A stretch of DNA of 64,000 nucleotides from the NCBI GenBank assembly GCA_963729855.1, contig CAVSPT010000006.1, positions 933,428 to 997,427 of the forward strand, in the 5' to 3' direction. The stretch comes from Candidatus Aminicenantes bacterium (GTDB taxonomy: Bacteria > Acidobacteriota > Aminicenantia > Aminicenantales > UBA4085). Positions 1-64,000 of the stretch are shown in pieces. The notes under the pieces are model-generated. The model was not told the origin of the DNA and did not search any database. It worked only from the letters and a program-made list of their open reading frames with translations. Every line of letters begins with the position of its first letter. The first letter of the stretch is position 1. The position numbers were made by a program, and so were the translations under genes.

Positions 1-590
1 TCTATGACTCTGTGCGGGTCAACCTGGGGCTCTTCCAGCACGACGTCAACGTCATTTGGGACCTAGCCCCCCACGACCTCTCGATCATGGATTACCTCAT
101 CCCCATGAAACCGGCCTCCATCTCGGCCCGCGGGGCCATCCATTTCCAGAGCGACATCGAGGATGTCGCCTATGTGACGGCCGAGTTCCGCGATCAGGGG
201 TTCCTGGCCCATTTTCACTGCAACTGGCTCAGCCCGGTGAAGATCCGCAAGACCATCATCAGCGGCGACAAGAAGATGCTGGTCTGGGACGACCTCGACG
301 CCGACGAAAAGATCAAGATCTACGACCGGGGAGTGGAATTCAACAACGGAAAAGGCGTTTACAGCAAAACCGGGATCCACGACCTTCTGATCAGCTACCG
401 GTCGGGCGATGTGTACTGCCCCAAGCTCGACAATGTCGAAGCCCTCCGCGCGGAGGTCGCCTACTTCATCAAGTGCCTGGAAACCAGCGCGGAACCCTTC
501 AACAACGGAACCGCCGGCCTGCAGGTCGTCCGCATCCTGGAGGCCGCCGACCGGTCCATCAAGAACGGCGGCCAGTCCGTCAATTTGTAA
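1..590 (+). CDS. Gfo/Idh/MocA-family sugar(-nucleotide) oxidoreductase, C-terminal part (5' end outside window)
   Basis: The open frame enters from the left edge in phase with ORF 12..590 (whose first codon is an internal GTG), with TAA at 588-590. HFHCNWLSPVKIRKTIISGDKKMLVWDD..KIYDRGV resembles the C-terminal half of NAD-dependent sugar dehydrogenases (WbpB-like). An acetyltransferase gene follows 13 nt later in a polysaccharide locus. Confidence 0.65.
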   Translation, partial: YDSVRVNLGLFQHDVNVIWDLAPHDLSIMDYLIPMKPASISARGAIHFQSDIEDVAYVTAEFRDQGFLAHFHCNWLSPVKIRKTIISGDKKMLVWDDLDADEKIKIYDRGVEFNNGKGVYSKTGIHDLLISYRSGDVYCPKLDNVEALRAEVAYFIKCLETSAEPFNNGTAGLQVVRILEAADRSIKNGGQSVNL

Positions 591-602
591 GGAGACTTTT
601 TT

Positions 603-1082
603 ATGGAATACTGTCGTATCGCCCCTGACGTCAAATTGGGAAAGGATGTCAAGATCTTCGCCCTGGTGAATCTCTACGGCTGCTCGATCGGCGACCATTC
701 GAAAATCGGGACGTTCGTCGAGATCCAGAAGGGCGCCGAGATCGGAAAGAACTGCAAGATCTCCTCCCACACCTTCATCTGCGAAGGCGTGACCATCGAG
801 GACGACGTCTTCATCGGCCATAACGTGACCTTCATCAACGACCTGTACCCGCGGTCGACGGCGGCCGACGGGTCGCTCCAGACGGAGGCCGACTGGAAGG
901 TCGTCCCGACCTTCATCCGCAAAGGCGCGTCCGTCGGATCGAGCGCGACCATCCTGGCCGGCGTGACGGTCGGCGAGGGGGCCATCGTCGGGGCCGGGGC
1001 GGTGGTGACCAAGGACGTCCCTCCGCGGACCATCGCGGCCGGGAACCCGGCCCGGGTCCTGCGGACGATCGAAGGCCGATAA
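603..1082 (+). CDS. Hexapeptide-repeat (left-handed beta-helix) sugar N-acetyltransferase, WbpD-like
   Basis: ATG 603 with AAGGAG 9-15 nt upstream. Hexapeptide repeats are IGDHSKIGTFVEI, GAEIGKNCKIS, GVTIEDDVFIG and GASVGSSATILAGVTVGEGAIVGAGAVV. 159 aa. Confidence 0.75.
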   Translation: MEYCRIAPDVKLGKDVKIFALVNLYGCSIGDHSKIGTFVEIQKGAEIGKNCKISSHTFICEGVTIEDDVFIGHNVTFINDLYPRSTAADGSLQTEADWKVVPTFIRKGASVGSSATILAGVTVGEGAIVGAGAVVTKDVPPRTIAAGNPARVLRTIEGR

Positions 1083-1110
1083 GGACGGGAGGGCCCCGAG
1101 GAGCCGGACC

Positions 1111-2517
1111 ATGCTGAAGGAGAAAGAGGCCGTCATCCGCAAATTCATGTTTGTGGTCGACCTCTCCGTCGTGGGCGCCGCTTATCTGGCCTCGTTCCTC
1201 TTGCAGCCGATCTTCACGGACAACCCCATGAGCCTGCGCAGCGACATCATCTTTCTGGTGCTGGCCGCGCCCCTGTGGGGGATGACGCTCTACGCCAACG
1301 GCATGTTCCTGGCCATGCGGACGCGCTCCTACCTGGAGATCGTCTGGGCCATCATCCGGTCCGCGGCCCTGACCTTCCTGGCCTTCGGCACGATCATCTA
1401 CCTGTTCAAACTCAGCTCCATCAGCCGGGTTTTCTACATCATCTTCGCCGGGCTGAGCTTTGTTTTCATCCTGATCGAAAAGACGATCCTCTTCATGGGC
1501 GCCCACTACGTCCACCGCCAGAGCCTGAACACGCGGCGGCTCCTCATCGTCGGGACCGGCCCGCGGGCGGCCGAGTTCGTCCGCAAGGTCGACAGCCATC
1601 CGGAATGGGGTTTCGACCTCCTGGGGGCGATCGACGACGAACCCGCCCGGGAGATCCGCCGCGTCGACCGCTTGAAGGTCATCGGCACGCTCAAGGACAT
1701 GCCCCGGATCTTCCATGACGAGGCCGTGGACGAGGTCATCTTCGTCGTCCCCCGCTCGCGCTTAAGCTCGCTCCTCGAAGCCGTCGAGGACTGCGAGACC
1801 GAGGGCATCGTGGTGACGGTCTGCGTCGATCTCTTCGACATGCGGCTGGCCAAGGCCTCCGTCACCGACCTCGACGGGCTCCCTCTCCTCCATTTCAAGA
1901 CGACCCACGCCAAGGAGTGGCAGCTCTTCATCAAGCGGGTCTGCGATTTCGTCTTGTCGGCGCTGGGCATCGCGATCCTGAGCCCGTTCCTGCTCATCGT
2001 CGCCATCCTCATCAAGGTCACCTCGCCCGGCCCGGTCTTCTTCACCCAGCCCCGGCTGGGCTACCACGGCCGGAGGTTCACGCTTTACAAATTCCGGACC
2101 ATGCGGCGGGGCGCCCATGACGTCCTGTCCATCGTCACCGACCTCAACGAAATGAACACGCCGGAGTTCAAGCTCAAGAAGACCCAGTGGATCACGCCCT
2201 TGGGCCGCTTCCTCAGGAAATTCAGCATCGACGAGCTTCCCCAGCTCTTCAACGTCTTCGTCGGGCACATGAGCTTTGTCGGGCCGCGGCCGACGGTCCC
2301 GGACGAGGTCGACAAATACAAGACCTGGCAGCGCCGCCGCTTTTCCATGAAGCCCGGCATCACCTGCCTGTGGCAGATCAAAGGCCGCAACAACATCGCC
2401 TTCGAAGACTGGATGAAGCTGGACCTCGAATACCTCGACAACTGGTCCTTGAAATTGGACATTCTCATCCTCCTCAGGACCATCCCGGTGGTTCTTTTCG
2501 GAATCGGAGCGTATTGA
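1111..2517 (+). CDS. Polyprenyl-phosphate sugar-1-phosphate transferase (priming transferase, WbaP/EpsB type)
   Basis: 468 aa. N-terminal multi-TM region plus a C-terminal bacterial sugar-transferase domain (PRLGYHGRRFTLYKFRTM, IDELPQLFNVFVGHMSFVGPRP, KPGITCLWQI). Confidence 0.85.
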   Translation: MLKEKEAVIRKFMFVVDLSVVGAAYLASFLLQPIFTDNPMSLRSDIIFLVLAAPLWGMTLYANGMFLAMRTRSYLEIVWAIIRSAALTFLAFGTIIYLFKLSSISRVFYIIFAGLSFVFILIEKTILFMGAHYVHRQSLNTRRLLIVGTGPRAAEFVRKVDSHPEWGFDLLGAIDDEPAREIRRVDRLKVIGTLKDMPRIFHDEAVDEVIFVVPRSRLSSLLEAVEDCETEGIVVTVCVDLFDMRLAKASVTDLDGLPLLHFKTTHAKEWQLFIKRVCDFVLSALGIAILSPFLLIVAILIKVTSPGPVFFTQPRLGYHGRRFTLYKFRTMRRGAHDVLSIVTDLNEMNTPEFKLKKTQWITPLGRFLRKFSIDELPQLFNVFVGHMSFVGPRPTVPDEVDKYKTWQRRRFSMKPGITCLWQIKGRNNIAFEDWMKLDLEYLDNWSLKLDILILLRTIPVVLFGIGAY

Positions 2518-2553
2518 AGGCCGCTCGGAACGCATGAAAGGACGGATGCCGCC

Positions 2554-3876
2554 ATGAAGACGGGAACAAGGTCGATCTTGATCGGAATCGCCGTGATCGC
2601 CTTCGTCCAGCTGTTCCCGGGCCGCTCCTTCGGGTGGGGAAATACCTGGTTGGGGATCAGCCTCGAGGAAATCGTCAACACGTCGCGCTGGAAGCTGGGG
2701 GCCCTCAAATACAACGCCGCCTTCCGGATCGACAACGCCGGCTATGATTCCGACATCTACTTCGGAAGCGCCGGCCGGCCGGTCCCCGATTACACCCTTT
2801 TTGCGGGGCCGGATATCAGCTTTTTCCTTCCTTTGGCCAAGGGCATCATCCTGGACGTCTCCGAGATCCCCCAGTACGTCTTCTACCTCCGGACGACGAA
2901 AGACCGGGCCCTGAACAACGATTTCTGGGGCCAGATCCATTTCGCCGGCGACCGGCTGTTCTTCCAGATCGGCGGAGCGATGCTCAACGCCAAGGAGCGG
3001 CTGAGCTCGGAATTGGACATCAATATCCGGCAGATCCAGAATGAGCTTTCCGGGCTGGCCTTCTGGCAGATTTCCGAAAAGACGGCCATGGCTTTGCAAG
3101 CGCGGGCCTATGCTTATCGATACGAGACACCCCCTGACTCCAACATCGATTTTCAACAGACCCTCGATCGCAATGAAATCGATCTCAACCTGGCGGCCTA
3201 CCTCCAGCAGAGCGCGCGGATGCGATATTTCCTGGACGCCGAGTTCGCCTCCTTTAACTTCACGAATCCGGTTTCGAGCTTCAAGGATTCCCGCAGCTAC
3301 GGCGTCTACGGCGGAATCGAATTCCTGCCTTCGGCCTTGGACAAAGAACCTGGAAAAGGCCTGGGGGGGACGATCAATCTGGGATACAAGTATTTCGACA
3401 TCCTCGATCCGAATCAAAGAGGCTACAAAGGTTTGGTCGGCAACACGGGCCTCATCGTGAACTCGATTCAATTCACGAAGCTCCGCGCAAGCTTCACGCG
3501 GGACATCCAATTCTCCGCCTACGCGTCCCTGTCCTGCTATGTTCAGACCACCGTGTCGGCGGGGATTTCCCGGGCCCTGAACCGGACGATCACGCTGTCC
3601 TACGACATTGCTTTCATCCGCGACGATTACGGCCAATTCCAAATCGTTCCCGCCGGAGATACGCAGACCGATGATTATATCAACCACGTTTTCGGGCTCG
3701 GCTTAAGGCTGGGCCGGGATCTCCAACTTAACTTTCTCGCCAGTATAGGCCAAAGGAGCTCGAGTACCATCGATCAAATCAACGTCAACCACCGCAACTT
3801 CTTCGGTTTCAGCCTGGTCTACGGTGTTACTTCGAGGCGCAGCCAACTGGCGACCGGCCCCTTTTCCCGGCAATAG
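2554..3876 (+). CDS. Putative outer-membrane beta-barrel protein of the polysaccharide locus
   Basis: 440 aa. Signal peptide (MKTGTRSILIGIAVIAFVQLF), alternating amphipathic strands rich in aromatics, and a near-terminal FFGFSLVYG motif. No enzyme motifs. It sits between the priming transferase and the Wza-like exporter, as in PEP-CTERM-type EPS loci. Function is inferred. Confidence 0.5.
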   Translation: MKTGTRSILIGIAVIAFVQLFPGRSFGWGNTWLGISLEEIVNTSRWKLGALKYNAAFRIDNAGYDSDIYFGSAGRPVPDYTLFAGPDISFFLPLAKGIILDVSEIPQYVFYLRTTKDRALNNDFWGQIHFAGDRLFFQIGGAMLNAKERLSSELDINIRQIQNELSGLAFWQISEKTAMALQARAYAYRYETPPDSNIDFQQTLDRNEIDLNLAAYLQQSARMRYFLDAEFASFNFTNPVSSFKDSRSYGVYGGIEFLPSALDKEPGKGLGGTINLGYKYFDILDPNQRGYKGLVGNTGLIVNSIQFTKLRASFTRDIQFSAYASLSCYVQTTVSAGISRALNRTITLSYDIAFIRDDYGQFQIVPAGDTQTDDYINHVFGLGLRLGRDLQLNFLASIGQRSSSTIDQINVNHRNFFGFSLVYGVTSRRSQLATGPFSRQ

Positions 3877-3976
3877 GAGCTTCGATGCGCGAGGATTTGA
3901 GAATTCGCGGCGGATATGATATGGAATGGGTTTTTAAAATGGAATCTTTGAAAGCAAGAAACGAAAGAGGTATCTC

Positions 3977-4864
3977 ATGAACAAGCCGCAAACCTCGGCC
4001 CCCTGGACCTGTTCGGCTTTTTTCGGCCGGCTCCTGGCCCTCACCATCATGATTCCGGCCTCTTCATTCCTGTTCGGCGGGCCCTTTCCCGTCCTGCAGG
4101 AAAGCCAGCTTCCGGTCACGGATTACCGGATCGGGTCCAAGGACCTGCTGGAAATCAAGGTTTTCGAGCTGCCTGAGCTCAACCAGACCGTCCGTGTCTC
4201 GGAGGGCGGATTGATCAGCCTGGCCCTGCTCGGCCAAGTGGAGGTTTCCGGCCTGACCGCCCAGGAACTGGAAAAAAAGTTGGCCGAGATCCTGGACCAA
4301 AAGTACACCAAAGTCGCTCACGTTTCGGTTTTCATCAGGGAATACCAGAAAGTCTCGGTTCTCGGCGCCGTCGGGAAACCGGGGATGTTCGAGATCGTCG
4401 GGCCGATGACCCTTCTCCAGATCATTTCCCAGGCCGGCGGGTTCACGAACCAGGCCATGAACGAGCTGTATGTCTACCGGCGGGGGAAGGACGGCCAGAA
4501 GATCAGGATCAGCATCAACGTGGAGGACCTGATTTTGAACGGCAACGAAGCCGCCAATATCGACCTTCAGCCCAACGATGTCATCAACGTCCCGATCGAA
4601 CAGATGCTCACCGTTTATGTCTACGGTGAGGTCAAGAACCCCGGCGCCATTCAGTTCAAGCAGTCGAAGAAGATCACCCTGCTGCAGGCCATCGCCCAAG
4701 CCGGGGGAACCACGGAATGGGCCTCCACGACGGGGGTTCTTATCAAGAAAAAGGAACAAAAGACGGGCAAAGAGACGCAGCTTACGGTGAACCTCAAAAA
4801 AATGATCAACGGACAGATCCCCCAGATCGTGCTGGAAGAGGGCGACATCGTGATCGTTCCCTGA
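3977..4864 (+). CDS. Polysaccharide export protein (Wza-like, Poly_export + SLBB domains)
   Basis: ATG 3977 with AAGAGG upstream. DYRIGSKDLLEIKVFELPELN..VRVSEGGLISLALLGQVEVSGLTAQELEKKLA, with later beta-grasp repeats ending DLQPNDVINVP and LEEGDIVIVP. Confidence 0.8.
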   Translation: MNKPQTSAPWTCSAFFGRLLALTIMIPASSFLFGGPFPVLQESQLPVTDYRIGSKDLLEIKVFELPELNQTVRVSEGGLISLALLGQVEVSGLTAQELEKKLAEILDQKYTKVAHVSVFIREYQKVSVLGAVGKPGMFEIVGPMTLLQIISQAGGFTNQAMNELYVYRRGKDGQKIRISINVEDLILNGNEAANIDLQPNDVINVPIEQMLTVYVYGEVKNPGAIQFKQSKKITLLQAIAQAGGTTEWASTTGVLIKKKEQKTGKETQLTVNLKKMINGQIPQIVLEEGDIVIVP

Positions 4865-4893
4865 TCGATCGAACAGGCACTGAGAGGAATTCG

Positions 4894-7149
4894 ATGACTG
4901 AACTTGGGATGGAAACGCAAACCGGGATTCTGGCCCAAGCCCAGCACTATGGGCGGGTCATTCTCAAATGGAAATGGACGGCCCTGATGTTCCTGTCCAT
5001 TGTCATCGTGGGCGCAGTCCTTTACGCGACCTTGTCCAAGCCGGTTTTCACGGCTTCGGGCAGCGTCTGGATCGAGGACGAACCGAAAATTCTGCCCTTC
5101 GAGGTCATCCAGACACTCGGGACCGGTAACGAGCTGCCCAGTAATACCCGGCTGATCCAGAGCCGGGCTCTGGCGGCCGAAACGATTGAGAAGCTCAAGC
5201 TTTATGAGAACAGGGAATTCACGGGGACGGCGACGATCGGAAAAAAATCCTTCGCCGAGGAAAGCCCCGTCTTCCGCGAACAGCTCATCGAAAGCTTCCG
5301 CAGGAGCATAACCGTCAGCCAGGAAGGCGGAACCCGCCTGGTGGATGTCCGTTTCGACAGTCACGATCCCAAGATCGCGGCCGACGCCGTGAACTCCCTC
5401 ATCGAAGGTTTCATCAACATCATCAATCGGAAGCGTTACACGGATTCCGAACAGGCCATGGAGTTCCTCACCAGCCAAATCGCCTCCCTCCGCGCCGATA
5501 TCAACGACCGCGAGAAGAAGCTCAACGATTTCGGATCCCAGCGGAACATCCTCCCGCCGACGGCTGCGGAGGCCCCGACGGTCTCCCGGCTGGCCGAATT
5601 CAACAAGGCCTTGACGGACGCGACGATCGAAAGGATCAACAGGTTCAATTATTACAACCAGATCAAATCCGCGCCGTTGGGAGAAGTCCCCGACGCGCCG
5701 AACGGATCGCTCATTCAGACGCTTCGGGCGCAGTACTCGACCCTCAGCCGTGAATACTCCAAGCGCCTGGCGACCATCCGGCCGGAATATCCCGAAATGC
5801 AGCGATTGAAATCGGAGCTGGATGCGGCCACGGAAGCCCTGCAAGACGAGACCCAGAACATCATCCGCATCGCCTATACGGACTATCAGGCCGCCTTGCA
5901 GAAGGAGCAGTCGTTCCAAAAGCAGCTCAATGACCTTAAAAGCGACGCCTTCCGGAGCAACAGCAATTCCATCCAATACAACAGCCTGCGCATCGAATTG
6001 GACAGCAAAAAGACCCTGCTCGAGGCCCTGACCAAAAAACAAAGCGAAACCGACGTATCCTCCCAGCTCAAGGGCCTGAAAGCCATCAATGTCTGGATCG
6101 TGGACAAGGCGGATCCCCCCTTGAATCCCACCTTCCCGAACAAGCGCAAGATCCTCCTCATCGCCTTCCTCGTCGCTCTGGGCGGGGCGGCCGGCCTGGC
6201 GATCGTCCTGGAATCCTTGACCCAAACGGTCAAGACCTCGAAAGACATCGTCAAGGCCACGGATCTGGCCACCCTGGGCATGATCCCCTCCTTCGGCTCG
6301 GGCTCGAAATGGAAGCGATCGAAAACCGAGCGGGCGAGGTTCGCCGCCATCCTCCGGGGAGGCGCGGCCAAGATCGAGAAGAACAAACCGGAATCGCCGG
6401 CTGCCGCCGACAAAATGGGACGAGGGACGCCGTCCGATCCCGGCGCGGAGCTTAAAGAGAACCGGTCCAAAATCGAGCTGATCATCTCCCGGGACCCGCA
6501 TTCGATCCAGGCGGAGGGTTTCCGCACCGTCCGGACCAGCCTGCTGCTCTCCTCCCCGCCGCGAAATTCGAGCGCCATCCTCCTCACCAGCGCGCTGGCG
6601 CGGGAAGGCAAGTCCTCGACGGTCTCGAATCTGGCCTTGGTCCTGTCCACGGGCGGCAAGCGGGTCGTGGTCGTGGACTCCGACCTCCGCAAACCGAAAC
6701 AGCATAAAATCTTCGGCACCGGCGAGGGACCGGGCCTGACCCACTACTTGAGCACCAGCATCGACATCGGGCAGGTGGTCAAGCAGACCCAGTTCCCCAA
6801 CCTCTGTCTGGTCAAGTGCGGCCCGATTCCGGCCAATCCCGTCGATCTCCTGACCTCGGAGAGGATGAGCGAGCTGATCATCCTGTTGAGGCGGAATTTC
6901 GATTTTATTTTCTTGGACACGCCCCCCATCCTCGCGGTTTCCGACGCTCTGGCCATGGGACCGATGATCGACGGGGCCATCCTCGTCGCCCGGGGGGGCC
7001 AGACCCCGATCGCCGCCTTCAAGCAGGCCAAGGAAAAGCTCGACGCCCATAAAATCAAGTGTCTTGGCGTCATCTTGAACGACGTGGACCTGATCGAGGA
7101 AGCCGGATATTACGCCCGGGAGTATTATCACTACTCCAATCCCGAATAA
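4894..7149 (+). CDS. Chain-length determinant / bacterial tyrosine (BY) kinase, Wzc/GumC-like
   Basis: Start set to ATG 4894 (GAGAGGA upstream), because the ORF-track start 4717 overlaps the previous gene. TM helix (WKWTALMFLSIVIVGAVLY), long coiled-coil region and a second TM. P-loop kinase domain (SALAREGKSSTVSNLA, VVVVDSDLRKP, FIFLDTPP). C-terminal tyrosine cluster GYYAREYYHYSNPE. Confidence 0.8.
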   Translation: MTELGMETQTGILAQAQHYGRVILKWKWTALMFLSIVIVGAVLYATLSKPVFTASGSVWIEDEPKILPFEVIQTLGTGNELPSNTRLIQSRALAAETIEKLKLYENREFTGTATIGKKSFAEESPVFREQLIESFRRSITVSQEGGTRLVDVRFDSHDPKIAADAVNSLIEGFINIINRKRYTDSEQAMEFLTSQIASLRADINDREKKLNDFGSQRNILPPTAAEAPTVSRLAEFNKALTDATIERINRFNYYNQIKSAPLGEVPDAPNGSLIQTLRAQYSTLSREYSKRLATIRPEYPEMQRLKSELDAATEALQDETQNIIRIAYTDYQAALQKEQSFQKQLNDLKSDAFRSNSNSIQYNSLRIELDSKKTLLEALTKKQSETDVSSQLKGLKAINVWIVDKADPPLNPTFPNKRKILLIAFLVALGGAAGLAIVLESLTQTVKTSKDIVKATDLATLGMIPSFGSGSKWKRSKTERARFAAILRGGAAKIEKNKPESPAAADKMGRGTPSDPGAELKENRSKIELIISRDPHSIQAEGFRTVRTSLLLSSPPRNSSAILLTSALAREGKSSTVSNLALVLSTGGKRVVVVDSDLRKPKQHKIFGTGEGPGLTHYLSTSIDIGQVVKQTQFPNLCLVKCGPIPANPVDLLTSERMSELIILLRRNFDFIFLDTPPILAVSDALAMGPMIDGAILVARGGQTPIAAFKQAKEKLDAHKIKCLGVILNDVDLIEEAGYYAREYYHYSNPE

Positions 7150-7262
7150 ACCGCCGGTCCGCGCCGCGAAGGGGATGGTCCTCCCTGCGGATTCTCCTTG
7201 CGCAATCCGTCCGTTTTTAGGCATAATTTCGTTTCATTCGGACTCTTCAAGGAGCTTTTTTG

Positions 7263-8600
7263 ATGCGTATCCACGATTCCATCCGCCTCCAGGTTCCCGA
7301 TATCCTCCTGCCCAAGGCGGGGACGGATTTGGCCAAATGGGCGGTCATCGCCTGCGACCAGTACACCTCCGAACCGGAATACTGGAACAAGGCCGCCGCG
7401 TTCGTCGGCCCGGCCCCCTCGACGCTCAACCTGATCTACCCGGAAGTCTATCTCCATGAGCCCCGGCCGGAGCTCCGCATCGACCGCATCCGCGAATCGA
7501 TGATGCGCTACATGGCCGAAGGGCTCTTCGACGCCCGCGAAGGCTACGTTTACGTGGAGCGCACGACCGGCGACAGGACGCGCAAGGGCCTCGTCGCCGC
7601 CCTCGATCTGGAGGCCTACGATTTCCGGAAAAGCTCCTCGACCCTCATCCGGGCCTCGGAGGGGACGATCCTCGACCGCATCCCGCCCCGGGTCAGGATC
7701 CGCGAGGGCGCGCCGATCGAGCTGCCCCACATCATGGTCCTCATCGACGATCCCGAAAACAGCGTCCTCGGGCCCTTGACCCGGGCCAAATCCCGCCTGC
7801 CGAAGCTCTACGATTTCGAGCTGATGCTCGGCTCCGGCCGGTTGGCCGGCCGCCTTGTCGCCGACCGGGAGCTGGAAGCCGGCGTCGTCAAGGCCCTGGA
7901 GGCCCTGGCCGACCCGGCCGCCTTCGCCTCCCGCTACGGCCTGCCCGCCGGGACGCCCGTCTTGCTCTACGCCATGGGCGACGGCAACCATTCCCTGGCC
8001 ACGGCCAAGACCATCTGGGAAAAAACGAAGGACGGGGCGGCCGATCCAAGGGCCGTCCTGGCCTCGCCCCTCCGCTACGCGCTGGTCGAGCTGGTCAATC
8101 TCCACGACGAGGCGCTCGTCTTCGAGGCCATCCACCGCGTCGTCTTCGACGTCGCCCCGGGCCGGGACCTGCTGGCCGAGGCCGGCCGGTTCTTCGCGGG
8201 CCGGACCCGCTGGGAGAAGGCCTGCTGCGCCCACGTCATGCAGGAGACGGTCGACGAACAGAGCGGCCTGCCCCACAAGATCGGGACCGTCACCAAGGAC
8301 GGCGCCGGCATCCTGGAGATCGACGCCGCCGGCTCCAACCTGCCCGTGGGGACGCTCCAGAACTTCCTCGACGAGTTCAAGAAGACCGGCGGCTTCCGGG
8401 ACATCGACTACGTCCACGGCGGCGAACCGGTCTCCACGCTGGGGTCCAAGCCGGGCAACATGGGCTTCTACCTTCCGGCCATGCGCAAAGACGACCTCTT
8501 CAAGACCGTCATCCTGGACGGCGCGCTGCCGCGCAAGACGTTCTCCATGGGTGAAGCCTGGGAAAAGCGGTTCTATATGGAGGCCCGCAAGCTGTCATAA
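7263..8600 (+). CDS. Conserved hypothetical protein, DUF1015-like
   Basis: ATG 7263 with AAGGAG 9 nt upstream; ORF-track 7260 is a TTG one codon earlier. 445-aa soluble protein with good coding bias. I recognise it only as DUF1015-like from memory, and assign no catalytic motif. Confidence 0.5.
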   Translation: MRIHDSIRLQVPDILLPKAGTDLAKWAVIACDQYTSEPEYWNKAAAFVGPAPSTLNLIYPEVYLHEPRPELRIDRIRESMMRYMAEGLFDAREGYVYVERTTGDRTRKGLVAALDLEAYDFRKSSSTLIRASEGTILDRIPPRVRIREGAPIELPHIMVLIDDPENSVLGPLTRAKSRLPKLYDFELMLGSGRLAGRLVADRELEAGVVKALEALADPAAFASRYGLPAGTPVLLYAMGDGNHSLATAKTIWEKTKDGAADPRAVLASPLRYALVELVNLHDEALVFEAIHRVVFDVAPGRDLLAEAGRFFAGRTRWEKACCAHVMQETVDEQSGLPHKIGTVTKDGAGILEIDAAGSNLPVGTLQNFLDEFKKTGGFRDIDYVHGGEPVSTLGSKPGNMGFYLPAMRKDDLFKTVILDGALPRKTFSMGEAWEKRFYMEARKLS

Positions 8601-8709
8601 AAAAAGCTCGACTCTCCCCCCGGACCGGGGATGATCCCGCGCGGGAATCCCCGCAAAGATCCGACCGAATAACGGCCCTGATCTCAAGCTGAGCGGGTCC
8701 CGGCGCCCG

Positions 8710-10680
8710 TCAGGTCCGGGACGAGTATTTCAATTCGCGGAACGTCACGGTGAAGGCCGTCCCGTTCGTTCGATCCAGCTCGATCGCCGCCTCCAATTGT
8801 CCGGCCAGCAGATTCACGATCTGAAGCCCGAAGCTGTTCGCCTTGCGGAAATCCAGATCCTTCGGGAACCCGATCCCATCGTCCGCCACCCGGACTTCGA
8901 TCAGACCGCCCGGCCGGCGTTTCAGCCCGATCCGGATGACGCCGGCCCGGCTCTCCGGGAAGGCATGCTTGATGGCGTTGGAAATCAGCTCGTTCAGAAG
9001 CAGCCCGCAAGGCATGGCCGAGGCGATATCCAGGGTCACATCCTCGAATTCGGTTTCCAGCCGGACACAGCCGGGCTGGGCGCTGTAGGCCTGGACGAGG
9101 TGAAGCGCCAGGCTGTTGATATATCCGCCGAAATCGATCCGGGACAGATTGCCGGATTGGAAGAGCTTTTCATGGACCAGGCTCATGGAGCGGATCCGCG
9201 TCTGGGCCTCCTTGAAAACGCCGCGGCACGCGTCATCGGGACTATGCCCGACCTGGAGGTTGAAGAGGCTGGAGATGACCTGCAGATTGTTTTTGACCCG
9301 GTGGTGGATCTCCCGGAGAAGGACCTCTTTTTCCTGCAGCGAGACCCGGATTCCCTCCTCGGCCTGTTTGCGCACGATGGCCATGGCCACCTGCGAGGAG
9401 ACGAAAGAAAGGAATTCCAGCTCGCGCCTGCCGAAGCGGACCGTTTCCGCGTAGGATTGCACGACCATCACGCCGATCGTCCGCTCCCCGACGCGCAGGG
9501 GGACGCCCAGCCAATCCACGGAATTCTCGCCGATCAATTCGACGTCGCCCCGCCGGACAAGGCTCTCGAACACTTCCGGCGGCGCCAGCAGGGGCGCGCC
9601 CGTGCGCAGGACGTATTCGGTGAGTCCCCGCCCCGGCTTGCTCGGGAGGGGCGGTTCGTCATAGGGATCGACAAAATAGGGAAAGGAAATTTCGTCCTTG
9701 TCCGCGTCATAAAGGGCGATATAGAAGTTGTCGGCGGGCAGCAGAGCGCCGATCGAATCATGGATGGATCGGAACAGCTCGTCCAGCGAGACCGCCGAAT
9801 TGGCGACGCTGGCGATCCGGAAAATGATTTCCTGCAATTTCTCGGCCTGCTTGCGTTCGGTGATGTCGCGAACGATGCCCAGGAGGTGAGGCCGGCCTTC
9901 GATCTCGATCAGAGCGGCCGAGACCAGCCCATCTTTCAGGGCGCCGCTCTTGGCCCGAAAACGGGCTTCGAGATTTTCGACCACGCCGTGTTCCTGCAAG
10001 TCCGCGACCAGCCGCCGGCGGTCGTCCGGATCGTCCCAGATGTTCAGCTCGATCGACGTGCGGCCGACGATATCTCCTTCGGCATAGCCCATGATCTTGG
10101 TGAAGCCCGTATTGATCGAAACATACAATCCGTCGGCCAGGCGGTTGAGGCTGACGGCATCCGGGTTGGTGTAAAACGCCTTGCGGAATTTTTCCTCGCT
10201 GACGGCCAGCGCCGCCTCCGTTCTCTTGCGTTCCGTGATGTCGGTGACTGCGCCGATCCACTTCACGGGCTTCCCCGATTCATCCCGGACGACGGCGCCT
10301 CGATCCTGCCAATAGAGAAAAGTGCCGTCCTTCCGCCGCACACGGCACTCCACGGAATACGGCTCCTCGGACTTCAATTGTTTTTCAATCGCCGCCAGGA
10401 CACGATCCCGGTCCGCGGGATGGAGCAGGCTCGTATACCCCTCCCATGTCCGGGGGATTTCGTCGGGCTGGCAGCAGAGAAGTTCGTCCACCCGTCCGAG
10501 CCATTCCAGGCGCGAACTGAGATCCCATTCATAGATCAAATTCGTCGCTGATTCCGCGGCCAGGCGGTAGCGTAGGCTTTTTGCCCTTTCCTGCGCGAGC
10601 TCGGCTTTCAGGCGGGCGATTTCGGCGGCGGACGCACGGGCTTCTTCCTTCCCGGCTCTCTTTTTCGATTGATCGGACAA
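8710..10680 (-). CDS. Cytoplasmic PAS-PAS-GAF sensor histidine kinase (HisKA_2 type)
   Basis: 656 aa. The only available in-frame start is TTG 10680. N-terminal coiled coil, two PAS-like modules and a GAF-like module. H-box [20 protein letters not shown]. ATPase motifs [19 protein letters not shown] and NSFGLQIV. No TM helix. Confidence 0.8.
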
Positions 10681-10773
10681 CTGGATTCTCTATTCTTTGA
10701 TCAAAGAGTATTACCCGGACGCCGGGAAGTCAAACGGGAGCGCCTCGAGAGCGGAAATCCGGCCGGACCCGGA

Positions 10774-11874
10774 TCATTCCGTCAACGGCCGCCTGCGGCG
10801 CAGGATGGCCGCCGTCCCGCCGATCACGCCCAGAAAATAGAGGGCGGCCCCTGCGTAGCGGAGCGGCAGGGCGGAAACGCCCGCTTCGCGGGACGCGGAA
10901 GGGCCGGCCGCGGGGAGCGGCACGGGGTCCCAGGGAAGGCCGTAACGGTCGGCCAGCCCCTTGACGTACAGAAGATGGATGATCGGAACACCCTTGGCGG
11001 CCATCGCCTGGATCAGGCCGCGGCGGCCGGGCGGCGGGATGAACACGTCGGCCGCGGGATTGAATCCCGGCCGGAGCTTCAGGACCTCGGAATCGACGCC
11101 CATGTTGACCCAGCTGCCGCCGACATTGACGAAGGCCATGATGGGGGCCGGCCCGGCCCGCTGCTCGAAAAGCCTCAGCCGCGCCCGCACGTCATCGGCC
11201 AGGGATTTTTCCTCGATCAAGGGGAGCCCCGCTTCGGCGATTTTCCGCCTCAGGAAATCCCGCCCTTCGGCCGTCATGTCCCTGCCGGCGTCCCCTTCTC
11301 CGCCTACGGACGCCGCCAGAAGCTTGGTATCGAGAACTCCGCTTCGCTTCAGGCAGGCGATCGTTTCCAGGCTCGTCCATCGCGGATCGTTCCCTCCCCA
11401 ATTCGAGGCCCCCAGGGAAAGGACGGGCAAAACCCGGACGTCCATGGCCCGGGCGGCGCAGAGGGTCGCGACGATGAAGCCCGGAAACGAGCTCGACGCG
11501 CTCACGGCCACGGCGTCACCGCGGCGGACTCCGGCTTCGCGGAACATCCGCACCACCGCCCCGGCAAACTGGGGATTGGCGGCCGTCCGCTTGGCCTCGA
11601 TCTGCCCGAGGGACGTGGTGATCGGAGAAGCCTCCACGCCCAGGAGCCCCGTCCGGTTAAGGTCGGTCCGTGGGTCGATGGGCACTCCGGCCGCCAGCCG
11701 GCAGGCCCGGACCGCATCCAGCGCCCGGTTCATCAGCCGGACGGCTCCGTCCTCGTCTTTGTCCATCATGCGGCCACCGGGGAGGATGAGCAGGAAAAGC
11801 AAAAAGAGCGCGCTCCAGAGGCCCATGGCGGAGACCAGGACGGCCGGCGACCGCGGGGAATGCCGGGTTTCCAT
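10774..11874 (-). CDS. Third gene of the pgsBC operon; poly-gamma-glutamate system protein-like (not CapA-like)
   Basis: 366 aa. ATG 11874 lies 1 nt after the pgsC stop. One N-terminal TM helix (LWSALFLLFLLILPG), then a large soluble domain. Its position and size match my recollection of the family that accompanies PgsB/PgsC in non-Firmicutes in place of PgsA/CapA. This was not verified by search. Confidence 0.5.
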   Translation of the reverse strand: METRHSPRSPAVLVSAMGLWSALFLLFLLILPGGRMMDKDEDGAVRLMNRALDAVRACRLAAGVPIDPRTDLNRTGLLGVEASPITTSLGQIEAKRTAANPQFAGAVVRMFREAGVRRGDAVAVSASSSFPGFIVATLCAARAMDVRVLPVLSLGASNWGGNDPRWTSLETIACLKRSGVLDTKLLAASVGGEGDAGRDMTAEGRDFLRRKIAEAGLPLIEEKSLADDVRARLRLFEQRAGPAPIMAFVNVGGSWVNMGVDSEVLKLRPGFNPAADVFIPPPGRRGLIQAMAAKGVPIIHLLYVKGLADRYGLPWDPVPLPAAGPSASREAGVSALPLRYAGAALYFLGVIGGTAAILRRRRPLTE

Positions 11875-11875
11875 C

Positions 11876-12307
11876 TCAGACCCGGAAAACGAGCCTGGCC
11901 AGGGCGGTCGTGACCGCCGTGGCCGTGGCCAGAGAGGCCAGGGTCAGCCAGAATTTCTGGCGAGCCAGAGTGTTGGCCAGCAAGCCGGGGACGATCCAGC
12001 CGATGACACGAAGATCGAGCGGGGCGGAAAACAATTTCGGCCAGAAGACAAGCCAGATCTGGCCGATCAGGCCCCCCAGAAGCAGCATGAAGACAAAGCG
12101 CCGGCGGCCGAAGAGAAGCAGCCTCGCCGACAGAAAGCGGAACGCCCCGAGCGCGAGGATGGCCGCTCCCAAGGTCGCCGCGATCCGCCAGGGCTGATCG
12201 GCGTAAAGGGCGAAATAGGCCGGGACGATGATCCCGCCCGGAAGGATCCCCGTGATTTCGACGTAGAGCAGGGCGACCGCCAGGCCGATCAGGATCGTGG
12301 TCGCCAT
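11876..12307 (-). CDS. pgsC: Poly-gamma-glutamate biosynthesis membrane protein PgsC/CapC
   Basis: 143 aa with four hydrophobic helices. MATTILIGLAVALLYVEITGILPGGIIVPAYFALY.. matches the CapC/PgsC pattern. ATG 12305-12307 overlaps the pgsB stop (ATGA). Only the last 143 codons of ORF-track 11876..13405 are used. Confidence 0.75.
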   Translation of the reverse strand: MATTILIGLAVALLYVEITGILPGGIIVPAYFALYADQPWRIAATLGAAILALGAFRFLSARLLLFGRRRFVFMLLLGGLIGQIWLVFWPKLFSAPLDLRVIGWIVPGLLANTLARQKFWLTLASLATATAVTTALARLVFRV

Positions 12308-13506
12308 CAGGCCGCCTCCCCGACGCGGTCCCAGAGATCGATGAGCGCAGCGCCCGCGCCGCCGATGTTGCCCATTCCGATGAACACCGCGGGCAGAGTC
12401 CCCGCCCGCATTTCGGCGGCGCCCATGATCCGGGCGGGGTCGACCCCGGCCACTCCGACGACGAACGGGCCCCGCGGGATGCGGCGGCCCAAGCGCCGGG
12501 CGGCGGGCATGGCCGGCCGCCCCACGACGAGGATCCCCGCGAAACCGGAGAAGAAACCCGCGCCGGCCGCTTCCAGCCACTGGCGGGTCCGGTCCTCCCG
12601 GTCCTCGCGAAGGTTCAGAATCCCGATCCGCCGCTCCGGCAAGCCGGGCCGGATCTCCGCCAGCCGGTCCAGGACGCGGCGGGTCGACTCGGGTTCGTTG
12701 GCGGCGAAAGCGCTCACGGCGTAGCGCGGCGGATCGGCGGGCCCGCCGTGCAGGCGCCTGATCCGGAGGGCGCCGAAGTCCGGGACGACCGCGTCCATTC
12801 CGGCCTCGGCCCGCTCGCGCCCGACCCCGAGCGTTTCGGCCGCGGCCAGGGCCAGGAGGCGATTCTCGGGGAACTCGAAATCGCCCCCGGGCCGGGAAGC
12901 GGTTTCGCCTCCCGGGACGCGGCCGGGAACGATCACGATCCGGGCGCCCTGCCGGCCGGCGGCGGCGTGGAAGGCCGGGTGGTCCTCGGCGGCCGGAACG
13001 AGGACCGTGCAGCCGGGCGCGATGGCCGCGCTCAGCGAGACGGCGACCGCGTCGCGGGTCCGGCCCATCTCTTCGCGGTGGTCGACGCGGGCGTTCGTAA
13101 TGACAAGGAGGTCCGGTTTCAGGATCCGGACCGCCTCGGCCCGCAGGCATTCCGGCCGGATGCTCATCATTTCGGCAACTAGGGCATCGACCCGGCCGCG
13201 CGCGGCGGTCCTCAGGACGCGCTTCTGTTCGAGGATGGAGGGCGGGCCGGTCCGGGCGATCAGGCGCTCCGATCCGTCCGTTCCGGACAGGGCGGGTCTC
13301 GATCCGGTCGTCTTGGCCAGGACGATCCGGCCGTCCCCGCGAAGGGCCGCGGCGATGAGGCGGGTCACGGACGACTTGCCTCGCGTTCCGGTCACGGCCA
13401 CGCACCGGGGGATGCGGCGCCGGGAGGCACCGAGGGACCGGTTCTCAGCCGACAGGAGGAGCAGGAAGCCGGTCAAAAGGGCCGACGCGGGAAGAAGTCC
13501 GTTCAC
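12307..13506 (-). CDS. pgsB: Poly-gamma-glutamate synthase PgsB/CapB (Mur-ligase-like amide ligase)
   Basis: Single N-terminal TM, then P-loop VAVTGTRGKSSVTRL, VAEMMSIRPE and LLVITNARVDHREEMG. The layout is as in CapB (about 393 aa). Start set to GTG 13506 (399 aa), because the ORF-track TTG 13572 lies inside the U-run of the upstream terminator. Confidence 0.8.
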   Translation of the reverse strand: MNGLLPASALLTGFLLLLSAENRSLGASRRRIPRCVAVTGTRGKSSVTRLIAAALRGDGRIVLAKTTGSRPALSGTDGSERLIARTGPPSILEQKRVLRTAARGRVDALVAEMMSIRPECLRAEAVRILKPDLLVITNARVDHREEMGRTRDAVAVSLSAAIAPGCTVLVPAAEDHPAFHAAAGRQGARIVIVPGRVPGGETASRPGGDFEFPENRLLALAAAETLGVGRERAEAGMDAVVPDFGALRIRRLHGGPADPPRYAVSAFAANEPESTRRVLDRLAEIRPGLPERRIGILNLREDREDRTRQWLEAAGAGFFSGFAGILVVGRPAMPAARRLGRRIPRGPFVVGVAGVDPARIMGAAEMRAGTLPAVFIGMGNIGGAGAALIDLWDRVGEAA

Positions 13507-13570
13507 GCCGATATTGTATTTTTTCTTCGGCCAAATGAACAGGCCCGAAAAGGCGGACCCGCGGCGGGCC

Positions 13571-13610
13571 AAAAAAAAAGAGGCGAAAGAGTTTGGGGCT
13601 CTTTCGCCTC
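13571..13610 (-). terminator. Rho-independent terminator (12-bp GC-rich stem, 7-nt loop, U9)
   Basis: Minus-strand RNA reads GAGGCGAAAGAG-ccccaaa-CUCUUUCGCCUC followed by UUUUUUUUU (plus-strand A-run 13571-13579). It lies downstream of the CheY-like gene and of a sigma-54-type promoter, 65 nt before pgsB. Confidence 0.65.
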
Positions 13611-13680
13611 CCCACTGAAAGGAAGAGAGTTGAAAAGTTTATGAAAGGCACTCGATAGGTGCCACTTCTGCTCTTAATCT

Positions 13681-13696
13681 TGCATATTTCGTGCCA
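13681..13696 (-). promoter_or_regulatory. Sigma-54 (-24/-12) promoter candidate upstream of the terminator/pgsB leader
   Basis: Minus strand TGGCACgaaatATGCA keeps GG-N10-GC and matches the consensus TGGCAC-N5-TTGCW. It lies in an AT-rich intergenic region. Confidence 0.55.
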
Positions 13697-13805
13697 TATT
13701 CGGATCGGACTTTTGAAACGATCCATCTCTGTAAACGGTTTTCATCCGGTCCGGAAACGGAAAATACCGCAAACAGAATTTACATGATGAAAAAAAAGTT
13801 TACGT

Positions 13806-14192
13806 TTAGAGGCTTTTCCCAAGGAATTCGTCCTTGGTCAGCAGGTAATCGATCGACCGGCTCAAGGCGTCCAGGTCGAGCGGCTTGGCGAAGAAATGGC
13901 CGATCCCCAGCCGGCTCAGCACGCCGGGATCGACGAGCTCGGCATGGGCGGAAATGAGGATGACCTCGCCCCGGTAGCCTTTGGCCCGGAGATCGGAGAC
14001 TAGCTCCACGCCGTCTTTGCCCGGCAGGCGCAGATCGGCAATAAGCAGGTCGAAGGCCCCGCTCTTGAAACGCTCCAGGACTTCCTCGGCGTCCTTGGCC
14101 GGATAAACCCGGTACTTTTTGTTCAACAGGAGGAAGAAGGTTTTGCGGATGGATTCTTCGTCGTCGACGAGGACGATTTTTTTGCCTAACAT
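13806..14192 (-). CDS. Single-domain response regulator (CheY-like receiver)
   Basis: 128 aa. VLVDDEESIRK.., phospho-acceptor context DLLIADLRLPGKDG, and a conserved K region (FFAKPLD). ATG 14192 with AAAGGA upstream. No output domain. Confidence 0.85.
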   Translation of the reverse strand: MLGKKIVLVDDEESIRKTFFLLLNKKYRVYPAKDAEEVLERFKSGAFDLLIADLRLPGKDGVELVSDLRAKGYRGEVILISAHAELVDPGVLSRLGIGHFFAKPLDLDALSRSIDYLLTKDEFLGKSL

Positions 14193-14230
14193 TTCATATC
14201 CTTTCTCAGATGACTGACGTCTGAAGATTA

Positions 14231-14246
14231 TGCAGGTTTTGTGCCA
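14231..14246 (-). promoter_or_regulatory. Sigma-54 (-24/-12) promoter candidate for the CheY-like gene
   Basis: Minus strand TGGCACaaaacCTGCA (GG-N10-GC), ending about 38 nt upstream of ATG 14192. Confidence 0.6.
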
Positions 14247-14348
14247 ACGCCCCGATCAAGAGATCAGGGGAAATTCCGGGGCCTGTTGTCCTCCCGAGAG
14301 GACGCCCGCCAAGGTAATTTACAGGAGCGGGTAAAGTCTCTTTGCGCG

Positions 14349-15683
14349 CTAAATCTCCAAGCTGTAATCCTTGATCTTCTTGTCCAGCGTCGGCCGGCTG
14401 ATCTGGAGGATCTGGCTGGCCTGCGTCTTGCTCCCCTTCACCGACGTCAGGACGTAGCGGATGTACTCCTTTTCCACTTCATCGAGCGAGGTCAGCGTCC
14501 GGGCGAAAAGCTTCTTGTCCTCGATGTCGACGGGCAGGTTCTCCTTCAGGACGATGTCGCCCTTGGCCAGGATGACCGCCCGGGTCAGGGCGTTTTCCAG
14601 CTCCCGGACGTTCCCCTTCCAAGTCAGATCGGTCAACATCTTCATGACCTCCGGCGGAACCTTGCGGACGTTCTTGCGCAGGTCGCGGTTGATCTTCTCC
14701 AGCAGATAGGCGGCCAGGTCGGGGATGTCCTCTTTGCGCTCGCGCAGCGGCGGCAGGTCGATTTCCACGACTTTCAGCCGGTAATACAGGTCCTCGCGGA
14801 ATTTGCCGGCCTCGATGAAGGCCCGCAGGCTTTGGTTGGTGGCGGCGATGATGCGGGCCTCGGTTTTCAGGACCCTCTCCCCGCCGACCTTCATGAAGTC
14901 CCGCGACTCGATGACCCGCAGGAGCTTGGACTGCAGGTTGGGCGAGACGTCGCCGATCTCGTCCAGGAACAGCGTGCCCTTGCCGGCGATCTCGAATTTG
15001 CCCTTGGTCTCGCAGTGGGCGTCGGTGAAGGCCCCCTTGACGTGGCCGAAGAGCTCGGACTCGAGCAGGGTGTCCTGGATGGCCGAGCAGTTGATGACGA
15101 TGAAGGGCTCGTCGCGGAAGGGGCTGTTGTAATGGATGGCCTTGGCCACGAGCTCCTTGCCCGTCCCGCTCTCGCCCTGGATGAGGACGTTGGTCCGCGT
15201 TCCGGCCACCGAGCCGATCAGCTTGAAGACGTCCCGCATGCGGGGCGAGCGGCCGATGAGGTTGTCGATCGTATAGTCCTTCTGCTTTTCCTGGATGAGG
15301 TAGCTGACCTTCTCTTCCAAGGCCTTGACCTGGAAGGCCTTCTCCACGGTCAGGTCGAGGGCCACGTAGTCGAGCGGCTTGACCAGATATTCGAAGGCCC
15401 CCAGCTTGACCGCCTCGACCGTCGTCTTCATGTCGTCGAAGGCGGTCATGATGACGACCGAAGCGGGATTTTCGTCCTCTTTCAGGCGGCGCAGGACGTC
15501 CAGGCCGTCCCGGTCGGGCAGGCGGATGTCCAGAAGAATGAGGTCGGGCCCCATTTCGGCCGCCCGGACCAGCCCGCTCTCGCCGTCCTCGGCCGTCTGG
15601 GCCTCGTATCCTTTCTTGCTCAGGTGGGAGGCCAGCGTTTTGCGGATGAGGGCGTCGTCGTCGATGATCAGAATGGACTTCAT
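14349..15683 (-). CDS. Sigma-54-dependent response regulator (NtrC-family enhancer-binding protein)
   Basis: 444 aa, ATG 15683 (ATGA overlap with the kinase stop). The ORF-track 777-aa version adds an out-of-context N-terminus read through the kinase gene. REC domain (LIIDDDALIRK, DLILLDIRLPDRDGL). AAA+ core (GESGTGKELVAKAIH, GAFTDA loop, TLFLDEIGD, RIIAATNQ). Fis-type HTH (SKTQASQILQISRPTLDKKIK). Confidence 0.9.
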   Translation of the reverse strand: MKSILIIDDDALIRKTLASHLSKKGYEAQTAEDGESGLVRAAEMGPDLILLDIRLPDRDGLDVLRRLKEDENPASVVIMTAFDDMKTTVEAVKLGAFEYLVKPLDYVALDLTVEKAFQVKALEEKVSYLIQEKQKDYTIDNLIGRSPRMRDVFKLIGSVAGTRTNVLIQGESGTGKELVAKAIHYNSPFRDEPFIVINCSAIQDTLLESELFGHVKGAFTDAHCETKGKFEIAGKGTLFLDEIGDVSPNLQSKLLRVIESRDFMKVGGERVLKTEARIIAATNQSLRAFIEAGKFREDLYYRLKVVEIDLPPLRERKEDIPDLAAYLLEKINRDLRKNVRKVPPEVMKMLTDLTWKGNVRELENALTRAVILAKGDIVLKENLPVDIEDKKLFARTLTSLDEVEKEYIRYVLTSVKGSKTQASQILQISRPTLDKKIKDYSLEI

Positions 15684-17137
15684 GGCAGGTCCTCGCAGGG
15701 CAGCAGGATTTCGAAGGCCGTTCCCGGCCCGCGATGGGGGACGACACGGATGGAGCCCTTGTGCTGTTCGATGATCTTGCGGGCGTTGGCCAGGCCAAGG
15801 CCGAAGCCCTGGGGCTTGGTCGTGAAGAAGGGTTCGAAGATGGTCTCCCAGTCCTTCTCGGGGATGCCGCAGCCGTTGTCCGAGATGCGGACGCGCAGCC
15901 GGCAGACGCCGCCCTGGTCGATCCGGGCGGCGGCGATGGACACCCGGCCCCCGGGCTCGACGGCCTCGGCCGAATTGCGCAGGACGTTGGCGAAAACCTG
16001 GCGGAGGCGGTCGCCGTCCACGGCGACTTCGGGCAGTCCGGGGGCGTAACGCCGCTCCACGGCGATCCGCTTCTCGGCGAAGGCGCCGCGGAGGAGCTTG
16101 ATGCTCTCGTCCAGGACCTGCTCGATGGCGAAGCGGTCCTTCTGCAGCTCGGAGACCCGGGTGAAATTGAGGAGCTCCTTGATGAAGCGCTCGATCTGGC
16201 CGATGCCTTCCTCGGACAGGGCCAGGTGCTCGTGCTCGATCTCGTCGATGTGCGGGCTGCTCCGGATCTTCTGGATGTTCAGCTTGACTGAGGTCAGGGG
16301 GTTGCGGATCTCGTGGGCGATGGTCACGGCCATCCGTCCGATCTGGGCCAGCTTCTCCGACTGGATGAGCTTCTTGTTGGTCGCCTCGATCTCCTCGAGC
16401 GTCAGGCGGAGCTTCTCGCTCATCTCGTTGAAGCGGCTGGCCAGGTGGCCGATTTCGTCCTTGGAATCGATGTCGATCTTGTGGGCGAAATCGCCGCGGG
16501 CGATGCGGACCGTGCCCTCGGACAAGCGTTTCAGGGGCCGAGTGATCCGGCGGGCCAGGACGGTCGCGCCCAGAGTGCCCAGCAGCAGGCCGGCCGCGCC
16601 GAGGAGGAGGAGGACCCGGCGGATCTTGCGGATCTCGGCCGGCAGGCGGGCCAGGGACAGGCCCAGCTTGACCGAGCCCCACCGGCTGTCCGAGCCCCGG
16701 TCGTAAATGGGGATCTCGATCTCCAGGATGCGGCGGAGGGCCTTGTTCAGAAGGACGTCCTTGGCCTGGATATAGACGCTTTTCGGACGGATATCGCCCT
16801 GGAGCTGGCTCTGGCTGTAAACGGCCCGTTCGGAGGCGATCTGGCGGTTATAGACGATCGGGGTGGCGTAGCGGTCGTAGATGACGATGTACAGCCGGTT
16901 CTCGTCGATCTGCTCGTCCACGCTGGACTGCAAGGCGTCGACGTCCCAGACCAGGAGCGAGCGGAGATTGGCCTCGGCCATGCTCCGGGCGAAGAGCAGC
17001 CCGCGGTTGGTGAATTCGTCGAAAATGGTGTTGACTTCGCGTCTCTCGACGACCCAGAGGACGGCCGCGACCAGGACGATGACCAGGGCGGCCGACCAGA
17101 TGGCGAAGCGCTTCTGCAGGGACAGCTGGACCATCAC
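15680..17137 (-). CDS. Membrane sensor histidine kinase (periplasmic domain, HAMP, HisKA, HATPase_c)
   Basis: Start is GTG 17137 or ATG 17134; both overlap the SBP stop (GTGATGG). TM1 (AIWSAALVIVLVAAVLWVV), a periplasmic region of about 150 aa, TM2, and HAMP (RPLKRLSEGTVRIARGDFAHKIDIDSKDEIGHLASRFNEM). H-box AVTIAHEIRNPLTSV. N/G boxes VLRNSAEA, DNGCGIP and GFGLGLA. Confidence 0.85.
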   Translation of the reverse strand: MMVQLSLQKRFAIWSAALVIVLVAAVLWVVERREVNTIFDEFTNRGLLFARSMAEANLRSLLVWDVDALQSSVDEQIDENRLYIVIYDRYATPIVYNRQIASERAVYSQSQLQGDIRPKSVYIQAKDVLLNKALRRILEIEIPIYDRGSDSRWGSVKLGLSLARLPAEIRKIRRVLLLLGAAGLLLGTLGATVLARRITRPLKRLSEGTVRIARGDFAHKIDIDSKDEIGHLASRFNEMSEKLRLTLEEIEATNKKLIQSEKLAQIGRMAVTIAHEIRNPLTSVKLNIQKIRSSPHIDEIEHEHLALSEEGIGQIERFIKELLNFTRVSELQKDRFAIEQVLDESIKLLRGAFAEKRIAVERRYAPGLPEVAVDGDRLRQVFANVLRNSAEAVEPGGRVSIAAARIDQGGVCRLRVRISDNGCGIPEKDWETIFEPFFTTKPQGFGLGLANARKIIEQHKGSIRVVPHRGPGTAFEILLPCEDLP

Positions 17138-18753
17138 GGTCTCTGGTCCTTCGGGTCCAGCCAGACGAAGCGGGTGTCGAGGTAGGAGAGGCCCATGGCC
17201 GGGATCTTCAGCCCGTGGACGCGGCCCTGGACGGCGAAACGCTCCTCGGAGAAGAATAGCGGCAGGGCCGGCACGTCCTGGGCCAGGATCCTCTCCATGC
17301 GGCGGAAGAGATCGACGCGCCGGGTCCAGCTTTTTTCCACATCGGCCTCCTCGTAGAGTTTGTCGAAATCCGGCGACGCGTAGCGGCAGGCCGAGCGGTT
17401 GAATTCCGAGCCCGACGTGAACAGCGGCTGGACGATGCTTTCGGCGTCGGGGAAATCCATCCGCCAGGGGACGAAGGCCAGAAACGGCTGCTTGACGTCA
17501 TGCAAGGCGGCCATCGAGCGGACAAAACGGACGGACACCGGAATTCCGACCGCTCCGAGCTGGGCCTCCATCTCGCGGCCCAGCTGGACGGTCGCTTCGG
17601 AGCGCGGAAGGGGGATGAAGCAGAGGAGCTCGGGAAATGACCGTTCCACGAAATACCCGAAATCGGAGAGGAGGCGGCGGGCCTTTCCGGGATCGCCCGA
17701 CAACAGGTCGTCCAAGGGAAAGAATCCCGGAAGTCCGGAGGGGATGAAATTGGCCGAGCTGCGCAGGGCTCCGGCAGGGCCGCCCCAAGCCAGGGCCAGC
17801 TTGTCCTTGTCGATGGCGGCGGCGACGGCCAGGCGGACCGCGGCGCTGTCCAGGGGAGGATTCTGACAGCTCATCATCAGGTACGTCATGTTGTAGAGCC
17901 CGCCCTGGACGATCTGCGACTTGGAGGTCGCCATCCGTTCGGACAGGAAAGGCATGACGTGGACGTCACCGTCCATGAACTGGTTGATGGAAAAATGAGG
18001 GCTGAATTCGACGATGTCTAGATAGGGCCGGCGGTCGTGGTAGCGGGGGAAGCGCTCCAGCCGGACGCCGACCACGTCCAGGAGGGGGCTGCGGACCCAA
18101 TACCCGAATTTGAACGGCCCCGTGCCCACCGGCTGCCAGAAGAAACTCCGGCCCTGGTCGAGGAGCAGGTCCCGGGGCAGGATCTTGCAGAAGCTCATGC
18201 TCAGGAGGTAAAGGGCCGAGACATAGGGGTTCTTCCACTGGATCTCGAAGACGAATTTCTCGGGGGCCCGGAATCCCGAGACCTCGTCGGCCTTGCCGTC
18301 CCAGAACTCCTGGGCCCCGGCCACCTTGTTGATGAACAACGGGGCGTAAGGCGACTGGGTGTCCCGACGGAGCAGCCGTTCCAGCGAGAACTTGACGTCC
18401 TGCGAGTCCATCTCCCGGCCGTGATGGAACATGACGCCCCGCTTCAGGATAAATGTCGTCCGCCGGCCGTCCTCGGAGATGATCCAATATTCGGCCAGGG
18501 CGGGGATGATGTCGAGCTTGGCGCTGAGGCGAACGAGGCCCTCGTAGAGCTGTTCCGTGGCAAACGTCCAGGAAGGGACGGCCGGGTCCAGGTTGGGCTG
18601 AAGCGGCCCGCCGTCCTCGCGGACACGCAGGACGCCTCCATATCTGGGCACGTCCTCGGAGGGGGCCGGGCCCGCCGATCCCGCGATCAGGCCGGACGCG
18701 AGAAGGACCGCCGATACGGCGATCGATCCCCGTTTGAGATGGCTTTTATTCAT
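17134..18753 (-). CDS. Periplasmic solute-binding protein, family 5 (DppA/OppA-like), without cognate transporter genes
   Basis: 539 aa. Signal peptide (MNKSHLKRGSIAVSAVLLASGLIAGSA). PRYGGVLRV, LAEYWIISEDGRRTTFILKRGVMFHHG and GTGPFKF are typical of SBP_bac_5. No permease or ATPase gene is adjacent; the stop overlaps the kinase start. Confidence 0.8.
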   Translation of the reverse strand: MNKSHLKRGSIAVSAVLLASGLIAGSAGPAPSEDVPRYGGVLRVREDGGPLQPNLDPAVPSWTFATEQLYEGLVRLSAKLDIIPALAEYWIISEDGRRTTFILKRGVMFHHGREMDSQDVKFSLERLLRRDTQSPYAPLFINKVAGAQEFWDGKADEVSGFRAPEKFVFEIQWKNPYVSALYLLSMSFCKILPRDLLLDQGRSFFWQPVGTGPFKFGYWVRSPLLDVVGVRLERFPRYHDRRPYLDIVEFSPHFSINQFMDGDVHVMPFLSERMATSKSQIVQGGLYNMTYLMMSCQNPPLDSAAVRLAVAAAIDKDKLALAWGGPAGALRSSANFIPSGLPGFFPLDDLLSGDPGKARRLLSDFGYFVERSFPELLCFIPLPRSEATVQLGREMEAQLGAVGIPVSVRFVRSMAALHDVKQPFLAFVPWRMDFPDAESIVQPLFTSGSEFNRSACRYASPDFDKLYEEADVEKSWTRRVDLFRRMERILAQDVPALPLFFSEERFAVQGRVHGLKIPAMGLSYLDTRFVWLDPKDQRP

Positions 18754-18774
18754 TAAGGAAACGATGAAATTTAG

Positions 18775-18790
18775 AGCAATCTTTATGCCA
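18775..18790 (-). promoter_or_regulatory. Sigma-54 (-24/-12) promoter candidate for the SBP-kinase-activator operon
   Basis: Minus strand TGGCATaaagaTTGCT (GG-N10-GC), about 22 nt upstream of ATG 18753. This implies a short leader with a weak SD. Confidence 0.5.
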
Positions 18791-18861
18791 GAAAGCCGAA
18801 CTGCTTTTCGGCCTGAAAAAAGCTCATTCCTGCCCGTCTACTCAAATAATCGAGTTTAATT

Positions 18862-18878
18862 TGTAAATTTATTTTACA
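18862..18878. promoter_or_regulatory. 17-bp palindrome TGTAAAtttatTTTACA, candidate enhancer (UAS)
   Basis: Perfect 6-bp arms with a 5-bp spacer, centred about 81 nt upstream of the -24 GG of the 18775-18790 promoter candidate. The half-site TGTAAATT recurs upstream of the other two nearby sigma-54 candidates. Confidence 0.35.
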
Positions 18879-18932
18879 TTATTTCATCAAGAAACAACAG
18901 AGGCATAAAACCGCAGGAATGCCCCGAATCCC

Positions 18933-20318
18933 CTACTCGTGTCTGAGCGCGACGGCCGGATCGACCTTGGCCGCCCGCCGGGCCGGATAGAGCCCGGAGG
19001 CCAGGCTGATCAGGACGGCAAAGCCGACCGCCCCAAGGATGAGCCAGGGCGGGAAGCGGAAATACTCCATCGCCGGCAAATCCTGGCGGGCGCCGAAATA
19101 ATTGATGAGCGGATTGATGCCCCGGCTGGCCCCCCAGCTCAGAACGACCCCGCAGATCCCCCCGCCCAGGCCGATGAGGCCCGATTCGAAGACGAAGATC
19201 TTCTGGATATCACGGGGCGAGGCGCCGACGGCCTTCATGACCCCGATCTCCGAAGTCCGCTCGAGCACGGCCATGACCATGGTGTTGATGATGCCGAGGG
19301 AGGCGACGAAGATGGCGATCATGGCGATCGCCGCCAGGAACATGTCCATGAGGACGAACCCGGTTTTGATCTGTTCGAACTGGTCGATCAGGGCGAATGT
19401 GGAGAAGCCCATCTCCACAACGGCCCGGCGCACGGAATCGGCGGCCCCCGGCGAGACGAGGCGGACGTTGACGGCCGAATATCCGAGCTTTCCCTCGCCC
19501 GCCCGGAAGAGATCCCAGAGATTGGTGATGGGCAGCTTGGACAGGCCCGCCGCCGGACCGGGCGGAAGGAGGACGTCGCCGCCCAGCCCCATCGGCCCGC
19601 CGGCCCCCCTGACGTCCATGACGCCGGCCACGGAGAACGGGGAGAACTCCTTTTTGAACGGGAGTTCCCGGCGGCTCAGGAGCGCGCCCAGCTTGGCGGG
19701 GCTGAGGAGACCGAGATCCAGAGAAAGCGGGGCGATCTCGATCATCGCCCCGACCGCCCTGGCCGGGTCGGAGACGCCGAGCTGGCGGAGAAGCGTCCGG
19801 CCGACGACCACGGCCCTCTCCCCGTCGCTTCTGAACATGCGGCCGGCGGCCAGGGAAGACGCCCGGGTCGACGCGGATTTGACCGGCATGACCTGAACCA
19901 ACCGGTACTCCTCCCGGCCTTCGAATCGGATGACGGCAGGAAAGCGGACTTCCGGGTAGGCGCTCTCGACGCCCGGCAGGGCGGCGATGCGGGCCACCGC
20001 GGCGTCGTCAAGGAGGGCCGCGTCGGGCTTGGGAACGCCGGGCCGACGGAAGGCGGGACCGCGCCGGCCGCGGACCGGAGCGGCCGGTTCGTCCCCCTCG
20101 GGCAGGACGGTCAGGGCGTTGAAGAGGTCCAGCTTCCGGAAATTGTCGGTCACGTTCTTCCGCATGCCGATCCCGAACCCGACCATGGCCATGAGGGCCC
20201 CGATGCCCACGGTCACGCCGAACGAGGTCAGGAACGTCCGGAGCTTGCGCTGGGACAGGTCGGACAGGGCGAATTCAAAATAATCGCGGAGGGGAATGCG
20301 GCGGAAGCGGGCGGCCAC
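18933..20318 (-). CDS. ABC transporter permease, FtsX/MacB (LolC/E-like) family
   Basis: Start set to GTG 20318 (461 aa), 4 nt after the upstream gene's stop; ORF-track 20627 overlaps that gene. TM1 (LRTFLTSFGVTVGIGALMAMVGF), a large periplasmic domain, and a C-terminal FtsX 3-TM bundle (FLAAIAMIAIFVASLGIINTMVMAVLERTSEIGVMKAVGA..LYPARRAAKVDPAVALRHE). Confidence 0.8.
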   Translation of the reverse strand: MAARFRRIPLRDYFEFALSDLSQRKLRTFLTSFGVTVGIGALMAMVGFGIGMRKNVTDNFRKLDLFNALTVLPEGDEPAAPVRGRRGPAFRRPGVPKPDAALLDDAAVARIAALPGVESAYPEVRFPAVIRFEGREEYRLVQVMPVKSASTRASSLAAGRMFRSDGERAVVVGRTLLRQLGVSDPARAVGAMIEIAPLSLDLGLLSPAKLGALLSRRELPFKKEFSPFSVAGVMDVRGAGGPMGLGGDVLLPPGPAAGLSKLPITNLWDLFRAGEGKLGYSAVNVRLVSPGAADSVRRAVVEMGFSTFALIDQFEQIKTGFVLMDMFLAAIAMIAIFVASLGIINTMVMAVLERTSEIGVMKAVGASPRDIQKIFVFESGLIGLGGGICGVVLSWGASRGINPLINYFGARQDLPAMEYFRFPPWLILGAVGFAVLISLASGLYPARRAAKVDPAVALRHE

Positions 20319-20322
20319 GAAA

Positions 20323-21333
20323 TCAGCTTCTCCGCAGGATGTAGCCGGGGCCGGACACCCCGGGCAGCCCATCGAAAAAGGCGGCGACGCGAAAGCCGCG
20401 GCCGAACAGGGTCCGAAACGCTTCGCGGGTGCGCAGCCGCCAATCCACGGGGATGCGCCGGACGTCGGGGTCCCCGACGTCCGTTTCCCGAAGCATGGCG
20501 TAAAAATCGGCCGGAATGCGCAGCCGGGCGCAAATCGAGGCGGCTTCGAGATCGAGGCCCTCGGCCGTTTCCAGCTCGATGGGGCCCGAGCGGCCGGGGA
20601 CCGTCCGGCGCCCGACGGAAAGAACATCCGGTCCGTCCGCGGCGGGTCCCGGAACGGCGCGGCCCGAGGGCGCCGCGCCGCCGCGCAAGTCCCAGGACGT
20701 GAAGAAGCGGTCGCTGGGGACGTCGCGGCGGTTGAGCCGGCCCCCGAACTCGCCGTAGACGGCCGTCCGGTACTCGAGCACGGTCATGCCCAGGCGGAAG
20801 ATGTTGCGGTGGGCGTTGACCGCCGTGAGCGGATCGTAGGTGCAGACCACCGTGGTGATTCCGTACAGATTCCGCAGGACATCCCCCTGGAATTCCTTGA
20901 TGGCGACGCCCAGCCCGAACCCTTCGGCGCCCGGCCGGATCCCCGTATATTGGGAGTAGAACCACAGGTTGTCGAGACTGCGGAAGCCGACGCTTTTATC
21001 GCGCAGGCCGACGTAGCCGTAGGAGAATCCGACCATCCGGCTGGCGCTCTCCTCCGGTTCGCCGCCCGGCCCGGAGGCATAGGCGGCGATGAACAGGCTC
21101 GTCCCGTCGTGGAAATAGTTCTCGCAGAGGAGGTTGCGGGGCCCGGCCAGCCGGTCTTCGTCGAAATCCCAGACGGCGTTTTTGATTTCCTCATAGCGGG
21201 CGTAATCCTCGGCCCGGGAGGACGTTTCGACGCAGAGAAGGAACTTCGCCGCCCCGTGGACGTGGATGCGGGAGAGGCCGGCCGGATTGGTCATATCGGC
21301 GCGAATTGTAGTCCAAGCCTCTCCCCGGATCAA
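20323..21333 (-). CDS. Hypothetical protein, possibly GNAT-like acyltransferase fold
   Basis: Strong coding bias. ORF-track start 21333 is TTG; the first ATG is 21294. The core GIRPGAEGFGLGVAIKEFQGDVLRNLYGITTVVCTYDPLTAVNAHRNIFRLGMTVLEY resembles an uncharacterised GNAT-like family (COG3375-type, from memory only). Confidence 0.35.
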   Translation of the reverse strand: MIRGEAWTTIRADMTNPAGLSRIHVHGAAKFLLCVETSSRAEDYARYEEIKNAVWDFDEDRLAGPRNLLCENYFHDGTSLFIAAYASGPGGEPEESASRMVGFSYGYVGLRDKSVGFRSLDNLWFYSQYTGIRPGAEGFGLGVAIKEFQGDVLRNLYGITTVVCTYDPLTAVNAHRNIFRLGMTVLEYRTAVYGEFGGRLNRRDVPSDRFFTSWDLRGGAAPSGRAVPGPAADGPDVLSVGRRTVPGRSGPIELETAEGLDLEAASICARLRIPADFYAMLRETDVGDPDVRRIPVDWRLRTREAFRTLFGRGFRVAAFFDGLPGVSGPGYILRRS

Positions 21334-21484
21334 TCCGTCGCCGGGCCGGCGGACCTCCGGACAAGAATGGATTTGCCATCAAGAACCTCCAAAGGGTAAA
21401 ATCAGCCTGCCACGGCCAAGGTCGGGATGGGCCGGCGTGTCCAATATTTAGTATAATATCCAGAATGGAGCGGACCGACTGATC

Positions 21485-22459
21485 ATGCCCCACTACAAAC
21501 GGCCTACCCTGCTGGCTCAAGAACGCGTCGCCGTCGTGGTCAATCCCTATGCGGCCCAGCGGCGGTGGGAGCGCAACCCCAAGCTGCGCCAATACCTGCA
21601 GAGAAAATTCCCCGGCCGGGTCTTCGATCAAACGGGCGACAAGGCCGCGATGATCGAGCAGGTCAGGCGCCTCAGCCTGGAAAATGACGTCATCATCGTC
21701 CTGGGCGGCGACGGCACGCTGGCCGACGTCATGCAGGGGATTTTCGAAGCCGGCCGGGAGAAGGACGTCGTCCTCGGGATCATCCCCTTCGGCAGCGGCA
21801 ACGCCCTGCGCAAGTCGCTGCTCATCCCCAAGGCCCTGAAGAAGGCCCTCAAGCTCCTGGCCCGGGGCGAACCGCACTGGATCGATCTCATCGACCTGGG
21901 GGGACGGGTGGCCAGCTTCCTGAGCATCGGGGCGACGGGCAAAGTGACCCACCGCAAGTCGCAGATCAAGATCCCCGGCCTTGTCGGCCACCTCCTGGCC
22001 GCCAGCATCCTGCTGGTCCAGCCCCGCGACCCCATCGAGATCGAGCTTTTCGACGGGCTGGACGACAAGGGCCGCCCCTTCATCCACAAGAAGCTCAATC
22101 TCAAGCTGTTCGACTGCATCATCAACAAGACGAACTATTTCGGGTACAGCTGGGTCATCGCCCCCAAGGCCCGCATCGATGACGGCTACCTCGACGTGAC
22201 CCTGTTCAACATCCGCGCCTACAACTACCTGATCGGCTTCCCCCTCATCTACCTCGGCCACTACCAGAAGGTCCTCAAACACTTCAAGGCCCGCCGGGTC
22301 ATCGTCCGGGGCGAGAGCCTGCACGTGCAATACAACGGAGAAATCCTGGACAAGCGGAAAGAGCTCGAGTTGAAGGTCCTGCCCAAGGCGCTGCGCGTCA
22401 TCGGGCCTCCCCGGGTCAAACGGCCCCTGCCCCGCCGGCTGGCGGCCGGCCGCCGTTAA
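21485..22459 (+). CDS. Diacylglycerol/lipid kinase family protein (YegS/BmrU-like)
   Basis: 324 aa. DAGK catalytic-domain motifs VAVVVNPYAAQRR, IIVLGGDGTLADVMQG and IIPFGSGNALRKS. Confidence 0.8.
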   Translation: MPHYKRPTLLAQERVAVVVNPYAAQRRWERNPKLRQYLQRKFPGRVFDQTGDKAAMIEQVRRLSLENDVIIVLGGDGTLADVMQGIFEAGREKDVVLGIIPFGSGNALRKSLLIPKALKKALKLLARGEPHWIDLIDLGGRVASFLSIGATGKVTHRKSQIKIPGLVGHLLAASILLVQPRDPIEIELFDGLDDKGRPFIHKKLNLKLFDCIINKTNYFGYSWVIAPKARIDDGYLDVTLFNIRAYNYLIGFPLIYLGHYQKVLKHFKARRVIVRGESLHVQYNGEILDKRKELELKVLPKALRVIGPPRVKRPLPRRLAAGRR

Positions 22460-22536
22460 AGAGCGTCCTCTTCGGGCGGCGGCAAGGACAGCGGCGGCGG
22501 CCGCCGGGACAAGATTTCGACGGCGGATTTCGAGGC

Positions 22537-22935
22537 TCAGTCGGCCGTGATTTCGAAGGCCGGCGGATGCAGGAGATGGGCCTTGACCGTGCATGCGTCC
22601 GCGGCCTTGACGACGGCGCTTCTGTATTTCTCGGGGAACCCGGGCGGCAAATGGATGGCGATGGCGATCCTGGTGATGAGCTTCGAGCCCTGGGGGCGCT
22701 CCGTGGCCATGGAGAGCGTGATTCCGTCCGTGGCGATCCGCCGTTCGCGGCAGAAGGCCAGGACGTAATACCCGGCGCAGGTGGCGAGCGAACCCAAGAA
22801 CAGATCAAAAGGCGCGGGAGCGCTGTTGGTCCCGCCGGCTTGGACCGGCTGGTCGGTGGCCATGGTGAAACCGCGATACTCGGCGTCCACGCGGCTTCCT
22901 CCCGGAAGCGTGACCCGGATTTCGTGATCGGACAT
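22537..22935 (-). CDS. OsmC/Ohr-family peroxiredoxin-like protein
   Basis: 132 aa. AAGGAG upstream of ATG 22935. PAPFDLFLGSLATCAGYYV and ADACTVKAHL carry the two conserved Cys of the OsmC family. Confidence 0.8.
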   Translation of the reverse strand: MSDHEIRVTLPGGSRVDAEYRGFTMATDQPVQAGGTNSAPAPFDLFLGSLATCAGYYVLAFCRERRIATDGITLSMATERPQGSKLITRIAIAIHLPPGFPEKYRSAVVKAADACTVKAHLLHPPAFEITAD

Positions 22936-22946
22936 GGAATTCTCCT

Positions 22947-23747
22947 TCAGAGGATGCGCGGATCGACGCCCTTCGTGAACAAGGCCAGGAGAAGGCGCCG
23001 GTCTTTTTCGGTCATGGTCAGCCGCCCGAGCAGATCGTGAACCAGTCCGGCGACGTGTTCCCGGTTTCCGCCATGGACGAACCCCTTCTCCTCCAGCTTG
23101 CGCAGGATGAGGGCGATGGTCTCGTCCTGGTCGCGCCGCGGGAGCGGCTCCGGCCTATCGGGGCGGGCCGCCGGCCCGGCCGTGAAGATCGCGTAGAGGG
23201 ACAGGAGGACGGCGGAGGCCAGATTATAGGATGGCTGGCGCCCGGCCTGGGGAATGGTAAAGACGAAATTGGCCCGGCGGAGCTCGCCGGCGGTCAGCCC
23301 GGTCCTTTCGTTCCCGAAAAGAAGTCCGATGCGCGCATCGCGCGGGTAGGCGGACATGAGCGGGATCGCTTCGGCGAGAGACAGAAGCCCGACCGCGGCC
23401 CGCGGCTTGGCCGTGGCCGCGAAGACGACCCGGCAATCGGCCACGGCGGCCTCCAGGTCCGGGACGACCTTGGCGGCGGACAGGACATCCCCGGCGTGGA
23501 CCGCGGTCTTGGCCGCCTTGGCCGGGAGACGGCCTTTTTTGACCAGGCGCAGGTCCGAGAATCCCGTGTTCTTCATGGCCCGAGCGGCCAGCCCGATGTT
23601 CTCCGCGCTTTCCGGTCGGGCCAGGATGACGGCGAAGCGCGCCGGATTGAGCGCTGGGCTCAGGACGGATCCCGACCATTGTGTCATCACGGCTATTCTA
23701 ATCGAAGATCCGCCCGGGCTCCACTCCGGTTCCTCACAATTTTCCAT
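22947..23747 (-). CDS. SpoU/TrmH-class RNA 2'-O-methyltransferase, TrmJ-like
   Basis: Motifs AVILARPESAENIGLAARAMKNTGF, IGLLFGNERTGL and IPQAGRQPSYNLASAVLLSLYAI, plus a C-terminal extension. Start is ATG 23747 (AAGGGA upstream) or ATG 23687. Confidence 0.75.
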   Translation of the reverse strand: MENCEEPEWSPGGSSIRIAVMTQWSGSVLSPALNPARFAVILARPESAENIGLAARAMKNTGFSDLRLVKKGRLPAKAAKTAVHAGDVLSAAKVVPDLEAAVADCRVVFAATAKPRAAVGLLSLAEAIPLMSAYPRDARIGLLFGNERTGLTAGELRRANFVFTIPQAGRQPSYNLASAVLLSLYAIFTAGPAARPDRPEPLPRRDQDETIALILRKLEEKGFVHGGNREHVAGLVHDLLGRLTMTEKDRRLLLALFTKGVDPRIL

Positions 23748-23812
23748 ATTTCCCTTGTTCGGCCGTGTTATATAATAGCCTCCTCATATTCAGCCGATAA
23801 GGACAATCGATC

Positions 23813-24352
23813 ATGACCGACCGCAAATCGCTCGAGGGCCTGTTCGCTAAGCACGGCTTCGCCGATTTCCGCTGGATCGACCCCGCCGCGATCGTCGTGG
23901 CCCAGTGGGTCCGCATGAAATGCTTCTATGGATGCCCGGACTACGGCAAAAACGGAACCTGCCCTCCCAACGTTCCGCCCGTGGACGAGTGCGAGCGGTT
24001 CTTCCACGACTATTCGACGGTGGCCCTCTTTCATTTCGAGAAGTCCGTGGACAAGCCCGAGGACCGCCATGAATGGACGCGCGGCATCAACCGCCGCCTG
24101 AGCGACCTCGAGCGGGACGTTTTCCTGTCCGGGCACGTCAAGGCCTTTCTTCTCTTCATGGACACCTGCACCCTGTGCGGCAGCTGTCCCGGGACGCGGG
24201 CCGACTGCAAGGAGCCCAAGCGGGCCCGGCCGACCCCGGAAGCCATGGCCGTCGACGTCTTCTCCACGATCCTGCGGGCGGGCTACCCCATCGAGGTCCT
24301 GACCGATTACCGCCGGGCCATGAACCGGTACGCCTTCCTGCTCATCGACTGA
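23813..24352 (+). CDS. Predicted metal-binding protein, DUF2284-like
   Basis: 179 aa. Cys clusters CFYGCPDYGKNGTCPP and CTLCGSCPG. The family is recalled from memory. Confidence 0.55.
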   Translation: MTDRKSLEGLFAKHGFADFRWIDPAAIVVAQWVRMKCFYGCPDYGKNGTCPPNVPPVDECERFFHDYSTVALFHFEKSVDKPEDRHEWTRGINRRLSDLERDVFLSGHVKAFLLFMDTCTLCGSCPGTRADCKEPKRARPTPEAMAVDVFSTILRAGYPIEVLTDYRRAMNRYAFLLID

Positions 24353-24381
24353 AACGGGGCCGCCGGAGAGAAGGATTGTCC

Positions 24382-25245
24382 ATGACACACGCCGATCCGC
24401 GCGGCCGAAGCGTCCTGATCACCGGTTGCTCGTCCGGCATCGGCCGGGCCGCGGCCGTTCACCTGGCCCGGAAGGGGCTTACGGTTTTCGCCGCCGTCCG
24501 CAAGGCGGCCGACGCCGAAAAGCTGCGCGGGCTCGGAATCGCCAGCCTCGTTCCTCTTTGTCCCTTGGATTTGACCAGGCCCGAGCACATCCCCGCGATC
24601 ATGGAAACCGTCGAGCGGGAGCTCGAGGGGCGCGGACGGGAGGGGCTCTTCGCGCTGGTCAACAACGCCGGCGGGGGCTCGGTCGCCCCGATCGAGCTCA
24701 TGGACCCCGGGCGGTTCAGGGCCGAACTCGAGGCCCGGATCGTCGGGGCCGCGGCTCTCGTCCAGGCGGTCCTGCCGTCTCTGCGCCGCGCCGGCGGCCG
24801 CATCCTCTGGATCATGACCCCGGCCATCATCCCGACGCCCTACGTCGCCTCGATCCATGCCTGCGATTTCGCCGTCAACGGCCTGGCCCGAACCCTCGAC
24901 ATCGAGCTCAAGCCGTGGGCCATTCCCAGCATCATGATCCGCTGCGGGGGAATCCGGACGGAGGCCGTGTCCAAGTCCGACGCCGAATTCGAAACGGACT
25001 TGAAGAGCTGGCCTCCGGAAAAAAGGGCTCTCTATGAACCGACCCTGCGCAGGTGGTCCGAGAGCATGGCCGCGTTCAACGCTAAAAGAACGGACCCGGA
25101 AAAAGTCGCGGCCGTCGTGGAGAAGGCCCTCTCCTCCGCCAAACCGAAACGCCGGTACTCGATCGGGCACATGGCCAGGGCCGCGGCCTTTTTGGAAGCG
25201 CTCCCCCAGGGATGGGCCGACCGCATCCTGAAAGCGCGCTTCTGA
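24382..25245 (+). CDS. Short-chain dehydrogenase/reductase (SDR)
   Basis: ATG 24382; ORF-track 24073 is an upstream extension overlapping the previous gene. TGCSSGIGRAAA Rossmann motif and NNAG. 287 aa. Confidence 0.85.
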   Translation: MTHADPRGRSVLITGCSSGIGRAAAVHLARKGLTVFAAVRKAADAEKLRGLGIASLVPLCPLDLTRPEHIPAIMETVERELEGRGREGLFALVNNAGGGSVAPIELMDPGRFRAELEARIVGAAALVQAVLPSLRRAGGRILWIMTPAIIPTPYVASIHACDFAVNGLARTLDIELKPWAIPSIMIRCGGIRTEAVSKSDAEFETDLKSWPPEKRALYEPTLRRWSESMAAFNAKRTDPEKVAAVVEKALSSAKPKRRYSIGHMARAAAFLEALPQGWADRILKARF

Positions 25246-25322
25246 TCGGCCGCCCCGTTTGCGTCGCGGGACCCGTTTAAAGATAATGAAACCCGCATCG
25301 TCATCCCATTCCGGGAGCCGCC

Positions 25323-27629
25323 ATGAACAGACGCGACGCGCTGAAAAATCTCTCTCTGGCCGCGGCCGCCTGGCCGCTGGCTCCGAAAAGCCGGACGGAT
25401 CAAATCCGGCCATCGCCCGCCTCGAGCCCTCGCCCGGCGGAGCTTCTCGCCGAGGTCAAGGCCCATCATGGCCGGCCCGTCCTGCATCTCAACGGCAAGC
25501 CGGTCTTTCCGGCCATCGATTGGGTCTCGGGCCCGCGCCCGGACGGCTGGGATTTCGCCCGCCAGGCCCGGATGAACAAGGAGACGGGCATCCACGTCTA
25601 TGCCTTCGACGTCGGCAAGGGCGTCGAATGGATCGGCTCGGGGACCTCGCCCGAGCGCCCCTACGATTTCTCGACCGTCACCGCCCGTTTCGGCCGCGTT
25701 CTGGAGGCCGATCCTGAAGCGCTTTTCCATCTCCGCATCTACCTGGAGACCGGCCATGACGACTGGTGGGAGCGGGCCTATCCCGGCGAATGCGAGATCC
25801 TCTCCGACGGCCGCCGCAACGGGCAATCCTTCGCTTCGGCGGTCTGGCGCGCCCAGGCCAAGGACTTCCTGGCCGCCTATGCCGCCGCCCTGAAAAAAGA
25901 AGGACTGTCCGAGCGCATCCTGTCCTACCAGGTCGGCGCCGGCCACACGGGCGAATGGGTCAAGGGCGAGAGCTCCATGTACGCGCCCTGCGGCGATTAC
26001 GGCGCGCCGATGCGGCGGCATTTCCGGGAATGGCTCCGCCGGTCCTACGGGGGAGACGAAGCCGCCTTCCGCCGGGCCTGGAACGATCCGCGGGCCGCCT
26101 TCGAAACGGCCGAGGTCCCCGGGGCCGAAGCGCAGCTCCTGGCCCGCGGCTACATCTTCCGCGACCCCAAGCTCGAGCAGAACGTGATCGATTATTTCCG
26201 CTGCTTCGCGGAGCTGTGCTCGGACGCGGTCATCGATTTCTGCCGCACCGCGAAAGCGGCTTCGGGCGGGACCAAGCTGGCCGGGGCGTTCTACGGCTAC
26301 CTCATGGACCTGTCCTGGAACGGCGGATTCTTCCGCGAGCGGCCGGACAGCGATTACTCGACCTACCAGCGGAGCGGCCATCTCGGCCTGCGCCGCGTCC
26401 TCGAGGAACCGGCCGTCGATTTCCTGGTCAGCCCTTACAGCTACGGATATCGGGGCATCGGCGGGGACGGGCCGAGCATGCTGCCGGCCGAATCGGCCCG
26501 CCTCCACGGCAAGCTCGTCCTGATCGAAGACGACACCCGGACGCACGTCGACGCCGAGGACCCCCACTACGGGCGGGCGGCCACCCTGGCCGAGAGCACG
26601 GCCATCCTTCGCCGCAACCTGGCCCAGGACCTGGCCCACGGCCAGGGCGCCTGGTGGGCCTCGGGAAAGGTCGACCCGCTCAAGGAGCCCGCCTTCCTGC
26701 CGCTGCTCCGCGATTTCCGCGCCTTGGGGACGTTCGCCCTGGATCTCGATCTGGCGCCCTCGGCCGACGTCGCCGTCCTTCTCGACGACGAGAGCTTCTA
26801 TTACGAAACCTGCCGCTACAACCTCGACATTCCCCTCGTCTTCCAGCAGCGACTGTGGGGCCTGCCCAAGATGGGGACGCCGTTCGATACCTATCTTCTC
26901 AACGATTTCATCGAAGGCCGGACGAAGCCCTACAAGCTGCTGGTCTTCCTCAATCCCTTCCGCCTCGACGCCGCGCGGCGCCGCGCGCTCACGGCCCGGT
27001 TGGATAAGGACGGAACGACGGCCCTCTGGATCTACGCGCCCGGTTATATTCTGGACGATTGTTCCCCGTCCCACATGGAGGAGCTGACCGGAATCCGGTT
27101 CGGCACCGGCGAACAGCCCTGGGGGCCGCTCGTTCACATCACGGATTTCACCCACCCCATCACGGCCGGGCTGGCCCAGGACCTGGTCTGGGGCACCAAC
27201 GCCAAGCTGGCCCCGCTGTTTTACGTCGACGACCCGGGCGCCCGCATCCTCGGCCAAGTCGTCTATTCGCAGGGCGACTGCAAGCCCGGCTTCGCCGTGA
27301 AAAAGACCGGCCCGCGGACGTCGGTCTATTCCGCGGCGCCCAATCTTCCCGCCGGCGTCCTGCGCGGCGTGGCCCGTTTCGCCGGGGCCCACATCTACGG
27401 CGACGCCGGAGACGTCCTCTACGCCGCGCCGGAGCTGCTGGGCGTGCACACGGTCGCCGGGGGCCGCCGGACCTTCCGCCTCCGGGGGCCCGCGGAGATC
27501 GTTTATGATCTCTTCGAACGCCGGGCGGCCGCCCGCGAGACCGCCGAATTCACGGTCGAGCTGGCGCCGGCCTCGACCTCCCTCTTCTACACCGGGACGG
27601 CCGCCGGCCTGGAAAAGCTGGGGCGATGA
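25323..27629 (+). CDS. Tat-signal secreted protein, glycoside-hydrolase-like (GH42/GH35-type, tentative)
   Basis: 768 aa. Twin-arginine-like leader MNRRDALKNLSLAAAAWPLA. RRHFREWLRRSYGGDEAAFRRAWNDP resembles the region after the TIM barrel in GH42-type beta-galactosidases. The assignment is tentative. Confidence 0.4.
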   Translation: MNRRDALKNLSLAAAAWPLAPKSRTDQIRPSPASSPRPAELLAEVKAHHGRPVLHLNGKPVFPAIDWVSGPRPDGWDFARQARMNKETGIHVYAFDVGKGVEWIGSGTSPERPYDFSTVTARFGRVLEADPEALFHLRIYLETGHDDWWERAYPGECEILSDGRRNGQSFASAVWRAQAKDFLAAYAAALKKEGLSERILSYQVGAGHTGEWVKGESSMYAPCGDYGAPMRRHFREWLRRSYGGDEAAFRRAWNDPRAAFETAEVPGAEAQLLARGYIFRDPKLEQNVIDYFRCFAELCSDAVIDFCRTAKAASGGTKLAGAFYGYLMDLSWNGGFFRERPDSDYSTYQRSGHLGLRRVLEEPAVDFLVSPYSYGYRGIGGDGPSMLPAESARLHGKLVLIEDDTRTHVDAEDPHYGRAATLAESTAILRRNLAQDLAHGQGAWWASGKVDPLKEPAFLPLLRDFRALGTFALDLDLAPSADVAVLLDDESFYYETCRYNLDIPLVFQQRLWGLPKMGTPFDTYLLNDFIEGRTKPYKLLVFLNPFRLDAARRRALTARLDKDGTTALWIYAPGYILDDCSPSHMEELTGIRFGTGEQPWGPLVHITDFTHPITAGLAQDLVWGTNAKLAPLFYVDDPGARILGQVVYSQGDCKPGFAVKKTGPRTSVYSAAPNLPAGVLRGVARFAGAHIYGDAGDVLYAAPELLGVHTVAGGRRTFRLRGPAEIVYDLFERRAAARETAEFTVELAPASTSLFYTGTAAGLEKLGR

Positions 27630-28834
27630 AAAAGAAGATCCTCGCCTCGGCCTCGCTGTTCCACGCCCTGACCGACGCCGCCGGCGTCATCACGCCGACG
27701 ATCTTCCCCATCCTGTACAGCCGCGGCTTCCTGATCTCCAGCTATTCCCAGATCGGACTTCTGTCCAACCTGGGCTTGATGGCGACGCTCGTCCTGCAGT
27801 TCTTCGTCGTCCGCCTATCCTTCCGCCACGAATACCGGATCCTCCTGCTCATCAGCGGAGCGGGCATCTGCGCCTCTCTGGCCCTGGTCCCGTTCGTCTC
27901 CTCGTTCCTAGCTTTGACCGCGGCCTATCTCCTCATCCGGGCCTTCAGCAGCGTCTATCATCCGGTGATCATCGCCTGGGTCTCCAAGTCGCGGGCCGGG
28001 ACGGGCCGGGAATTGGACGACGCCATGGGCATCCAAAGCGGATCGGGCAACGTCGGGGTCATGCTGGCCTACCTGTCGGTGGGTTTCCTGGCCCAGCGCT
28101 ATGGCTGGAAGATGCCGCTCTATGCCTGGGCCGCCTTCGGCCTGCTTTTGACCGGCCTCGGCATTCGGGCCCTGCGCGGCGTGTCCTCGCGAAACGAGGA
28201 AAGGCCCTCTCTGGGAGCGGCCTCGTGGTGGCGCTCGCTCCGCTCGATCAGGCGGTTCATCCCGGGCTTTTTCTTCGGCGGGATGGGCTGGTCGCTGACG
28301 ATCTATTACGCCCCCTCCCTTCTCAACCATAAATACGGCGTGCCCATGGGCCGGACGGGGCTGTTCCTGGCCCTCTGGATCGGCCTGGGCACGATCACCG
28401 GCTACGGATACGGCATCTGGAGCCGCCGCTTCGGGCGGAAGACCGTCTTCCTCTTCAGCCTGGGCGGGGCCGCGGCCTGCCTCTTCCTCATCGGCTTCGC
28501 TACGGCCGCCGGGCCGGCCGTCGCCGGACTGCTGGCCTTCGGCGCGCTGCTCCTGATGACCTACCCCTCCCTGCACACGTTCGTCGGTTCGACCGTCCCG
28601 CCCGAAGGCCAGACCCAGGCTTTCAGCTGGGTTTCCAACATCCAGCTCATCTCCGGCGCGATCGTGACGCTGGTGTCCGGATTCCTGTCCGACGCCCTGG
28701 GAATCCAATTCCCGTTCCTCCTGACCGGGGTCCTGACTCTGGCGATCTTCATCTTCTATCTTCCGCGCGGCGCGGAATTCTTCGGCGGAGAAGCGGACGC
28801 CGCGGACGCCCCGACGGTGATCGAGCCCGAATGA
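27626..28834 (+). CDS. MFS transporter
   Basis: 402 aa, about 12 hydrophobic helices. The ATG overlaps the upstream stop (ATGA at 27626-27629). Confidence 0.75.
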   Translation: MKKKILASASLFHALTDAAGVITPTIFPILYSRGFLISSYSQIGLLSNLGLMATLVLQFFVVRLSFRHEYRILLLISGAGICASLALVPFVSSFLALTAAYLLIRAFSSVYHPVIIAWVSKSRAGTGRELDDAMGIQSGSGNVGVMLAYLSVGFLAQRYGWKMPLYAWAAFGLLLTGLGIRALRGVSSRNEERPSLGAASWWRSLRSIRRFIPGFFFGGMGWSLTIYYAPSLLNHKYGVPMGRTGLFLALWIGLGTITGYGYGIWSRRFGRKTVFLFSLGGAAACLFLIGFATAAGPAVAGLLAFGALLLMTYPSLHTFVGSTVPPEGQTQAFSWVSNIQLISGAIVTLVSGFLSDALGIQFPFLLTGVLTLAIFIFYLPRGAEFFGGEADAADAPTVIEPE

Positions 28835-30075
28835 GCGCCTCGAAAGTCTGGAACCGCGATTTTCTGATCCTCTGGCAAGGCCAGTTCGTCTCGTTGTTGG
28901 GAGACGTGGTTTACGCCATCGCCCTGGGATTCTGGATCCTCCAGACGACCGGTTCGACCGCCCTGATGGGAGCCCTGCTGGCAGCCTCGACCCTGCCCCG
29001 GGTCCTGGCCGCCCCCTTCGCCGGGGTCCTGGTCGACCGGACGGACCGCAAACGCCTGCTCATCGCCATGGACCTCGTCCGCGGCGCGGCCGTCGTCCTG
29101 GCCGCGCTGGCCGGGTTGGCCGGCCTTCTGCGGATCTGGATGGTTTTCGCCGCGGGGGTGACGATCGGGATCGGAGGGGCGTTCTTCTCGCCCGCGGTCG
29201 TCTCCATCCTCCCCGAGATCGTGCCGCGGGACAAGCTGGTCCAGGCCAACGCGTCCTACAGCCTCATTTCGACCGGCTCAAGCGTCCTGGGCAACTCGGC
29301 CGGCGGATTCCTCTTTCAACTGCTGGGCGCGCCCCTGCTGTTCCTCTTCAACGGCGTCTCCTATCTCGTCTCCTCGGCGACGCTCCTCATCGTCCGCGTC
29401 CCCAAGCATCCTTCGGCCTCCGGTGAACGGCATTTTTTCGCCGAACTGGCCGAGGGGCTGAAGCTGGTCACCCGGATGCGCGGGCTGCGCAACCTGTTCG
29501 TGACGGCGGGCCTGCTGAATTTCTTCGGAGTCATGGGCCTGACCCTGATCATGCCGTTTTTCCAGCGGACGCCCGGACTGGGCCCGGCCCGCTACGGCCT
29601 GGCCATGGCCGGCATGACCGGCGGCATGGTCCTGGGATTCCTGCTGAGCTCGGCGGTCAAAATCCCTCCGGCCCGCTGCCTGCGCATATTCGCCGTCAGC
29701 GCCTACATCCAGGCTCTCGGCATGATCGTCTTTCCCCAAACCGCCGGCTTGGGGGCCATGATCCCCATCCTGGTCGTTTCGGGAACAGCCAACGCCGTCC
29801 TCAACAGCTTCCTGATCGCCATCATCCAGATGACCGTGCCGCGGACGATGCTGGGCAAAGTCTCCTCGCTCCTGATGACCCTGTCCGGCGGGCTGATGCC
29901 GCTGTCCATGGCCGTCGGCGGCGTCCTGGCCGAATACCTCCCCCTCCGCGCGCTCATTTCGGGGTGCTTTACCGTGATGATCCTGTGCGCCACGCCGCTC
30001 ATGTTCAGCCGGGCGTTCCACCGCTTCATCAATTTCGATCCGGAGAGGGAAGCCCCGGAATCCCTGCTGGATTGA
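28831..30075 (+). CDS. MFS transporter (EntS/DUF894-like subfamily)
   Basis: 414 aa. N-terminal WNRDFLILWQGQFVSLLGDVVYAIALGFWIL and FAGVLVDRTDRKRLL are typical of the MFS_3 / enterobactin-exporter-like group. ATGA overlap with the preceding MFS gene. Confidence 0.8.
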   Translation: MSASKVWNRDFLILWQGQFVSLLGDVVYAIALGFWILQTTGSTALMGALLAASTLPRVLAAPFAGVLVDRTDRKRLLIAMDLVRGAAVVLAALAGLAGLLRIWMVFAAGVTIGIGGAFFSPAVVSILPEIVPRDKLVQANASYSLISTGSSVLGNSAGGFLFQLLGAPLLFLFNGVSYLVSSATLLIVRVPKHPSASGERHFFAELAEGLKLVTRMRGLRNLFVTAGLLNFFGVMGLTLIMPFFQRTPGLGPARYGLAMAGMTGGMVLGFLLSSAVKIPPARCLRIFAVSAYIQALGMIVFPQTAGLGAMIPILVVSGTANAVLNSFLIAIIQMTVPRTMLGKVSSLLMTLSGGLMPLSMAVGGVLAEYLPLRALISGCFTVMILCATPLMFSRAFHRFINFDPEREAPESLLD

Positions 30076-30091
30076 AGGTCGGCGGGTCCGA

Positions 30092-30445
30092 TTAAAGAAC
30101 GGTGCGGGTGGCGATGACGTCGGCGCCGGTTCCGAGAACGTCGGCGATCAGGACCTGGCCCCTCCGCACCGGAGCCTCCGGACGCAGCCCGGCGATCACG
30201 GCCAGGATGGGGAAAATCATGTCCCGCGGCACGGGAGCGCTGAGCCGGACGGAAATCATTCGCGAGCCCGACCCCTCGAGCGGGACGGAGGCGGACAAGT
30301 TCCGCTTCGGATGCAGGATTTCCTGAACGGCGAAATCGACGCCCTTGGGGCATTCGTTGCCGCGCACATCGAGGTCATCGCCCCGGCGGTCGGCCTCGAT
30401 CTGGCAGCCGATCGGGCAGAGAACGCAGGTCAGCCGCTCAGCCAT
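30092..30445 (-). CDS. DUF1667 domain protein
   Basis: ATG 30445 (117 aa) overlaps the upstream gene by 8 nt. Cys motif CVLCPIGCQIE..GNECPKG. It is the third member of the FAD-oxidoreductase trio. Confidence 0.7.
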   Translation of the reverse strand: MAERLTCVLCPIGCQIEADRRGDDLDVRGNECPKGVDFAVQEILHPKRNLSASVPLEGSGSRMISVRLSAPVPRDMIFPILAVIAGLRPEAPVRRGQVLIADVLGTGADVIATRTVL

Positions 30446-31694
30446 GGGCGGCGACCTCCACGGCGCTCTCGACGGGGGTCGGGATCCGGATTTTACGCAT
30501 TTCGGACGGAACAAGACGGTATAGCTTGACCCGGGCGACGGTTCGGCCCGATGCCGTCTCGCGGACCTCGACGGCCACCGACCGCATCGGCCGGCGGACC
30601 CGGAAATTCAAGGTCACGCCGGACGCGCCCCGCCGGACGGTCTGGGGAAGGACATAGCGGATGTTGTCGCCGGCCCGGACCTCGACCGTCTCCGCGCCGT
30701 GACGCCGGCCCCGGACGTATTCGGCGGCCCGACGTCCGGCTTCGAATCCTTCGAACGAGGCCCAATCGGCCACGTCGTGGATGTGCAGAACGTTGCCGCA
30801 GGAAAAGACGCCCGGCACGCCGGTCATCAGCGTCTCGTCGACGACCGCTCCGCCGGTCAACGGCGACAGCATGACCCCCGCCCGCTTGGACAGCTCGTTC
30901 TCGGGGATGAGCCCGACCGAGAGCAGGAGCGTGTCGCAGGCGATTTCCCGCTCGCTCCCCGGAACGGGGCGCTGGAACTCGTCGACGCGGGCCACGACGA
31001 CCGAGGAGACACGGTCCCGCCCGCGGATGTCGACGACCGTCGAGGACAGCTCGAGGGGAATGCCGAAGTCCAGGAGGCACTGGCGCACGTTCCGCTCCAG
31101 CCCGCTGGCCCAGGGCAGGATCTCGAAGACGCCGCGGACCTTGATCCCCTCGAAGATCAGGCGCCGGGCCATGATCAGGCCGACGTCGCCCGAACCCAGG
31201 ATGACGGCCTCCCGGCCGATTTTCAGGTTGTGGAGATTGACCAGGTTCTGGGCGCTGCCGGCGGTGAAAATGCCGGCCGGACGCGTTCCCGGGATCTCGA
31301 TCATGTCGCGGGTGCGCTCGCGGCAGCCCATGGCCAGGATGACCGCCCCGGCCCGGATCAGCCAGTAGCCGTCGGCGGCGTTGACGCGCAGCAGGCGATC
31401 GGCGGACAGGTCGAGGACCATGGCCCCCGTGCGGAAGGCGACGCCTTCCCGCGCGGCGTCTTCGGTCAGGCGCTCGGCGTATTCGGGGCCGCTGATCGTC
31501 TCCTTGTAGAGGAACAGCCCGAACCCGTCGTGGATGCATTGGTTGAGGATTCCGCCCAGGGCCCGGTCCCGCTCGATCAGGAGCACGTCCTCGACGCCGG
31601 CGCGCCGGGCGCCGAGCGCGGCCGCCAGCCCGGCCGGCCCGCCGCCGATGACGACGACGTCGTGCCGCTCGACGGAGGCGTCGGTTTCCGTCAT
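30438..31694 (-). CDS. FAD/NAD(P)-binding pyridine nucleotide-disulfide oxidoreductase-like protein
   Basis: 418 aa. DVVVIGGGPAGLAAAL plus a second dinucleotide fold AVILGSGDVGLIMA. ATGA overlap with the upstream gene. Confidence 0.8.
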   Translation of the reverse strand: MTETDASVERHDVVVIGGGPAGLAAALGARRAGVEDVLLIERDRALGGILNQCIHDGFGLFLYKETISGPEYAERLTEDAAREGVAFRTGAMVLDLSADRLLRVNAADGYWLIRAGAVILAMGCRERTRDMIEIPGTRPAGIFTAGSAQNLVNLHNLKIGREAVILGSGDVGLIMARRLIFEGIKVRGVFEILPWASGLERNVRQCLLDFGIPLELSSTVVDIRGRDRVSSVVVARVDEFQRPVPGSEREIACDTLLLSVGLIPENELSKRAGVMLSPLTGGAVVDETLMTGVPGVFSCGNVLHIHDVADWASFEGFEAGRRAAEYVRGRRHGAETVEVRAGDNIRYVLPQTVRRGASGVTLNFRVRRPMRSVAVEVRETASGRTVARVKLYRLVPSEMRKIRIPTPVESAVEVAAHG

Positions 31695-33175
31695 GGCTTG
31701 ATCCGCCCGTAAAAAAGATCCGAGCCGGGGCCGCGCTTGCGGATGTCCCCGGGCGCGGCGCCCCCGGCTTCCAGGAGCTCGACGAGCCGGGGCGTGCAGA
31801 ATCCGCCCTGACAGCGCCCCATTCCGCAGCGCGTCCGCCTTTTGATCGCGTCCAACGACCTCGCCCCGAAGGGATTGGCCAGGGCGTCCTCGACCTCGGC
31901 CCGGGCGACGTGCTCACAGCGGCAGATCATCTCGCCCCAGCGCGGGTCGGCCGCGGCCCGGCGGGCGCGCTCCTCATCGTCCAGATGGGCGAAATGCGGG
32001 CGCGGCAGGCGTTCGGCCCTGAAATCGGGTTTCGGCCGCAGGTCCATCGCCGACCCGATCATGTCCGCGACCAGAGAGGCGACGGCCGGGGCCGCCGTCA
32101 GCCCGGGCGATTCGATGCCCACGAGATTGATCCATCCCGGCCGCCGGGGGCTCTCCTCGACGATGAAATCGGCCAAGGCCGGACTGCCGCCGGGCCCGGT
32201 CAGCTTGGGCCGCAGGCCGGCATACGCGTGGATGAACGGGAAGCGGGCCAATGCCGGCAGGAGGGCGAAGGCTTCGGCCTTGAGTTTGTCCATGACCGGG
32301 CGGGTCGTGGCCGCGTCGTTTTTGTCCGGGACCGCCTCCGAGCTCGGACCAAGCAGGACGTTCCCATCGAGCGTCGGCGTGATGTGGACGCCGAGGAACG
32401 AATCGTCCTTGGGCGGGACCGGATAGATGGGCATGGCCAGGACCGATCCGGCCTCGCGGTCGGCGATCAGGTACTCGCCGCGGAAGGGATGGATGCTGAA
32501 ATCGAAGATCCCGGCCAGGGCGGCCACTTCGTCGGCGAAAAGCCCGGCGGCGTTGACGACCCGGCGCGTGCAAAAGACGCCGCGCGGCGTCGTCAGCCGG
32601 AACCCGTCAGGGACCGTCTCGACGGCCGTGATCGGCGAGTCCAGGAAAACGCGGGCGCCGTTGCGGGCGGCGCACTCGCCCAGGGCGATCGTGAATTCGT
32701 AAGGGGAAATGATGCCCGTCCGGGGCGAATAGAGGGCCCAGAGGCCCTCGACGCCGGGCGCCAGCCAGGTTATGGCCGCCCGATCGACGATCTCCAGCCC
32801 GGGCGTCCCGTTGCGCTCGCCCTGCGATTGAAGATCGATCAGCCGCGGGCGGTCGGAATCCATCAGAGCGACGACCAGCTTGCCCGTCCGGCGATGGGGC
32901 ACGCCCAGTTCCTCCGCCAAGCGATAGATCCGGCGGAGCCCCTCGACATTCAGCCGGGCCTTGAGCGATCCGGAGGGCACATTGAACCCGGCGTGGATGA
33001 CGCCGCTGTTGCCCTTGCTGATCCCCTCGGCCAGATCGGATTCTTTCTCTAAAATTACGAGGCGCAGATCGTAGCGGGACAGCTCGCGGGCGACGGCGCA
33101 GCCCACGACGCCGCCGCCGATGACGGCGACGTCATAGGGCGCATCCGGTCCGGAAAATTCCCGCGGATCGTTCAT
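31691..33175 (-). CDS. FAD-dependent oxidoreductase, glycerol-3-phosphate/L-2-hydroxyglutarate dehydrogenase-like, with BFD-like [2Fe-2S] domain
   Basis: 494 aa. YDVAVIGGGVVGCAVAREL (DAO fold). C-terminal CRCEHV..CGMGRCQGGFC. Confidence 0.8.
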   Translation of the reverse strand: MNDPREFSGPDAPYDVAVIGGGVVGCAVARELSRYDLRLVILEKESDLAEGISKGNSGVIHAGFNVPSGSLKARLNVEGLRRIYRLAEELGVPHRRTGKLVVALMDSDRPRLIDLQSQGERNGTPGLEIVDRAAITWLAPGVEGLWALYSPRTGIISPYEFTIALGECAARNGARVFLDSPITAVETVPDGFRLTTPRGVFCTRRVVNAAGLFADEVAALAGIFDFSIHPFRGEYLIADREAGSVLAMPIYPVPPKDDSFLGVHITPTLDGNVLLGPSSEAVPDKNDAATTRPVMDKLKAEAFALLPALARFPFIHAYAGLRPKLTGPGGSPALADFIVEESPRRPGWINLVGIESPGLTAAPAVASLVADMIGSAMDLRPKPDFRAERLPRPHFAHLDDEERARRAAADPRWGEMICRCEHVARAEVEDALANPFGARSLDAIKRRTRCGMGRCQGGFCTPRLVELLEAGGAAPGDIRKRGPGSDLFYGRIKP

Positions 33176-33298
33176 GGCTGTTCGCTCGGACCAGGAATCA
33201 TAGCAGATTCGGGCCGCGGCCGGACAGTCCAGGGCGCCGACAGGAGGATCATCGACAGCGGCCTGTTCTCCGGGAAGCCCGCCGCCGCGAACGATGTT

Positions 33299-34324
33299 TT
33301 ATTTCGGATGGACCGGCGCCCCCGCGTCCCGTGTCCTCCGCCGGTCGGCCGCCGCGGTCCCGGCCAACGAAACCGACGCCGCCAGGAACATGATCCCGAA
33401 AACGACGAAGGCGTCGATCGCGTAGATCAGCACCAGATCCGCGTAGATCCAAAATCCCAGCACGAAGGCCCAGCCGCGCCGGCCGAGGAGGCGGAAACCC
33501 GACACGATCAAGCTCCCCGCGGTGAAGGCGACCAGCGCCGACTTGATGTCCCGGGTGAAGACAAACACCGCCCCGGACCAGAGAACCGGCACGACGATCC
33601 AGATCTTCATTCTCTTGCGGGTCAGGATGACGCCGGCCGCGGCCGCCGCGGCCAGAGCGAAGCCGATGAAGGCCACGACCGTCCCGGGCGCGGAAAACGG
33701 CGGGCGTCCTTCGGCCGCGTCTTCAACCGAGGTGATCATCCGTTTCTCCATGGTGAAATGGATGGGATCGAAGAAAAGGCCCAGGAGAAAGGCGGCGACG
33801 GGACCGCGCGCTCCGCCGACGCTGCGGACGAGGAGGCGGGTTTGCGAAGGGCCCAGCGGCTCGACGGCGAAGGGGCCCCAGAGGGGATTCAGAAAGAAAG
33901 ACCGGCCGGGTTCGACGATTTCGTAATGCCAGCCGTTTCTCCCGGCTTTTTCGGCGCCGAACTGGAAGGAGCGGACGAATTCGCCTTCGGCGCGCTCCGG
34001 CCAGGACGGCGCGTCGGGGAAGGCGTTGTGGATTCCGGACAGGAAGAGGTTTTCCAGCCAATCGTAGCTGAAGAAGCCGCCGCGCCCGATACCGACCTGG
34101 GAGATCCAGGCCCAGACTTTCCCGGCCGGCGCGTCGATCGTGGCCGCCCGCGTGGCCCGGAAACCGGATACCGTGGCCCGGTCGTCGCCGGGCAGGGCCC
34201 GGCGGATCTCGTCCGGCGCCGCCCCCCAGTTGATGTAGCCGGGGTGGATGATCCCGAAATAGGCGGCCAGCCAGCCGGCCAGGACGGCCAGGCCGATGAA
34301 GAGAACGATCCGGTTTTTCTTCAT
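33299..34324 (-). CDS. Membrane protein with N-terminal SRPBCC-like domain
   Basis: Start ATG 34324 (GGAGGAG upstream). TM anchor, then a soluble domain of about 180 aa (DDRATVSGFRATRAATIDAPAGKVWAWISQVG..) resembling polyketide-cyclase/SRPBCC folds, then 4-5 C-terminal TM helices. Function unknown. Confidence 0.4.
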   Translation of the reverse strand: MKKNRIVLFIGLAVLAGWLAAYFGIIHPGYINWGAAPDEIRRALPGDDRATVSGFRATRAATIDAPAGKVWAWISQVGIGRGGFFSYDWLENLFLSGIHNAFPDAPSWPERAEGEFVRSFQFGAEKAGRNGWHYEIVEPGRSFFLNPLWGPFAVEPLGPSQTRLLVRSVGGARGPVAAFLLGLFFDPIHFTMEKRMITSVEDAAEGRPPFSAPGTVVAFIGFALAAAAAAGVILTRKRMKIWIVVPVLWSGAVFVFTRDIKSALVAFTAGSLIVSGFRLLGRRGWAFVLGFWIYADLVLIYAIDAFVVFGIMFLAASVSLAGTAAADRRRTRDAGAPVHPK

Positions 34325-34343
34325 CTCCGACTCCTCCGCCAAT

Positions 34344-34766
34344 TCAATACAATCCCGTGCTGCCGAAGCCGCCCTCGCCGCGGGTGGTATCATTCAACTC
34401 GTCGGCTTCGACGACCGACACCGAGACCACGGGCTGGATGAGCATCTGGGCGATCTTCATACCGGCTTTGATCTCGAAAGGCTCCCGTCCCAGGTTGGCT
34501 ATGACCACCTGGACCTCGCCGCGATAACCGGCGTCGACGACGCCGGCCAGCCGATGGACGCCCTTGAGCGAAATCCCGCTCTTGTCCCAGACCAGGCCGA
34601 CAAATCCCCGCGGGATGGCCATCTTGATCCCGGTCGGCACGGCGAAGACCGAGGCCGGCGCGAGGACGTGGTCCACGGCGGAATAGAGATCGAGGCCGGC
34701 GTCGCCCGGATGCCCATAGGAAGGGAGCTTGGCCGCGGGGTGGATGCGCTTGATTTTCAGTTCCAT
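34344..34766 (-). CDS. dut: dUTP diphosphatase
   Basis: 140 aa. Canonical motifs GDAGLDLYS, RSGISLK-like DKSGISLKG, GVVDAGYRGEV and RGEGGFGSTG. Confidence 0.9.
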   Translation of the reverse strand: MELKIKRIHPAAKLPSYGHPGDAGLDLYSAVDHVLAPASVFAVPTGIKMAIPRGFVGLVWDKSGISLKGVHRLAGVVDAGYRGEVQVVIANLGREPFEIKAGMKIAQMLIQPVVSVSVVEADELNDTTRGEGGFGSTGLY

Positions 34767-34777
34767 GAGGACCTCTC

Positions 34778-35476
34778 TTAAATTCCTTCGATCCGCACCT
34801 CTTTGAAAAACGGCCGGGCCGCGTCGGCCAGGCGCTTGACCTCGTCGCGGCTGTAGGGCTTGATCCTGCCGTATTCGGGGTCCAGCGTCCCGGCCGGAGA
34901 GAACTGCTGGACCTGGTAGACGTCCGCGCCTTCCAGCCAGCGGCCGATGGCCTGGATGTCCTCGACGCCGATCAGTCCGGGGACGACCGTCGTTCGGAAC
35001 ACCAGGGGACGGCCTGATTCGCGCAGGATCGCGGCGCTGCTGGCGACGGCGTCGGGGGCTGCCTTCGACCCGGTCACCTCGCGATAGCGGTCCAGAGGGG
35101 CCTTGACGTCCATGGCCGCGCGGTCGAAGAGGTCCGCTTCCAAAAGACGCTCCAGGCGGCCGGGCAGGGAGCCGTTGGTGTCCAGCTTGATCAGCAGCCC
35201 GCGCTGCTTGATGACCGTCAGGAAGCTTTCGATGTCCTCGGCCAGGAGCGGTTCGCCCCCGCTGACGCAGATCCCCTCCAGCCAGCCCCGGCGCGAATCC
35301 AGATAGGCCAGAAAGAAGTCCATGGGGATGTCGGCCAGCCGCTCGGGCCGCAGGACGAGCTCGGCGTTATGGCAGTAGGGGCAGCGGAAATTGCAGCCGC
35401 CCAGGAAAACGGTCGAGGCGATGAATCCGGGAAAATCCTTGGGAGCGAATTTCTCTAGACCCTTGACTGCAACCAC
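34778..35476 (-). CDS. nrdG: Anaerobic ribonucleoside-triphosphate reductase activating protein (radical SAM)
   Basis: CNFRCPYCHN radical-SAM cluster and GICVSGGEPLL. Start is probably GTG 35476, overlapping the preceding small gene by 22 nt; ORF-track ATG 35533 is less likely. Confidence 0.85.
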   Translation of the reverse strand: MVAVKGLEKFAPKDFPGFIASTVFLGGCNFRCPYCHNAELVLRPERLADIPMDFFLAYLDSRRGWLEGICVSGGEPLLAEDIESFLTVIKQRGLLIKLDTNGSLPGRLERLLEADLFDRAAMDVKAPLDRYREVTGSKAAPDAVASSAAILRESGRPLVFRTTVVPGLIGVEDIQAIGRWLEGADVYQVQQFSPAGTLDPEYGRIKPYSRDEVKRLADAARPFFKEVRIEGI

Positions 35477-35721
35477 GCCTCGAACTCCGCGCGGGTGTTG
35501 AGCACGGCCGCCACCCGCCCGCCCTCCAGGCAAAGCAGGGTGGGCAGGATGATCGAACCTTTTTCGTCGCGCTTGACGTCATGAATGAAATCGCGGATCT
35601 TGATCCGCCCGTCCTTGCCCGTAACATCGTATTCCTGTTTGGCCAGTCCCCGCTCCCGGAAAAAAGACTTCATGTCGTCGCACTTGAGACAGTTGGGGAA
35701 GGTGAACAGCAGGTAGTCCAT
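35455..35721 (-). CDS. Glutaredoxin/NrdH-like small redoxin
   Basis: 88 aa. CLKC (CxxC) near the N-terminus (FTFPNCLKCDDMK). Thioredoxin-fold size. Located between nrdD and nrdG. Confidence 0.6.
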   Translation of the reverse strand: MDYLLFTFPNCLKCDDMKSFFRERGLAKQEYDVTGKDGRIKIRDFIHDVKRDEKGSIILPTLLCLEGGRVAAVLNTRAEFEAWLQSRV

Positions 35722-35745
35722 GACGGGCCTTTCCGCCGCTCCTCC

Positions 35746-37821
35746 TCAGACGATCTGGGTAAAGGGCGTGCGGTCCTTGAATTCCTGCTGCTTGCCGTCG
35801 TTCCACGTCCGGACCGGCCGGAGATAACCGACGATGCGGGAGTACACTTCGGTCGTGGTTCCGCAATCCGGACAGGCCGGGTGCTGGCCCTTGATGTAGC
35901 CGTGCTGCTCGCAGACGCTGAACGTCGGGGTGATGCTGAAATAGGGAATGCGGGTTTCGGCGATTTTCCGGACGAGCTTGCGGCAGGTCGCCCCGTCGAT
36001 GGCCTCGGGCAGGAAGGTGTGGAAGATCGTGCCGCCCGTGTAGAGAGGCTGGATGCTCTCCTGGTGCTGGAGGGCCTCGAAGACGTCCCGGGTGGCGTCC
36101 ACGTTGAGCTGGGTGGAATTGGTCAGATAGGGATGCTTCTCCGTTCCGGAGACGATGATCTGCGGGTATTTCTGCTTGTCCAGCCGGGCCAGGCGGTAGG
36201 AGGTCGATTCGGCCGGCGTCGCCTCCAGGTTATAGAGATTCCCGGTCTCCTCCTGGTACTGGCGGAGGACCCCGCGCATGAACTCGAGGATCTCGATGGC
36301 GAAGGCCTTGCCCTCGGGAGTTCCGATGCCCTTGCCCAGGAAATTGAGGCTGGCTTCGTGCATGCCGCAGACGCCGATCGTGGAGAAGTGGTTGCTGAAG
36401 TGGCCGAGGTAGACCTTGGTGTAGGGCATGATGCCCCGCTCGAGCATGTTGTTGACGATCTCGCGCTTGGTCTCCAGCGAGTCCTTGGCCAGGTCCATGA
36501 GCTCCTTGAGGCGGGACTTGAACTCGTCGGCGGTCTTGGAGGTGTAGCCGAGGCGGTTGAAATTGATGGTCACGACGCCGATCGAGCCGGTCGAATCGCC
36601 GGGACCCCAGATGCTGCCGGGACGGCGCATGAGCTCGCGCTGGTCGAGGTTGAGCCGGCAGCACATGGCCCGGATGTCGCCGGGGTTCATGTTCGTGCCG
36701 ATATAATTCTGAAAATAGGGGATGCCGTACTTGGCCGTGGCGTCGAAGAGAAGCTTGGCGTTGGGCGAATCCCAGTCGAAATCGTTGGTCAGGTTGTAGG
36801 TCGGGATGGGGAAGGTGAAGACGCGGCCCTGGTGGTCGCCTTCGACCATGAGCTCCAGGAAGGCCCGGTTGATGACGTCCATCTCCTTCTGGTATTCGCC
36901 GTAGAACGAGTCCAGCTCCTTGCCGCCGACGACGGCCCGCTTGTTCTGCAGGTCGGCGGGCACGGTCCAATCGAAGGTCAGGTTGGAGAAGGGCGTCTGC
37001 CAGCCCCAGCGCGAAGGGACATTGAGCCCGTAGACGAGCTTCTGGATGTCCTGCTTGACGTGGTCATAGTCAAGGTGGTCGTGCCGGACGAAGGGCGCCA
37101 GGAGGGTGTCGACGCTGGAGAAGGCCTGGGCCCCGGCGAATTCGCCCTGCATGGTCCCGATGTAATTGACCATGTGCAGGGTGGCCGTCTCGAGGTGCTT
37201 GGCCGGCGAGGAATGGACCTGGTTGGGGACGTGGCCGAAGCCGCGCCGGAGGAGATTCTCCAGGGACCATCCGGCGCAGTAGCCGACGATGGGATAAGAC
37301 AGGTCGTGAAGGTGGAAGTCCCCTTCCTGGTGGGCCCGCTTGATCGGCTCGGTATAGATGTGGTTGAGAGCGAAATTGGAGAGGACCTCGCCCGAGACCC
37401 GGGCGTTCAAGCCGGAGAAGCTCATCGTCCCTTCGTTGGAGTTCTCCCGGATCTTCCAGTCATGGTCGGAGATGTAATCCTTGATGAGCCGCTCCAGGTT
37501 GATCCCGGTCTGCTTGGCCTCGCGGATGCTCTTGTGGCGCTCGCGGTAGAGGATATAGGACTTGGCCACTTCGAGGTAGCCGCGCTTCATCAGAACCATC
37601 TCGACCATGTCCTGGATCTGCTCGACGGAGGGGATGGTGTATCCGCCGAACTTCTCTTCGATGACGAAGGTGACGATGTCGGAAACGGTCTTGGCTTGGG
37701 AGAAATCGTCGATGCCCTGCGACTTCATGGCCTGGTGGATGGCGTGGGTGATCTTGTCCTGGGCGAAATCGACGACCGAACCATCGCGCTTCTTGATACG
37801 GGCAAGCATTTTTGATGTCAT
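35746..37821 (-). CDS. nrdD: Anaerobic (class III) ribonucleoside-triphosphate reductase
   Basis: ATG 37821 with AAGGAGGG upstream. ATP-cone (ARIKKRDGSVVDFAQDKITHAI). C-terminal Zn ribbon (CEQHGY..CPDCG) and glycyl-radical motif (RIVGYLRPV). 691 aa. Confidence 0.92.
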   Translation of the reverse strand: MTSKMLARIKKRDGSVVDFAQDKITHAIHQAMKSQGIDDFSQAKTVSDIVTFVIEEKFGGYTIPSVEQIQDMVEMVLMKRGYLEVAKSYILYRERHKSIREAKQTGINLERLIKDYISDHDWKIRENSNEGTMSFSGLNARVSGEVLSNFALNHIYTEPIKRAHQEGDFHLHDLSYPIVGYCAGWSLENLLRRGFGHVPNQVHSSPAKHLETATLHMVNYIGTMQGEFAGAQAFSSVDTLLAPFVRHDHLDYDHVKQDIQKLVYGLNVPSRWGWQTPFSNLTFDWTVPADLQNKRAVVGGKELDSFYGEYQKEMDVINRAFLELMVEGDHQGRVFTFPIPTYNLTNDFDWDSPNAKLLFDATAKYGIPYFQNYIGTNMNPGDIRAMCCRLNLDQRELMRRPGSIWGPGDSTGSIGVVTINFNRLGYTSKTADEFKSRLKELMDLAKDSLETKREIVNNMLERGIMPYTKVYLGHFSNHFSTIGVCGMHEASLNFLGKGIGTPEGKAFAIEILEFMRGVLRQYQEETGNLYNLEATPAESTSYRLARLDKQKYPQIIVSGTEKHPYLTNSTQLNVDATRDVFEALQHQESIQPLYTGGTIFHTFLPEAIDGATCRKLVRKIAETRIPYFSITPTFSVCEQHGYIKGQHPACPDCGTTTEVYSRIVGYLRPVRTWNDGKQQEFKDRTPFTQIV

Positions 37822-37887
37822 CGGTTCCCTCCTTATCCCGAACAAGCCCCAAAACACCCACAAAAAGGAAAAATCTTCTTCTCTGCC

Positions 37888-37935
37888 TTTCTATATCTTG
37901 TGGGTTTTCAGTTTTGTAAATACAACATCTTGTAT
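37888..37935 (-). promoter_or_regulatory. Two tandem NrdR-box-like operators upstream of nrdD
   Basis: Minus strand has ATACAAGATGTTGTAT (37935->37920, 12/16 to acaCwAtATaTwGtgt) and CCACAAGATATAGAAA (37903->37888, 11/16). The centres are 32 bp apart, the usual spacing for tandem NrdR boxes. The promoter-proximal box starts 11 nt downstream of the putative -10. Confidence 0.55.
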
Positions 37936-37946
37936 TTAACGGAGGA

Positions 37947-37975
37947 AATCTAATCTTAACGCGTGGATCTGTCAA
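37947..37975 (-). promoter_or_regulatory. Sigma-70-type promoter candidate for nrdD
   Basis: Minus strand TTGACA (37975->37970), 17 nt spacer, TAGATT (37952->37947). Confidence 0.45.
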
Positions 37976-38045
37976 GTCTTTTTTTGCGCCGCCTTGACAG
38001 AGTCGATCACAAGGACTAGGTTAGGCCGGTCCTGGAGGGGTCAGC

Positions 38046-38810
38046 GTGCCGGAGAAGCCCGTCCTTGTCATCATCCACTCATTCTATGCCAACAGCTTCC
38101 TGCTCCGCGGCATGATCGAATACCTGGAGGATTTCTTTCGCGTCCACTTCATCGACCTGCCCGGTTTCGCCGAGCACGTCCCTCCCCTCCGCCGCGTGGC
38201 CGTCGAGGATTTTTCCGGCTACGTTCGGGAGCGCATCGAATCGCTGGGTCTGGACAGCTACATCCTGGCCGGGATTTCCTTCGGGTTTCTCGTAGCCAGC
38301 GGCATCGAAACGGACGGCCGCTGCCGGGGGATGGCCGCCATCATGCCCTATCTCGACGCTCCCAGCCTCAAGCTGAGCCGGACGAAGAGGCTGTTCTACA
38401 CCCTGGTGACCGAGTCGGCGGTCCGTCTCGGAATTTCCGCGGCGCTCTGGCGGAGCCGGGCGGTCCGCAAGTTCGCCTATTGGTACAGCATCTATCCTCC
38501 GGAGCGGGTGGACGTCATTTTTTCAAGCATGGATCCGGAAACCTTCTTCCGGACGGGACGGCTGATCCTCGAGCGCAGGGCGCCCTTTCCTTTCCGCGAC
38601 AAGCCCACCGCTCTCATCCTCAGCGACCGGGACGGGACGATCTCCAACGACCATGTCCGGGCCGCCTTCGCCGGGAGCATCCCCCGGCTCCTGGTCGTTA
38701 CGACGTCCATCGAACACTATCCGGTCGATCTGAGCAAAGAGCATTTCCGCGAGCGGTTCGCCCCCCGGGATGTCCGGAGGATCGTCCGGTTTTTCGAAGA
38801 CGGGAAATGA
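38046..38810 (+). CDS. Alpha/beta-fold hydrolase
   Basis: GTG 38046. 254 aa. VLVIIHSFYAN.. and a nucleophile-elbow-like ILAGISFGF. Confidence 0.6.
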   Translation: MPEKPVLVIIHSFYANSFLLRGMIEYLEDFFRVHFIDLPGFAEHVPPLRRVAVEDFSGYVRERIESLGLDSYILAGISFGFLVASGIETDGRCRGMAAIMPYLDAPSLKLSRTKRLFYTLVTESAVRLGISAALWRSRAVRKFAYWYSIYPPERVDVIFSSMDPETFFRTGRLILERRAPFPFRDKPTALILSDRDGTISNDHVRAAFAGSIPRLLVVTTSIEHYPVDLSKEHFRERFAPRDVRRIVRFFEDGK

Positions 38811-38828
38811 TCGATCCCCCCGCGGAGC

Positions 38829-39821
38829 CTAGATCGGCCGGTCCTTTTTCGCTTCCCGGAGAAGGCCGCCCATGGCCGCCATGCCGGCGCCGACCCAGAA
38901 GAGGGCCAGGCCGCGCCGGATGAGCGTGGCCGTCATTCCCCGGACGCTGTCGACCCCGAAGAAAGAGAAGAGCAGGACGAAGGTGATCTCGTATGTGCCC
39001 AGGGATCCCGGGATGATGAGGACGACGAAGGCCAGCGTCCCGAGGCTCACGACGAACGTGCAGTCCGGAAGGCTCATCGTCCGGACGCCCAGGAATGTCA
39101 CCGTGAGATAAGTCTCCAGGCTCCATAAAAGCATCGACAGACAGTTCAGGCCGAAAACCCGCAGGACGAGCGTTTTCCGGCCGCCGTAGAAATCGGAGAT
39201 GGCGGCGTCCGTTTCGGCGAATTTGGCCCGGTCCCTCTCGAAGATTCGGGGCCGGATTCCGATCCGGGCCAGAACGCCGGCCAGGACGGAGAACAGCCCC
39301 TGGCGCTGCTTGACGATGAAATACGCGGCGCCCAAGCCGGCCAAAGCGGCGGCGCCGATGAAGAGGGCTTTGTAGGACCCGGGCAGAGAGCCGGACAGGA
39401 GCGTCACGACGAGACTGGCCGCGGCGAAGAGAAGCGCCGTCAGGATCTCCATCGTTTTGTCGACGACCACCGAAGCCAAGGCCAGCCGGGTGTTCTCCGC
39501 CTTGAGCACCAGGACCCGCACCGCTTCTCCTCCCAGCTGCCCGGCCGGGGTCACGTAGCTGAAGGCGTATCCGGCCAGGCGCGACCAGAATAATCTCCAA
39601 AAGGGCGCCCGCCCGCCCCGGCTTTCGAATATGAGCTTCCAGATGTGGGTCCTTTGAATCCAGTACAATCCCCGCAGGGCGAAAAGAACCAGCGCGTTCG
39701 TCCAGGTCAGCCGGCTCAGGGCCGCCCCGATCTCACGCGGACCGATGCGGAGGACGAGATAGACGAAGAGGGCCAGCCCGAGGACAAAGAGGAAAACGAG
39801 GATCGTCTTGCGGGCGGCCAT
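38829..39821 (-). CDS. Flippase-like membrane protein (UPF0104 / lysylphosphatidylglycerol-synthase TM-domain family)
   Basis: ATG 39821 (330 aa). About 8 TM helices. The N-terminus MAARKTILVFLFVLGLALFVYLVLRIGPREIGAAL is typical of this family. Confidence 0.55.
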   Translation of the reverse strand: MAARKTILVFLFVLGLALFVYLVLRIGPREIGAALSRLTWTNALVLFALRGLYWIQRTHIWKLIFESRGGRAPFWRLFWSRLAGYAFSYVTPAGQLGGEAVRVLVLKAENTRLALASVVVDKTMEILTALLFAAASLVVTLLSGSLPGSYKALFIGAAALAGLGAAYFIVKQRQGLFSVLAGVLARIGIRPRIFERDRAKFAETDAAISDFYGGRKTLVLRVFGLNCLSMLLWSLETYLTVTFLGVRTMSLPDCTFVVSLGTLAFVVLIIPGSLGTYEITFVLLFSFFGVDSVRGMTATLIRRGLALFWVGAGMAAMGGLLREAKKDRPI

Positions 39822-39892
39822 GGCTGGGCAGTGATTAGCACGGGCCGGCGGCGCCGTCAAGTCCCGGCCGGCCGCCCCGCGGTCCGGGCCGC

Positions 39893-40498
39893 CTAAGCCC
39901 GGACACCCAGCAGGGCCAACTCGGCGGCCAGATCGGTCTGCGGGCCGAAGACGATCCCGCGCAGGCCCATCCTCTCGGCCCCCTCCACATTTTCCCGGAG
40001 ATCGTCGATGAAGACGGCCTCCGCGGGCCGCGTTTCCGTCAGGCCGAGGACTTCCCGGTAGACCGCCGGGTCGGGTTTCATGACTCCCTGGTCGAAGGAC
40101 AGGACGTAGGCGTCGAAGATCAGGATTTCGGGGAAGCGCCGCTTGATGAATGTCCAGCGCATGACGTCCGTGTTCGACAGGAGGGCCATCTTATAGGAAG
40201 TCCGGAGGCGGAGGTAGAGCTCCAGAACGGTCGGGTTGAGGGTGAAGATGTCGACGTAGAGGGCGTAGAACTCCTCGTACCCGGCCGTGAGATCCAGGAG
40301 ATCCTTGACGTTCTTATAGAAATCCAGCGGCGAGACCGCCCCTTTCTCGAACAGCACGGCCAGGTCCATGTTGTCGTGCGTGACGCGGCGGATGTCTTCC
40401 CGGGACTGCGCGGTATAAGGCGCCAGCCTGCTGAAGAAGACGGTGTTGTCGAAGCGGAGGAGGACGTTGCCCATATCGGAGATGATCGTCTCGATCAT
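39893..40498 (-). CDS. HAD-superfamily hydrolase
   Basis: ATG 40498 overlaps the MFS stop (ATGA). 201 aa. Motifs IISDMGNVLL, LLSNTD and VFIDDLRENV. Confidence 0.8.
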   Translation of the reverse strand: MIETIISDMGNVLLRFDNTVFFSRLAPYTAQSREDIRRVTHDNMDLAVLFEKGAVSPLDFYKNVKDLLDLTAGYEEFYALYVDIFTLNPTVLELYLRLRTSYKMALLSNTDVMRWTFIKRRFPEILIFDAYVLSFDQGVMKPDPAVYREVLGLTETRPAEAVFIDDLRENVEGAERMGLRGIVFGPQTDLAAELALLGVRA

Positions 40499-41826
40499 GA
40501 AGCGGCCGCCTGAGGCCGCTCCAAGCCGCCGCCCTCGCGCCTGTCCGCGCGCTTCAGGAGAAGGGCGAAGACCAGGCCCGCGATGCCCAGCCCGGCGAAC
40601 ATGACGGCGCTGGCCGTGTACGAGCTGGTCAGATCGCGAAGCTTCCCGTTGAAGAAAGGAAAGAGGGCCAGCCCGATGTTCTGAATCATGGTCGTCAGGC
40701 CGAAGGCCGTCCCGACCTTGTCCTTGGGCACGATGAGGGGGATGGTCGGCCACATGGCCGCCGGGACGAGGACGAAGGCCACGCCCAGGGCGATCATGGG
40801 ATAGACCGGGTAGAGGCGGGTCAGGCCCATGATCAGGTGGCTGGGGATCAGGATGAGCGAACCGATGATCATCAGGGTGGCCCGCCGCCCGACCTTGTCC
40901 ACCAGCCGCCCGGCGAAGGGGGCGAAGACCATCGAGGCGCAGATGACGATGCTGGTGATGCCCGGCGCGGTGCTGAACATATGGAGCAGGTTGTAGAAGA
41001 CCTGGCTCAGGAAGCTTCCCGAGCTGGGCGAGACGTCCGGGATGCCCCACTTGGTGGAGAAGAGATGGGTGGACAGGGCGGTGAAGGGGAAGATGGCCGA
41101 ATAGAACGTGACGCAGAGAAGGGTCACGTACCAATAGGAGGGCTTGAAGGCCTTGATATCGGCCAGGACGATCTTGTCGCCGCCCTGGCTCGCTTTCGTC
41201 TTCAGAATCCGCTCTCCGTGCGCATCCATCCAGTTGGCCGCCAGATTGGTGGCCAGGCTGACCAGGCAGAGCAGGAGGGCCGCCCAGAGGGCGTATTTGA
41301 AGTTGCCGAAATAATCGGCGATCATGGCCTCGGTGTTGAAGCTGAAAAGAGTGCCGAGGCGGCTGACGGTCAGGGAGATGCCGAAGGCCAGGGCCAGCTC
41401 CTTGCCCTTGAACCACTTGGACATGAAAGCCATCTGGGAGACTACCAGCGACTCGGACCCCGCCCCGAAGACCAGCCGCCCGGCGAAGAGCATCGTCCCG
41501 GACTTGGACAGAGCCACGATCAGGGCGCCGAGGACGACCAGCGAGGAGAAGAGCAGGCTGGCCCGCCGGGTCCCCAGCTTGTCGGTCAGGACGCCGCCGA
41601 AGAAGACGATGGCGATGGCGGCCAGCGAATAGGCCGAATACAGGCTGCCGATCATCCCGGGCTGGAGATGGAGGGCCTTGATGAGGATGTTTTCGATGGC
41701 CCCGATGCTGTCATAGGCGAAGTAGCTTCCGAACGTCAGCAACGAAATGAACAGCAGCAGGAGGAAGCGGAAGCGGGCCTTCGACGGGTGGAAAACTCCG
41801 GTTGTCGCGGCGGCGGGATCGGTCAT
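40495..41826 (-). CDS. MFS transporter
   Basis: 443 aa with 12 predicted helices (FLLLLFISLLTFGSYFAYDSIGA..). Confidence 0.8.
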   Translation of the reverse strand: MTDPAAATTGVFHPSKARFRFLLLLFISLLTFGSYFAYDSIGAIENILIKALHLQPGMIGSLYSAYSLAAIAIVFFGGVLTDKLGTRRASLLFSSLVVLGALIVALSKSGTMLFAGRLVFGAGSESLVVSQMAFMSKWFKGKELALAFGISLTVSRLGTLFSFNTEAMIADYFGNFKYALWAALLLCLVSLATNLAANWMDAHGERILKTKASQGGDKIVLADIKAFKPSYWYVTLLCVTFYSAIFPFTALSTHLFSTKWGIPDVSPSSGSFLSQVFYNLLHMFSTAPGITSIVICASMVFAPFAGRLVDKVGRRATLMIIGSLILIPSHLIMGLTRLYPVYPMIALGVAFVLVPAAMWPTIPLIVPKDKVGTAFGLTTMIQNIGLALFPFFNGKLRDLTSSYTASAVMFAGLGIAGLVFALLLKRADRREGGGLERPQAAAS

Positions 41827-41863
41827 CGGCGTTCCTTGACTGGGATCTTTACGGGATGCGGCC

Positions 41864-42271
41864 CTATTTCTTGGTCGCGGTCATCGCGGCGGTCATGCCC
41901 ATGTCTTCGATGGAGATCGTGCCGGCCAGTTTGTCGTCCTGATATTTCATCTCGGTCTTGGTCGCCCGTTCCGTCCCGTCGGGCGGCGTCGGGATTTTGC
42001 AGTCGAACTTCAGCAAGGTCCCGTCCCATTCGATGCCCGTCAGGGGGACGGCGGTAAACATGCCGTTCTGTTCGCTCAAGGCGCCCTCGAGCTTGCCGTC
42101 GGTGACCTTGAAATCCAGGGTCAGGTAATAATTCTCGCCGCCGGCATTGACCTCGACGGCCCAGGAGCCTGCCAGCTTCTCGGCCGCGGGCTTGTTCTGG
42201 GCAATCAGGGGAATGCTGGAAACCAGGATGAAGGCCAGGACGGCCGGGATCAGTCGGGACGACGATTTCAT
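41864..42271 (-). CDS. Small secreted protein, unknown function
   Basis: 135 aa. AGGAGG upstream of ATG 42271. Signal peptide (MKSSSRLIPAVLAFILVSSIPLIAQ). Beta-rich mature part. Confidence 0.5.
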   Translation of the reverse strand: MKSSSRLIPAVLAFILVSSIPLIAQNKPAAEKLAGSWAVEVNAGGENYYLTLDFKVTDGKLEGALSEQNGMFTAVPLTGIEWDGTLLKFDCKIPTPPDGTERATKTEMKYQDDKLAGTISIEDMGMTAAMTATKK

Positions 42272-42431
42272 CGGAACCTCCTGCTTGCGGGCATGAATGG
42301 CCGCTCGCGAGCGACTATAGTTTCCACGGAACGGGCCCGAAGATCAAGGCCCATCACGGAATTCCAATCGATACGTTTTGATTTCCTGGGGTCCGATGGA
42401 AAAATGGATGTCGGACAAGCCGCTCCCGGAC

Positions 42432-42466
42432 TAAAAAAAAGGCCGTTCCCCTCACCGGGGACCGGC
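42432..42466 (-). terminator. Rho-independent terminator after the lipoprotein gene
   Basis: Minus strand GGCCGGUCCCC-ggtga-GGGGAACGGCC (10 bp plus one mismatch) followed by U8 (plus-strand A-run 42432-42439). Confidence 0.6.
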
Positions 42467-42535
42467 CCTCATCGGTTTTGAGGCATCCGCTCCGTCGCGC
42501 GGAGCGAGCCGTCCAATCTCTTCCGCTCCACCGCC

Positions 42536-43297
42536 TCAGTAGAGGCCGGCGAAGACGATATCGGCGTGGAAGATTTCCTTGGACTTGCCCCGCTGGTTGA
42601 CGGGCACGCTGTCCTTGATGTTCAGGTAAAAAACGAACTTGTCGAAAAGGCGCAGCTTCTTCACATAATAGCTGGCGTATTCGGAAATGCTGTCGACGAT
42701 GATTTTGGCCGTCTCGGCGTCCTTGTCGCCCAGGACGGACAGGACGGACGGTTTGCCTTCCGCGCCGGCGATGAACTTGGCCCGGATCTTGACCTTGCCC
42801 TTGCCCTCCCAATCGGCGCTCTTCTGGATATTGCTGATTTTAAGGACGGCGAAATCGGCCCGGCTCTTCTGGCTGAAATAATCGGCGGGAGTGTTCTTGT
42901 CGGCGGCGGTGTAGACGTTCTTGAATTGGTTCTGGCCTTCCTTGACTTCGATCGTCTGGGCCAGCAGGAGGGACGGGGTTTCGCGGTTGAATTCGACCTT
43001 CAGCTTGACCTCTTTGTCCAGCAGGGCGGCCGCGTCGAAATTGCCGCTGACGGCGATGTCGAAGCCGGGCATCTGGGACACATAGAAATACTTGCCCAGG
43101 GCGCTCTTGACCTGGCCGGCGATGTCGTTCAAGCCTTCCTTGATGGCCATCTCCTGGGAAACGGGCTCGGCGTTGTCGCCGGCCTTTGCGGCCTCGCCTT
43201 CCTTGGCTTTGGAGGAGCAGGCGGCCGTGGACGTCAGAATGAGGGCGGCGGCCAAAAGGCCAAGAGACAAAATTCCGGCGGTTTTCTTGAAGGACAT
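42536..43297 (-). CDS. Lipoprotein, unknown function
   Basis: ATG 43297 with GGAGG 8 nt upstream; ORF-track 43312 is 5 codons earlier. Lipobox LTSTAAC. 253 aa. Confidence 0.55.
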   Translation of the reverse strand: MSFKKTAGILSLGLLAAALILTSTAACSSKAKEGEAAKAGDNAEPVSQEMAIKEGLNDIAGQVKSALGKYFYVSQMPGFDIAVSGNFDAAALLDKEVKLKVEFNRETPSLLLAQTIEVKEGQNQFKNVYTAADKNTPADYFSQKSRADFAVLKISNIQKSADWEGKGKVKIRAKFIAGAEGKPSVLSVLGDKDAETAKIIVDSISEYASYYVKKLRLFDKFVFYLNIKDSVPVNQRGKSKEIFHADIVFAGLY

Positions 43298-43345
43298 GAC
43301 GGATACCTCCATAATCGATCTTCCGAACGGATGAAAGAGAGGTAT

Positions 43346-43374
43346 TTTATACCATTGAAAATGCGAAATGTAAA
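43346..43374 (-). promoter_or_regulatory. Sigma-70-type promoter candidate for the lipoprotein gene
   Basis: Minus strand TTTACA (43374->43369), 17 nt spacer, TATAAA (43351->43346). Confidence 0.45.
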
Positions 43375-43397
43375 GCCTGAGGAGGGCCGAAAACGGA

Positions 43398-43432
43398 CCG
43401 GCCGGGCGCCGCTCTCGAAGGCGCCCGGCCGG
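43398..43432 (-). terminator. 13-bp GC hairpin downstream of the FecR-like gene (terminator-like, weak U tract)
   Basis: CCGGCCGGGCGCC (43398-43410) pairs perfectly with GGCGCCCGGCCGG (43420-43432). On the minus strand it is followed by uccguuuucgg. Confidence 0.4.
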
Positions 43433-43464
43433 CGGATCTATATGGAAAAGGAGGCTGAAAGCGG

Positions 43465-45405
43465 CTATCTCCAGCGCGCAGAACCGCGGGAGCTCCGGCT
43501 CGAGGATGAGGAGGAAGACGACGAGCTGCGGGAATGGCCGGATCCGGACGATGAACGGGACGAAGAGCTGTAGCCGCGGGACGAAGACCTCGAACCGTCG
43601 CTCCGGGATGGAGCGCTGAAGGTGCGTGAAGGCGCGCTGTAGCTGCGCGCACGAGCTCCATACGAACGGGAGTCTTCATAGCTCCGGGAAGGGACGCTGG
43701 ACGGGCGGCTGTAGGAATTGGAGGAGCCGCTCGACCGGCCGAGCGAACCGGGGGACCCGTATTCGCGCAGGCCGGAGGAGCTTCGGGAGTATGAAGAGGA
43801 GCCGGTCACGCGCGACGGGAAGCTCCGCATCGTCGAAGACGCCCCATCGCCGGAACGGCCGGTCGTCGAACGCATGATCGTGCCGGACGATGTGGAGGAC
43901 CGCCCGTTGCCGCCATACTCGCGGATGCGCCGGCTATTGGAGGAGGCGGAGCCGTTTGCCGAAAGGCTCCGGCTGTTGAGGCTGCGGCTCTCGGCGATGT
44001 CTCGGTCGCGGATGATCCGCGAACCCGACGAAGAGATCGCGCCGGACCGGCCGCGCCCCATGGACGCGCCCAGTTCTTCCGTGCTCAGCCGCCGCCCGTT
44101 GCCCGCATAACCGCCGCCGACCGAGCGCAGGTTTTCCCGGCTCAGAACGGCTGCGGCCCGCGAAGAAATGCCGTCCGCGCGGTTGAGGCCCGGACGGATT
44201 TCGGGCTGATGGGCGCCCAGGTTGATCCGGTCGACGCGGCCGAGGAGACGGTCGGCGCCCAAGGCGGAGCGGTTGATGTTGCGGTCCCAAAGCCGGTTGC
44301 GGTCGACCACGGTCATGGTCCGGGCAAAATGCCGGAAGCTGTAGTATTCGCCGAACCGGTAGCGGCCGTAGAAGCGGTTGTTGTAGATGACGGCCGGATA
44401 GCCCCAGTAGCTCAGGGGACACCAGCCGATGTAATCGCCGTCGTACCACCAGTTCACCCAGGCCGGACCCCAGCCCCAATAGCTGGTCGGGATCCAATAC
44501 CAGCCCAGGCCGAGCCGCCAGCCCCAGCGGCCGTAATGATACGTGCACCAGCCCCAGGAATCCGAGGAGACCCAGGTCCAGCCGATGATGGGATACCAGA
44601 CCCAGCGGCCGTACGAGTACGGGCGCCAGTCGGAGTTGACGCCGCGCGGCACCCAGACATTCCCGTATTCCGCTTCGTTGACCCAGCTGCCGTTTTCGTC
44701 GAGTTCGGTCTCATAATCCGCATACTCGGCGGGCAGGTAGCTGCCGCCGGAGGTCCGGGGGGCGTAGGAGGCGTCGCGGCTTTCGTTCCAACCGCCGAAA
44801 TCGTCGCTCCGGGCCGGGAGGGCGCCCGGCGCGGACGTGAAGCGCCCGTTGGCGGCGCTGACCTGCTGTCCGTCCTCGACGGACACCGAGCCTTCCTCGC
44901 CGGCCGCCTCGGCCGAGCCCGAAATCACGCTGAACTCGGTTTCGCGGTTTTCCCGCACATCGACGCGGTAGGATCCGGCGGTCAGGAGATAGAACGACGC
45001 GTCCGGGGTATGGACTTCGAAGTTTTTCTCCCGATCGAGGGTCTGGACGCGCAGGAAGATGCTTCCAGCCAAGACGTGCAGCTTGGTCGGATCACCGTCC
45101 CGGCCGGGGAGATTGATCAGATCGACCTGGGTATCGTTGTCCAGTCGCAGGTAATTGCGGCGGCCGAGCTGGATCTCCAGGCGGCCGGCGCGGCTGCCGA
45201 TCTTGTCGCCTTGGACGACGACCAGGTTGATCTCACCTTTTTCATAGCCGAGGTCCTGGGCCCTTTGGACGTACACGTCGCCCTGGACATAGCTCATCCG
45301 AGTGTAGCTTCGATCATAATAAGCGGCGGATTGGCCGAAGGCCAGGAAGGGAAAGACCACGGCCAGCGCCGTCAGCGTGCCCCAAAGTCTCTTTAAGCTT
45401 CTCAT
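43465..45405 (-). CDS. Secreted FecR-domain protein with Trp-rich (DUF6600-like) module and long Ser/Arg-rich tail
   Basis: ATG 45405 with GAGAGGAGAAA upstream. Signal peptide (MRSLKRLWGTLTALAVVFPFLAFG). FecR-like beta region (YVQGDVYVQRA..GSRAGRLEIQLGRRNYLRLDNDTQV). Trp/Tyr/Gly-rich block (YGRWVWYPIIGWTWVSSDSWGWCTYHYGRWGW..). The C-terminal part, about 230 aa, is dominated by S, R and G. Confidence 0.7.
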   Translation of the reverse strand: MRSLKRLWGTLTALAVVFPFLAFGQSAAYYDRSYTRMSYVQGDVYVQRAQDLGYEKGEINLVVVQGDKIGSRAGRLEIQLGRRNYLRLDNDTQVDLINLPGRDGDPTKLHVLAGSIFLRVQTLDREKNFEVHTPDASFYLLTAGSYRVDVRENRETEFSVISGSAEAAGEEGSVSVEDGQQVSAANGRFTSAPGALPARSDDFGGWNESRDASYAPRTSGGSYLPAEYADYETELDENGSWVNEAEYGNVWVPRGVNSDWRPYSYGRWVWYPIIGWTWVSSDSWGWCTYHYGRWGWRLGLGWYWIPTSYWGWGPAWVNWWYDGDYIGWCPLSYWGYPAVIYNNRFYGRYRFGEYYSFRHFARTMTVVDRNRLWDRNINRSALGADRLLGRVDRINLGAHQPEIRPGLNRADGISSRAAAVLSRENLRSVGGGYAGNGRRLSTEELGASMGRGRSGAISSSGSRIIRDRDIAESRSLNSRSLSANGSASSNSRRIREYGGNGRSSTSSGTIMRSTTGRSGDGASSTMRSFPSRVTGSSSYSRSSSGLREYGSPGSLGRSSGSSNSYSRPSSVPSRSYEDSRSYGARARSYSAPSRTFSAPSRSDGSRSSSRGYSSSSRSSSGSGHSRSSSSSSSSSSRSSRGSARWR

Positions 45406-45433
45406 GGTTTTTCTCCTCTCACCCTTTCTATAA

Positions 45434-45449
45434 AGCAACTTCCGTGCCA
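45434..45449 (-). promoter_or_regulatory. Sigma-54 (-24/-12) promoter candidate for the FecR-like gene
   Basis: Minus strand TGGCACggaagTTGCT is a full match to TGGCAC-N5-TTGCW. It ends 28 nt upstream of ATG 45405, between the upstream terminator and the RBS. Confidence 0.6.
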
Positions 45450-45523
45450 AGGAAGATCCGCCTGAAAACGGGAAAAATCGGGGGAATATCCGTCCTGATT
45501 CGAGGACAGGTGCTTTTCCCCTC

Positions 45524-45570
45524 AAAAAAAGCCCCCGCCCTCGTCTCGATAAGAGACGAGGAACGGGGGC
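45524..45570 (-). terminator. Rho-independent terminator after the Spy/ZraP-like gene
   Basis: Minus strand GCCCCCGUUCCUCGUCUC-uuauc-GAGACGAGGGCGGGGGC (16 bp with a small internal loop) followed by U7. Confidence 0.7.
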
Positions 45571-45593
45571 GGAGCAGAGTGCGTGTCGACCTG

Positions 45594-46295
45594 TTACTTT
45601 TTAACCTCGGGGCTCTTCGAGTCGGGCGTTTTGTCCTTCGTCGGCGCCGGGCGGTGATGGTGCATCATCGTGCGCATGCCGGGTCCGTTATGACGGCCCA
45701 TCCGGCCGAACCGGAACATCCTCCGCATCATCATTCTCATGCGCATGCCGAAACGCATCAAAGGGCCGCGCATCATCATCCCGCGGCCGAAACCCATGCC
45801 GCCTGGACCGCCCATGGGGCCGGCCATGAATCCGCCCATGAACCCGCCCATCCGGCCCGGGCCCATGAACATCGACCGGCCGTTCTTCAGCTTCTGCAGC
45901 TGTTCGGGAGTGAAGATCTTCTCCATGTCCTTCCGGTTCTTGAACTGGGCCTTGGCCCGGTCGGCCTGGAGCTTGAACATCTGGTCGATCAGACCGTTGA
46001 CCTTGTTGGGGTCGGCCTTGTCGTCTTTGCGCAGGGCCTGCAGGTCCGAACGGTATTTCTTCATCTGCTCGGCAAAGGACTTGTTCTCCGCCTGCCGGGC
46101 CTTATGAAATTCCTTGAGTTTGGTTTCCTGTTCCGGCGTCAGCTTGAGGGCTTCCTTGGCCCGGGCCAGCGGGCCTTGGAAGGCCGGCTTTTCCGATTTG
46201 CCCGGCGCAGGCGCGGCGGCCTGATCCTGGGCGAAGAGGCTCAGCCCGAAGGCGGCCAGCGCGACGAGGACGAGAGGGACGAAATATTTCTTCAT
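45594..46295 (-). CDS. Periplasmic Spy/CpxP/ZraP-family protein with Met/Gly/Arg-rich C-terminal tail
   Basis: ATG 46295 with AGGAG upstream. Signal peptide. LTPEQ and FTPEQ (LTxxQ-type) motifs in helical repeats. The tail GRSMFMGPGRMGGFMGGFMAGPMGGPGGMGFGRGMMMRGPLMRFGMRMRMMMRRMFRFGRMGRHNGPGMRTMMHHH has about 21 Met. Confidence 0.7.
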   Translation of the reverse strand: MKKYFVPLVLVALAAFGLSLFAQDQAAAPAPGKSEKPAFQGPLARAKEALKLTPEQETKLKEFHKARQAENKSFAEQMKKYRSDLQALRKDDKADPNKVNGLIDQMFKLQADRAKAQFKNRKDMEKIFTPEQLQKLKNGRSMFMGPGRMGGFMGGFMAGPMGGPGGMGFGRGMMMRGPLMRFGMRMRMMMRRMFRFGRMGRHNGPGMRTMMHHHRPAPTKDKTPDSKSPEVKK

Positions 46296-46336
46296 GGTGG
46301 ATCTCCTGTATCCCATATCAATCATTTAGACAGGAA

Positions 46337-47407
46337 TTATGGCAATTCCTTTGAAGCAGCCTCCCAGGCATGGACGCCCCGGGGGGACAGGGATGTGGGC
46401 AGGACGCGGATGCCGCGCCCCAAGCCTTCCAAGGCGGCGATCATGCGCCTCCGGAGCCCGTCGTCGGCCGCGGCCAGGACGGTCAGCGACCCTCCCCTGC
46501 CGCCGGCGCCGTTGACTTTCCAGCCGGCCGCTCCGTGGCCTCGGGCGACGGCGGCCGCGGCGTCCGCAGCGGGGGAAACGAGGCCGGAAAAGAGGGCCCG
46601 CTGGCATTCATTGTTATGGACCATGGCCGCGCCGAAGGCGTCCAAATCCCCCGCGTTCAGGGCTCCGCGGGCCTCGACGGCCGCGTCCGCCAGGCGTTTC
46701 AGAACCTCGCGCTTGAGGAGAGAGCCGCTTTGCTCGAGCTCGGCAATGACTTTTTCATGCATGTCCGTCGAGCGGTGCGGCGCGCCCATGTAGACGAGGC
46801 ACAATCGACGATCCATTTCCGACCAGAGGGCGGAGCCGAGGCGGACCGAGGAGACCCGGGCCTCCGGGTAGCGGTCCATGGCGATGAAGCTGATGCCGCC
46901 GTGGGCGGCGGCGATCTGGTCCTGGATCCCGCTTTGCTGGCCGAGCTTTTCGGTCTCCACCCGATGGGCCAGGCGGGCCAGTTCGGCCCAGGCCAGGGGC
47001 CGGGCACGAAGGGCGTTCAGCCCGCCGAGCAAAGCCACGCACACGGCGGCCGAAGTCCCCGTGGAGATGCCCGCCGGAATGGAGGAATGGAGGCGGATCT
47101 CCAGGGCCAGGTCGGGGTCGGGGGGGAGGCTCCCGACCACGAACTGGAGGAGGCCATGGGGCTCACGCCGGGGGCGGCCGGGATCCATGCGGAACGTTTC
47201 GCCGAAATTTTCGGCATGGACGGCGACACGGGACCCGGCCTTGGAGCGTCTCGGGAAGACCTCGATCTGGACCTCGACGCCGGGAAGAACGGCGGCGTTG
47301 AGGACCCGGCCGCGCCCGGCGAACCAGGTGTCCGTCCAAGCGCCGATGTCGTTGATGCGGATGGGGGCCCGGGCATGGATGACGCGGTCCGGGCGGGGGG
47401 TGGCCAT
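46337..47407 (-). CDS. GHMP-family sugar kinase
   Basis: 356 aa. RAPIRINDIGAWTD.. and the GHMP ATP-binding motif SSIPAGISTGTSAAVCVALLGGL. It starts 7 nt after the ABC permease stop. Confidence 0.75.
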   Translation of the reverse strand: MATPRPDRVIHARAPIRINDIGAWTDTWFAGRGRVLNAAVLPGVEVQIEVFPRRSKAGSRVAVHAENFGETFRMDPGRPRREPHGLLQFVVGSLPPDPDLALEIRLHSSIPAGISTGTSAAVCVALLGGLNALRARPLAWAELARLAHRVETEKLGQQSGIQDQIAAAHGGISFIAMDRYPEARVSSVRLGSALWSEMDRRLCLVYMGAPHRSTDMHEKVIAELEQSGSLLKREVLKRLADAAVEARGALNAGDLDAFGAAMVHNNECQRALFSGLVSPAADAAAAVARGHGAAGWKVNGAGGRGGSLTVLAAADDGLRRRMIAALEGLGRGIRVLPTSLSPRGVHAWEAASKELP

Positions 47408-47414
47408 GCGGAAC

Positions 47415-48383
47415 TCAGGCGGAGCGGCGGTGGCGGATCTGGTCCAGGCTGACGGCCGCCACGATGATGGCCCCGATGATGATCTCCTGGATGTAGTTGG
47501 GCCAGCCCATCATGGTGCACCCGTTGCGCAGGAAGGACATGATGAAAACACCGATCATCGAGCCCAGGATGCTGCCCTCGCCGCCGCTCAGGCTGCCCCC
47601 GCCGATGACCACCGCGGCGATGATGTCCAGCTCCAGCCCGACAGCCACGGTCGGGTCTCCGACGGTCAGCCGGGAGAATTCCATGACCCCGGACAGTCCG
47701 CAGAAGACACCGCCGACGGCGTAGATGGCCACTTTGGCGGCGTTGACCCGGACGCCGCAAAGGCGGGCCGTGGATTCGTTCGAGCCGATGGCGAAGGCGT
47801 GCCGGCCGAAGACCGTCGAGCGCAGGACGACGGCCATGGCCGCGGCCAGCACGATCATGAGCCAGACTCCGGGGGCCAGGAGGAGCCAGGACGGACGGGG
47901 CGACTTGGCCATGAGCTCGTTGATCCAGGTCAGGGGGGCGTCGATCTTCTGGTTATGGGCGATCCACTTGGCCAGCCCGCGGGCGATGCCCATCATCCCC
48001 AGGGTGATGATGAACGGCACCAGCCGCAGGCGGGTGATGAGCAGTCCGTTGACCAGCCCGATCAGGGCCCCGGTCAGGACACCCAGGATCACGGCCAGGA
48101 GGGGCGGCAGGCCGGCGTTGGCGGCATAGGCGGCGATGACGCTGGACAGGGCGATATTGGAGGCGGCCGACAGGTCGATGCCGCCGCTGACGATGATGAG
48201 GGTCATGCCCAAGGCGCCGAGGGCCACGATGACCGACTGGGTGGCCACGGCCTTGAGGTTCGAGAGGCGCAGGAAGCGCGGCCCGACGTCGGGCAGGACG
48301 GAGAACAGGGCGATCACCAGGATCAGGCCCAGAAACGGAGCCAGCAGGTTGATCGCGGATTGGAGCTTCGTTTTCGGCTTCAT
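47415..48383 (-). CDS. Sugar ABC transporter permease (RbsC/BPD_transp_2 type)
   Basis: ATG 48383 (322 aa). The ORF-track 754-aa version is an out-of-context upstream extension. LIIVSGGIDLSAAS and GGSLSGGEGSILG are typical of ribose-type permeases. Confidence 0.85.
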   Translation of the reverse strand: MKPKTKLQSAINLLAPFLGLILVIALFSVLPDVGPRFLRLSNLKAVATQSVIVALGALGMTLIIVSGGIDLSAASNIALSSVIAAYAANAGLPPLLAVILGVLTGALIGLVNGLLITRLRLVPFIITLGMMGIARGLAKWIAHNQKIDAPLTWINELMAKSPRPSWLLLAPGVWLMIVLAAAMAVVLRSTVFGRHAFAIGSNESTARLCGVRVNAAKVAIYAVGGVFCGLSGVMEFSRLTVGDPTVAVGLELDIIAAVVIGGGSLSGGEGSILGSMIGVFIMSFLRNGCTMMGWPNYIQEIIIGAIIVAAVSLDQIRHRRSA

Positions 48384-48388
48384 CGGTG

Positions 48389-49891
48389 TCACGCTTTCCC
48401 GGTCATGGAGGCGGCCATGAGGCTTTCGTCCGTCCAATCCCCGGCCGGGCGGACGGCGACCACCTGGCCGCGAAAGAACACGGCGATGCGGTCGCACACG
48501 CCCAGGAGCTCGGGGAAATAGGAGCTGACGAAGACGAGCCCCTTGCCCTCCGCGGCCAGGCGGCCCATCCATTCGTAGATCTGGGCCTTGCTCAGGACGT
48601 CGATCCCGCGCGTCGGCTCGTCCAGCAGGAGGATGGCGGCCTGCTGGTGAAGCAGGCGGGCCAAGGCCGTCTTCTGCTGGTTCCCGCCGGACAGCGAAGC
48701 GACGGCTTGCTGGGGATGGCGGGCTTTGATGCCGAGGGTCTCCATCCAGCGGGCCGCCTCGGCCGAGCGCTTCTTCACGCTCAACAGGCCGAATCGTTTG
48801 TAAGGCCGCAGGCGGCTGAGGGTGATGTTGTCGGTCAGCGAGCGGTTGAGGGCCAGGCCCTCGCCCTGGCGGTCTTCGCTGAGAAGGCCGAGGCCCTGGC
48901 GGATGCGGCCCCAGGGCTTGGATCCGCCGGAGAAGCCGGCCAGGGCGATCCGCCCGGCCGTCGTCCCGTCCAATCCGAAGACGGCCCGCAGGGTCTCCGT
49001 GCGCCCCGCCCCGATCAGCCCGGCCAGGCCCAGAATCTCGCCGCGCCGTAAATCGAGGTCGACGGGTTCGGCCATCCTCCTGCTTTTCAAACCGCCGAGG
49101 GACAGGAGAACCTCGCCCGGCGCGTGAGGGATGCGCGGGAAGAATTCGCCGACCGGCTTGCCGACCATGAGCTGGATGATCGCATCGAGGGGTGTGCCGG
49201 CCAGCGGGCCGGTCCCGACGGTGCGCCCGTCGCGGAGCACGGTATAGACATCGGCCACAGCCTGAACTTCTTCCAGGAAGTGGCTGATGTAGATGATGCC
49301 CACGCCCTCGTCCTTGAGACGGCAGATGGCCTGGAACAGGCGCTCGGTATCTTCCTGGGTCAGGCTGCTCGTCGGCTCGTCCATGACGACGATGCGGGCT
49401 CTGTCGAGGAGGGCCCGGGCGATCTCGACGATCTGGCGGGCGCCGACGCTCAGCTTGCGGACCGGCACGTCCGGGGTGATCTCGGGGTGATGCAGGCCCT
49501 TCAACGTCTCGGCGATGCGCCGGCGGGCTTCGCGCCTCCGCAGGAATCCGGCCCGCCGGGCCTCCCGCCCCAGCATGATGTTCTCCTCGACGGTCAGATG
49601 GGGCGCCAGATTGAGTTCCTGATAGATCATGGAGACGCCGCAGCGGCGCCCGTCGTGGGGGCTCGACGGCGCATAGCACGCCCCGCCGAGCGCCATCGCT
49701 CCTTCGTCCGGCCGGAGAGCTCCGCTCAGGATCTTCATGAGCGTGCTCTTGCCCGCCCCGTTCTCGCCGAGCAGGGCGTGAACCTCTCCGGGGCGAAGGG
49801 TGAAATCGACGCCGGCCAGGGCCACGGTCGCCCCGAACCGTTTATGGATGCCCGTCATGGACAGGACGGGCGGACCGGCCGGGCTGGTCAT
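48389..49891 (-). CDS. Sugar ABC transporter ATP-binding protein (duplicated ATPase, RbsA/MglA type)
   Basis: 500 aa. First cassette GENGAGKSTL..LSVGARQIVEIARAL..VVMDEPT. Second cassette GLIGAGRTE..LSGGNQQKTALARLL..LLLDEPTRGID. Confidence 0.9.
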   Translation of the reverse strand: MTSPAGPPVLSMTGIHKRFGATVALAGVDFTLRPGEVHALLGENGAGKSTLMKILSGALRPDEGAMALGGACYAPSSPHDGRRCGVSMIYQELNLAPHLTVEENIMLGREARRAGFLRRREARRRIAETLKGLHHPEITPDVPVRKLSVGARQIVEIARALLDRARIVVMDEPTSSLTQEDTERLFQAICRLKDEGVGIIYISHFLEEVQAVADVYTVLRDGRTVGTGPLAGTPLDAIIQLMVGKPVGEFFPRIPHAPGEVLLSLGGLKSRRMAEPVDLDLRRGEILGLAGLIGAGRTETLRAVFGLDGTTAGRIALAGFSGGSKPWGRIRQGLGLLSEDRQGEGLALNRSLTDNITLSRLRPYKRFGLLSVKKRSAEAARWMETLGIKARHPQQAVASLSGGNQQKTALARLLHQQAAILLLDEPTRGIDVLSKAQIYEWMGRLAAEGKGLVFVSSYFPELLGVCDRIAVFFRGQVVAVRPAGDWTDESLMAASMTGKA

Positions 49892-50886
49892 CGATCGAGG
49901 ATGGAAAGATCGGGCGTCAGGAGGGCCTTGATCTCGGCCGTTCCCATGTTGTCCTTGGTGGCCAGGGTCACTCCGGTATCGATGAGCGCGCCGACTTTTT
50001 GGCCGCGCAGGTATTGGACCATCGTGGTCACGCCCAAGTAACCCATCTTGACGGGATTCTGCAGGACGAGCCCTTGGAGGTGGCCGTCGGCCAGGGCCTG
50101 GACGAGCTTGGGGGAGCTGTCGAAGCCGACGAACTTGACCTTGCCGGCGAGCTGCGCTTCCTGGAGGGCGCGCAAGGCGCCGAATGTGCTCGATTCGTTG
50201 GGGCAGAAGACGCCCTCGACGTCGGGGAAGCGGCCGAGCAGGTTCTCCGCGGTCTGGTAGGCCGATTCGGTGGTCGGGCCGGCGTACTGATCCTTGGCCA
50301 GGACGGTCAGCCCGGGAAAATCGCTTTCGACGGTCTCGATGAAGCCGCGCTCGCGCTCGGTCGTCGAGGCCGATCCGGCCTGGTAGCGGAGCATGAAGAT
50401 CCGGCCTTTGCCGCCCAGGAGCTCGCCCATGCGGCGGGCGGCCATGACGCCGCCCCGGAAATTGTCGGTGGCGATGAAGCTGACGTAGTCCTTGCCCTGC
50501 AGCCCGGAGTCGATGATGACGACCGGGATGTTCTCGCGCATGGCGTCCTGGACGGGACGCACCAGGGCCCGGTCGTCGAGCGGGGCCAGGACGATGCCGT
50601 CGACGCCGCGGCTGAGGACGTCCTCGACCACGGTGATCTGCTGGGCCCGGTCGTCCTCTTTCTGAGGCCCCTTCCAGAGGATTTCCACGCCGAGCTCACG
50701 GGCGGCCTGGAGGGCGCCGGCATGGATGGATTTCCAAAATTCGTGGGTCGTGCCTTTGGGGATGACGGCGATCTTGTAGATCTTGGCCGGAGAGGCGGCC
50801 TTGGTTTTTTCAGGGCGGCCGCAGGCGGCGAAGATCAACGCGCCCGCAGCGAGCAGGAGCGGAATTTTTTTCAGGGGACCGTTCAT
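49888..50886 (-). CDS. Sugar ABC transporter periplasmic binding protein (RbsB-like, Peripla_BP_4)
   Basis: 332 aa. Signal peptide with Cys (LLLAAGALIFAAC). IAVIPKGTTHEFWKSIHAGA.. is the type I periplasmic binding fold. ATGA overlap with the ATPase gene. Confidence 0.85.
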   Translation of the reverse strand: MNGPLKKIPLLLAAGALIFAACGRPEKTKAASPAKIYKIAVIPKGTTHEFWKSIHAGALQAARELGVEILWKGPQKEDDRAQQITVVEDVLSRGVDGIVLAPLDDRALVRPVQDAMRENIPVVIIDSGLQGKDYVSFIATDNFRGGVMAARRMGELLGGKGRIFMLRYQAGSASTTERERGFIETVESDFPGLTVLAKDQYAGPTTESAYQTAENLLGRFPDVEGVFCPNESSTFGALRALQEAQLAGKVKFVGFDSSPKLVQALADGHLQGLVLQNPVKMGYLGVTTMVQYLRGQKVGALIDTGVTLATKDNMGTAEIKALLTPDLSILDR

Positions 50887-50892
50887 GCGTTG

Positions 50893-50921
50893 AGTATATG
50901 CGGAAGGGACGGGCGAGTCAA
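50893..50921 (-). promoter_or_regulatory. Sigma-70-type promoter candidate placing the TSS at or next to the ATG of the sugar-binding protein gene
   Basis: Minus strand TTGACT (50921->50916), 17 nt spacer, TATACT (50898->50893). Only 6 nt separate the -10 from ATG 50886, and there is no SD. Confidence 0.45.
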
Positions 50922-50979
50922 AGTCGCGGGCCGGGCGGGAAGGCCGCGCCGGGGCGGCCGGAAGAGCGGGAAGCCGCGC

Positions 50980-51177
50980 TTATTTTTTTTTCAGGACGGG
51001 CATCCCGGTCCTGAGCGTTTCCACGACCTGGTAACCCTCGGGAACCTGATCCAGAGCGCCGGGCTTCACTTCTTTGGCGAAGAAATAGATCATCTGCTTT
51101 CGTCCGCCCTTGAGCTCGACGTTCTTGTGGTGCAGGAAGTAGACCGCGCCTCTGGAGTTCTGGAATTGAAAAGCCAT
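50980..51177 (-). CDS. Small conserved-looking hypothetical protein (65 aa)
   Basis: ATG 51177 with AGGAGG 8 nt upstream and clean coding bias. MAFQFQNSRGAVYFLHHKNVELKGGRKQMIYFFAKEVKPGALDQVPEGYQVVETLRTGMPVLKKK. No family assigned. Confidence 0.45.
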   Translation of the reverse strand: MAFQFQNSRGAVYFLHHKNVELKGGRKQMIYFFAKEVKPGALDQVPEGYQVVETLRTGMPVLKKK

Positions 51178-51273
51178 GGATGCATCCTCCTATCGGAATC
51201 CGGCGCTCCTCGGCGCGATGCGGAAGGATCGCTCGATGATCCCCCCGCGGCGGCTCCTGAGGAACTGCGACAA

Positions 51274-51302
51274 GTATTAAACGAAACTTTCGTCCTTGTC
51301 AA
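51274..51302 (-). promoter_or_regulatory. Sigma-70-type promoter candidate for the 65-aa gene
   Basis: Minus strand TTGACA (51302->51297), 17 nt spacer, TAATAC (51279->51274). Implies a leader of about 90 nt. Confidence 0.45.
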
Positions 51303-51308
51303 CACGCA

Positions 51309-51590
51309 TCACTGGATGAATCCGGAGCCGCGCGGCGCTTCGCCCGGCGGAATGGGCCCGTTGGATTCCTCGTAGCCCCGGACGTTGGCGGCCAGGGCGT
51401 CGAGGAAACGCTTGGCGTGGGCCGGGCTGAGAATGATGCGGGCCAGGAGCTTGCCGGCCGGCCCATCCGGAAAGAGGAAAGCGAAATCGAAAATGAATTC
51501 CTCGCGCGAATGGCGGATGCCGGCCAGGTTGGCGTACTGCCCCGCGGCCGTCGCTTCGTCGACCTTGATGTCGATTTTTTTCTCGTCCAC
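51309..51590 (-). CDS. DUF3467-like small protein
   Basis: Start set to GTG 51590 (93 aa; GGAAAGAGAGG upstream) rather than ORF-track 51746. QYANLAGIRHSREEFIFDFAFLFP matches the DUF3467 core as I recall it. Confidence 0.5.
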   Translation of the reverse strand: MDEKKIDIKVDEATAAGQYANLAGIRHSREEFIFDFAFLFPDGPAGKLLARIILSPAHAKRFLDALAANVRGYEESNGPIPPGEAPRGSGFIQ

Positions 51591-51779
51591 GTCAACCTCT
51601 CTTTCCTTCAAAATTTTTTGAAAATAATTCTTGCCTTTTAACCGCGATGGTGTATATTGGTTGTGGCTTTCTTGCGCGGGCTGGAGAGAGCCCCCACCTA
51701 TTTGGTTCCCATCATCAACCCCCCTTTTGCTGACAACAGCCCGCATAAAACCCCCGGAGCCCCGGGGTCCTTTTCCCCC

Positions 51780-52685
51780 TCATCGGACAGGCTCTCCGTC
51801 CGCGTAGCCGTCGAGGATGTCGCGCGGGACCTCGTAAACCCGGCCCCACCCTCCGTAACGCGACACGAGATCGAGACGCAATAAGCTGCGCTTCGTTCCT
51901 CCCTCGATGAGATAGACCGGGCTTCCTTTCCGGGCGTTCTGCTCCATCACCATCAGGCCGTCGAAATTCAGGTCGATCGTCCGGCCCCGGCGCATCTTCG
52001 CCAGCGTCTCGTCCGGGACCTCGACAAAATAGTCCCGGGGATTCCGGCCCCGCTTCTGATCGTAGTTGTAGCGGTAGAGGCTCTCCAGGCTCTTGAACGG
52101 GCGCCGGACGAAAAGGCCTCCGGACTCGCGGACGATGAGGTAGACCGTGGCGTCGCGGGCTTTGACGTACAGACCTTCGAGCGCGGCCGAGCTTTCCCCT
52201 TCCGGCCAAGTCCGGAACTCCCGGGCCAGCCGGTCGATGAGACGGCGGCAATCGTCGAGCCCGAGCGGCTCGAACCGGCCCGCTCCAAGGTCCGCGGCCA
52301 GCTGGCGGAACGAAGCGGCCAGGTAGAGAAACGCGTTGAAAAGGTTCGTGCGCAGAGTTTCCGGACGATAGAAATCCGAGCGCTCGTCGGCCAGCCGGGC
52401 GAACAGCCGGGCGGACGCCGAAAATTCCTCGGGCTTGAACAGGAGGACCTGATCCTCGTCGGAGATCCGGCCGTTCCAACCTTTGAAATGCTCAAAGCTC
52501 GAACGGGACAGGGCGTCCGCGCGGTCGGCCAGCTCGCCGCTCAGGCGGGCCACCGAGCCGCGCCCGCCGGGGCCGAGGGGAGCGCCGGCGTTGGAATCGG
52601 GCCCCGGCCCGGGAGCGGGGACGGGCAAGCAGGCTGCGGCGGCCAGCGCGGCGATGAAAAGACCGCAAACGGCCGTTTTTTTCAT
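51780..52685 (-). CDS. Lipoprotein, unknown function
   Basis: 301 aa. GGAGG upstream of ATG 52685. Lipobox LAAAAC, a Pro/Gly linker, then a soluble domain. No motif recognised. Confidence 0.5.
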   Translation of the reverse strand: MKKTAVCGLFIAALAAAACLPVPAPGPGPDSNAGAPLGPGGRGSVARLSGELADRADALSRSSFEHFKGWNGRISDEDQVLLFKPEEFSASARLFARLADERSDFYRPETLRTNLFNAFLYLAASFRQLAADLGAGRFEPLGLDDCRRLIDRLAREFRTWPEGESSAALEGLYVKARDATVYLIVRESGGLFVRRPFKSLESLYRYNYDQKRGRNPRDYFVEVPDETLAKMRRGRTIDLNFDGLMVMEQNARKGSPVYLIEGGTKRSLLRLDLVSRYGGWGRVYEVPRDILDGYADGEPVR

Positions 52686-52723
52686 GAGGACCTCCGGATC
52701 GTCGGGCTCTCTATTCTTTTTAG

Positions 52724-52752
52724 AGAATAAGCGCGGACCGGGGGGAAGTCAA
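52724..52752 (-). promoter_or_regulatory. Sigma-70-type promoter candidate for the lipoprotein gene
   Basis: Minus strand TTGACT (52752->52747), 17 nt spacer, TATTCT (52729->52724). Confidence 0.35.
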
Positions 52753-52841
52753 CGGAAGAGGAACGGACGATCGCCGGGGAGGGTCCGGGGACGAGGAAAA
52801 GACCCTTTCCTTGAAGAGGAGCCCGGCGCCCGAGGGGTCGA

Positions 52842-52870
52842 TTGAATTCGCCGGGACGTCCGATTATAAT
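52842..52870 (+). promoter_or_regulatory. Sigma-70-type promoter candidate for the ABC-2 / prepilin peptidase operon
   Basis: TTGAAT (52842-52847), 17 nt spacer, TATAAT (52865-52870). ATG 52886 lies 15 nt after the -10, giving a very short leader without an SD. Confidence 0.5.
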
Positions 52871-52885
52871 GACGCCGGTACGCGC

Positions 52886-53803
52886 ATGAACCTTGTCCTC
52901 GAGCTCATCGACGTCCGTAAATCCTTCAAGCTCGGCTTCATTCCCAAGACCCGGGAAATCCTGAAGGGCATCTCCTTTTCCGTGGCCGAGGGCGAGATCT
53001 TCGGATATCTCGGGCCCAACGGCGCGGGCAAGACGACGACCATCAAGTGCGCGCTCGGCCTGATCTTTCCCGACGCCGGCTCGATCCGCCTCTTCGGCCG
53101 GCCGCACCTCGATCCGAAAGCCAAGGAGCGGCTGGGCTTCCTGCCGGAGAACCCCTACTTCTACGATTACCTGACGGCGACGGAGTTCCTCGATTTCTAC
53201 GCCCAACTCTTCAAGGTCCCCAAGGACGTCCGGCGGGAGCGCATCCCCCGCCTCCTCCGGCTCGTCGGCATGGAGCGGGCCGCCGGCCTCCCGCTGCGCA
53301 AGTTCTCCCGGGGCATGCTCCAGCGGGTCGGTCTGGCCCAGGCCCTGGTCAACGAACCCGCCCTGGTCATCCTGGATGAACCTCTCGGGGGGCTCGACCC
53401 CATCGGGCGCAAGGAGATCCGCGACATCATCCTCCGCCTGCGCGACGAGGGCCGGACGGTCGTCTTCACCTCGCACATCCTCCAAGACATCGAGATGATC
53501 TGCCACCGCGTGGCCATCATCGTCGGCGGCCGCATCCTCAGCCAGGGACGCCTGTCCGAGCTCGTCTCCGAGAAGATCCTCTTCACCGAGATCACCGTCT
53601 CCGGGCTGGACCCGGCCGAGACCGCCTCGCTCGGCGAGAGCGTCTCGGCCGAGGGCGGCCGCCTGCTGCTCAAGGTCCACGACGAGGCCAGGGTCGCGGA
53701 CGTGCTCGAGCTCGTCCGGGAGCGCAAAGCCCGGGTCCACGCCCTCGTCCCGCGGACGCTGACCCTGGAGGACATCTTCGTCGACATGGTGAAGCCGAAA
53801 TGA
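52886..53803 (+). CDS. ABC transporter ATP-binding protein (ABC-2 type exporter)
   Basis: ATG 52886; ORF-track 52811 is a TTG inside the promoter region. GPNGAGKTTT, signature-like FSRGMLQRVGLAQAL, and VILDEP. Confidence 0.9.
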   Translation: MNLVLELIDVRKSFKLGFIPKTREILKGISFSVAEGEIFGYLGPNGAGKTTTIKCALGLIFPDAGSIRLFGRPHLDPKAKERLGFLPENPYFYDYLTATEFLDFYAQLFKVPKDVRRERIPRLLRLVGMERAAGLPLRKFSRGMLQRVGLAQALVNEPALVILDEPLGGLDPIGRKEIRDIILRLRDEGRTVVFTSHILQDIEMICHRVAIIVGGRILSQGRLSELVSEKILFTEITVSGLDPAETASLGESVSAEGGRLLLKVHDEARVADVLELVRERKARVHALVPRTLTLEDIFVDMVKPK

Positions 53804-54564
53804 CCATCCGCGTCATCGCCCTGAACACCTTCCGCGAGGCCGTTCGCGATCGGATTCTCTATCTCCTTCTCTTCTTCGCCGCCCTGTCCATCGGTCTGTC
53901 CCGGGTGCTGGCGCTGCTGACGGTCGGCGACCGGATCAAGATCATCAAGGACGTCGGCCTGGCCTCCATCTCCTTTTTCGGGGCCCTGATGGCCATTTTG
54001 ATCGGCACCGGCCTCGTCTACAAGGAGATCGAGAAGCGGACGATCTTCACCCTCCTCTCCAAGCCCATCGGCCGGGCCGAGTTCATCCTGGGCAAGTTCT
54101 TCGGGCTGGTCCTGACCCTGCTGGTCATGACCGGGCTGATGGCCCTCATCTTCCTGGCCCTGCTCTTCGCCCACACGGGACGCATCGAATGGACGATCCC
54201 GGCCGCGCTCCTCTTCATCATGCTCGAGCTCGTCCTGCTGACCGCCGTGGCCATCCTCTTCTCCAGTTTCTCCACGCCCATTCTGAGCACGCTCTTCTCC
54301 CTGAGCTTTTATCTCATCGGCCATTTCAGCTGGAGCCTGGAGACGCTCATCCGCAAGATGCGCCCCGGCCTGGGGCGGACGGTGGTCCGGGTGCTGTACA
54401 CCGCTCTTCCCGACCTGGAGACGTTCAACTACAAGACCGAAGTCGTCCACGGACTGCCCGTCCCGGCCGCGGCCTGGCTGACGGCGCCGGCCTACGCCGT
54501 CTTCTACACGGCCTTCGTCCTTCTCCTGGCCGTGCTCGTCTTCCGCCGCCGGGATTTCATCTGA
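53800..54564 (+). CDS. ABC-2 family transporter permease
   Basis: 254 aa with 6 hydrophobic helices. ATGA overlap with the ATPase gene. The N-terminus IRVIALNTFREAVRDRILY is typical of ABC-2 / NosY-like permeases. Confidence 0.7.
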   Translation: MTIRVIALNTFREAVRDRILYLLLFFAALSIGLSRVLALLTVGDRIKIIKDVGLASISFFGALMAILIGTGLVYKEIEKRTIFTLLSKPIGRAEFILGKFFGLVLTLLVMTGLMALIFLALLFAHTGRIEWTIPAALLFIMLELVLLTAVAILFSSFSTPILSTLFSLSFYLIGHFSWSLETLIRKMRPGLGRTVVRVLYTALPDLETFNYKTEVVHGLPVPAAAWLTAPAYAVFYTAFVLLLAVLVFRRRDFI

Positions 54565-54567
54565 GCG

Positions 54568-55401
54568 ATGAAGAAAGCCGCTCCCGTCATTCTTCTTCTG
54601 GCCGCCCTCCTGGCCTCGATGGGCCTCAAACGTAACAACGACGCCCTGCCCCGCCGGCGCGTTCCGGGATCGAGCATCATTTACATCCCCTCCGGCGCCT
54701 ATCTCAAGCCGGCCACGTTCGGCTTCCCCTCGCTGGCCGCGGACATCGTTTTTTTATGGGCCATCCAGTATTACGGCAACCCGGAGATCCCCAACAAGTT
54801 CGCCTACTTCACCCATATCTTCTCCATCATCTCCGAGCTCGACCCGCGCTACATCGATCCCTACGAGGTCGGGGCCCTGATCGCCGTCTACGACGGGCGC
54901 GACACGGCGCTGGCTCTCAAGATCCTGGACATGGGCGCGGCCAAAAACCCCGATCAATGGATCTTTCCCTTCGAGGCCGGCCACTATGCCCTGGCCCGCA
55001 AGGACTTCGACACGGCCAAAGCCTATTTCCAAAAAGCCATGGACATCCCCGGCGCGCCGGTCCTCATCCGTCGTCTTTTCGCCAACGCGGCCTACAAGAC
55101 GATGGACTATCAGACCTCCTGGGAAACGTGGAAAAGCGTCTACGAAACGGCCGCCGACGAACAGATCAGGAAGATCGCCTCCAATCACCTCTACCAGGTC
55201 AAAGCGGCCGTGGACATCGCCGCCCTCAAGAACGCCGTGTTCGATTTCCGGGCCCGCACCGGCCGCAACCCCGAAGACCTCGAGGACCTGGTCCGGGCCG
55301 GCTTGATCCGCCAAGTCCCCCGGGATTTCGACGACAAGGACTACGCCTATGATCCGCGCAGCGGCGCCGTCGACACCGCGGTGAGCCCATGGAAACGATG
55401 A
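54568..55401 (+). CDS. Membrane-anchored or secreted helical-repeat (TPR-like) protein with pseudopilin-like C-terminal motif
   Basis: 277 aa. N-terminal hydrophobic segment (MKKAAPVILLLAALLASMG) and helical repeats (ALKILDMGAAKNPDQW, DFDTAKAYFQKAMDI). The C-terminus FRARTGRNPEDLEDLVRAGLIRQVPRDFDDKDYAYDPRSGAV resembles the GspG-type pseudopilin globular motif. Function unknown. Confidence 0.45.
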   Translation: MKKAAPVILLLAALLASMGLKRNNDALPRRRVPGSSIIYIPSGAYLKPATFGFPSLAADIVFLWAIQYYGNPEIPNKFAYFTHIFSIISELDPRYIDPYEVGALIAVYDGRDTALALKILDMGAAKNPDQWIFPFEAGHYALARKDFDTAKAYFQKAMDIPGAPVLIRRLFANAAYKTMDYQTSWETWKSVYETAADEQIRKIASNHLYQVKAAVDIAALKNAVFDFRARTGRNPEDLEDLVRAGLIRQVPRDFDDKDYAYDPRSGAVDTAVSPWKR

Positions 55402-56159
55402 TCCTCGTCGTTCTTTTCGGACTGGCCTGGGGCTCCTTCCTCAACGTCGTCATTTACCGGCTGCCTCTCGGCCTCAACCTGGCCCATCCGCCGTCCGCCT
55501 GTCCGGCCTGCGGAACACCCATCAAGCCGTGGGACAACATCCCCGTGCTCTCCTACCTTTTCCTGCGCGGCCGCTGCCGGAAATGCGGGAGGAGAATCGC
55601 CTTCCGCTACGTCCTCGTCGAGATGCTGACGCCGGCCCTGATGGCCGTCCTCCATCTCGAATACGGCTTGACGCCGCATTTCTTCGCCGCGGCGGTCTTC
55701 ACCAGCGCGCTCATCGCCCTGGCCTTCATCGATTTCGACCACAAAATCCTGCCCGACAAGATCACCTTCCCGATCGCCGGGCTCGGCCTGGGCTACGCCT
55801 TCTTCCGGGCCGACCTCTCGCCCCTCCAGGCCCTTCTGGGGGCCGTCGCGGGCGGCGGCGTCCTGCTCCTCCTCTATGGGGGCTATTATCTGGTCCGGAA
55901 AAAAGAAGGGCTGGGATTGGGCGACGTGACCATGATGATCATGGTCGGAATCTTTCTCGGTTGGGGCAAGGCCCTGCTGACCGTCATCCTGGGCAGCTTC
56001 GCCGGGGCGCTCGTCGGCGTCGTCGTCATCGCCGCCCGGAAGAAAGACCTGCAGTTCGCCCTGCCTTTCGGCACGTTCCTGGCCCCGGCCGCGTTTGTCG
56101 CCCTCGTCTGGGGCGATCGCCTGATCTCCGCCTACCTGCGGATTTACCCCGGCCGTTGA
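55389..56159 (+). CDS. pilD: Prepilin (type IV leader) peptidase, A24 family
   Basis: FLNVVIYRLP, Zn-binding CPACG..CRKCG, and catalytic Asp contexts FIDFDHKILPD and GLGLGDVTMM. Start is ATG 55389, or ATG 55398 (ATGA overlap with the upstream stop). Confidence 0.85.
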   Translation: METMILVVLFGLAWGSFLNVVIYRLPLGLNLAHPPSACPACGTPIKPWDNIPVLSYLFLRGRCRKCGRRIAFRYVLVEMLTPALMAVLHLEYGLTPHFFAAAVFTSALIALAFIDFDHKILPDKITFPIAGLGLGYAFFRADLSPLQALLGAVAGGGVLLLLYGGYYLVRKKEGLGLGDVTMMIMVGIFLGWGKALLTVILGSFAGALVGVVVIAARKKDLQFALPFGTFLAPAAFVALVWGDRLISAYLRIYPGR

Positions 56160-56232
56160 TTCCCCGTCGGGCCGCCGTCAATCCGGAATGATGGTTGAAT
56201 TTTTATCGTTTAATATGGTATTGATTTAGCTC

Positions 56233-58065
56233 ATGTTACAAGACAGGTCTTCCGTCCGGACGGCGATCCTTCTCCTATCCGGTCTCTTCCTGGGTTTCGC
56301 CCTGTTCGCCAATCTGCCCAAGCTCCATGAAGGCTTCCTGGTCGGCGACCAGGCGGTCTACTACGCCATGGCCCAAAGCCTGGCTTTCGACGGCGACCTG
56401 GAATACACCACCCGCGACCTCATCCGCTATGAGAATGATTTCTGGGCCGGCCCGAACGGGATCTTCCTCAAGAGGGTGGTCCGGGACGGCCGGGAGCATC
56501 TCTACTACGCCAAGTCCTTCGCCTTCGCCCTTTTTGCCGCCCCCTTCGTCCGCGCCTTCGGGCCGAACGGTCCGCTCGTCTTCCACGCCCTGCTCCTCTT
56601 CCTCCTCCTGATGATGGGCTGGTCCTATTTCGCCCTGTCCAACAGCCCGGGATTGTCCTTCCTGCGGATGGCCACTTTTCTCGGCGCCTCGGTGGCCTGC
56701 GTCTACGCCTTCTGGATCACGCCGGAATTCTTCAACCTCTTCCTCGTCTTCTCCGTTCTCTTTCTGTGGCTCTATAAAAAACGGGCCGCCGAGAACCCCC
56801 TGCCCGAGGGCGCAAAATCCGGCCGCCTGCGCCGCTTCCTCTGTTCCGGGGCTTCCGATTACCTGGCCGCGGTCGCGGCCGGGATCGTCGTCTTTTCCAA
56901 GCCCACCAACGTGTTCCTGACCGCGCCGCTTTTCCTGGCCACCTGGCTCACGGCCAAAAAATTCTGGAAGGCCGTGGCCCTGGGCCTGGTTTCGGTCCTC
57001 GTGGCGGCCGCTTTCTTCGCCGCCAATTGGGCCTGGACCGGGACGTGGAACTACCAGGGCGGCGAACGCAAGAGCTTCGCCTATCAATTCCCCCTCGAGA
57101 ACCATGACGCCACGTTCGATTCCGTAGGGGGCAAATCCATGACCACCGACGGTTACGTCGAGCGGACGGCCCTGCCGGCCAAGGAAGCGGTCCGCATCGG
57201 GGCCTGGAATTTCTTCTTCTATTTCTTCGGCCGGTTCACCGGCGTGGCCTGGTATTTCTTCCCGGCCCTGCTTTTTCTGTTCCTCTTTTTTCGAGGCCGG
57301 AAAAATCTCGACCAATGGCTCATCCTGGTCGCCGCCCTGGCCCAGATCCTGGCCTACATCATCATGATGCCGGACAATTACGGGGGCGGAGGCGGCTCGC
57401 TGGCCAACCGTTATTTCATGAACATCTATCCGATGTTCCTCTTCCTCCCGGCGGCGGCCATCAAAAAACGGGAGATCGTCGTCCCCTGGGTCATGGCCAT
57501 CTTCTTCCTGGCCCCCATCCTCATCACACCGCTCCAGACGTCGGCCTCGCCCTCGATCCACGCCAAGAAATTTCCTTTCACCCTTCTCCCCGTCGAGTAT
57601 ACCCTGATCAATGATCTGCCCACCAATACGACGCCCACGGCCAAGCGCCAGCAATGGGGCCATCCGCTGAAGTCCGATCAATTCCTTTATTTCCTGGACG
57701 ACAACTACGAAAAAAAACAGCCTCTGGAGGACGGCTGGTGGACGTGGAGCGACAAAAAAGCGGACATGATCCTGCGCACGGCCTTCCCGGTGAAGGAGGT
57801 CGTCGTCCACCTGCTCAATAACCCGCGCGCCGACAACACGATCACCGTGACCCTGGACGGACGGACCCAGACCATCGTCCTGGATTCCCTGCAGAAAGGC
57901 ATCCTGCGCTTCACGCCGGGCGGCGGCTTTCGGATCAAGCACAGCCATCAATATCGCTTCAAGGTTCAGGCGGCCAAGGGCTCCATCCCCTACCATGAGA
58001 ACCGGGTGAGCGACGAAAAGCGCCATCTGGGCGTCTTTTTCGAGCTCGAAATCATCCCTCAATAA
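56233..58065 (+). CDS. Large polytopic membrane protein, GT-C-like (ArnT/PMT-type glycosyltransferase fold suspected)
   Basis: 610 aa with about 11 TM helices. The first loop has acidic residues (GFLVGDQAVYYAMAQSLAFDGDLEY). C-terminal soluble domain of about 150 aa. The family is not firmly recognised. Confidence 0.4.
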   Translation: MLQDRSSVRTAILLLSGLFLGFALFANLPKLHEGFLVGDQAVYYAMAQSLAFDGDLEYTTRDLIRYENDFWAGPNGIFLKRVVRDGREHLYYAKSFAFALFAAPFVRAFGPNGPLVFHALLLFLLLMMGWSYFALSNSPGLSFLRMATFLGASVACVYAFWITPEFFNLFLVFSVLFLWLYKKRAAENPLPEGAKSGRLRRFLCSGASDYLAAVAAGIVVFSKPTNVFLTAPLFLATWLTAKKFWKAVALGLVSVLVAAAFFAANWAWTGTWNYQGGERKSFAYQFPLENHDATFDSVGGKSMTTDGYVERTALPAKEAVRIGAWNFFFYFFGRFTGVAWYFFPALLFLFLFFRGRKNLDQWLILVAALAQILAYIIMMPDNYGGGGGSLANRYFMNIYPMFLFLPAAAIKKREIVVPWVMAIFFLAPILITPLQTSASPSIHAKKFPFTLLPVEYTLINDLPTNTTPTAKRQQWGHPLKSDQFLYFLDDNYEKKQPLEDGWWTWSDKKADMILRTAFPVKEVVVHLLNNPRADNTITVTLDGRTQTIVLDSLQKGILRFTPGGGFRIKHSHQYRFKVQAAKGSIPYHENRVSDEKRHLGVFFELEIIPQ

Positions 58066-58073
58066 GGACCCCC

Positions 58074-59975
58074 ATGTGCGGAATCTGCGGTTTGGCCAGG
58101 CCGGAGGCGGGAGCGCCCGTCCCCGAGGATCTCGTCGTCCGGATGTGCCGGCAGATCGTCCACCGCGGCCCGGACGATGAAGGCGTCTACGTCGACGACC
58201 GGGTCGGCCTGGGCAACCGCCGTCTGAGCATCATCGACCTGGAAACGGGGCACCAGCCCCTGTCCAACGAGGACGGGTCGATCTGGATCGCCTACAACGG
58301 CGAGGCTTACAATTTCGGCGAGGTCCGCGACGAGCTCATCGGGCGTGGCCACGCCTTCAGGACCAAGTCGGACACCGAGACCATCGTCCACGCTTACGAA
58401 GAATGGGGCGTGGATTTCATCCACCGCTTCCGGGGCATGTTCGCCTTCGCCCTTTGGGACAAGCGGACGGACACGCTCCTCCTCTACCGCGACCGGATCG
58501 GGGTCAAGCCGCTCTACTACACCTTGACCCCGGGAGGGACATTGGTCTTCGGTTCGGAGCTGAAGACGATCCTGGTCCACCCTTCGGTCGAACGCGAGCT
58601 CGAGCCGCGGGCCTTGGACCTCTTCCTGACGCTCGAATACGTGCCGGCGCCCTTCTCCATCTTCAAGGGCGTCTTCAAATTGCCGGGCGGGCATTATCTC
58701 GAGTTCCGCGGCGGGAACGTCTCCCTGCACCGCTATTGGGACGTCGCCGCGCCGCTTGAACGCCCGGCCCCGATCAAGCCCGGCGAGCTTCCGGAGATCA
58801 TGGACGAGCTCTACGAGCTGCTCAAGGAATCGGTCAAGCTCCGCCTGGTCAGCGACGTCCCCCTGGGCGCTTTTCTGAGCGGCGGCATCGACTCCTCGAC
58901 CATCGTCGGGCTCATGCGCGAGCTGGGCGCCTCGCCCCTGAAGACTTTCAGCATCGGCTTCGCCGACCAGACGTACAACGAGCTGGCCCACGCCCGCCGC
59001 ATCGCCGAGCGCTTCGAGACCGATCACGAGGAGCTGGTCATCGAGCCGCGGGCCCTGGAGCTGACCGAATCGCTGATCAAGCACATGGACGAGCCGTTCG
59101 GCGATTTTTCCATGTTCCCGACGTATCTCGTTTCGCGGATGGCCCGCACGAGCGTCACGGTGGCCCTCTCGGGCGACGGCGGCGACGAGCTCTTCGCCGG
59201 CTACGAACACTACCAGGCTCAGCGCCTGGCCCGCTGGCCGCTGGTCCCGCTGGGCGGCCGGGCCGTCGGTGCGGCGGTCAACCGATTCAAACCCTCGGAC
59301 AAAAAAAAGGGGGCCTGGAACAAGCTCCGCCGCTTCACCCAGGGATTCGACAACGACCGGCGCCTGCGCCATCTGCGCTGGATGATGTTCCTCTCCGACC
59401 GGGCCAAGGCCCGGCTGTACGCTCCGGATTTTGTGAACCAGCTGGGGGGGATCCGCTCGTTGCGGAACCGGGAGCCGTTCGACGAGATCTTCGGCCGCAT
59501 GGGGGGCTTCCCGCCGTTGACCGGCGAGCTCTACCTGGACCTCAAGAGCTATCTCGTCGACGACATCATGGTCAAAGTCGACCGCATGAGCATGGCCGTC
59601 TCGCTGGAAGCCCGCGAGCCGCTTCTCGATCACAAGCTCGTCGAATTCGCCTTCCGCCTCCCCGACGAGCTCAAGCTCCATAACGGCGAAACCAAGTGGA
59701 TCCTCAAGAAGACCATGGAGCGGCTCCTGCCCGAGGAAAACATCTGGCGGAGCAAGGAAGGCTTCAGCATCCCCATCAAGCATTGGCTCAAGACCGACCT
59801 GCGCGAGCTTCTCGAAGACACGCTGAACGAGGCGCGTCTGGAAAAAGACGGGCTGTTCCGGCCCGCCTGCGTAAGGGGCTTGGTCGACGCCCACATGGCC
59901 GGGCGGGAGAACCACAGCCACCAGCTCTGGGCGCTGATGGTGTTTCACATCTGGAAGGACAACTACCTGCGCTGA
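58074..59975 (+). CDS. asnB: Asparagine synthase (glutamine-hydrolysing)
   Basis: N-terminal nucleophile MCGICG, GHQP, and PP-loop SGGIDSS. 633 aa. It starts 9 nt after the preceding membrane protein gene. Confidence 0.9.
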   Translation: MCGICGLARPEAGAPVPEDLVVRMCRQIVHRGPDDEGVYVDDRVGLGNRRLSIIDLETGHQPLSNEDGSIWIAYNGEAYNFGEVRDELIGRGHAFRTKSDTETIVHAYEEWGVDFIHRFRGMFAFALWDKRTDTLLLYRDRIGVKPLYYTLTPGGTLVFGSELKTILVHPSVERELEPRALDLFLTLEYVPAPFSIFKGVFKLPGGHYLEFRGGNVSLHRYWDVAAPLERPAPIKPGELPEIMDELYELLKESVKLRLVSDVPLGAFLSGGIDSSTIVGLMRELGASPLKTFSIGFADQTYNELAHARRIAERFETDHEELVIEPRALELTESLIKHMDEPFGDFSMFPTYLVSRMARTSVTVALSGDGGDELFAGYEHYQAQRLARWPLVPLGGRAVGAAVNRFKPSDKKKGAWNKLRRFTQGFDNDRRLRHLRWMMFLSDRAKARLYAPDFVNQLGGIRSLRNREPFDEIFGRMGGFPPLTGELYLDLKSYLVDDIMVKVDRMSMAVSLEAREPLLDHKLVEFAFRLPDELKLHNGETKWILKKTMERLLPEENIWRSKEGFSIPIKHWLKTDLRELLEDTLNEARLEKDGLFRPACVRGLVDAHMAGRENHSHQLWALMVFHIWKDNYLR

Positions 59976-59997
59976 GGGGGCTCGGAAAATCAGTCCG

Positions 59998-61422
59998 CTA
60001 TATAGGCGTCGACACGGGTACGGCGTAGGGGCCCTCGGGGATGAAGGCCACGCGGGGGTTGATTCCCGAAGCGGCGAGCGAGTGATACGAAGCGATCAGC
60101 GCGTTTTGGACCATAAGCTCCGCTTTGCGGACGCGGCCCAGGCGGCGGGCCGCGGGCGAAACGAAATCGTAGCCGCTCCTTCCCGGCAGGCGGGCGTAGG
60201 CCTCCTCAGGGATGTCCGGACCGCAATAGATCAAGCCGTCTTCGCCGACGCGGCGCAGGACCTTTCCCCACACCTCCGGCTCCCACTGGTCCCGGGTGAA
60301 ACGCCAGGACGGGGCTTTCAATAAGTCCACATAGCCGTCCGGGCCTTGGAGCTTGAGCAGATGGCAGAGGGACTTGTACTCCGGGCCGCCGATGGGCTCG
60401 GCATCGCGGTTGTCCGCGGCGATGATGACGATCCCCTTTTCCCGTACGGCTGGAATGGCCCCGACGGCCGCTTTCGCCGTCTGGTAATGGTTCCGCCCGA
60501 CGTATCCGCCGTGGGTCAGGACGATGTCGAACGGCCGCTCAATCGGGATCGCCGCATAGCTCTTGATGCGGGCCACGGCGGCCTCAAGGACGGCATCCAT
60601 TTCACCGGCGAAGACGCCGGTCAGCCGCATGGCCCGATCCATGGTCACGGTGACGGTGAAATCCAAACCCACGGCCCGGGCCACGCATCGGGCCTCTTCG
60701 TGGCAGGGGTTGCCCGCCAGGACGAGGTTCGCGGCCAGGGGATTTTCCAGGAATTCCGGGCTGTGGAATTTCTGGATCGTCCGCAGGTCGACGAGGCCGG
60801 GGCAAACCGCCTTCCGCCCGCCGGAAGCGCCGGCCATGAAATGACTCTCGGTCAGCCCGGTGGCGATCTTCAGGTCGGCTTCATAAAAAGCGCGATTGAC
60901 CCGGACTTCCGTTCCGCCGTCCGTACGGCCGATCGAGACCAGGCTCGCCGCATCGGTGCAGTCGTGGTCAAGAATTTTATAAGCGGACACAATTTCGCGG
61001 CCGAACATGGCGATTTTTTCCGGGGCCGTGCTGGGCCGATGGGTGCCCGTGCCGACGATGAGCCGGATGTTCTCTCGCCGTAATCCGAGGCTGCGGAGCG
61101 TTTCGAGCAAGGGCGCCAGGATCCCCTGCCGCCCGCGGTACGGCACGGGGCGCGTGATGTCGGAAACGGTGATGGCGGCGCGAAGCGACGAGGCGGACGT
61201 TCCATTGCCTCGGACGATGTCGGCCAGGCGACGGCCGGCGACCGGCCGCTCATAGGCCGCGCGGACGGCCGCGGCGGGATCGGACAGGACCTCGGCCTTG
61301 GCCATGGCCAATTCGACGGCATCGCGAGGGACGTGGACGTTCAGCGGACCGCCGCTGAATTCGACGGCGATTCTTATCCATCCCTTGGGGCGGGCCGGGG
61401 GGGCCGTTTTATTCGCCGTCAT
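59998..61422 (-). CDS. LarA-like (nickel-dependent lactate racemase family, DUF2088) protein
   Basis: 474 aa. ITVSDITRPVPY and IVGTGTHRP are typical of the LarA N-terminal domain. The start overlaps the tilS stop by 14 nt. No larB/C/E genes in the window. Confidence 0.7.
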   Translation of the reverse strand: MTANKTAPPARPKGWIRIAVEFSGGPLNVHVPRDAVELAMAKAEVLSDPAAAVRAAYERPVAGRRLADIVRGNGTSASSLRAAITVSDITRPVPYRGRQGILAPLLETLRSLGLRRENIRLIVGTGTHRPSTAPEKIAMFGREIVSAYKILDHDCTDAASLVSIGRTDGGTEVRVNRAFYEADLKIATGLTESHFMAGASGGRKAVCPGLVDLRTIQKFHSPEFLENPLAANLVLAGNPCHEEARCVARAVGLDFTVTVTMDRAMRLTGVFAGEMDAVLEAAVARIKSYAAIPIERPFDIVLTHGGYVGRNHYQTAKAAVGAIPAVREKGIVIIAADNRDAEPIGGPEYKSLCHLLKLQGPDGYVDLLKAPSWRFTRDQWEPEVWGKVLRRVGEDGLIYCGPDIPEEAYARLPGRSGYDFVSPAARRLGRVRKAELMVQNALIASYHSLAASGINPRVAFIPEGPYAVPVSTPI

Positions 61423-62890
61423 GGCCGTCTCCCTTCCGGGAATTCGTCCGGGGCGGAACCGCCGAGATTCTCAAAATTTTTTTCGTCCGGGCCGATACCT
61501 TGTATTGATCCGAGGCCGGCAGTCCCTGGACCCAAACGATCGTGGTTCCGGAGACGAAAACCGGGCGAAGATCGCGCTCGTCTTCGGGAACGCCCTTGGC
61601 CCGCAGGATCTCTTTGAGATTTTTCGCGCCGGGAGCGCCGCACGGACGATAACGGTCGCCCGGGCGCCTGTTCCGGACGATGAGGGGAGATTCGAGGTTC
61701 GCCGCGTCCAGAACGCAGCCGGCGGCGTCGCCGGCGATCCTCCCGGTCCGGCGTCCTCCGCCTGAGGAAAACGATTCGAGAAAGGTCCGTGCGGCGGCCG
61801 GCCCGCCGAATCGTCCCTTGTATTTCCAGCCGGCCGCGGAGATGGGCAGATCTCCCCGGCCGTCCCAAAGCAGAAGATAGGGCCGCGGGACCGGGCATCG
61901 GGCGTTTCGCCGTCCGATGCGGCCCCGCCGCCGTTCCAGGACGAGCGCTTTGGAAAGCGGAATTATCCCTCCGTCCTCGAGGCCCCGGACGGCCTCCACA
62001 TCGTCGAACGAAACGTCGTTCAGGTCGCCCTTCATCGAGCGCAGGAAAAGCCGGACCACCCGGCGGGCAATGGCCGGGTGCAATTTTCGAAGCGCCTTCG
62101 CCTCTAAAAACGACACCCCGCTTTCCCGGGCAAGGACGCGGCCCGCGGCGGTTCGGGCGGCCTGTTCCAGGAATTCATCCTCGTCCCGGCTGATGGAGGC
62201 CAGGCGGGCCAGGGAGCGAACAACGGCCGGGGCGAAATTCTTTTTCAGGTAAGGAACGAGCTTATGCCGGATTTTATTGCGCAGGAACCGCTCGTCGCGG
62301 TTGGAGTCGTCCGTTCGCCAGGGCAACTTCCGGTCCCGCAGATAGTCGAGGATCTCGTCGCGGCCCAATCCAAGCAGGGGCCGGATGATCGAGCCGTCGC
62401 GGACGTCGGGGATTCCGGCCAAACCGGTCGGACCCGTCCCCCGCAGGAGACGCATAAGGACCGTCTCGGCCTGGTCGTCCCGGTTATGGCCGGTGGCGAT
62501 CTTCGCCGCCCCGGCTTCGGTCGCGGCCCGTTCGAGAAATGCGTAGCGCAGGCGCCTCCCCGCTTCTTCGATGCCGATGCCCAACCTGCGGGCGGAGGCC
62601 CGGACATCGGCCCGGCCCGCATAATAGGGCAGTTCAAGCGCCAGGGCCATGTTTTGGACGAAACGCTCGTCGGCCGCCGCCTGGGCGCGGAGCCGGTGGT
62701 TGAAATGGGCGACGGAGACCGCAAACGGGATGTCCCGGCTCAGCTCGAGGAGGAGGTACAGCAGGGCCGTCGAATCCGGTCCGCCGGAACAGGCCGCGAG
62801 GACGGAATCCCCGGGGCGGAGAAGTCCCCCCGCGAGGACGGAGGTCCGCATCCGCCGAAACGCCGGATGGAGCCGACTCGATGGGGCCAT
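61409..62890 (-). CDS. tilS: tRNA(Ile)-lysidine synthetase
   Basis: 493 aa. PP-loop ACSGGPDSTALLYLL and HFNHRLR, plus a C-terminal substrate-binding extension. Confidence 0.85.
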   Translation of the reverse strand: MAPSSRLHPAFRRMRTSVLAGGLLRPGDSVLAACSGGPDSTALLYLLLELSRDIPFAVSVAHFNHRLRAQAAADERFVQNMALALELPYYAGRADVRASARRLGIGIEEAGRRLRYAFLERAATEAGAAKIATGHNRDDQAETVLMRLLRGTGPTGLAGIPDVRDGSIIRPLLGLGRDEILDYLRDRKLPWRTDDSNRDERFLRNKIRHKLVPYLKKNFAPAVVRSLARLASISRDEDEFLEQAARTAAGRVLARESGVSFLEAKALRKLHPAIARRVVRLFLRSMKGDLNDVSFDDVEAVRGLEDGGIIPLSKALVLERRRGRIGRRNARCPVPRPYLLLWDGRGDLPISAAGWKYKGRFGGPAAARTFLESFSSGGGRRTGRIAGDAAGCVLDAANLESPLIVRNRRPGDRYRPCGAPGAKNLKEILRAKGVPEDERDLRPVFVSGTTIVWVQGLPASDQYKVSARTKKILRISAVPPRTNSRKGDGHDGE

Positions 62891-62923
62891 GGAACAATCA
62901 TTCTAGCATAGAAAGCACAGGTG

Positions 62924-63097
62924 GGAAGCGCGGGGGATTGGCCGGGGTAAACGCGCCCGTTTTCCCGGCGAGGAAAACTCGCTCCGACGCTCCTCCTTCG
63001 CTCCCTAACTCGTCGGATCGTCGTTAAATCCGACGAGTTAGGACCATGCCCGCTCAGTCGTCGCACGGGTTTCCCCTGGCCAATCCCCCGCACTTCC
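62924..63097. repeat. 174-bp nested inverted-repeat element (24/25-nt terminal arms enclosing a perfect 15-bp hairpin)
   Basis: GGAAGCGCGGGGGATTGGCCGGGG (62924-62947) is the reverse complement of CCCCTGGCCAATCCCCCGCACTTCC (63073-63097), apart from one indel and one substitution. Inside, CCTAACTCGTCGGAT (63004-63018) pairs perfectly with ATCCGACGAGTTAGG (63028-63042), and there are smaller hairpins at about 62949-62962 and 62961-62978. No credible ORF. Confidence 0.55.
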
Positions 63098-63250
63098 TCT
63101 ACGAGTCCGCGGACGAATCCCCTCCTTTGAAGGAGGGGGCGGGGAGGTGCTATCAATAAGATCAGAGTGGGGCGCGGGCAAGTCAAACGATTGCGCATCC
63201 AGAAAAATGAGTATTTTGAAGGAGTTAGGAAGGAAAGGGAAGGAAAAAAA

Positions 63251-63324
63251 TGGCGGCGCAGGGATTTGAACCCCGGACTCTACGGATATGAGCCGTATGC
63301 TCTGACCAACTGAGCTACGCCGCC
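63251..63324 (-). tRNA. tRNA with CAT anticodon (elongator Met, or Ile2 if lysidine-modified)
   Basis: Minus strand GGCGGCGTAGCTCAGTTGGTCAGAGCATACGGCTCATATCCGTAGAGTCCGGGGTTCAAATCCCTGCGCCGCCA. It has a 7-bp acceptor stem, D arm, anticodon stem TACGG/CCGTA with loop CTCATAT, and a T arm GGGGTTCAAATCCC. CCA is not encoded, and a T7 run follows. It is not initiator-like: G1-C72 is paired and there is no GGG/CCC anticodon stem. Confidence 0.9.
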
Positions 63325-63335
63325 AAAGCGTAGAG

Positions 63336-63364
63336 ATTTTAGAGGAATCAAGGGGTCAAGTCAA
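63336..63364 (-). promoter_or_regulatory. Sigma-70-type promoter candidate for the tRNA gene
   Basis: Minus strand TTGACT (63364->63359), 17 nt spacer, TAAAAT (63341->63336). The tRNA 5' end lies 11 nt downstream of the -10. Confidence 0.5.
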
Positions 63365-63453
63365 TTTCGCGCCCGGGCGGGCCGGCTCGCCGGCGGCACG
63401 ATCCCATTCATGCGAAGGTAGACGACGAGCTGGCCGCAGTGATCCGAGGCGTG
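63361..63453 (-). pseudogene. Possible 3' remnant of a DinB-family gene
   Basis: The minus frame reads [30 protein letters not shown]-stop, preceded directly by an in-frame TAG. HxxxHxGQ..YLR..G is the C-terminal metal-ligand motif of DinB/YfiT-like proteins. Only 30 codons remain. Confidence 0.3.
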
Positions 63454-63467
63454 CTAGACCGCTGATC

Positions 63468-63956
63468 CTAGACCTTGCGGCGTGACGGCATTCCGGCGCC
63501 ACGAACATCCGTCCGACGGGCGCTCTTGTCCACCAGCTTTATTATTTTTTCGCATTTAAAACACTTATTGTTGTGAACCGAGATTAAATTGCCGCATTGG
63601 GAACAATGATGCTTTTTATATTGGCTTTTAATAAATTGCGCTATTCCATTCTTATGAATAAATTCCAAATTATCGATCATACTCATCCCGTAATTTTTTC
63701 TATATCTTTCATCAAGATGATGAAGCGACTTGCAGGGATATTGACTGCATTCAAAGCAAAACGGAATATTTCCTTCTGAGATATTTTTAGTCCCCGTACA
63801 TTTATTTTTTACGCCGCAATTCTTCTTTGATGGCCTGCATCCGATACAGTGACTGCGCGTGAGATTATTAGCGTATGCAAGATAACGGCTGCATAATGCG
63901 CAATTCATTCCACATGGCGCAATGAGTTCCTTCAAAATTGGATTTGCTTTCTTCAT
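63468..63956 (-). CDS. Cys-rich protein, DUF3795-like, in an AT-rich block
   Basis: 162 aa. IAPCGMNCALCSRYLAY, CIGCR, CFECSQYPC and CSQCG..CFKC. The body of the gene (63530-63956) is markedly AT-rich compared with the rest of the window. The last ~20 codons run into GC-rich flanking DNA. Confidence 0.5.
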   Translation of the reverse strand: MKKANPILKELIAPCGMNCALCSRYLAYANNLTRSHCIGCRPSKKNCGVKNKCTGTKNISEGNIPFCFECSQYPCKSLHHLDERYRKNYGMSMIDNLEFIHKNGIAQFIKSQYKKHHCSQCGNLISVHNNKCFKCEKIIKLVDKSARRTDVRGAGMPSRRKV

Positions 63957-64000
63957 ATAATGCCTAACAATATCCGGACGGATACAGACACGCTCAACCG

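Follow-up and report, generated by a model that had tools for sequence, protein, structure and literature searches.

A conserved candidate gene for a sigma-54-driven small RNA in uncultured Aminicenantes

A short intergenic segment ahead of pgsB, in a stretch of 64,000 nucleotides from a Candidatus Aminicenantes bacterium (the whole stretch analysed, referred to below as the window), carries on its minus strand what reads as a complete transcription unit, with a sigma-54 promoter at one end and a strong intrinsic terminator at the other. Is this segment the gene of an independent small RNA, or is it a leader in which the terminator decides whether pgsB is transcribed? A first-pass annotation of the window had offered both readings. 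After comparing the segment with its relatives in genomes and metagenomes, we consider it probable that it is an independent, conserved gene for a regulatory RNA of ~100 nt, driven by sigma-54, controlled by the neighbouring two-component system and acting in trans on other mRNAs. The gene was previously unannotated and, as judged by comparative analysis, is a member of a real, conserved family of uncultured Aminicenantes.

The order of the minus-strand genes around the segment was assigned with Pfam and NCBIfam, and the landmarks are as follows.

18753-17134, minus strand: SBP_bac_5 protein (Pfam/NCBIfam)
17137-15680, minus strand: HAMP histidine kinase (Pfam/NCBIfam)
~15683-14349, minus strand: NtrC-type sigma-54 activator with receiver, Sigma54_activat and HTH_8 domains (Pfam/NCBIfam)
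14246-14231, minus strand: sigma-54 promoter of the CheY-like gene (exact pattern match)
14192-13806, minus strand: CheY-like single-domain response regulator (Pfam Response_reg)
13506-13504, minus strand: GTG start codon of pgsB (PgsB equivalog TIGR04012, 229.9 bits)

Downstream of pgsB follow PgsC (TIGR04011), a "poly-gamma-glutamate system protein" (TIGR04332) and then a PAS/GAF kinase. Between the CheY-like gene and pgsB, the elements listed below were located.

13696->13681, minus strand: sigma-54 (-24/-12) promoter, TGGCACGAAATATGCA (sequence reading and pattern search)
13571..13671, minus strand: predicted small RNA of ~97-101 nt, from the inferred start to the end of the U-run
13663->13647, minus strand: 5′ hairpin GGCAC-CUAUCGA-GUGCC (sequence reading; stem invariant in the canonical family)
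13605..13634, minus strand: invariant 30-nt core, UUCAACUCUCUUCCUUUCAGUGGGGAGGCG (identity across canonical copies)
13629->13617, minus strand: CU-rich tract resembling an anti-Shine-Dalgarno (anti-SD) sequence, CUCUCUUCCUUUC, inside the 30-nt core (sequence reading)
13571..13613, minus strand: intrinsic terminator with a 12-15 bp stem, a 7-nt loop and U9 (terminator scan)
13518-13513, minus strand: TACAAT -10 box, separated from the pgsB GTG by a 6-nt spacer and lying outside the RNA

The coordinates and strand at which the -24/-12 match had been reported are correct, as is the distance of 65 nt between the end of the U-run and the pgsB GTG. A pattern search of the whole window yielded two exact matches to TGGCAC-N6-TGCA per 64 kb, compared with 0.08 expected, and two matches were reached in 0 of 100 shuffles. 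The second exact copy (14246-14231) precedes the CheY-like gene, and a looser pattern search added a sigma-54-like site at 18790-18775, ahead of the SBP gene. Among the orthologous upstream regions, 37 of the 38 distinct sequences retain TGGCAY-N5-NTGCW, and neither GG nor GC varies in any of them; the sole exception (L089; loci are cited by such handles where needed) has CGGCAC. The conserved -24 GG and -12 GC stand at the correct spacing directly 5′ of the RNA, whose start is predicted near 13670, 12 nt 3′ of the -12 GC (13683-13682); its 3′ end was placed at the T9 run. A second sigma-54 promoter at the TGGCAC of the hairpin (13664) was rejected, because its spacing to the TGC is 2 nt too long and because A, C or another base precedes GGCAC in most orthologues.

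To follow the unit beyond the window, 80 species-level pgsB loci from GTDB genomes were compared, and metagenome contigs were scanned with a 22-nt core pattern. The unit was found in 12 of the 80 pgsB loci by a regular-expression search for the core and confirmed there by a covariance model, R1, which scores 117 bits at the window RNA and has no other match in the 64-kb window. The contig scan returned 39 loci, of which 37 are true copies of the RNA; the other two (L082 and L084) are chance matches that lack its promoter, hairpin and terminator and apparently lie in coding DNA. The 13 GTDB-derived copies, including the window, and the ~37 metagenome copies give 38 distinct sequences, and all RNA-bearing sequences are Aminicenantes-like; PgsB homologues come almost exclusively from Aminicenantes MAGs. 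The promoter, the 5′ hairpin, the CU core and the terminator are conserved jointly. Because the promoter and the terminator recur with the unit in 38 distinct sequences, its occurrence is far beyond chance, and the region is conserved in relatives carrying the same operon, a point on which the first-pass annotation had made its reading depend. Some members depart from the canonical form: in L009, L081 and L113, the promoter is retained together with a form of the CU core (a diverged one in L009), and the 3′ domain is longer, terminating in L009 and L113 in a CU-rich tail; in L010 and L069 a sigma-54 promoter after the CheY gene is followed by other CU-rich RNAs.

The unit had been described as having no plausible ORF. 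A 93-aa ORF (13726-13445) does span the promoter, the RNA and the terminator, and a small protein was considered on this ground. Among orthologues, however, indels of 1, 2 and 8 nt fall in the loop and the linker, and there is no conserved start codon. Because these indels break the frame and a conserved start codon is absent, the unit is non-coding and the small-protein reading was rejected.

The small hairpin seen at first reading is present, and across the canonical family its loop varies from 6 to 8 nt, its stem sequence remains unchanged and no covariation of the stem occurs. At the same position, L113 has a hairpin of unrelated sequence. The hairpin may protect the 5′ end of the RNA; a role as a DNA operator was rejected on the varying arm spacing (6-8 nt) and the unrelated hairpin of L113. 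The 30-nt core has the same sequence in the window and in 10 of the 12 canonical GTDB loci, and L003 and L043 each differ from it by a single substitution, even though PgsB identity across these loci falls as low as ~47%. The predicted fold of the 105-nt transcript (-33.5 kcal/mol; z = -2.75) leaves the CU tract single-stranded, as had been proposed, and the mean unpaired probability of the core over 34 sequences is 0.90. For the terminator, the scan gave a stem at 13613->13577 with 15 pairs (7 G-C) and a 7-nt loop, and direct reading of the sequence gave a core of 12 Watson-Crick base pairs (13610-13599 with 13591-13580) followed by the T9 run at 13579->13571, which upholds the 12-bp stem and U9 first noted. 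Across the family, the terminator hairpin has a mean energy of -21.6 kcal/mol and 98.4% of its stem cells are paired. One of its pairs switches between G-C (20 sequences) and A-U (17 sequences), and the changes in the upper stem are compensatory (GAAAGAG/CUCUUUC, GGAAGA/UCUUCC and GAAGGAG/CUCCUUC).

Which regulator would drive such a promoter? An NtrC-type enhancer-binding protein gene sits upstream in the RNA's own cluster. Wherever the upstream flank is long enough, the SBP-histidine kinase-NtrC-CheY cluster is found upstream of the RNA on the same strand, at a distance of 148 nt to ~7 kb, and where the NtrC/CheY cluster is missing, the pgsB locus lacks both the RNA and sigma-54 sites. Candidate upstream activating sequences (UAS) were found at three places in the window.

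13803-13799, 13783-13779 and 13735-13731, minus strand: candidate UAS half-sites GTAAA, GTAAA and TTTAC (motif search)
14335-14318, minus strand: TTTAC-N8-GTAAA upstream of the CheY sigma-54 promoter (motif coordinates)
18878-18862, minus strand: palindrome TGTAAA-N5-TTTACA upstream of the SBP-operon promoter at 18790-18775 (motif coordinates)

The half-sites are common to all three sigma-54 promoters, those of the RNA, the CheY-like gene and the SBP-kinase-NtrC operon, and TTTAC/GTAAA pentamers total only 38 in the whole window. Of 34 distinct sRNA promoters, 26 have two or more half-sites between -150 and -40, compared with background rates of 2% for random and 15% for AT-rich windows, and the half-sites are frequently 20-21 nt apart. 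These shared motifs suggest that the adjacent activator governs a single regulon made up of its own operon, the CheY-like gene and the RNA, and the activator may bind the candidate TTTAC/GTAAA sites. As a caveat for this circuit, the sigma-54 contact motif of the activator reads GAFTDA, and not the canonical GAFTGA, in 27 of 27 orthologues. The comparative data and the upstream NtrC-type gene give strong support to the earlier proposal of a sigma-54-dependent, ORF-less small RNA with a CU-rich, anti-SD-like stretch.

From these elements, we infer transcription, activator binding, a base-pairing mechanism and targets, and provide a putative mechanism for the RNA. The SBP-histidine kinase-NtrC-type system would sense a signal, possibly a peptide or an amino acid as judged from the family-5 binding protein. 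The phosphorylated activator would bind the TTTAC/GTAAA sites ~65-130 nt upstream and open the sigma-54 promoter at 13696-13681, and it would do the same at the promoters in front of the CheY-like gene and its own operon. RNA synthesis would begin near 13670 and halt at the strong terminator at 13613-13571, giving a product that consists of the 5′ hairpin, an unpaired linker of ~35 nt and the terminator hairpin with its U tail. The invariant UUCAACUCUCUUCCUUUCAG within the linker is similar to the 16S rRNA anti-SD tail; as a seed, it would base-pair with the purine-rich ribosome-binding sites of target mRNAs encoded elsewhere in the genome and alter their translation or stability.

The seed, CUCUCUUCCUUUC, is unpaired, CU-rich and complementary to Shine-Dalgarno (SD) sequences. 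The first reading had noted that it matches the purine-rich SD sequences of the window, and it can indeed pair with the AAAGGA and GGGGAGG sites ahead of the CheY-like gene and pgsC; this pairing is generic and points to no specific target. Of the neighbouring genes, the pgsC start region pairs best (mean -14.1 kcal/mol, compared with a background of -9.6 kcal/mol), but it pairs equally well in loci without the RNA (-14.4 versus -14.1 kcal/mol, p = 0.85), and seed pairing at the CheY, SBP, histidine kinase, NtrC, PgsB and gamma_Glu_sys start regions is at background. A sliding duplex scan of the 64-kb window gave, apart from the self-antisense match, mostly intracoding top matches and nothing convincing; its only start-region match, at 45445, was set aside as depending partly on bases 5′ of the predicted transcription start of the RNA. 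A 9-mer, GGGGAGGCG, that is common to the terminator arm and the pgsC SD is encoded by conserved Gly-Glu codons of PgsB and is probably coincidental. The targets of the RNA probably lie elsewhere in the genome.

An invariant core of this kind could also be read as a binding site for a protein. A sponge or decoy, in which the pyrimidine-rich core titrates an S1-like, Hfq-like or other pyrimidine-tract binder, would resemble CrcZ, which is driven by sigma-54 and CbrB; we regard this as unlikely. Its appeal is that 30 invariant nucleotides exceed a minimal seed, that the stem of the 5′ hairpin is conserved in sequence and does not covary, and that divergent variants (L069 and the tail of L113) have several CU-rich repeats. 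The canonical RNA, however, has one CU tract, whereas known sponges have many repeated sites, and no candidate binding protein is encoded alongside. Long invariant seeds are, moreover, also usual for sRNAs with many targets, such as Qrr. CrcZ and CrcY of Pseudomonas share with the Aminicenantes RNA the position of a non-coding RNA beside its regulator and the dependence, predicted for the Aminicenantes RNA, on sigma-54 and an NtrC-family protein (CbrB in Pseudomonas). CrcZ, at ~400 nt, has several A-rich Hfq/Crc sites, whereas the Aminicenantes RNA is ~100 nt long and has one pyrimidine tract.

We return to the independent, trans-acting RNA and its relation to pgsB. In the window and many other loci, the unit precedes pgsB on the same strand by 30-200 nt. 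Overall, pgsB-pgsC-gamma_Glu_sys is found downstream of the RNA at 30 nt to 2.3 kb on the same strand, and pgsB lies within 2.4 kb downstream on the same strand in 18 of the 20 metagenome loci with a downstream flank of at least ~2.6 kb. Such very tight synteny could point to a role in cis, and the partial similarity of the CU tract to the 3′ arm of the terminator, which had been noted at the outset and was seen again, would suit an attenuating leader of pgsB: sigma-54 transcription would as a rule end at the terminator, but under some condition the CU tract would pair with the 5′ arm of the terminator, or a factor would bind, and transcription would read through into pgsBC. We find this improbable. 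The genes that follow the RNA differ among loci. In L095, the canonical RNA is flanked by a divergent gene on one side and by a convergent 1024-aa propeller/GGDEF gene on the other; in both L043 and L065, the RNA is separated from pgsB by a convergent gene that encodes 134-136 aa (43% identity between the two copies); and in L001, L094 and L097 a 744-aa DUF5916/CBM9 gene comes next, with a TAGAAT box read ahead of it in L001. The duplex of the CU core with the 5′ arm would yield ~-10 kcal/mol before the loop penalty, about half the stability of the terminator at -21.6 kcal/mol, and the core is 90% unpaired. The core is also invariant while the upper stem varies (GAAAGAG, GGAAGA and GAAGGAG), so the two do not covary. 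We therefore discarded the suggestion that the CU tract acts as an antiterminator. The loci offer neither a terminator and an antiterminator that exclude each other, are similarly stable and covary nor an invariable position 5′ of a co-oriented ORF that depends on the leader promoter, and the idea of a leader gating gamma-PGA synthesis does not agree with the convergent genes after the RNA in L095, L043 and L065 or with the other gene in L001. On sequence grounds alone, the covarying terminator, the frame-breaking indels and the convergent or unrelated downstream genes mark a discrete unit.

The initiation of pgsB itself also argues against a leader. The first-pass annotation had seen no convincing promoter for pgsB beyond a TACAAT, but this TACAAT represents a conserved TAnAAT box that stands exactly 6 nt ahead of the GTG: the TAnAAT-N6-GTG arrangement occurs in 10 of the 13 RNA-bearing loci, compared with 1 of the 67 loci without the RNA. 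In L002 and L005, the same GGCGGCTAGAAT box is kept with a leader of 22-23 nt. No SD sequence precedes the pgsB GTG. The conserved box suggests that pgsB has a promoter of its own and a leaderless mRNA, the latter judged from the TAnAAT-N6-GTG geometry, and since no SD stands before the GTG, ribosomes would find no binding site ahead of the start codon in a read-through transcript. As the RNA-bearing loci make up a single clade of the PgsB tree, the co-occurrence of the RNA and leaderless pgsB is largely a matter of shared ancestry, and a functional link between the two was set aside as mostly phylogenetic.

A role in cis could also be played by transcription itself, if sigma-54 transcription or tight termination modulated or insulated the sigma-70 promoter of pgsB, which would start directly behind the U-run, and the RNA were functionless. 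In L014, L020 and L115, the U-run of the terminator abuts a putative -35 of the pgsB promoter, and the synteny with pgsB is strong. However, an insulator needs neither an invariant unpaired 30-nt core nor a conserved 5′ hairpin, and the RNA persists without an adjacent pgsB in L095, L001, L043 and L065, which together make this reading quite improbable. Leaderless pgsB has a place in a further idea as well. The core contains CUUCCUUUC, one base off the canonical 16S rRNA anti-SD tail CCUCCUUUC, which the L009 variant matches in full. An RNA induced via the two-component system that mimics the 16S rRNA 3′ tail might compete broadly for SD sequences and favour leaderless mRNAs such as that of pgsB; this seems to us very improbable, and the stoichiometric titration of SD sequences by a single sRNA is implausible.

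It could also be supposed that the terminator merely ends the CheY-like mRNA beside a fortuitous -24/-12 match, with no separate unit. In the window, the terminator scan and sequence reading indeed show no terminator from the CheY stop codon (13806) down to the hairpin at 13613. This reading is hardly credible, however, and on the comparative data it is already contradicted: the promoter is conserved in nearly all distinct sequences, and both promoter and terminator are kept where 1.5-7 kb and other genes separate the unit from CheY, and in L095, where no CheY gene is near. Because no terminator intervenes, CheY transcripts probably also end at the terminator of the RNA.

The preferred reading, an independent sRNA gene, was then set beside known systems. 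Literature searches yielded no description of an Aminicenantes RNA of this kind, nor of any regulatory RNA in that group. We screened Qrr, GlmY, GlmZ, CrcZ, Pxr and all other 4227 Rfam 15 families. At the gathering score, none matched positions 12000-15500 of the window or L001, L009, L010, L014, L065, L069 and L113, and Qrr, GlmY, GlmZ, CrcZ and Pxr had no match to the window region even at E <= 10. The best match was a sub-threshold one to RF00519 (suhB/MmgR), with 18.9 bits against a gathering score of 41 and an E value of 1.2 over 3.5 kb or 0.063 over 181 nt. The likeness to Qrr and GlmY/GlmZ drawn at first reading consequently holds for the circuit design and fails for family membership. 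By analogy, Qrr/LuxO, GlmY/GlrR and MmgR appear closest in circuit design, and none is homologous.

In Vibrio, the Qrr sRNA gene adjoins the gene of an NtrC-family regulator that acts via sigma-54 (LuxO), an arrangement also predicted for Aminicenantes, and both RNAs combine a long invariant unpaired seed with a terminator. The activator operon would likewise be part of the circuit, the Aminicenantes operon having its own sigma-54-like promoter and candidate UAS. The Aminicenantes RNA differs in being present as one copy in the 64-kb window, in its CU-rich seed and in having no Rfam match to Qrr. With GlmY/GlmZ of the Enterobacteria (GlrK-GlrR), it would share a sigma-54 promoter driven by an adjacent two-component system and a small, terminator-ended RNA; GlmY acts by protein mimicry and GlmZ activates glmS, and nothing in the Aminicenantes RNA hints at either. 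MmgR/alpha-r8 of Sinorhizobium meliloti is, as described in PMC7143759, induced by NtrC, has an annotated RpoN promoter and limits PHB accumulation. Like MmgR, the Aminicenantes RNA is short and combines a small hairpin at its 5′ end with an unpaired, CU-rich anti-SD motif and an intrinsic terminator. MmgR belongs to another phylum, however, and the anti-SD tract of the Aminicenantes RNA lies in the linker and not in a loop. The Aminicenantes RNA adjoins poly-gamma-glutamate genes, in place of the PHB of MmgR, and a regulatory link there is only a candidate. The seed principle is also common to AbcR1/2 and NfeR1, whose unpaired CU-rich anti-SD motifs have been proposed to pair with many ribosome-binding sites (PMC7143759); NfeR1 forms a feedback loop with NtrBC (PMC10746234). 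In the review PMC7143759, the NfeR1 promoter is given as sigma-70-dependent, and the table lists RpoD and RpoH for AbcR. AbcR and NfeR1 have two to three motif copies in loops or unpaired regions, whereas the Aminicenantes RNA has one, in the linker, behind a sigma-54 promoter, and they show no sequence homology with it.

Overall, a sigma-54-dependent sRNA with an anti-SD seed beside a two-component regulator is of a kind already well known from Proteobacteria. The Aminicenantes (candidate phylum OP8) are a lineage widespread in sediment and peat, for which we know of no cultured model. The analysis provides for them a well-delimited sRNA family with a readable circuit, comprising a sensor made up of a binding protein and a kinase, an activator of the NtrC type, an upstream motif common to three sigma-54 promoters and an invariant seed, and this family can be used for RNA databases, for the annotation of MAGs and for the interpretation of metatranscriptomes. 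The linkage to the pgs genes, together with the apparently leaderless pgsB, offers a testable way into the control of an extracellular polymer.

The start region of pgsB, which follows the predicted sigma-54-driven small RNA, and the two copies of a 9-mer lie on the minus strand of the window.

13504-13518 (-): TAnAAT box and GTG start of pgsB, the box exactly 6 nt ahead of the start codon
13605-13613 (-): 9-mer GGGGAGGCG in the 5′ arm of the small RNA's terminator
12313-12321 (-): second copy of the 9-mer, in the role of pgsC SD where pgsB and pgsC overlap (TGATG)

The TAnAAT-6 nt-GTG arrangement was found in 10 of the 13 RNA-bearing loci (the window, L001, L003, L004, L011, L014, L015, L020, L026 and L043) compared with 1 of the 67 other loci, and its presence or absence tracks a single PgsB clade. 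No SD is present ahead of the GTG in the loci carrying the box at this spacing, and the pgsB mRNA appears from its sequence to be leaderless and GTG-initiated. The pgsC SD copy of the 9-mer is made up of conserved Gly-Glu codons of PgsB; therefore, its match with the terminator arm is probably a coincidence.

The surroundings and form of the RNA vary among the compared loci.

L010:5631-5780, L069:5013-5320, L009:3283-3440, L081:1617-1755, L113:8070-8196: divergent sigma-54-driven CU-rich RNAs
L004:1651-4218, L114:7968-10448: examples of insertions that separate the RNA from the CheY-like gene
L043:5404-5814 (-), L065:5088-5492 (-): conserved lipoprotein-like gene (134-136 aa)

The divergent RNAs of L010, L069 and L081 are placed after a CheY-like gene; the available flank of L009 and L113 yielded no CheY gene. 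The L069 RNA contains a series of CU-rich repeats (CCUCCUUUUUGCCCUUCUUUGCCCUUCUUUCC...). The CU-rich core is retained, together with a long 3′ domain, in L009 (in diverged form), L081 and L113, and the RNAs of L009 and L113 bear a CU-rich tail. The insertions, present in several loci, comprise a TPR-CHAT protein (about 830-855 aa) and some unknown ORFs. The lipoprotein-like gene, for which the L065 copy returned no Pfam match, converges on the RNA's terminator, which may thus be bidirectional in L043 and L065.

Further predicted sigma-54 sites belong to other genes, including the NtrC-type activator operon.

45434-45449 (-): perfect sigma-54 consensus TGGCACGGAAGTTGCT, 28 nt ahead of an ATG
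14349-15683 (-), approximate: NtrC-type activator gene
18775-18790 (-): sigma-54-like site TGGCATAAAGATTGCT of the SBP-kinase-activator operon
18862-18878 (-): palindrome TGTAAA-N5-TTTACA, about 75 nt upstream of TGGCATAAAGATTGCT

Behind TGGCACGGAAGTTGCT, the gene running from 45405 downwards (-) encodes a secreted protein of 646 aa whose tail is rich in Ser and Arg. No TTTAC/GTAAA sites, the candidate activator half-sites, lie upstream of this consensus match, which therefore probably belongs to the regulon of a different activator. A different sigma-54 promoter, TGGCATGATAMTTGCT, is conserved in Aminicenantes pgsB loci without the RNA (L018, L022, L024, L025, L028, L030, L031, L033, L036, L038, L046, L050, L058-L060, L063, L070 and L077); it lies on the strand opposite to pgsB and points away from that gene, with a conserved element, ATCCAATTTTTTGGATAAGTCCAAAA, upstream.

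The sigma-54 contact loop of the activator reads GAFTDA (context ELFGH-VKGAFTDA) where GAFTGA is canonical; this holds for each of the 27 copies found, namely the window and 26 orthologues in the compared loci. Both the sigma-54-like site of its operon and the palindrome are kept in L014, L081, L087, L094, L107 and L114, and L098 keeps the site with a similar GTAAA-N5-TTTAC. These elements suggest that the SBP-kinase-activator operon is under positive autoregulation.

Follow-up and report, generated by a model that had tools for sequence, protein, structure and literature searches.

Sigma-54 promoters that are served by two-component activators and read into small RNAs have been described in several bacteria. 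In Pseudomonas, CrcZ has its own RpoN- and activator-dependent promoter and is also reached from the upstream gene (PMC5113210). LuxO, when phosphorylated on its REC aspartate, activates sigma-54-dependent, terminated small RNAs of ~100 nt (PMC10162802), and in Enterobacteria the two-component NtrC-class activator of GlrK/GlrR (QseE/QseF) drives GlmY, a sigma-54 small RNA gene that lies beside the two-component operon (PMC4152352). The locus described here resembles CbrB-CrcZ, LuxO-Qrr and GlrR-GlmY, and the design of its circuit is in that respect already known. It comes from the Aminicenantes, which are abundant in anoxic sediments and peat. We know of no cultured representative of this group and of no description of its gene regulation.

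We analysed a window, that is a whole stretch of 64,000 nt of Candidatus Aminicenantes DNA, together with 80 orthologous loci, all from Aminicenantes-type MAGs. We propose that the locus probably represents a conserved Aminicenantes sigma-54 regulon around a ligand-sensing two-component system, with outputs at three promoters (P1, P2 and P3) that include a small RNA (Table 1).

Table 1. Features of the locus, in the order of transcription; positions are counted from the first nucleotide of the window.
Feature	Position	Strand	Basis or remark
P1 upstream activator site (putative), perfect dyad TGTAAAataaaTTTACA	18862..18878	-	88 nt upstream of TGG
P1 -24/-12 element TGGCATaaagaTTGCT	18775..18790	-	pattern match; 60/71 orthologous loci
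Family-5 periplasmic solute-binding protein (SBP), 539 aa, signal peptide	17134..18753	-	Pfam SBP_bac_5 3e-48
Membrane histidine kinase, HAMP-HisKA-HATPase_c	15680..17137	-	domain profiles
NtrC-class enhancer-binding response regulator (EBP, activator)	14349..15683	-	REC with D52, AAA+, HTH_8 (Pfam)
P2 upstream sites CGCAAAgagacTTTACC (14346-14330) and TGTAAAttaccTTGGCG (14323-14307)	14307..14346	-	2 mismatches each; centres 23 bp apart
Conserved TTTCCCCTGA element	14264..14273	-	between P2 upstream sites and P2
P2 -24/-12 element TGGCACaaaacCTGCA	14231..14246	-	pattern match; 71/75 orthologous loci
Stand-alone receiver (CheY-like), 128 aa	13806..14192	-	Pfam Response_reg
P3 upstream sites CGTAAActtttTTTTCA (13804-13788) and TGTAAAttctgTTTGCG (13784-13768)	13730..13804	-	1 mismatch each; 20 bp apart; weak third site 13746-13730
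P3 -24/-12 element TGGCACgaaatATGCA	13681..13696	-	pattern match; predicted start ~13670
Candidate small RNA, ~100 nt	13571..13670	-	terminator scan, fold, alignment; ends predicted
pgsB upstream region, TACAAT -10-like box 13518-13513	13504..13567	-	aligns to L001/L081
pgsB (12307-13506), pgsC (11876-12322), gamma-PGA system protein (10774-11874)	10774..13506	-	NCBIfam

A conserved module with three promoter-like elements and a shared dyad

The genes of the locus had been named correctly by an earlier, sequence-only reading, as judged by Pfam and NCBIfam. The SBP stop codon overlaps the kinase start, and the kinase stop codon overlaps the EBP start (ATGA). No permease of a cognate ABC importer adjoins the SBP gene, and the SBP reached the equivalog cutoff of no NCBIfam family. 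The activator is indeed the only enhancer-binding protein encoded in the window, as that reading had stated, and has a complete REC-AAA+-HTH_8 architecture with intact motifs (D52, Walker A GESGTGKE, LFLDEIG). Its sigma-54-contacting loop reads GAFTDA against the canonical GAFTGA (G to D at position 5), the GAFT core being kept. The nearest solved structures are Aquifex NtrC4, to which it aligns over its full length (4.5e-101), and NtrC1, followed by LuxO, while none of the named NCBIfam EBP equivalogs (AtoC, NtrC, ZraR, LuxO, GlrR) scored above its curated cutoff (AtoC, the best, 459.6/714; NtrC 426.5/558.6; LuxO 367/800; GlrR 313/763). The receiver carries the full phospho-acceptor set (DD10-11, D53, S81, K103), and its gene lies downstream of that for the EBP in about 75 of the 80 loci. 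The module of SBP, kinase, activator and CheY-like receiver is conserved in the orthologous loci together with its promoters (n=80).

Searching the window with TGGCAY-N5-NTGCW returned four matches, where shuffles of the window gave an expectation of 0.16. Three are the minus-strand elements already recognised in the sequence-only reading, and in each of them GG and GC are exactly 10 bp apart, as had been noted. The -15 T is absent from P2 and P3 (CTGCA, ATGCA) and likewise from their orthologues. The fourth match (45449-45434) stands ahead of an unrelated gene. At orthologous positions the element recurs in 60 of 71 loci for P1, 71 of 75 for P2 and at least 61 of 80 for P3, and the first two counts lend support to the proposals that the SBP-kinase-activator operon is autoregulated and that the CheY-like gene is under the same control. 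From P1 the predicted start (~18764) falls about 11 nt ahead of the SBP ATG (18753), leaving a leader of only 11 nt in the window, with no Shine-Dalgarno sequence; from P2 (~14220) it gives a 28-nt leader carrying GAAAGGA before the ATG at 14192. The TTTCCCCTGA element keeps a fixed position, ~27 nt ahead of TGG, in most orthologous P2 regions. A search for rpoN turned up no RpoN box, either in the window or across 1.6 Mb of orthologous-locus DNA, and a literature search found no published account of rpoN in this clade.

Each element is preceded by the AT-rich octamer TGTAAATT, described earlier as a shared motif, whose three copies we located at 18862-18869 (+), 14316-14323 (-) and 13777-13784 (-). 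It is as rare as had been supposed, occurring exactly three times in the 64 kb against 0.20 expected from whole-window shuffles, and against the AT-rich background, a comparison set beforehand, the three copies compare with 0.24 expected in 3.7 kb of AT-rich segments. The first copy does lie within a 17-bp palindrome, which forms a perfect dyad at P1 (18878-18862). The copies of the octamer are thus real, but the functional unit appears to be the 17-bp dyad YGTAAA-N5-TTTACR, of which the octamer is the strong half. An inverted TTTACA at 13735-13730, reported alongside the octamer, does not form a dyad with the half-site at 13784 and belongs instead to a weak third P3 site (13746-13730) that is also present in the nearest relative (L001). 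The distance from the start of the hexamer to the T of TGG is 88, 77 and 88 nt for P1, P2 and P3 in the window.

Dyads with at most two mismatches number six in the whole window, five of them at P1-P3; the sixth (position 347) is intragenic with no promoter near it and was set aside. Among the orthologues such a dyad precedes 62 of 63 P1 sites (98%), at 77 or 88-90 nt. It is found upstream of 64 of 72 P2 sites (89%), where one or two YGTAAA half-sites occur at 76-79 and 96-100 nt, and upstream of 50 of 62 P3 sites (81%), at 57, 77-80 or 85-89 nt. Control windows contained it in 1.9% of random and 7.2% of AT-rich random cases, an enrichment at the promoters of 81-98% against 2-7%. Across 1.02 Mb, ~125 of roughly 150 dyad-like sites are followed by a -24/-12 element at a distance of 46-167 nt. 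The distances from dyad to GG peak at 57, 77, 88 and ~97-98 nt, a series (57/77/88/98 nt) that indicates helical phasing of the dyads. Chance and AT-richness as the source of the motif are ruled out by the shuffles, the AT-rich-only expectation and the random-window controls.

NtrC-class activators use dyad-symmetric upstream activating sites, often in tandem, which share one helical face and precede the promoter by ~70-150 bp. The dyad symmetry, the spacing, the single helical face and the tandem copies 20-23 bp apart bear out the earlier remark that the distances are typical of enhancer-binding-protein sites. Furthermore, the activator gene is always co-encoded with dyad sites in the orthologous loci. 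We infer from this association, that is from conservation, phasing and co-occurrence, that the dyad is the site of the co-encoded activator.

A candidate small RNA downstream of P3

P3 is predicted to drive a conserved, free-standing small RNA that has not previously been described. The candidate begins with a 5′ hairpin (13663-13647), continues through an unpaired, invariant seed, TTCAACTCTCTTCCTTTCAG (13634-13615), and ends ~100 nt after P3 in a predicted intrinsic terminator, a stem-loop at 13613-13577 with a 15-bp stem and a U9 tract at 13579-13571. Counted as P3 plus a C/U-rich stretch plus a hairpin, on the same strand and downstream of the receiver gene, the cassette occurs in at least 61 of the 80 loci. 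The neighbours of the RNA vary between loci, some being unrelated and some convergent, and the window and L001 have the cassette in common as a discrete 131-nt block. In the alignment and consensus fold an 18-nt stretch is invariant and unpaired, and both hairpins vary. The terminator stem shows compensatory changes with modest covariation (double changes in 4 of 18 pairs), and indels in the alignment are not multiples of three. A covariance model scores the window copy at 105.6 bits and also detects copies outside its training set. Rfam gave no match at gathering thresholds, the best permissive one being mmgR/suhB (18.9 bits vs 41), and no second copy of the RNA was found in the window. A genome-wide scan with the seed identified 20 Aminicenantes copies of class A, one per genome, with a -24/-12 element 39-74 nt upstream of the seed in 20/20 and a hairpin in 19/20; among the chance matches in other taxa, 0/39 had a promoter or hairpin.

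The invariant C/U-rich stretch of 18 nt would most likely pair with mRNAs encoded elsewhere in the genome, at their purine-rich ribosome-binding regions. Feedback on its own module was examined by computing duplex energies between the seed of each lineage and the start regions of SBP, kinase, EBP and receiver, which revealed no matched-lineage preference (<=0.5 kcal/mol after centring). Strong class A energies at the EBP start region were rejected as an artefact because the seed segment included the G-rich arm of the terminator. A duplex scan of the window placed its two top non-self sites inside genes. Its only start-region match, at the gene behind the fourth sigma-54 promoter, is noted as a lead only. 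The start regions of pgsB were also discarded as targets; in this clade pgsB is almost or entirely leaderless and lacks a purine-rich site, and so no pairing between the RNA and pgsB is proposed.

The target searches thus gave nothing convincing, conservation runs over very long stretches of the RNA, 18 nt in class A and about 37 nt in class B, and no terminator was found between the receiver gene and P3; in addition, CrcZ has two origins, its own sigma-54 promoter and the processing of a cbrB-crcZ transcript (PMC5113210). These points would suit a P3 transcript that is real but is no base-pairing regulator, either titrating an RNA-binding protein in the manner of CrcZ and GlmY or forming the 3′ end of the receiver mRNA with a part in its stability or processing. 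We consider this unlikely, as the RNA has one C/U-rich motif where sponge RNAs repeat their protein-binding motifs, this motif resembles an anti-Shine-Dalgarno sequence and is unpaired in the predicted fold, and copies of the RNA located kilobases away from the receiver gene still have a promoter and dyad of their own. We continue to favour a regulator that pairs through its seed.

The pgs operon as a neighbour

The pgs genes are identified by NCBIfam, with TIGR04012, TIGR04011 and TIGR04332 all exceeding their cutoffs, and the sequence-only reading had taken P3 for the promoter of their leader and gamma-PGA production for an output of the circuit. Neither claim is supported. The terminator follows ~100 nt after P3, the cassette recurs beside varied neighbours, and only 5 of 41 pgsB loci are preceded by the RNA. 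A TATAAT-type -10 box is present at most of the 41, and none was found to have a -24/-12 element outside the RNA cassette. In the window the sigma-70-type -10-like box stands 6 nt before the GTG start of pgsB at 13506. The region upstream of pgsB is a separate homology block that starts right after the RNA terminator; the same 65-nt region in L001/L081 is preceded by a DUF5916/CBM9 gene, not by the RNA, and in the nearest relative pgsB is 2.3 kb away from the RNA. A leader or attenuator of pgs would be placed consistently upstream of it, and most copies of the RNA are not followed by pgs. The pgs genes therefore appear to be neighbours of the circuit whose membership in its regulon is not supported, and an attractive inference of capsule regulation is corrected.

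The arrangement in the window nevertheless invites a direct reading, in which P3 is the pgs promoter, the ~190 nt to pgsB are a leader, and the hairpin is a conditional attenuator through which the circuit controls gamma-PGA. The terminator does end on the same strand as pgsB, 65 nt short of its start; an RNA directly upstream of pgsB, always in the same orientation, is found in the window, L009, L024, L029 and probably L032, with the same order in L084, L085, L088, L096 and L098, and in L084 a dyad lies in the interval from the RNA to the -10 box of pgsB. We judge this reading improbable all the same, since the 15-bp GC-rich stem and U9 are predicted to form a strong terminator of the constitutive type and a search for an alternative anti-terminator fold found none. 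Furthermore, most of the RNAs adjoin other genes, some convergently (for example AcrB in L037 and an ECF sigma factor in L024), in several genomes the RNA stays by the module while pgsB is located apart from it, with a TATAAT box but lacking a -24/-12 element (for example L010 with L082 and L001 with L081), and the block upstream of pgsB is conserved independently of the RNA.

With pgsB as a neighbour, the operon would use its own sigma-70-type promoter and receive at most terminator read-through from P3. The RNA does lie directly upstream of and co-directional with pgsB in about 10 genomes, across several RNA classes, which hints at a weaker link that we treat as secondary. A bolder version, which we regard as doubtful, would make the RNA the main output of a phylum-wide, ligand-sensing sigma-54 switch, equivalent in function to LuxO-Qrr or CbrB-CrcZ, and let its anti-Shine-Dalgarno-like seed reprogram the translation of many mRNAs, the adjacency to pgsB then reflecting a real coupling to gamma-PGA, for example by partial read-through. 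If true, this would be the first sigma-54/sRNA-linked control of gamma-PGA; our literature search found no published report of RpoN control of gamma-PGA. The biosynthetic genes are the same as those of the Bacillus pgsBCAE (capBCAD) operon, PgsB and PgsC exceeding their NCBIfam cutoffs. In Bacillus, pgs is controlled by DegS-DegU, ComP-ComA and SwrA at a sigma-A promoter, and pgsB here likewise appears to use a sigma-70-type promoter of its own.

Proposed circuit and comparison with known systems

We propose a model in which the orphan family-5 periplasmic binding protein signals its ligand to the membrane kinase, which, as the intact motifs suggest, would phosphorylate the NtrC-class activator on D52. 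The activator would then bind the YGTAAA-N5-TTTACR dyads, which lie 57-108 nt ahead of the three -24/-12 promoters and share one face of the helix. At P1 it would turn on its own SBP-kinase-activator operon, giving positive autoregulation; at P2 the stand-alone receiver, most likely a phosphate sink or a connector that provides feedback; and at P3 the terminated small RNA of roughly 100 nt. Of the ligand-sensing sigma-54 circuit first suggested for this DNA, a conserved EBP circuit with a shared upstream site stands across the 80 loci, and the gamma-PGA output is not supported. That the dyad is instead bound by some other regulator, with P1-P3 depending on a different EBP, is very improbable: binding by the co-encoded activator is predicted here from association, and the fourth -24/-12 promoter in the window implies that this genome must encode further EBPs, but that promoter has no dyad, the dyad accompanies the module in every lineage and is present ahead of the module's own operon as well, and its spacing and helical phasing to the -24 element are those of EBP sites.

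Taken as the regulon of the co-encoded activator, the locus is a complete regulatory module predicted from sequence, comprising a sensor, a kinase, an activator, a 17-bp site, three promoters, and a new family of small RNAs with a defined seed. The dyad and the seed can be used to list the regulon and the RNA targets in complete MAGs.

CbrA/CbrB-CrcZ likewise combines a sensor kinase and an NtrC-class activator with a small RNA gene downstream of the regulators on the same strand. CrcZ can be reached from the upstream gene, and no terminator separates receiver gene and P3 here. The phylum differs, however, and the RNA sequences are unrelated; CrcZ, of ~400 nt, sponges Hfq/Crc with repeated A-rich motifs, whereas the RNA here has ~100 nt and one C/U-rich motif. 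The activator site of CbrB also appears to differ from our dyad, and the present locus adds a gene for an SBP sensor, one for a stand-alone receiver, and sigma-54 autoregulation. GlrK/GlrR-GlmY is similar in that a sigma-54 small RNA gene sits beside the operon of its two-component NtrC-class activator. GlmY, in contrast, serves as a decoy of the RapZ protein, the lipoprotein QseG takes the accessory place that an SBP has here, and the activator scores below the GlrR equivalog cutoff (313 vs 763). The LuxPQ-LuxU-LuxO-Qrr system of Vibrio has a periplasmic binding protein with a membrane kinase, an NtrC-class activator and a sigma-54 small RNA, and LuxO is the third-best solved-structure match to our activator. 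It differs in its LuxU-type phosphotransfer protein and hybrid kinase, neither of which occurs here, and in its LuxP-type binding protein, which here is of family 5. Unlike Qrr, the present RNA occurs as one copy per genome, its seed and DNA site are different, and the LuxO equivalog score falls short of its cutoff (367 vs 800). With these differences, the design in which a two-component activator drives a sigma-54 small RNA would extend well past the Proteobacteria.

The predicted sigma-54 promoters and their regulatory module

The pattern TGGCAY-N5-HTGCW matches the window four times, against 0.16 matches expected, and three of these are the -24/-12 elements P1, P2 and P3, which precede the SBP-kinase-activator operon, the CheY-like receiver gene and a candidate small RNA. 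The promoter and octamer coordinates of the sequence-only reading all proved correct on minus-strand reading and in pattern searches; the gene identities it named (SBP, kinase, activator, CheY-like receiver and pgs operon) were also right, and the activator is, as it had claimed, the sole EBP encoded in the window. The module consists of an SBP_bac_5 protein, a HAMP-HisKA-HATPase kinase, a REC-AAA+-HTH_8 activator and a single-domain receiver, and the SBP, kinase and activator genes overlap at their stop and start codons. Eighty orthologous loci were retrieved with the activator protein, all from Aminicenantes-type MAGs (74-95% identity), and the order SBP-kinase-activator-receiver is kept in essentially all of them. 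Strict -24/-12 matches lie upstream of the SBP gene (P1) in 60 of 71 loci and between the activator and receiver genes (P2) in 71 of 75. The activator possesses the complete NtrC-class set of D52, Walker motifs, GAFTDA loop and HTH_8, and reached no cutoff of the named NCBIfam EBP equivalogs; all phospho-acceptor residues are present in the stand-alone receiver. The sigma-54-contacting loop of the activator, at residue ~217, reads GAFTDA instead of GAFTGA.

An upstream motif common to the three promoters had been proposed, and it is indeed enriched there. The octamer TGTAAATT occurs three times in the window against 0.20 expected, or 0.24 when judged against AT-rich DNA only (3.7 kb), and comparison of orthologues shows that it forms half of a 17-bp dyad, YGTAAA-N5-TTTACR. 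With at most two core mismatches, the dyad is found upstream of 62/63 P1, 64/72 P2 and 50/62 P3 sites. Among random windows 1.9% contain such a dyad, and among AT-rich ones 7.2%. Orthologous P1 regions hold a single near-perfect dyad and P2 regions one or two strong half-sites. Of some 150 dyad-like sites in 1.02 Mb, ~125 are followed by a -24/-12 element at a distance of 46-167 nt; the distances peak at 57, 77, 88 and 97 nt, placing the dyads on one helical face. A conserved TTTCCCCTGA element, which bears no resemblance to an IHF site, sits between the P2 half-sites and the promoter; in most loci (P2 regions of L001-L080) its position is fixed, ~27 nt ahead of the P2 TGG.

Five of the six dyads in the window are at the three promoters and the sixth is intragenic. 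The fourth promoter belongs to an unrelated gene for a FecR/LipL45-like protein of 646 aa, whose SD and ATG follow it by 29 nt. It has no dyad upstream, so another EBP must serve it, and it provides an internal specificity control for the dyad.

In many loci, L042, L049, L058, L060 and L073 among them, the P1 leader contains a sigma-70-like TTGCAT-N17-TATCAT/TATTAT downstream of the sigma-54 element, which suggests dual promoters. This box is absent from the window and its closest relatives, where P1 lies only ~22 nt from the SBP ATG and yields an 11-nt leader without a Shine-Dalgarno sequence.

Features of the window and of related loci
Feature	Locus	Position	Strand	Remark
P1	window	18790-18775	minus	
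P2	window	14246-14231	minus	
P3	window	13696-13681	minus	
Fourth -24/-12 element	window	45449-45434	minus	TGGCACGGAAGTTGCT, near-consensus
Fourth-promoter region, before FecR/LipL45-like gene	window	45405-45449	minus	
Activator gene	window	14349-15683	minus	
TTTCCCCTGA element	window	14264-14273	minus	
pgsB start region	window	13504-13518	minus	
Histidine kinase gene	window	8710-10680	minus	
Dyad before pgsB	L084	~2790-2806		TGTAAAtttttTTTACG
Tiny-ORF promoters	L022, L027, L031, L042	10019, 11724, 10118, 9387		
Tiny-ORF promoters, further cases	L050, L058, L060, L075	12580, 9469, 7945, 10233		
RNA class core	window class			CUCUCUUCCUUUC
RNA class core	largest class			CCCUUCCAUAACCCUCCUUCUU
RNA class core	third class			CCUUUUCUUCUCUC
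Block 1	window, L001/L081			P2 and receiver gene
Block 2	window, L001/L081			P3 core and RNA; 131 nt, 89% identity
Block 3	window, L001/L081			pgsB upstream region and start

A candidate small RNA downstream of P3

About 100 nt downstream of P3 a 15-bp GC-rich hairpin is followed by nine U residues, and in the predicted fold this terminator and a small 5' hairpin flank an unpaired C/U-rich stretch, the seed. The cassette runs in relatives as dyad, -24/-12 element, short C/U-rich transcript and GC hairpin, and is present in at least 61 of the 80 loci downstream of the receiver gene on the same strand, directly after it or 1-5 kb off. Its neighbours vary by locus (ARMT1-like phosphatase, class V aminotransferase, OTCase, convergent ECF sigma factor, convergent AcrB). 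As there is no terminator between the receiver gene and P3, the RNA could also arise from the P2 transcript; the small RNA of cbrB-crcZ in Pseudomonas likewise arises also from the upstream-gene transcript (PMC5113210).

The RNAs form lineage-specific classes whose cores differ and are always pyrimidine-rich. Among 13 aligned sequences of class A, that of the window, UUCAACUCUCUUCCUUUC never varies and is unpaired, whereas the two hairpins differ between sequences, with compensatory A-U to G-C changes in the terminator stem; indels are not multiples of three. A covariance model from this alignment finds untrained class A copies (E = 8e-7 and 3e-5) and gives marginal matches in class B loci, where the RNA is expected; no Rfam family matches the RNA. 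When 185,579 genomes were scanned for the exact seed, 59 matches were returned. Aminicenantes-type MAGs account for 20, each genome having one, with a -24/-12 element 39-74 nt upstream in 20/20 and a hairpin in 19/20. The 39 in other taxa have neither; a pattern of such size would give ~70 matches by chance. In L002, L005, L006 and L007 the RNA is seemingly absent near the module and is encoded elsewhere in the genome. In one lineage a -24/-12 promoter, mostly without a dyad, precedes a tiny hydrophobic ORF (MSKLLML...FFLFF), after which comes a C/U-rich RNA (CACCUUUUCUUCUCUCAUAG with a hairpin).

A lineage-matching test of the seed against the module's own genes as targets was negative, and no pairing site was found in pgsB start regions. 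Within the window the seed matches a single start region, that of the gene served by the fourth promoter, whose ribosome-binding region gives a predicted -22.3 kcal/mol (top 0.05% of windows), and we regard this gene as a lead only.

Relation of P3 to pgsB

PgsB, PgsC and a gamma-PGA system protein all score above NCBIfam cutoffs, and P3 had been read as the pgs promoter, placing gamma-PGA under control of the module. In most of the 41 loci retrieved with PgsB a TATAAT or GATATAAT box precedes the start by 30-80 nt, and none has a -24/-12 element except the P3 of the RNA cassette. In several genomes (e.g. L010 with L082) the RNA is by the module and pgsB is many kilobases away or on another contig. 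Since pgsB mostly has a -10 box of its own and is separable from the RNA, the comparison argues that in general P3 is not the promoter of pgs. Three collinear blocks are common to the window and its nearest relative (L001/L081, 95% activator identity); in L001 they are separated by a 0.93-kb ARMT1-like gene and a 2.3-kb DUF5916/CBM9 gene. The pgsB block begins directly after the RNA terminator in the window, and L081 has the same block with no RNA in front of pgsB.

In the window, L009, L024, L029 and probably L032, pgsB directly follows the RNA in the same orientation; L084, L085, L088, L096 and L098 show this arrangement too. These adjacencies span several RNA classes, an intact terminator and a -10-like box separate RNA and pgsB in each, and such recurrent synteny may reflect a functional association. 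A near-perfect dyad stands between the RNA terminator and the pgsB GATATAAT box of L084, the only case seen in which an activator site could act directly on the pgsB promoter.

The apparent start of pgsB in the window, GTG 13506, comes 6 nt after a TACAAT box. Compared with L081, most in-frame substitutions upstream of this start are non-synonymous, and the two observations together suggest a GUG-initiated mRNA that is leaderless or nearly so, which would be unusual. Directly downstream of the pgs genes is a cytoplasmic PAS-PAS-GAF-HisKA_2 histidine kinase.

A model for the circuit

We propose a model built on the three promoters, phased dyads, complete NtrC-class activator, intact receiver and terminated RNA that sequence and comparison establish. 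The SBP would report a ligand to the kinase; no ABC importer genes adjoin the SBP gene, and the FtsX/MacB genes upstream are of another type. Phosphorylated activator would bind the dyads and turn on sigma-54 polymerase at P1, as positive autoregulation, and at P2 and P3. The induced stand-alone receiver may compete for phosphoryl groups or connect to another pathway, and the anti-Shine-Dalgarno-like seed of the RNA would pair with purine-rich start regions of target mRNAs.

Our literature search found no report of sigma-54 in Aminicenantes or of RpoN control of gamma-PGA. For an uncultivated lineage, a regulatory unit specified in full is useful, and the gamma-PGA inference is corrected here; the circuit design itself will not surprise a specialist. 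A circuit of known design with a new predicted small RNA family is the description of the locus that comparative evidence supports well. The closest known systems, CbrAB-CrcZ, LuxPQ-LuxO-Qrr (PMC10162802) and GlrKR-GlmY (PMC4152352), are all proteobacterial, and with each of them the locus shares the same logic but no sequence.
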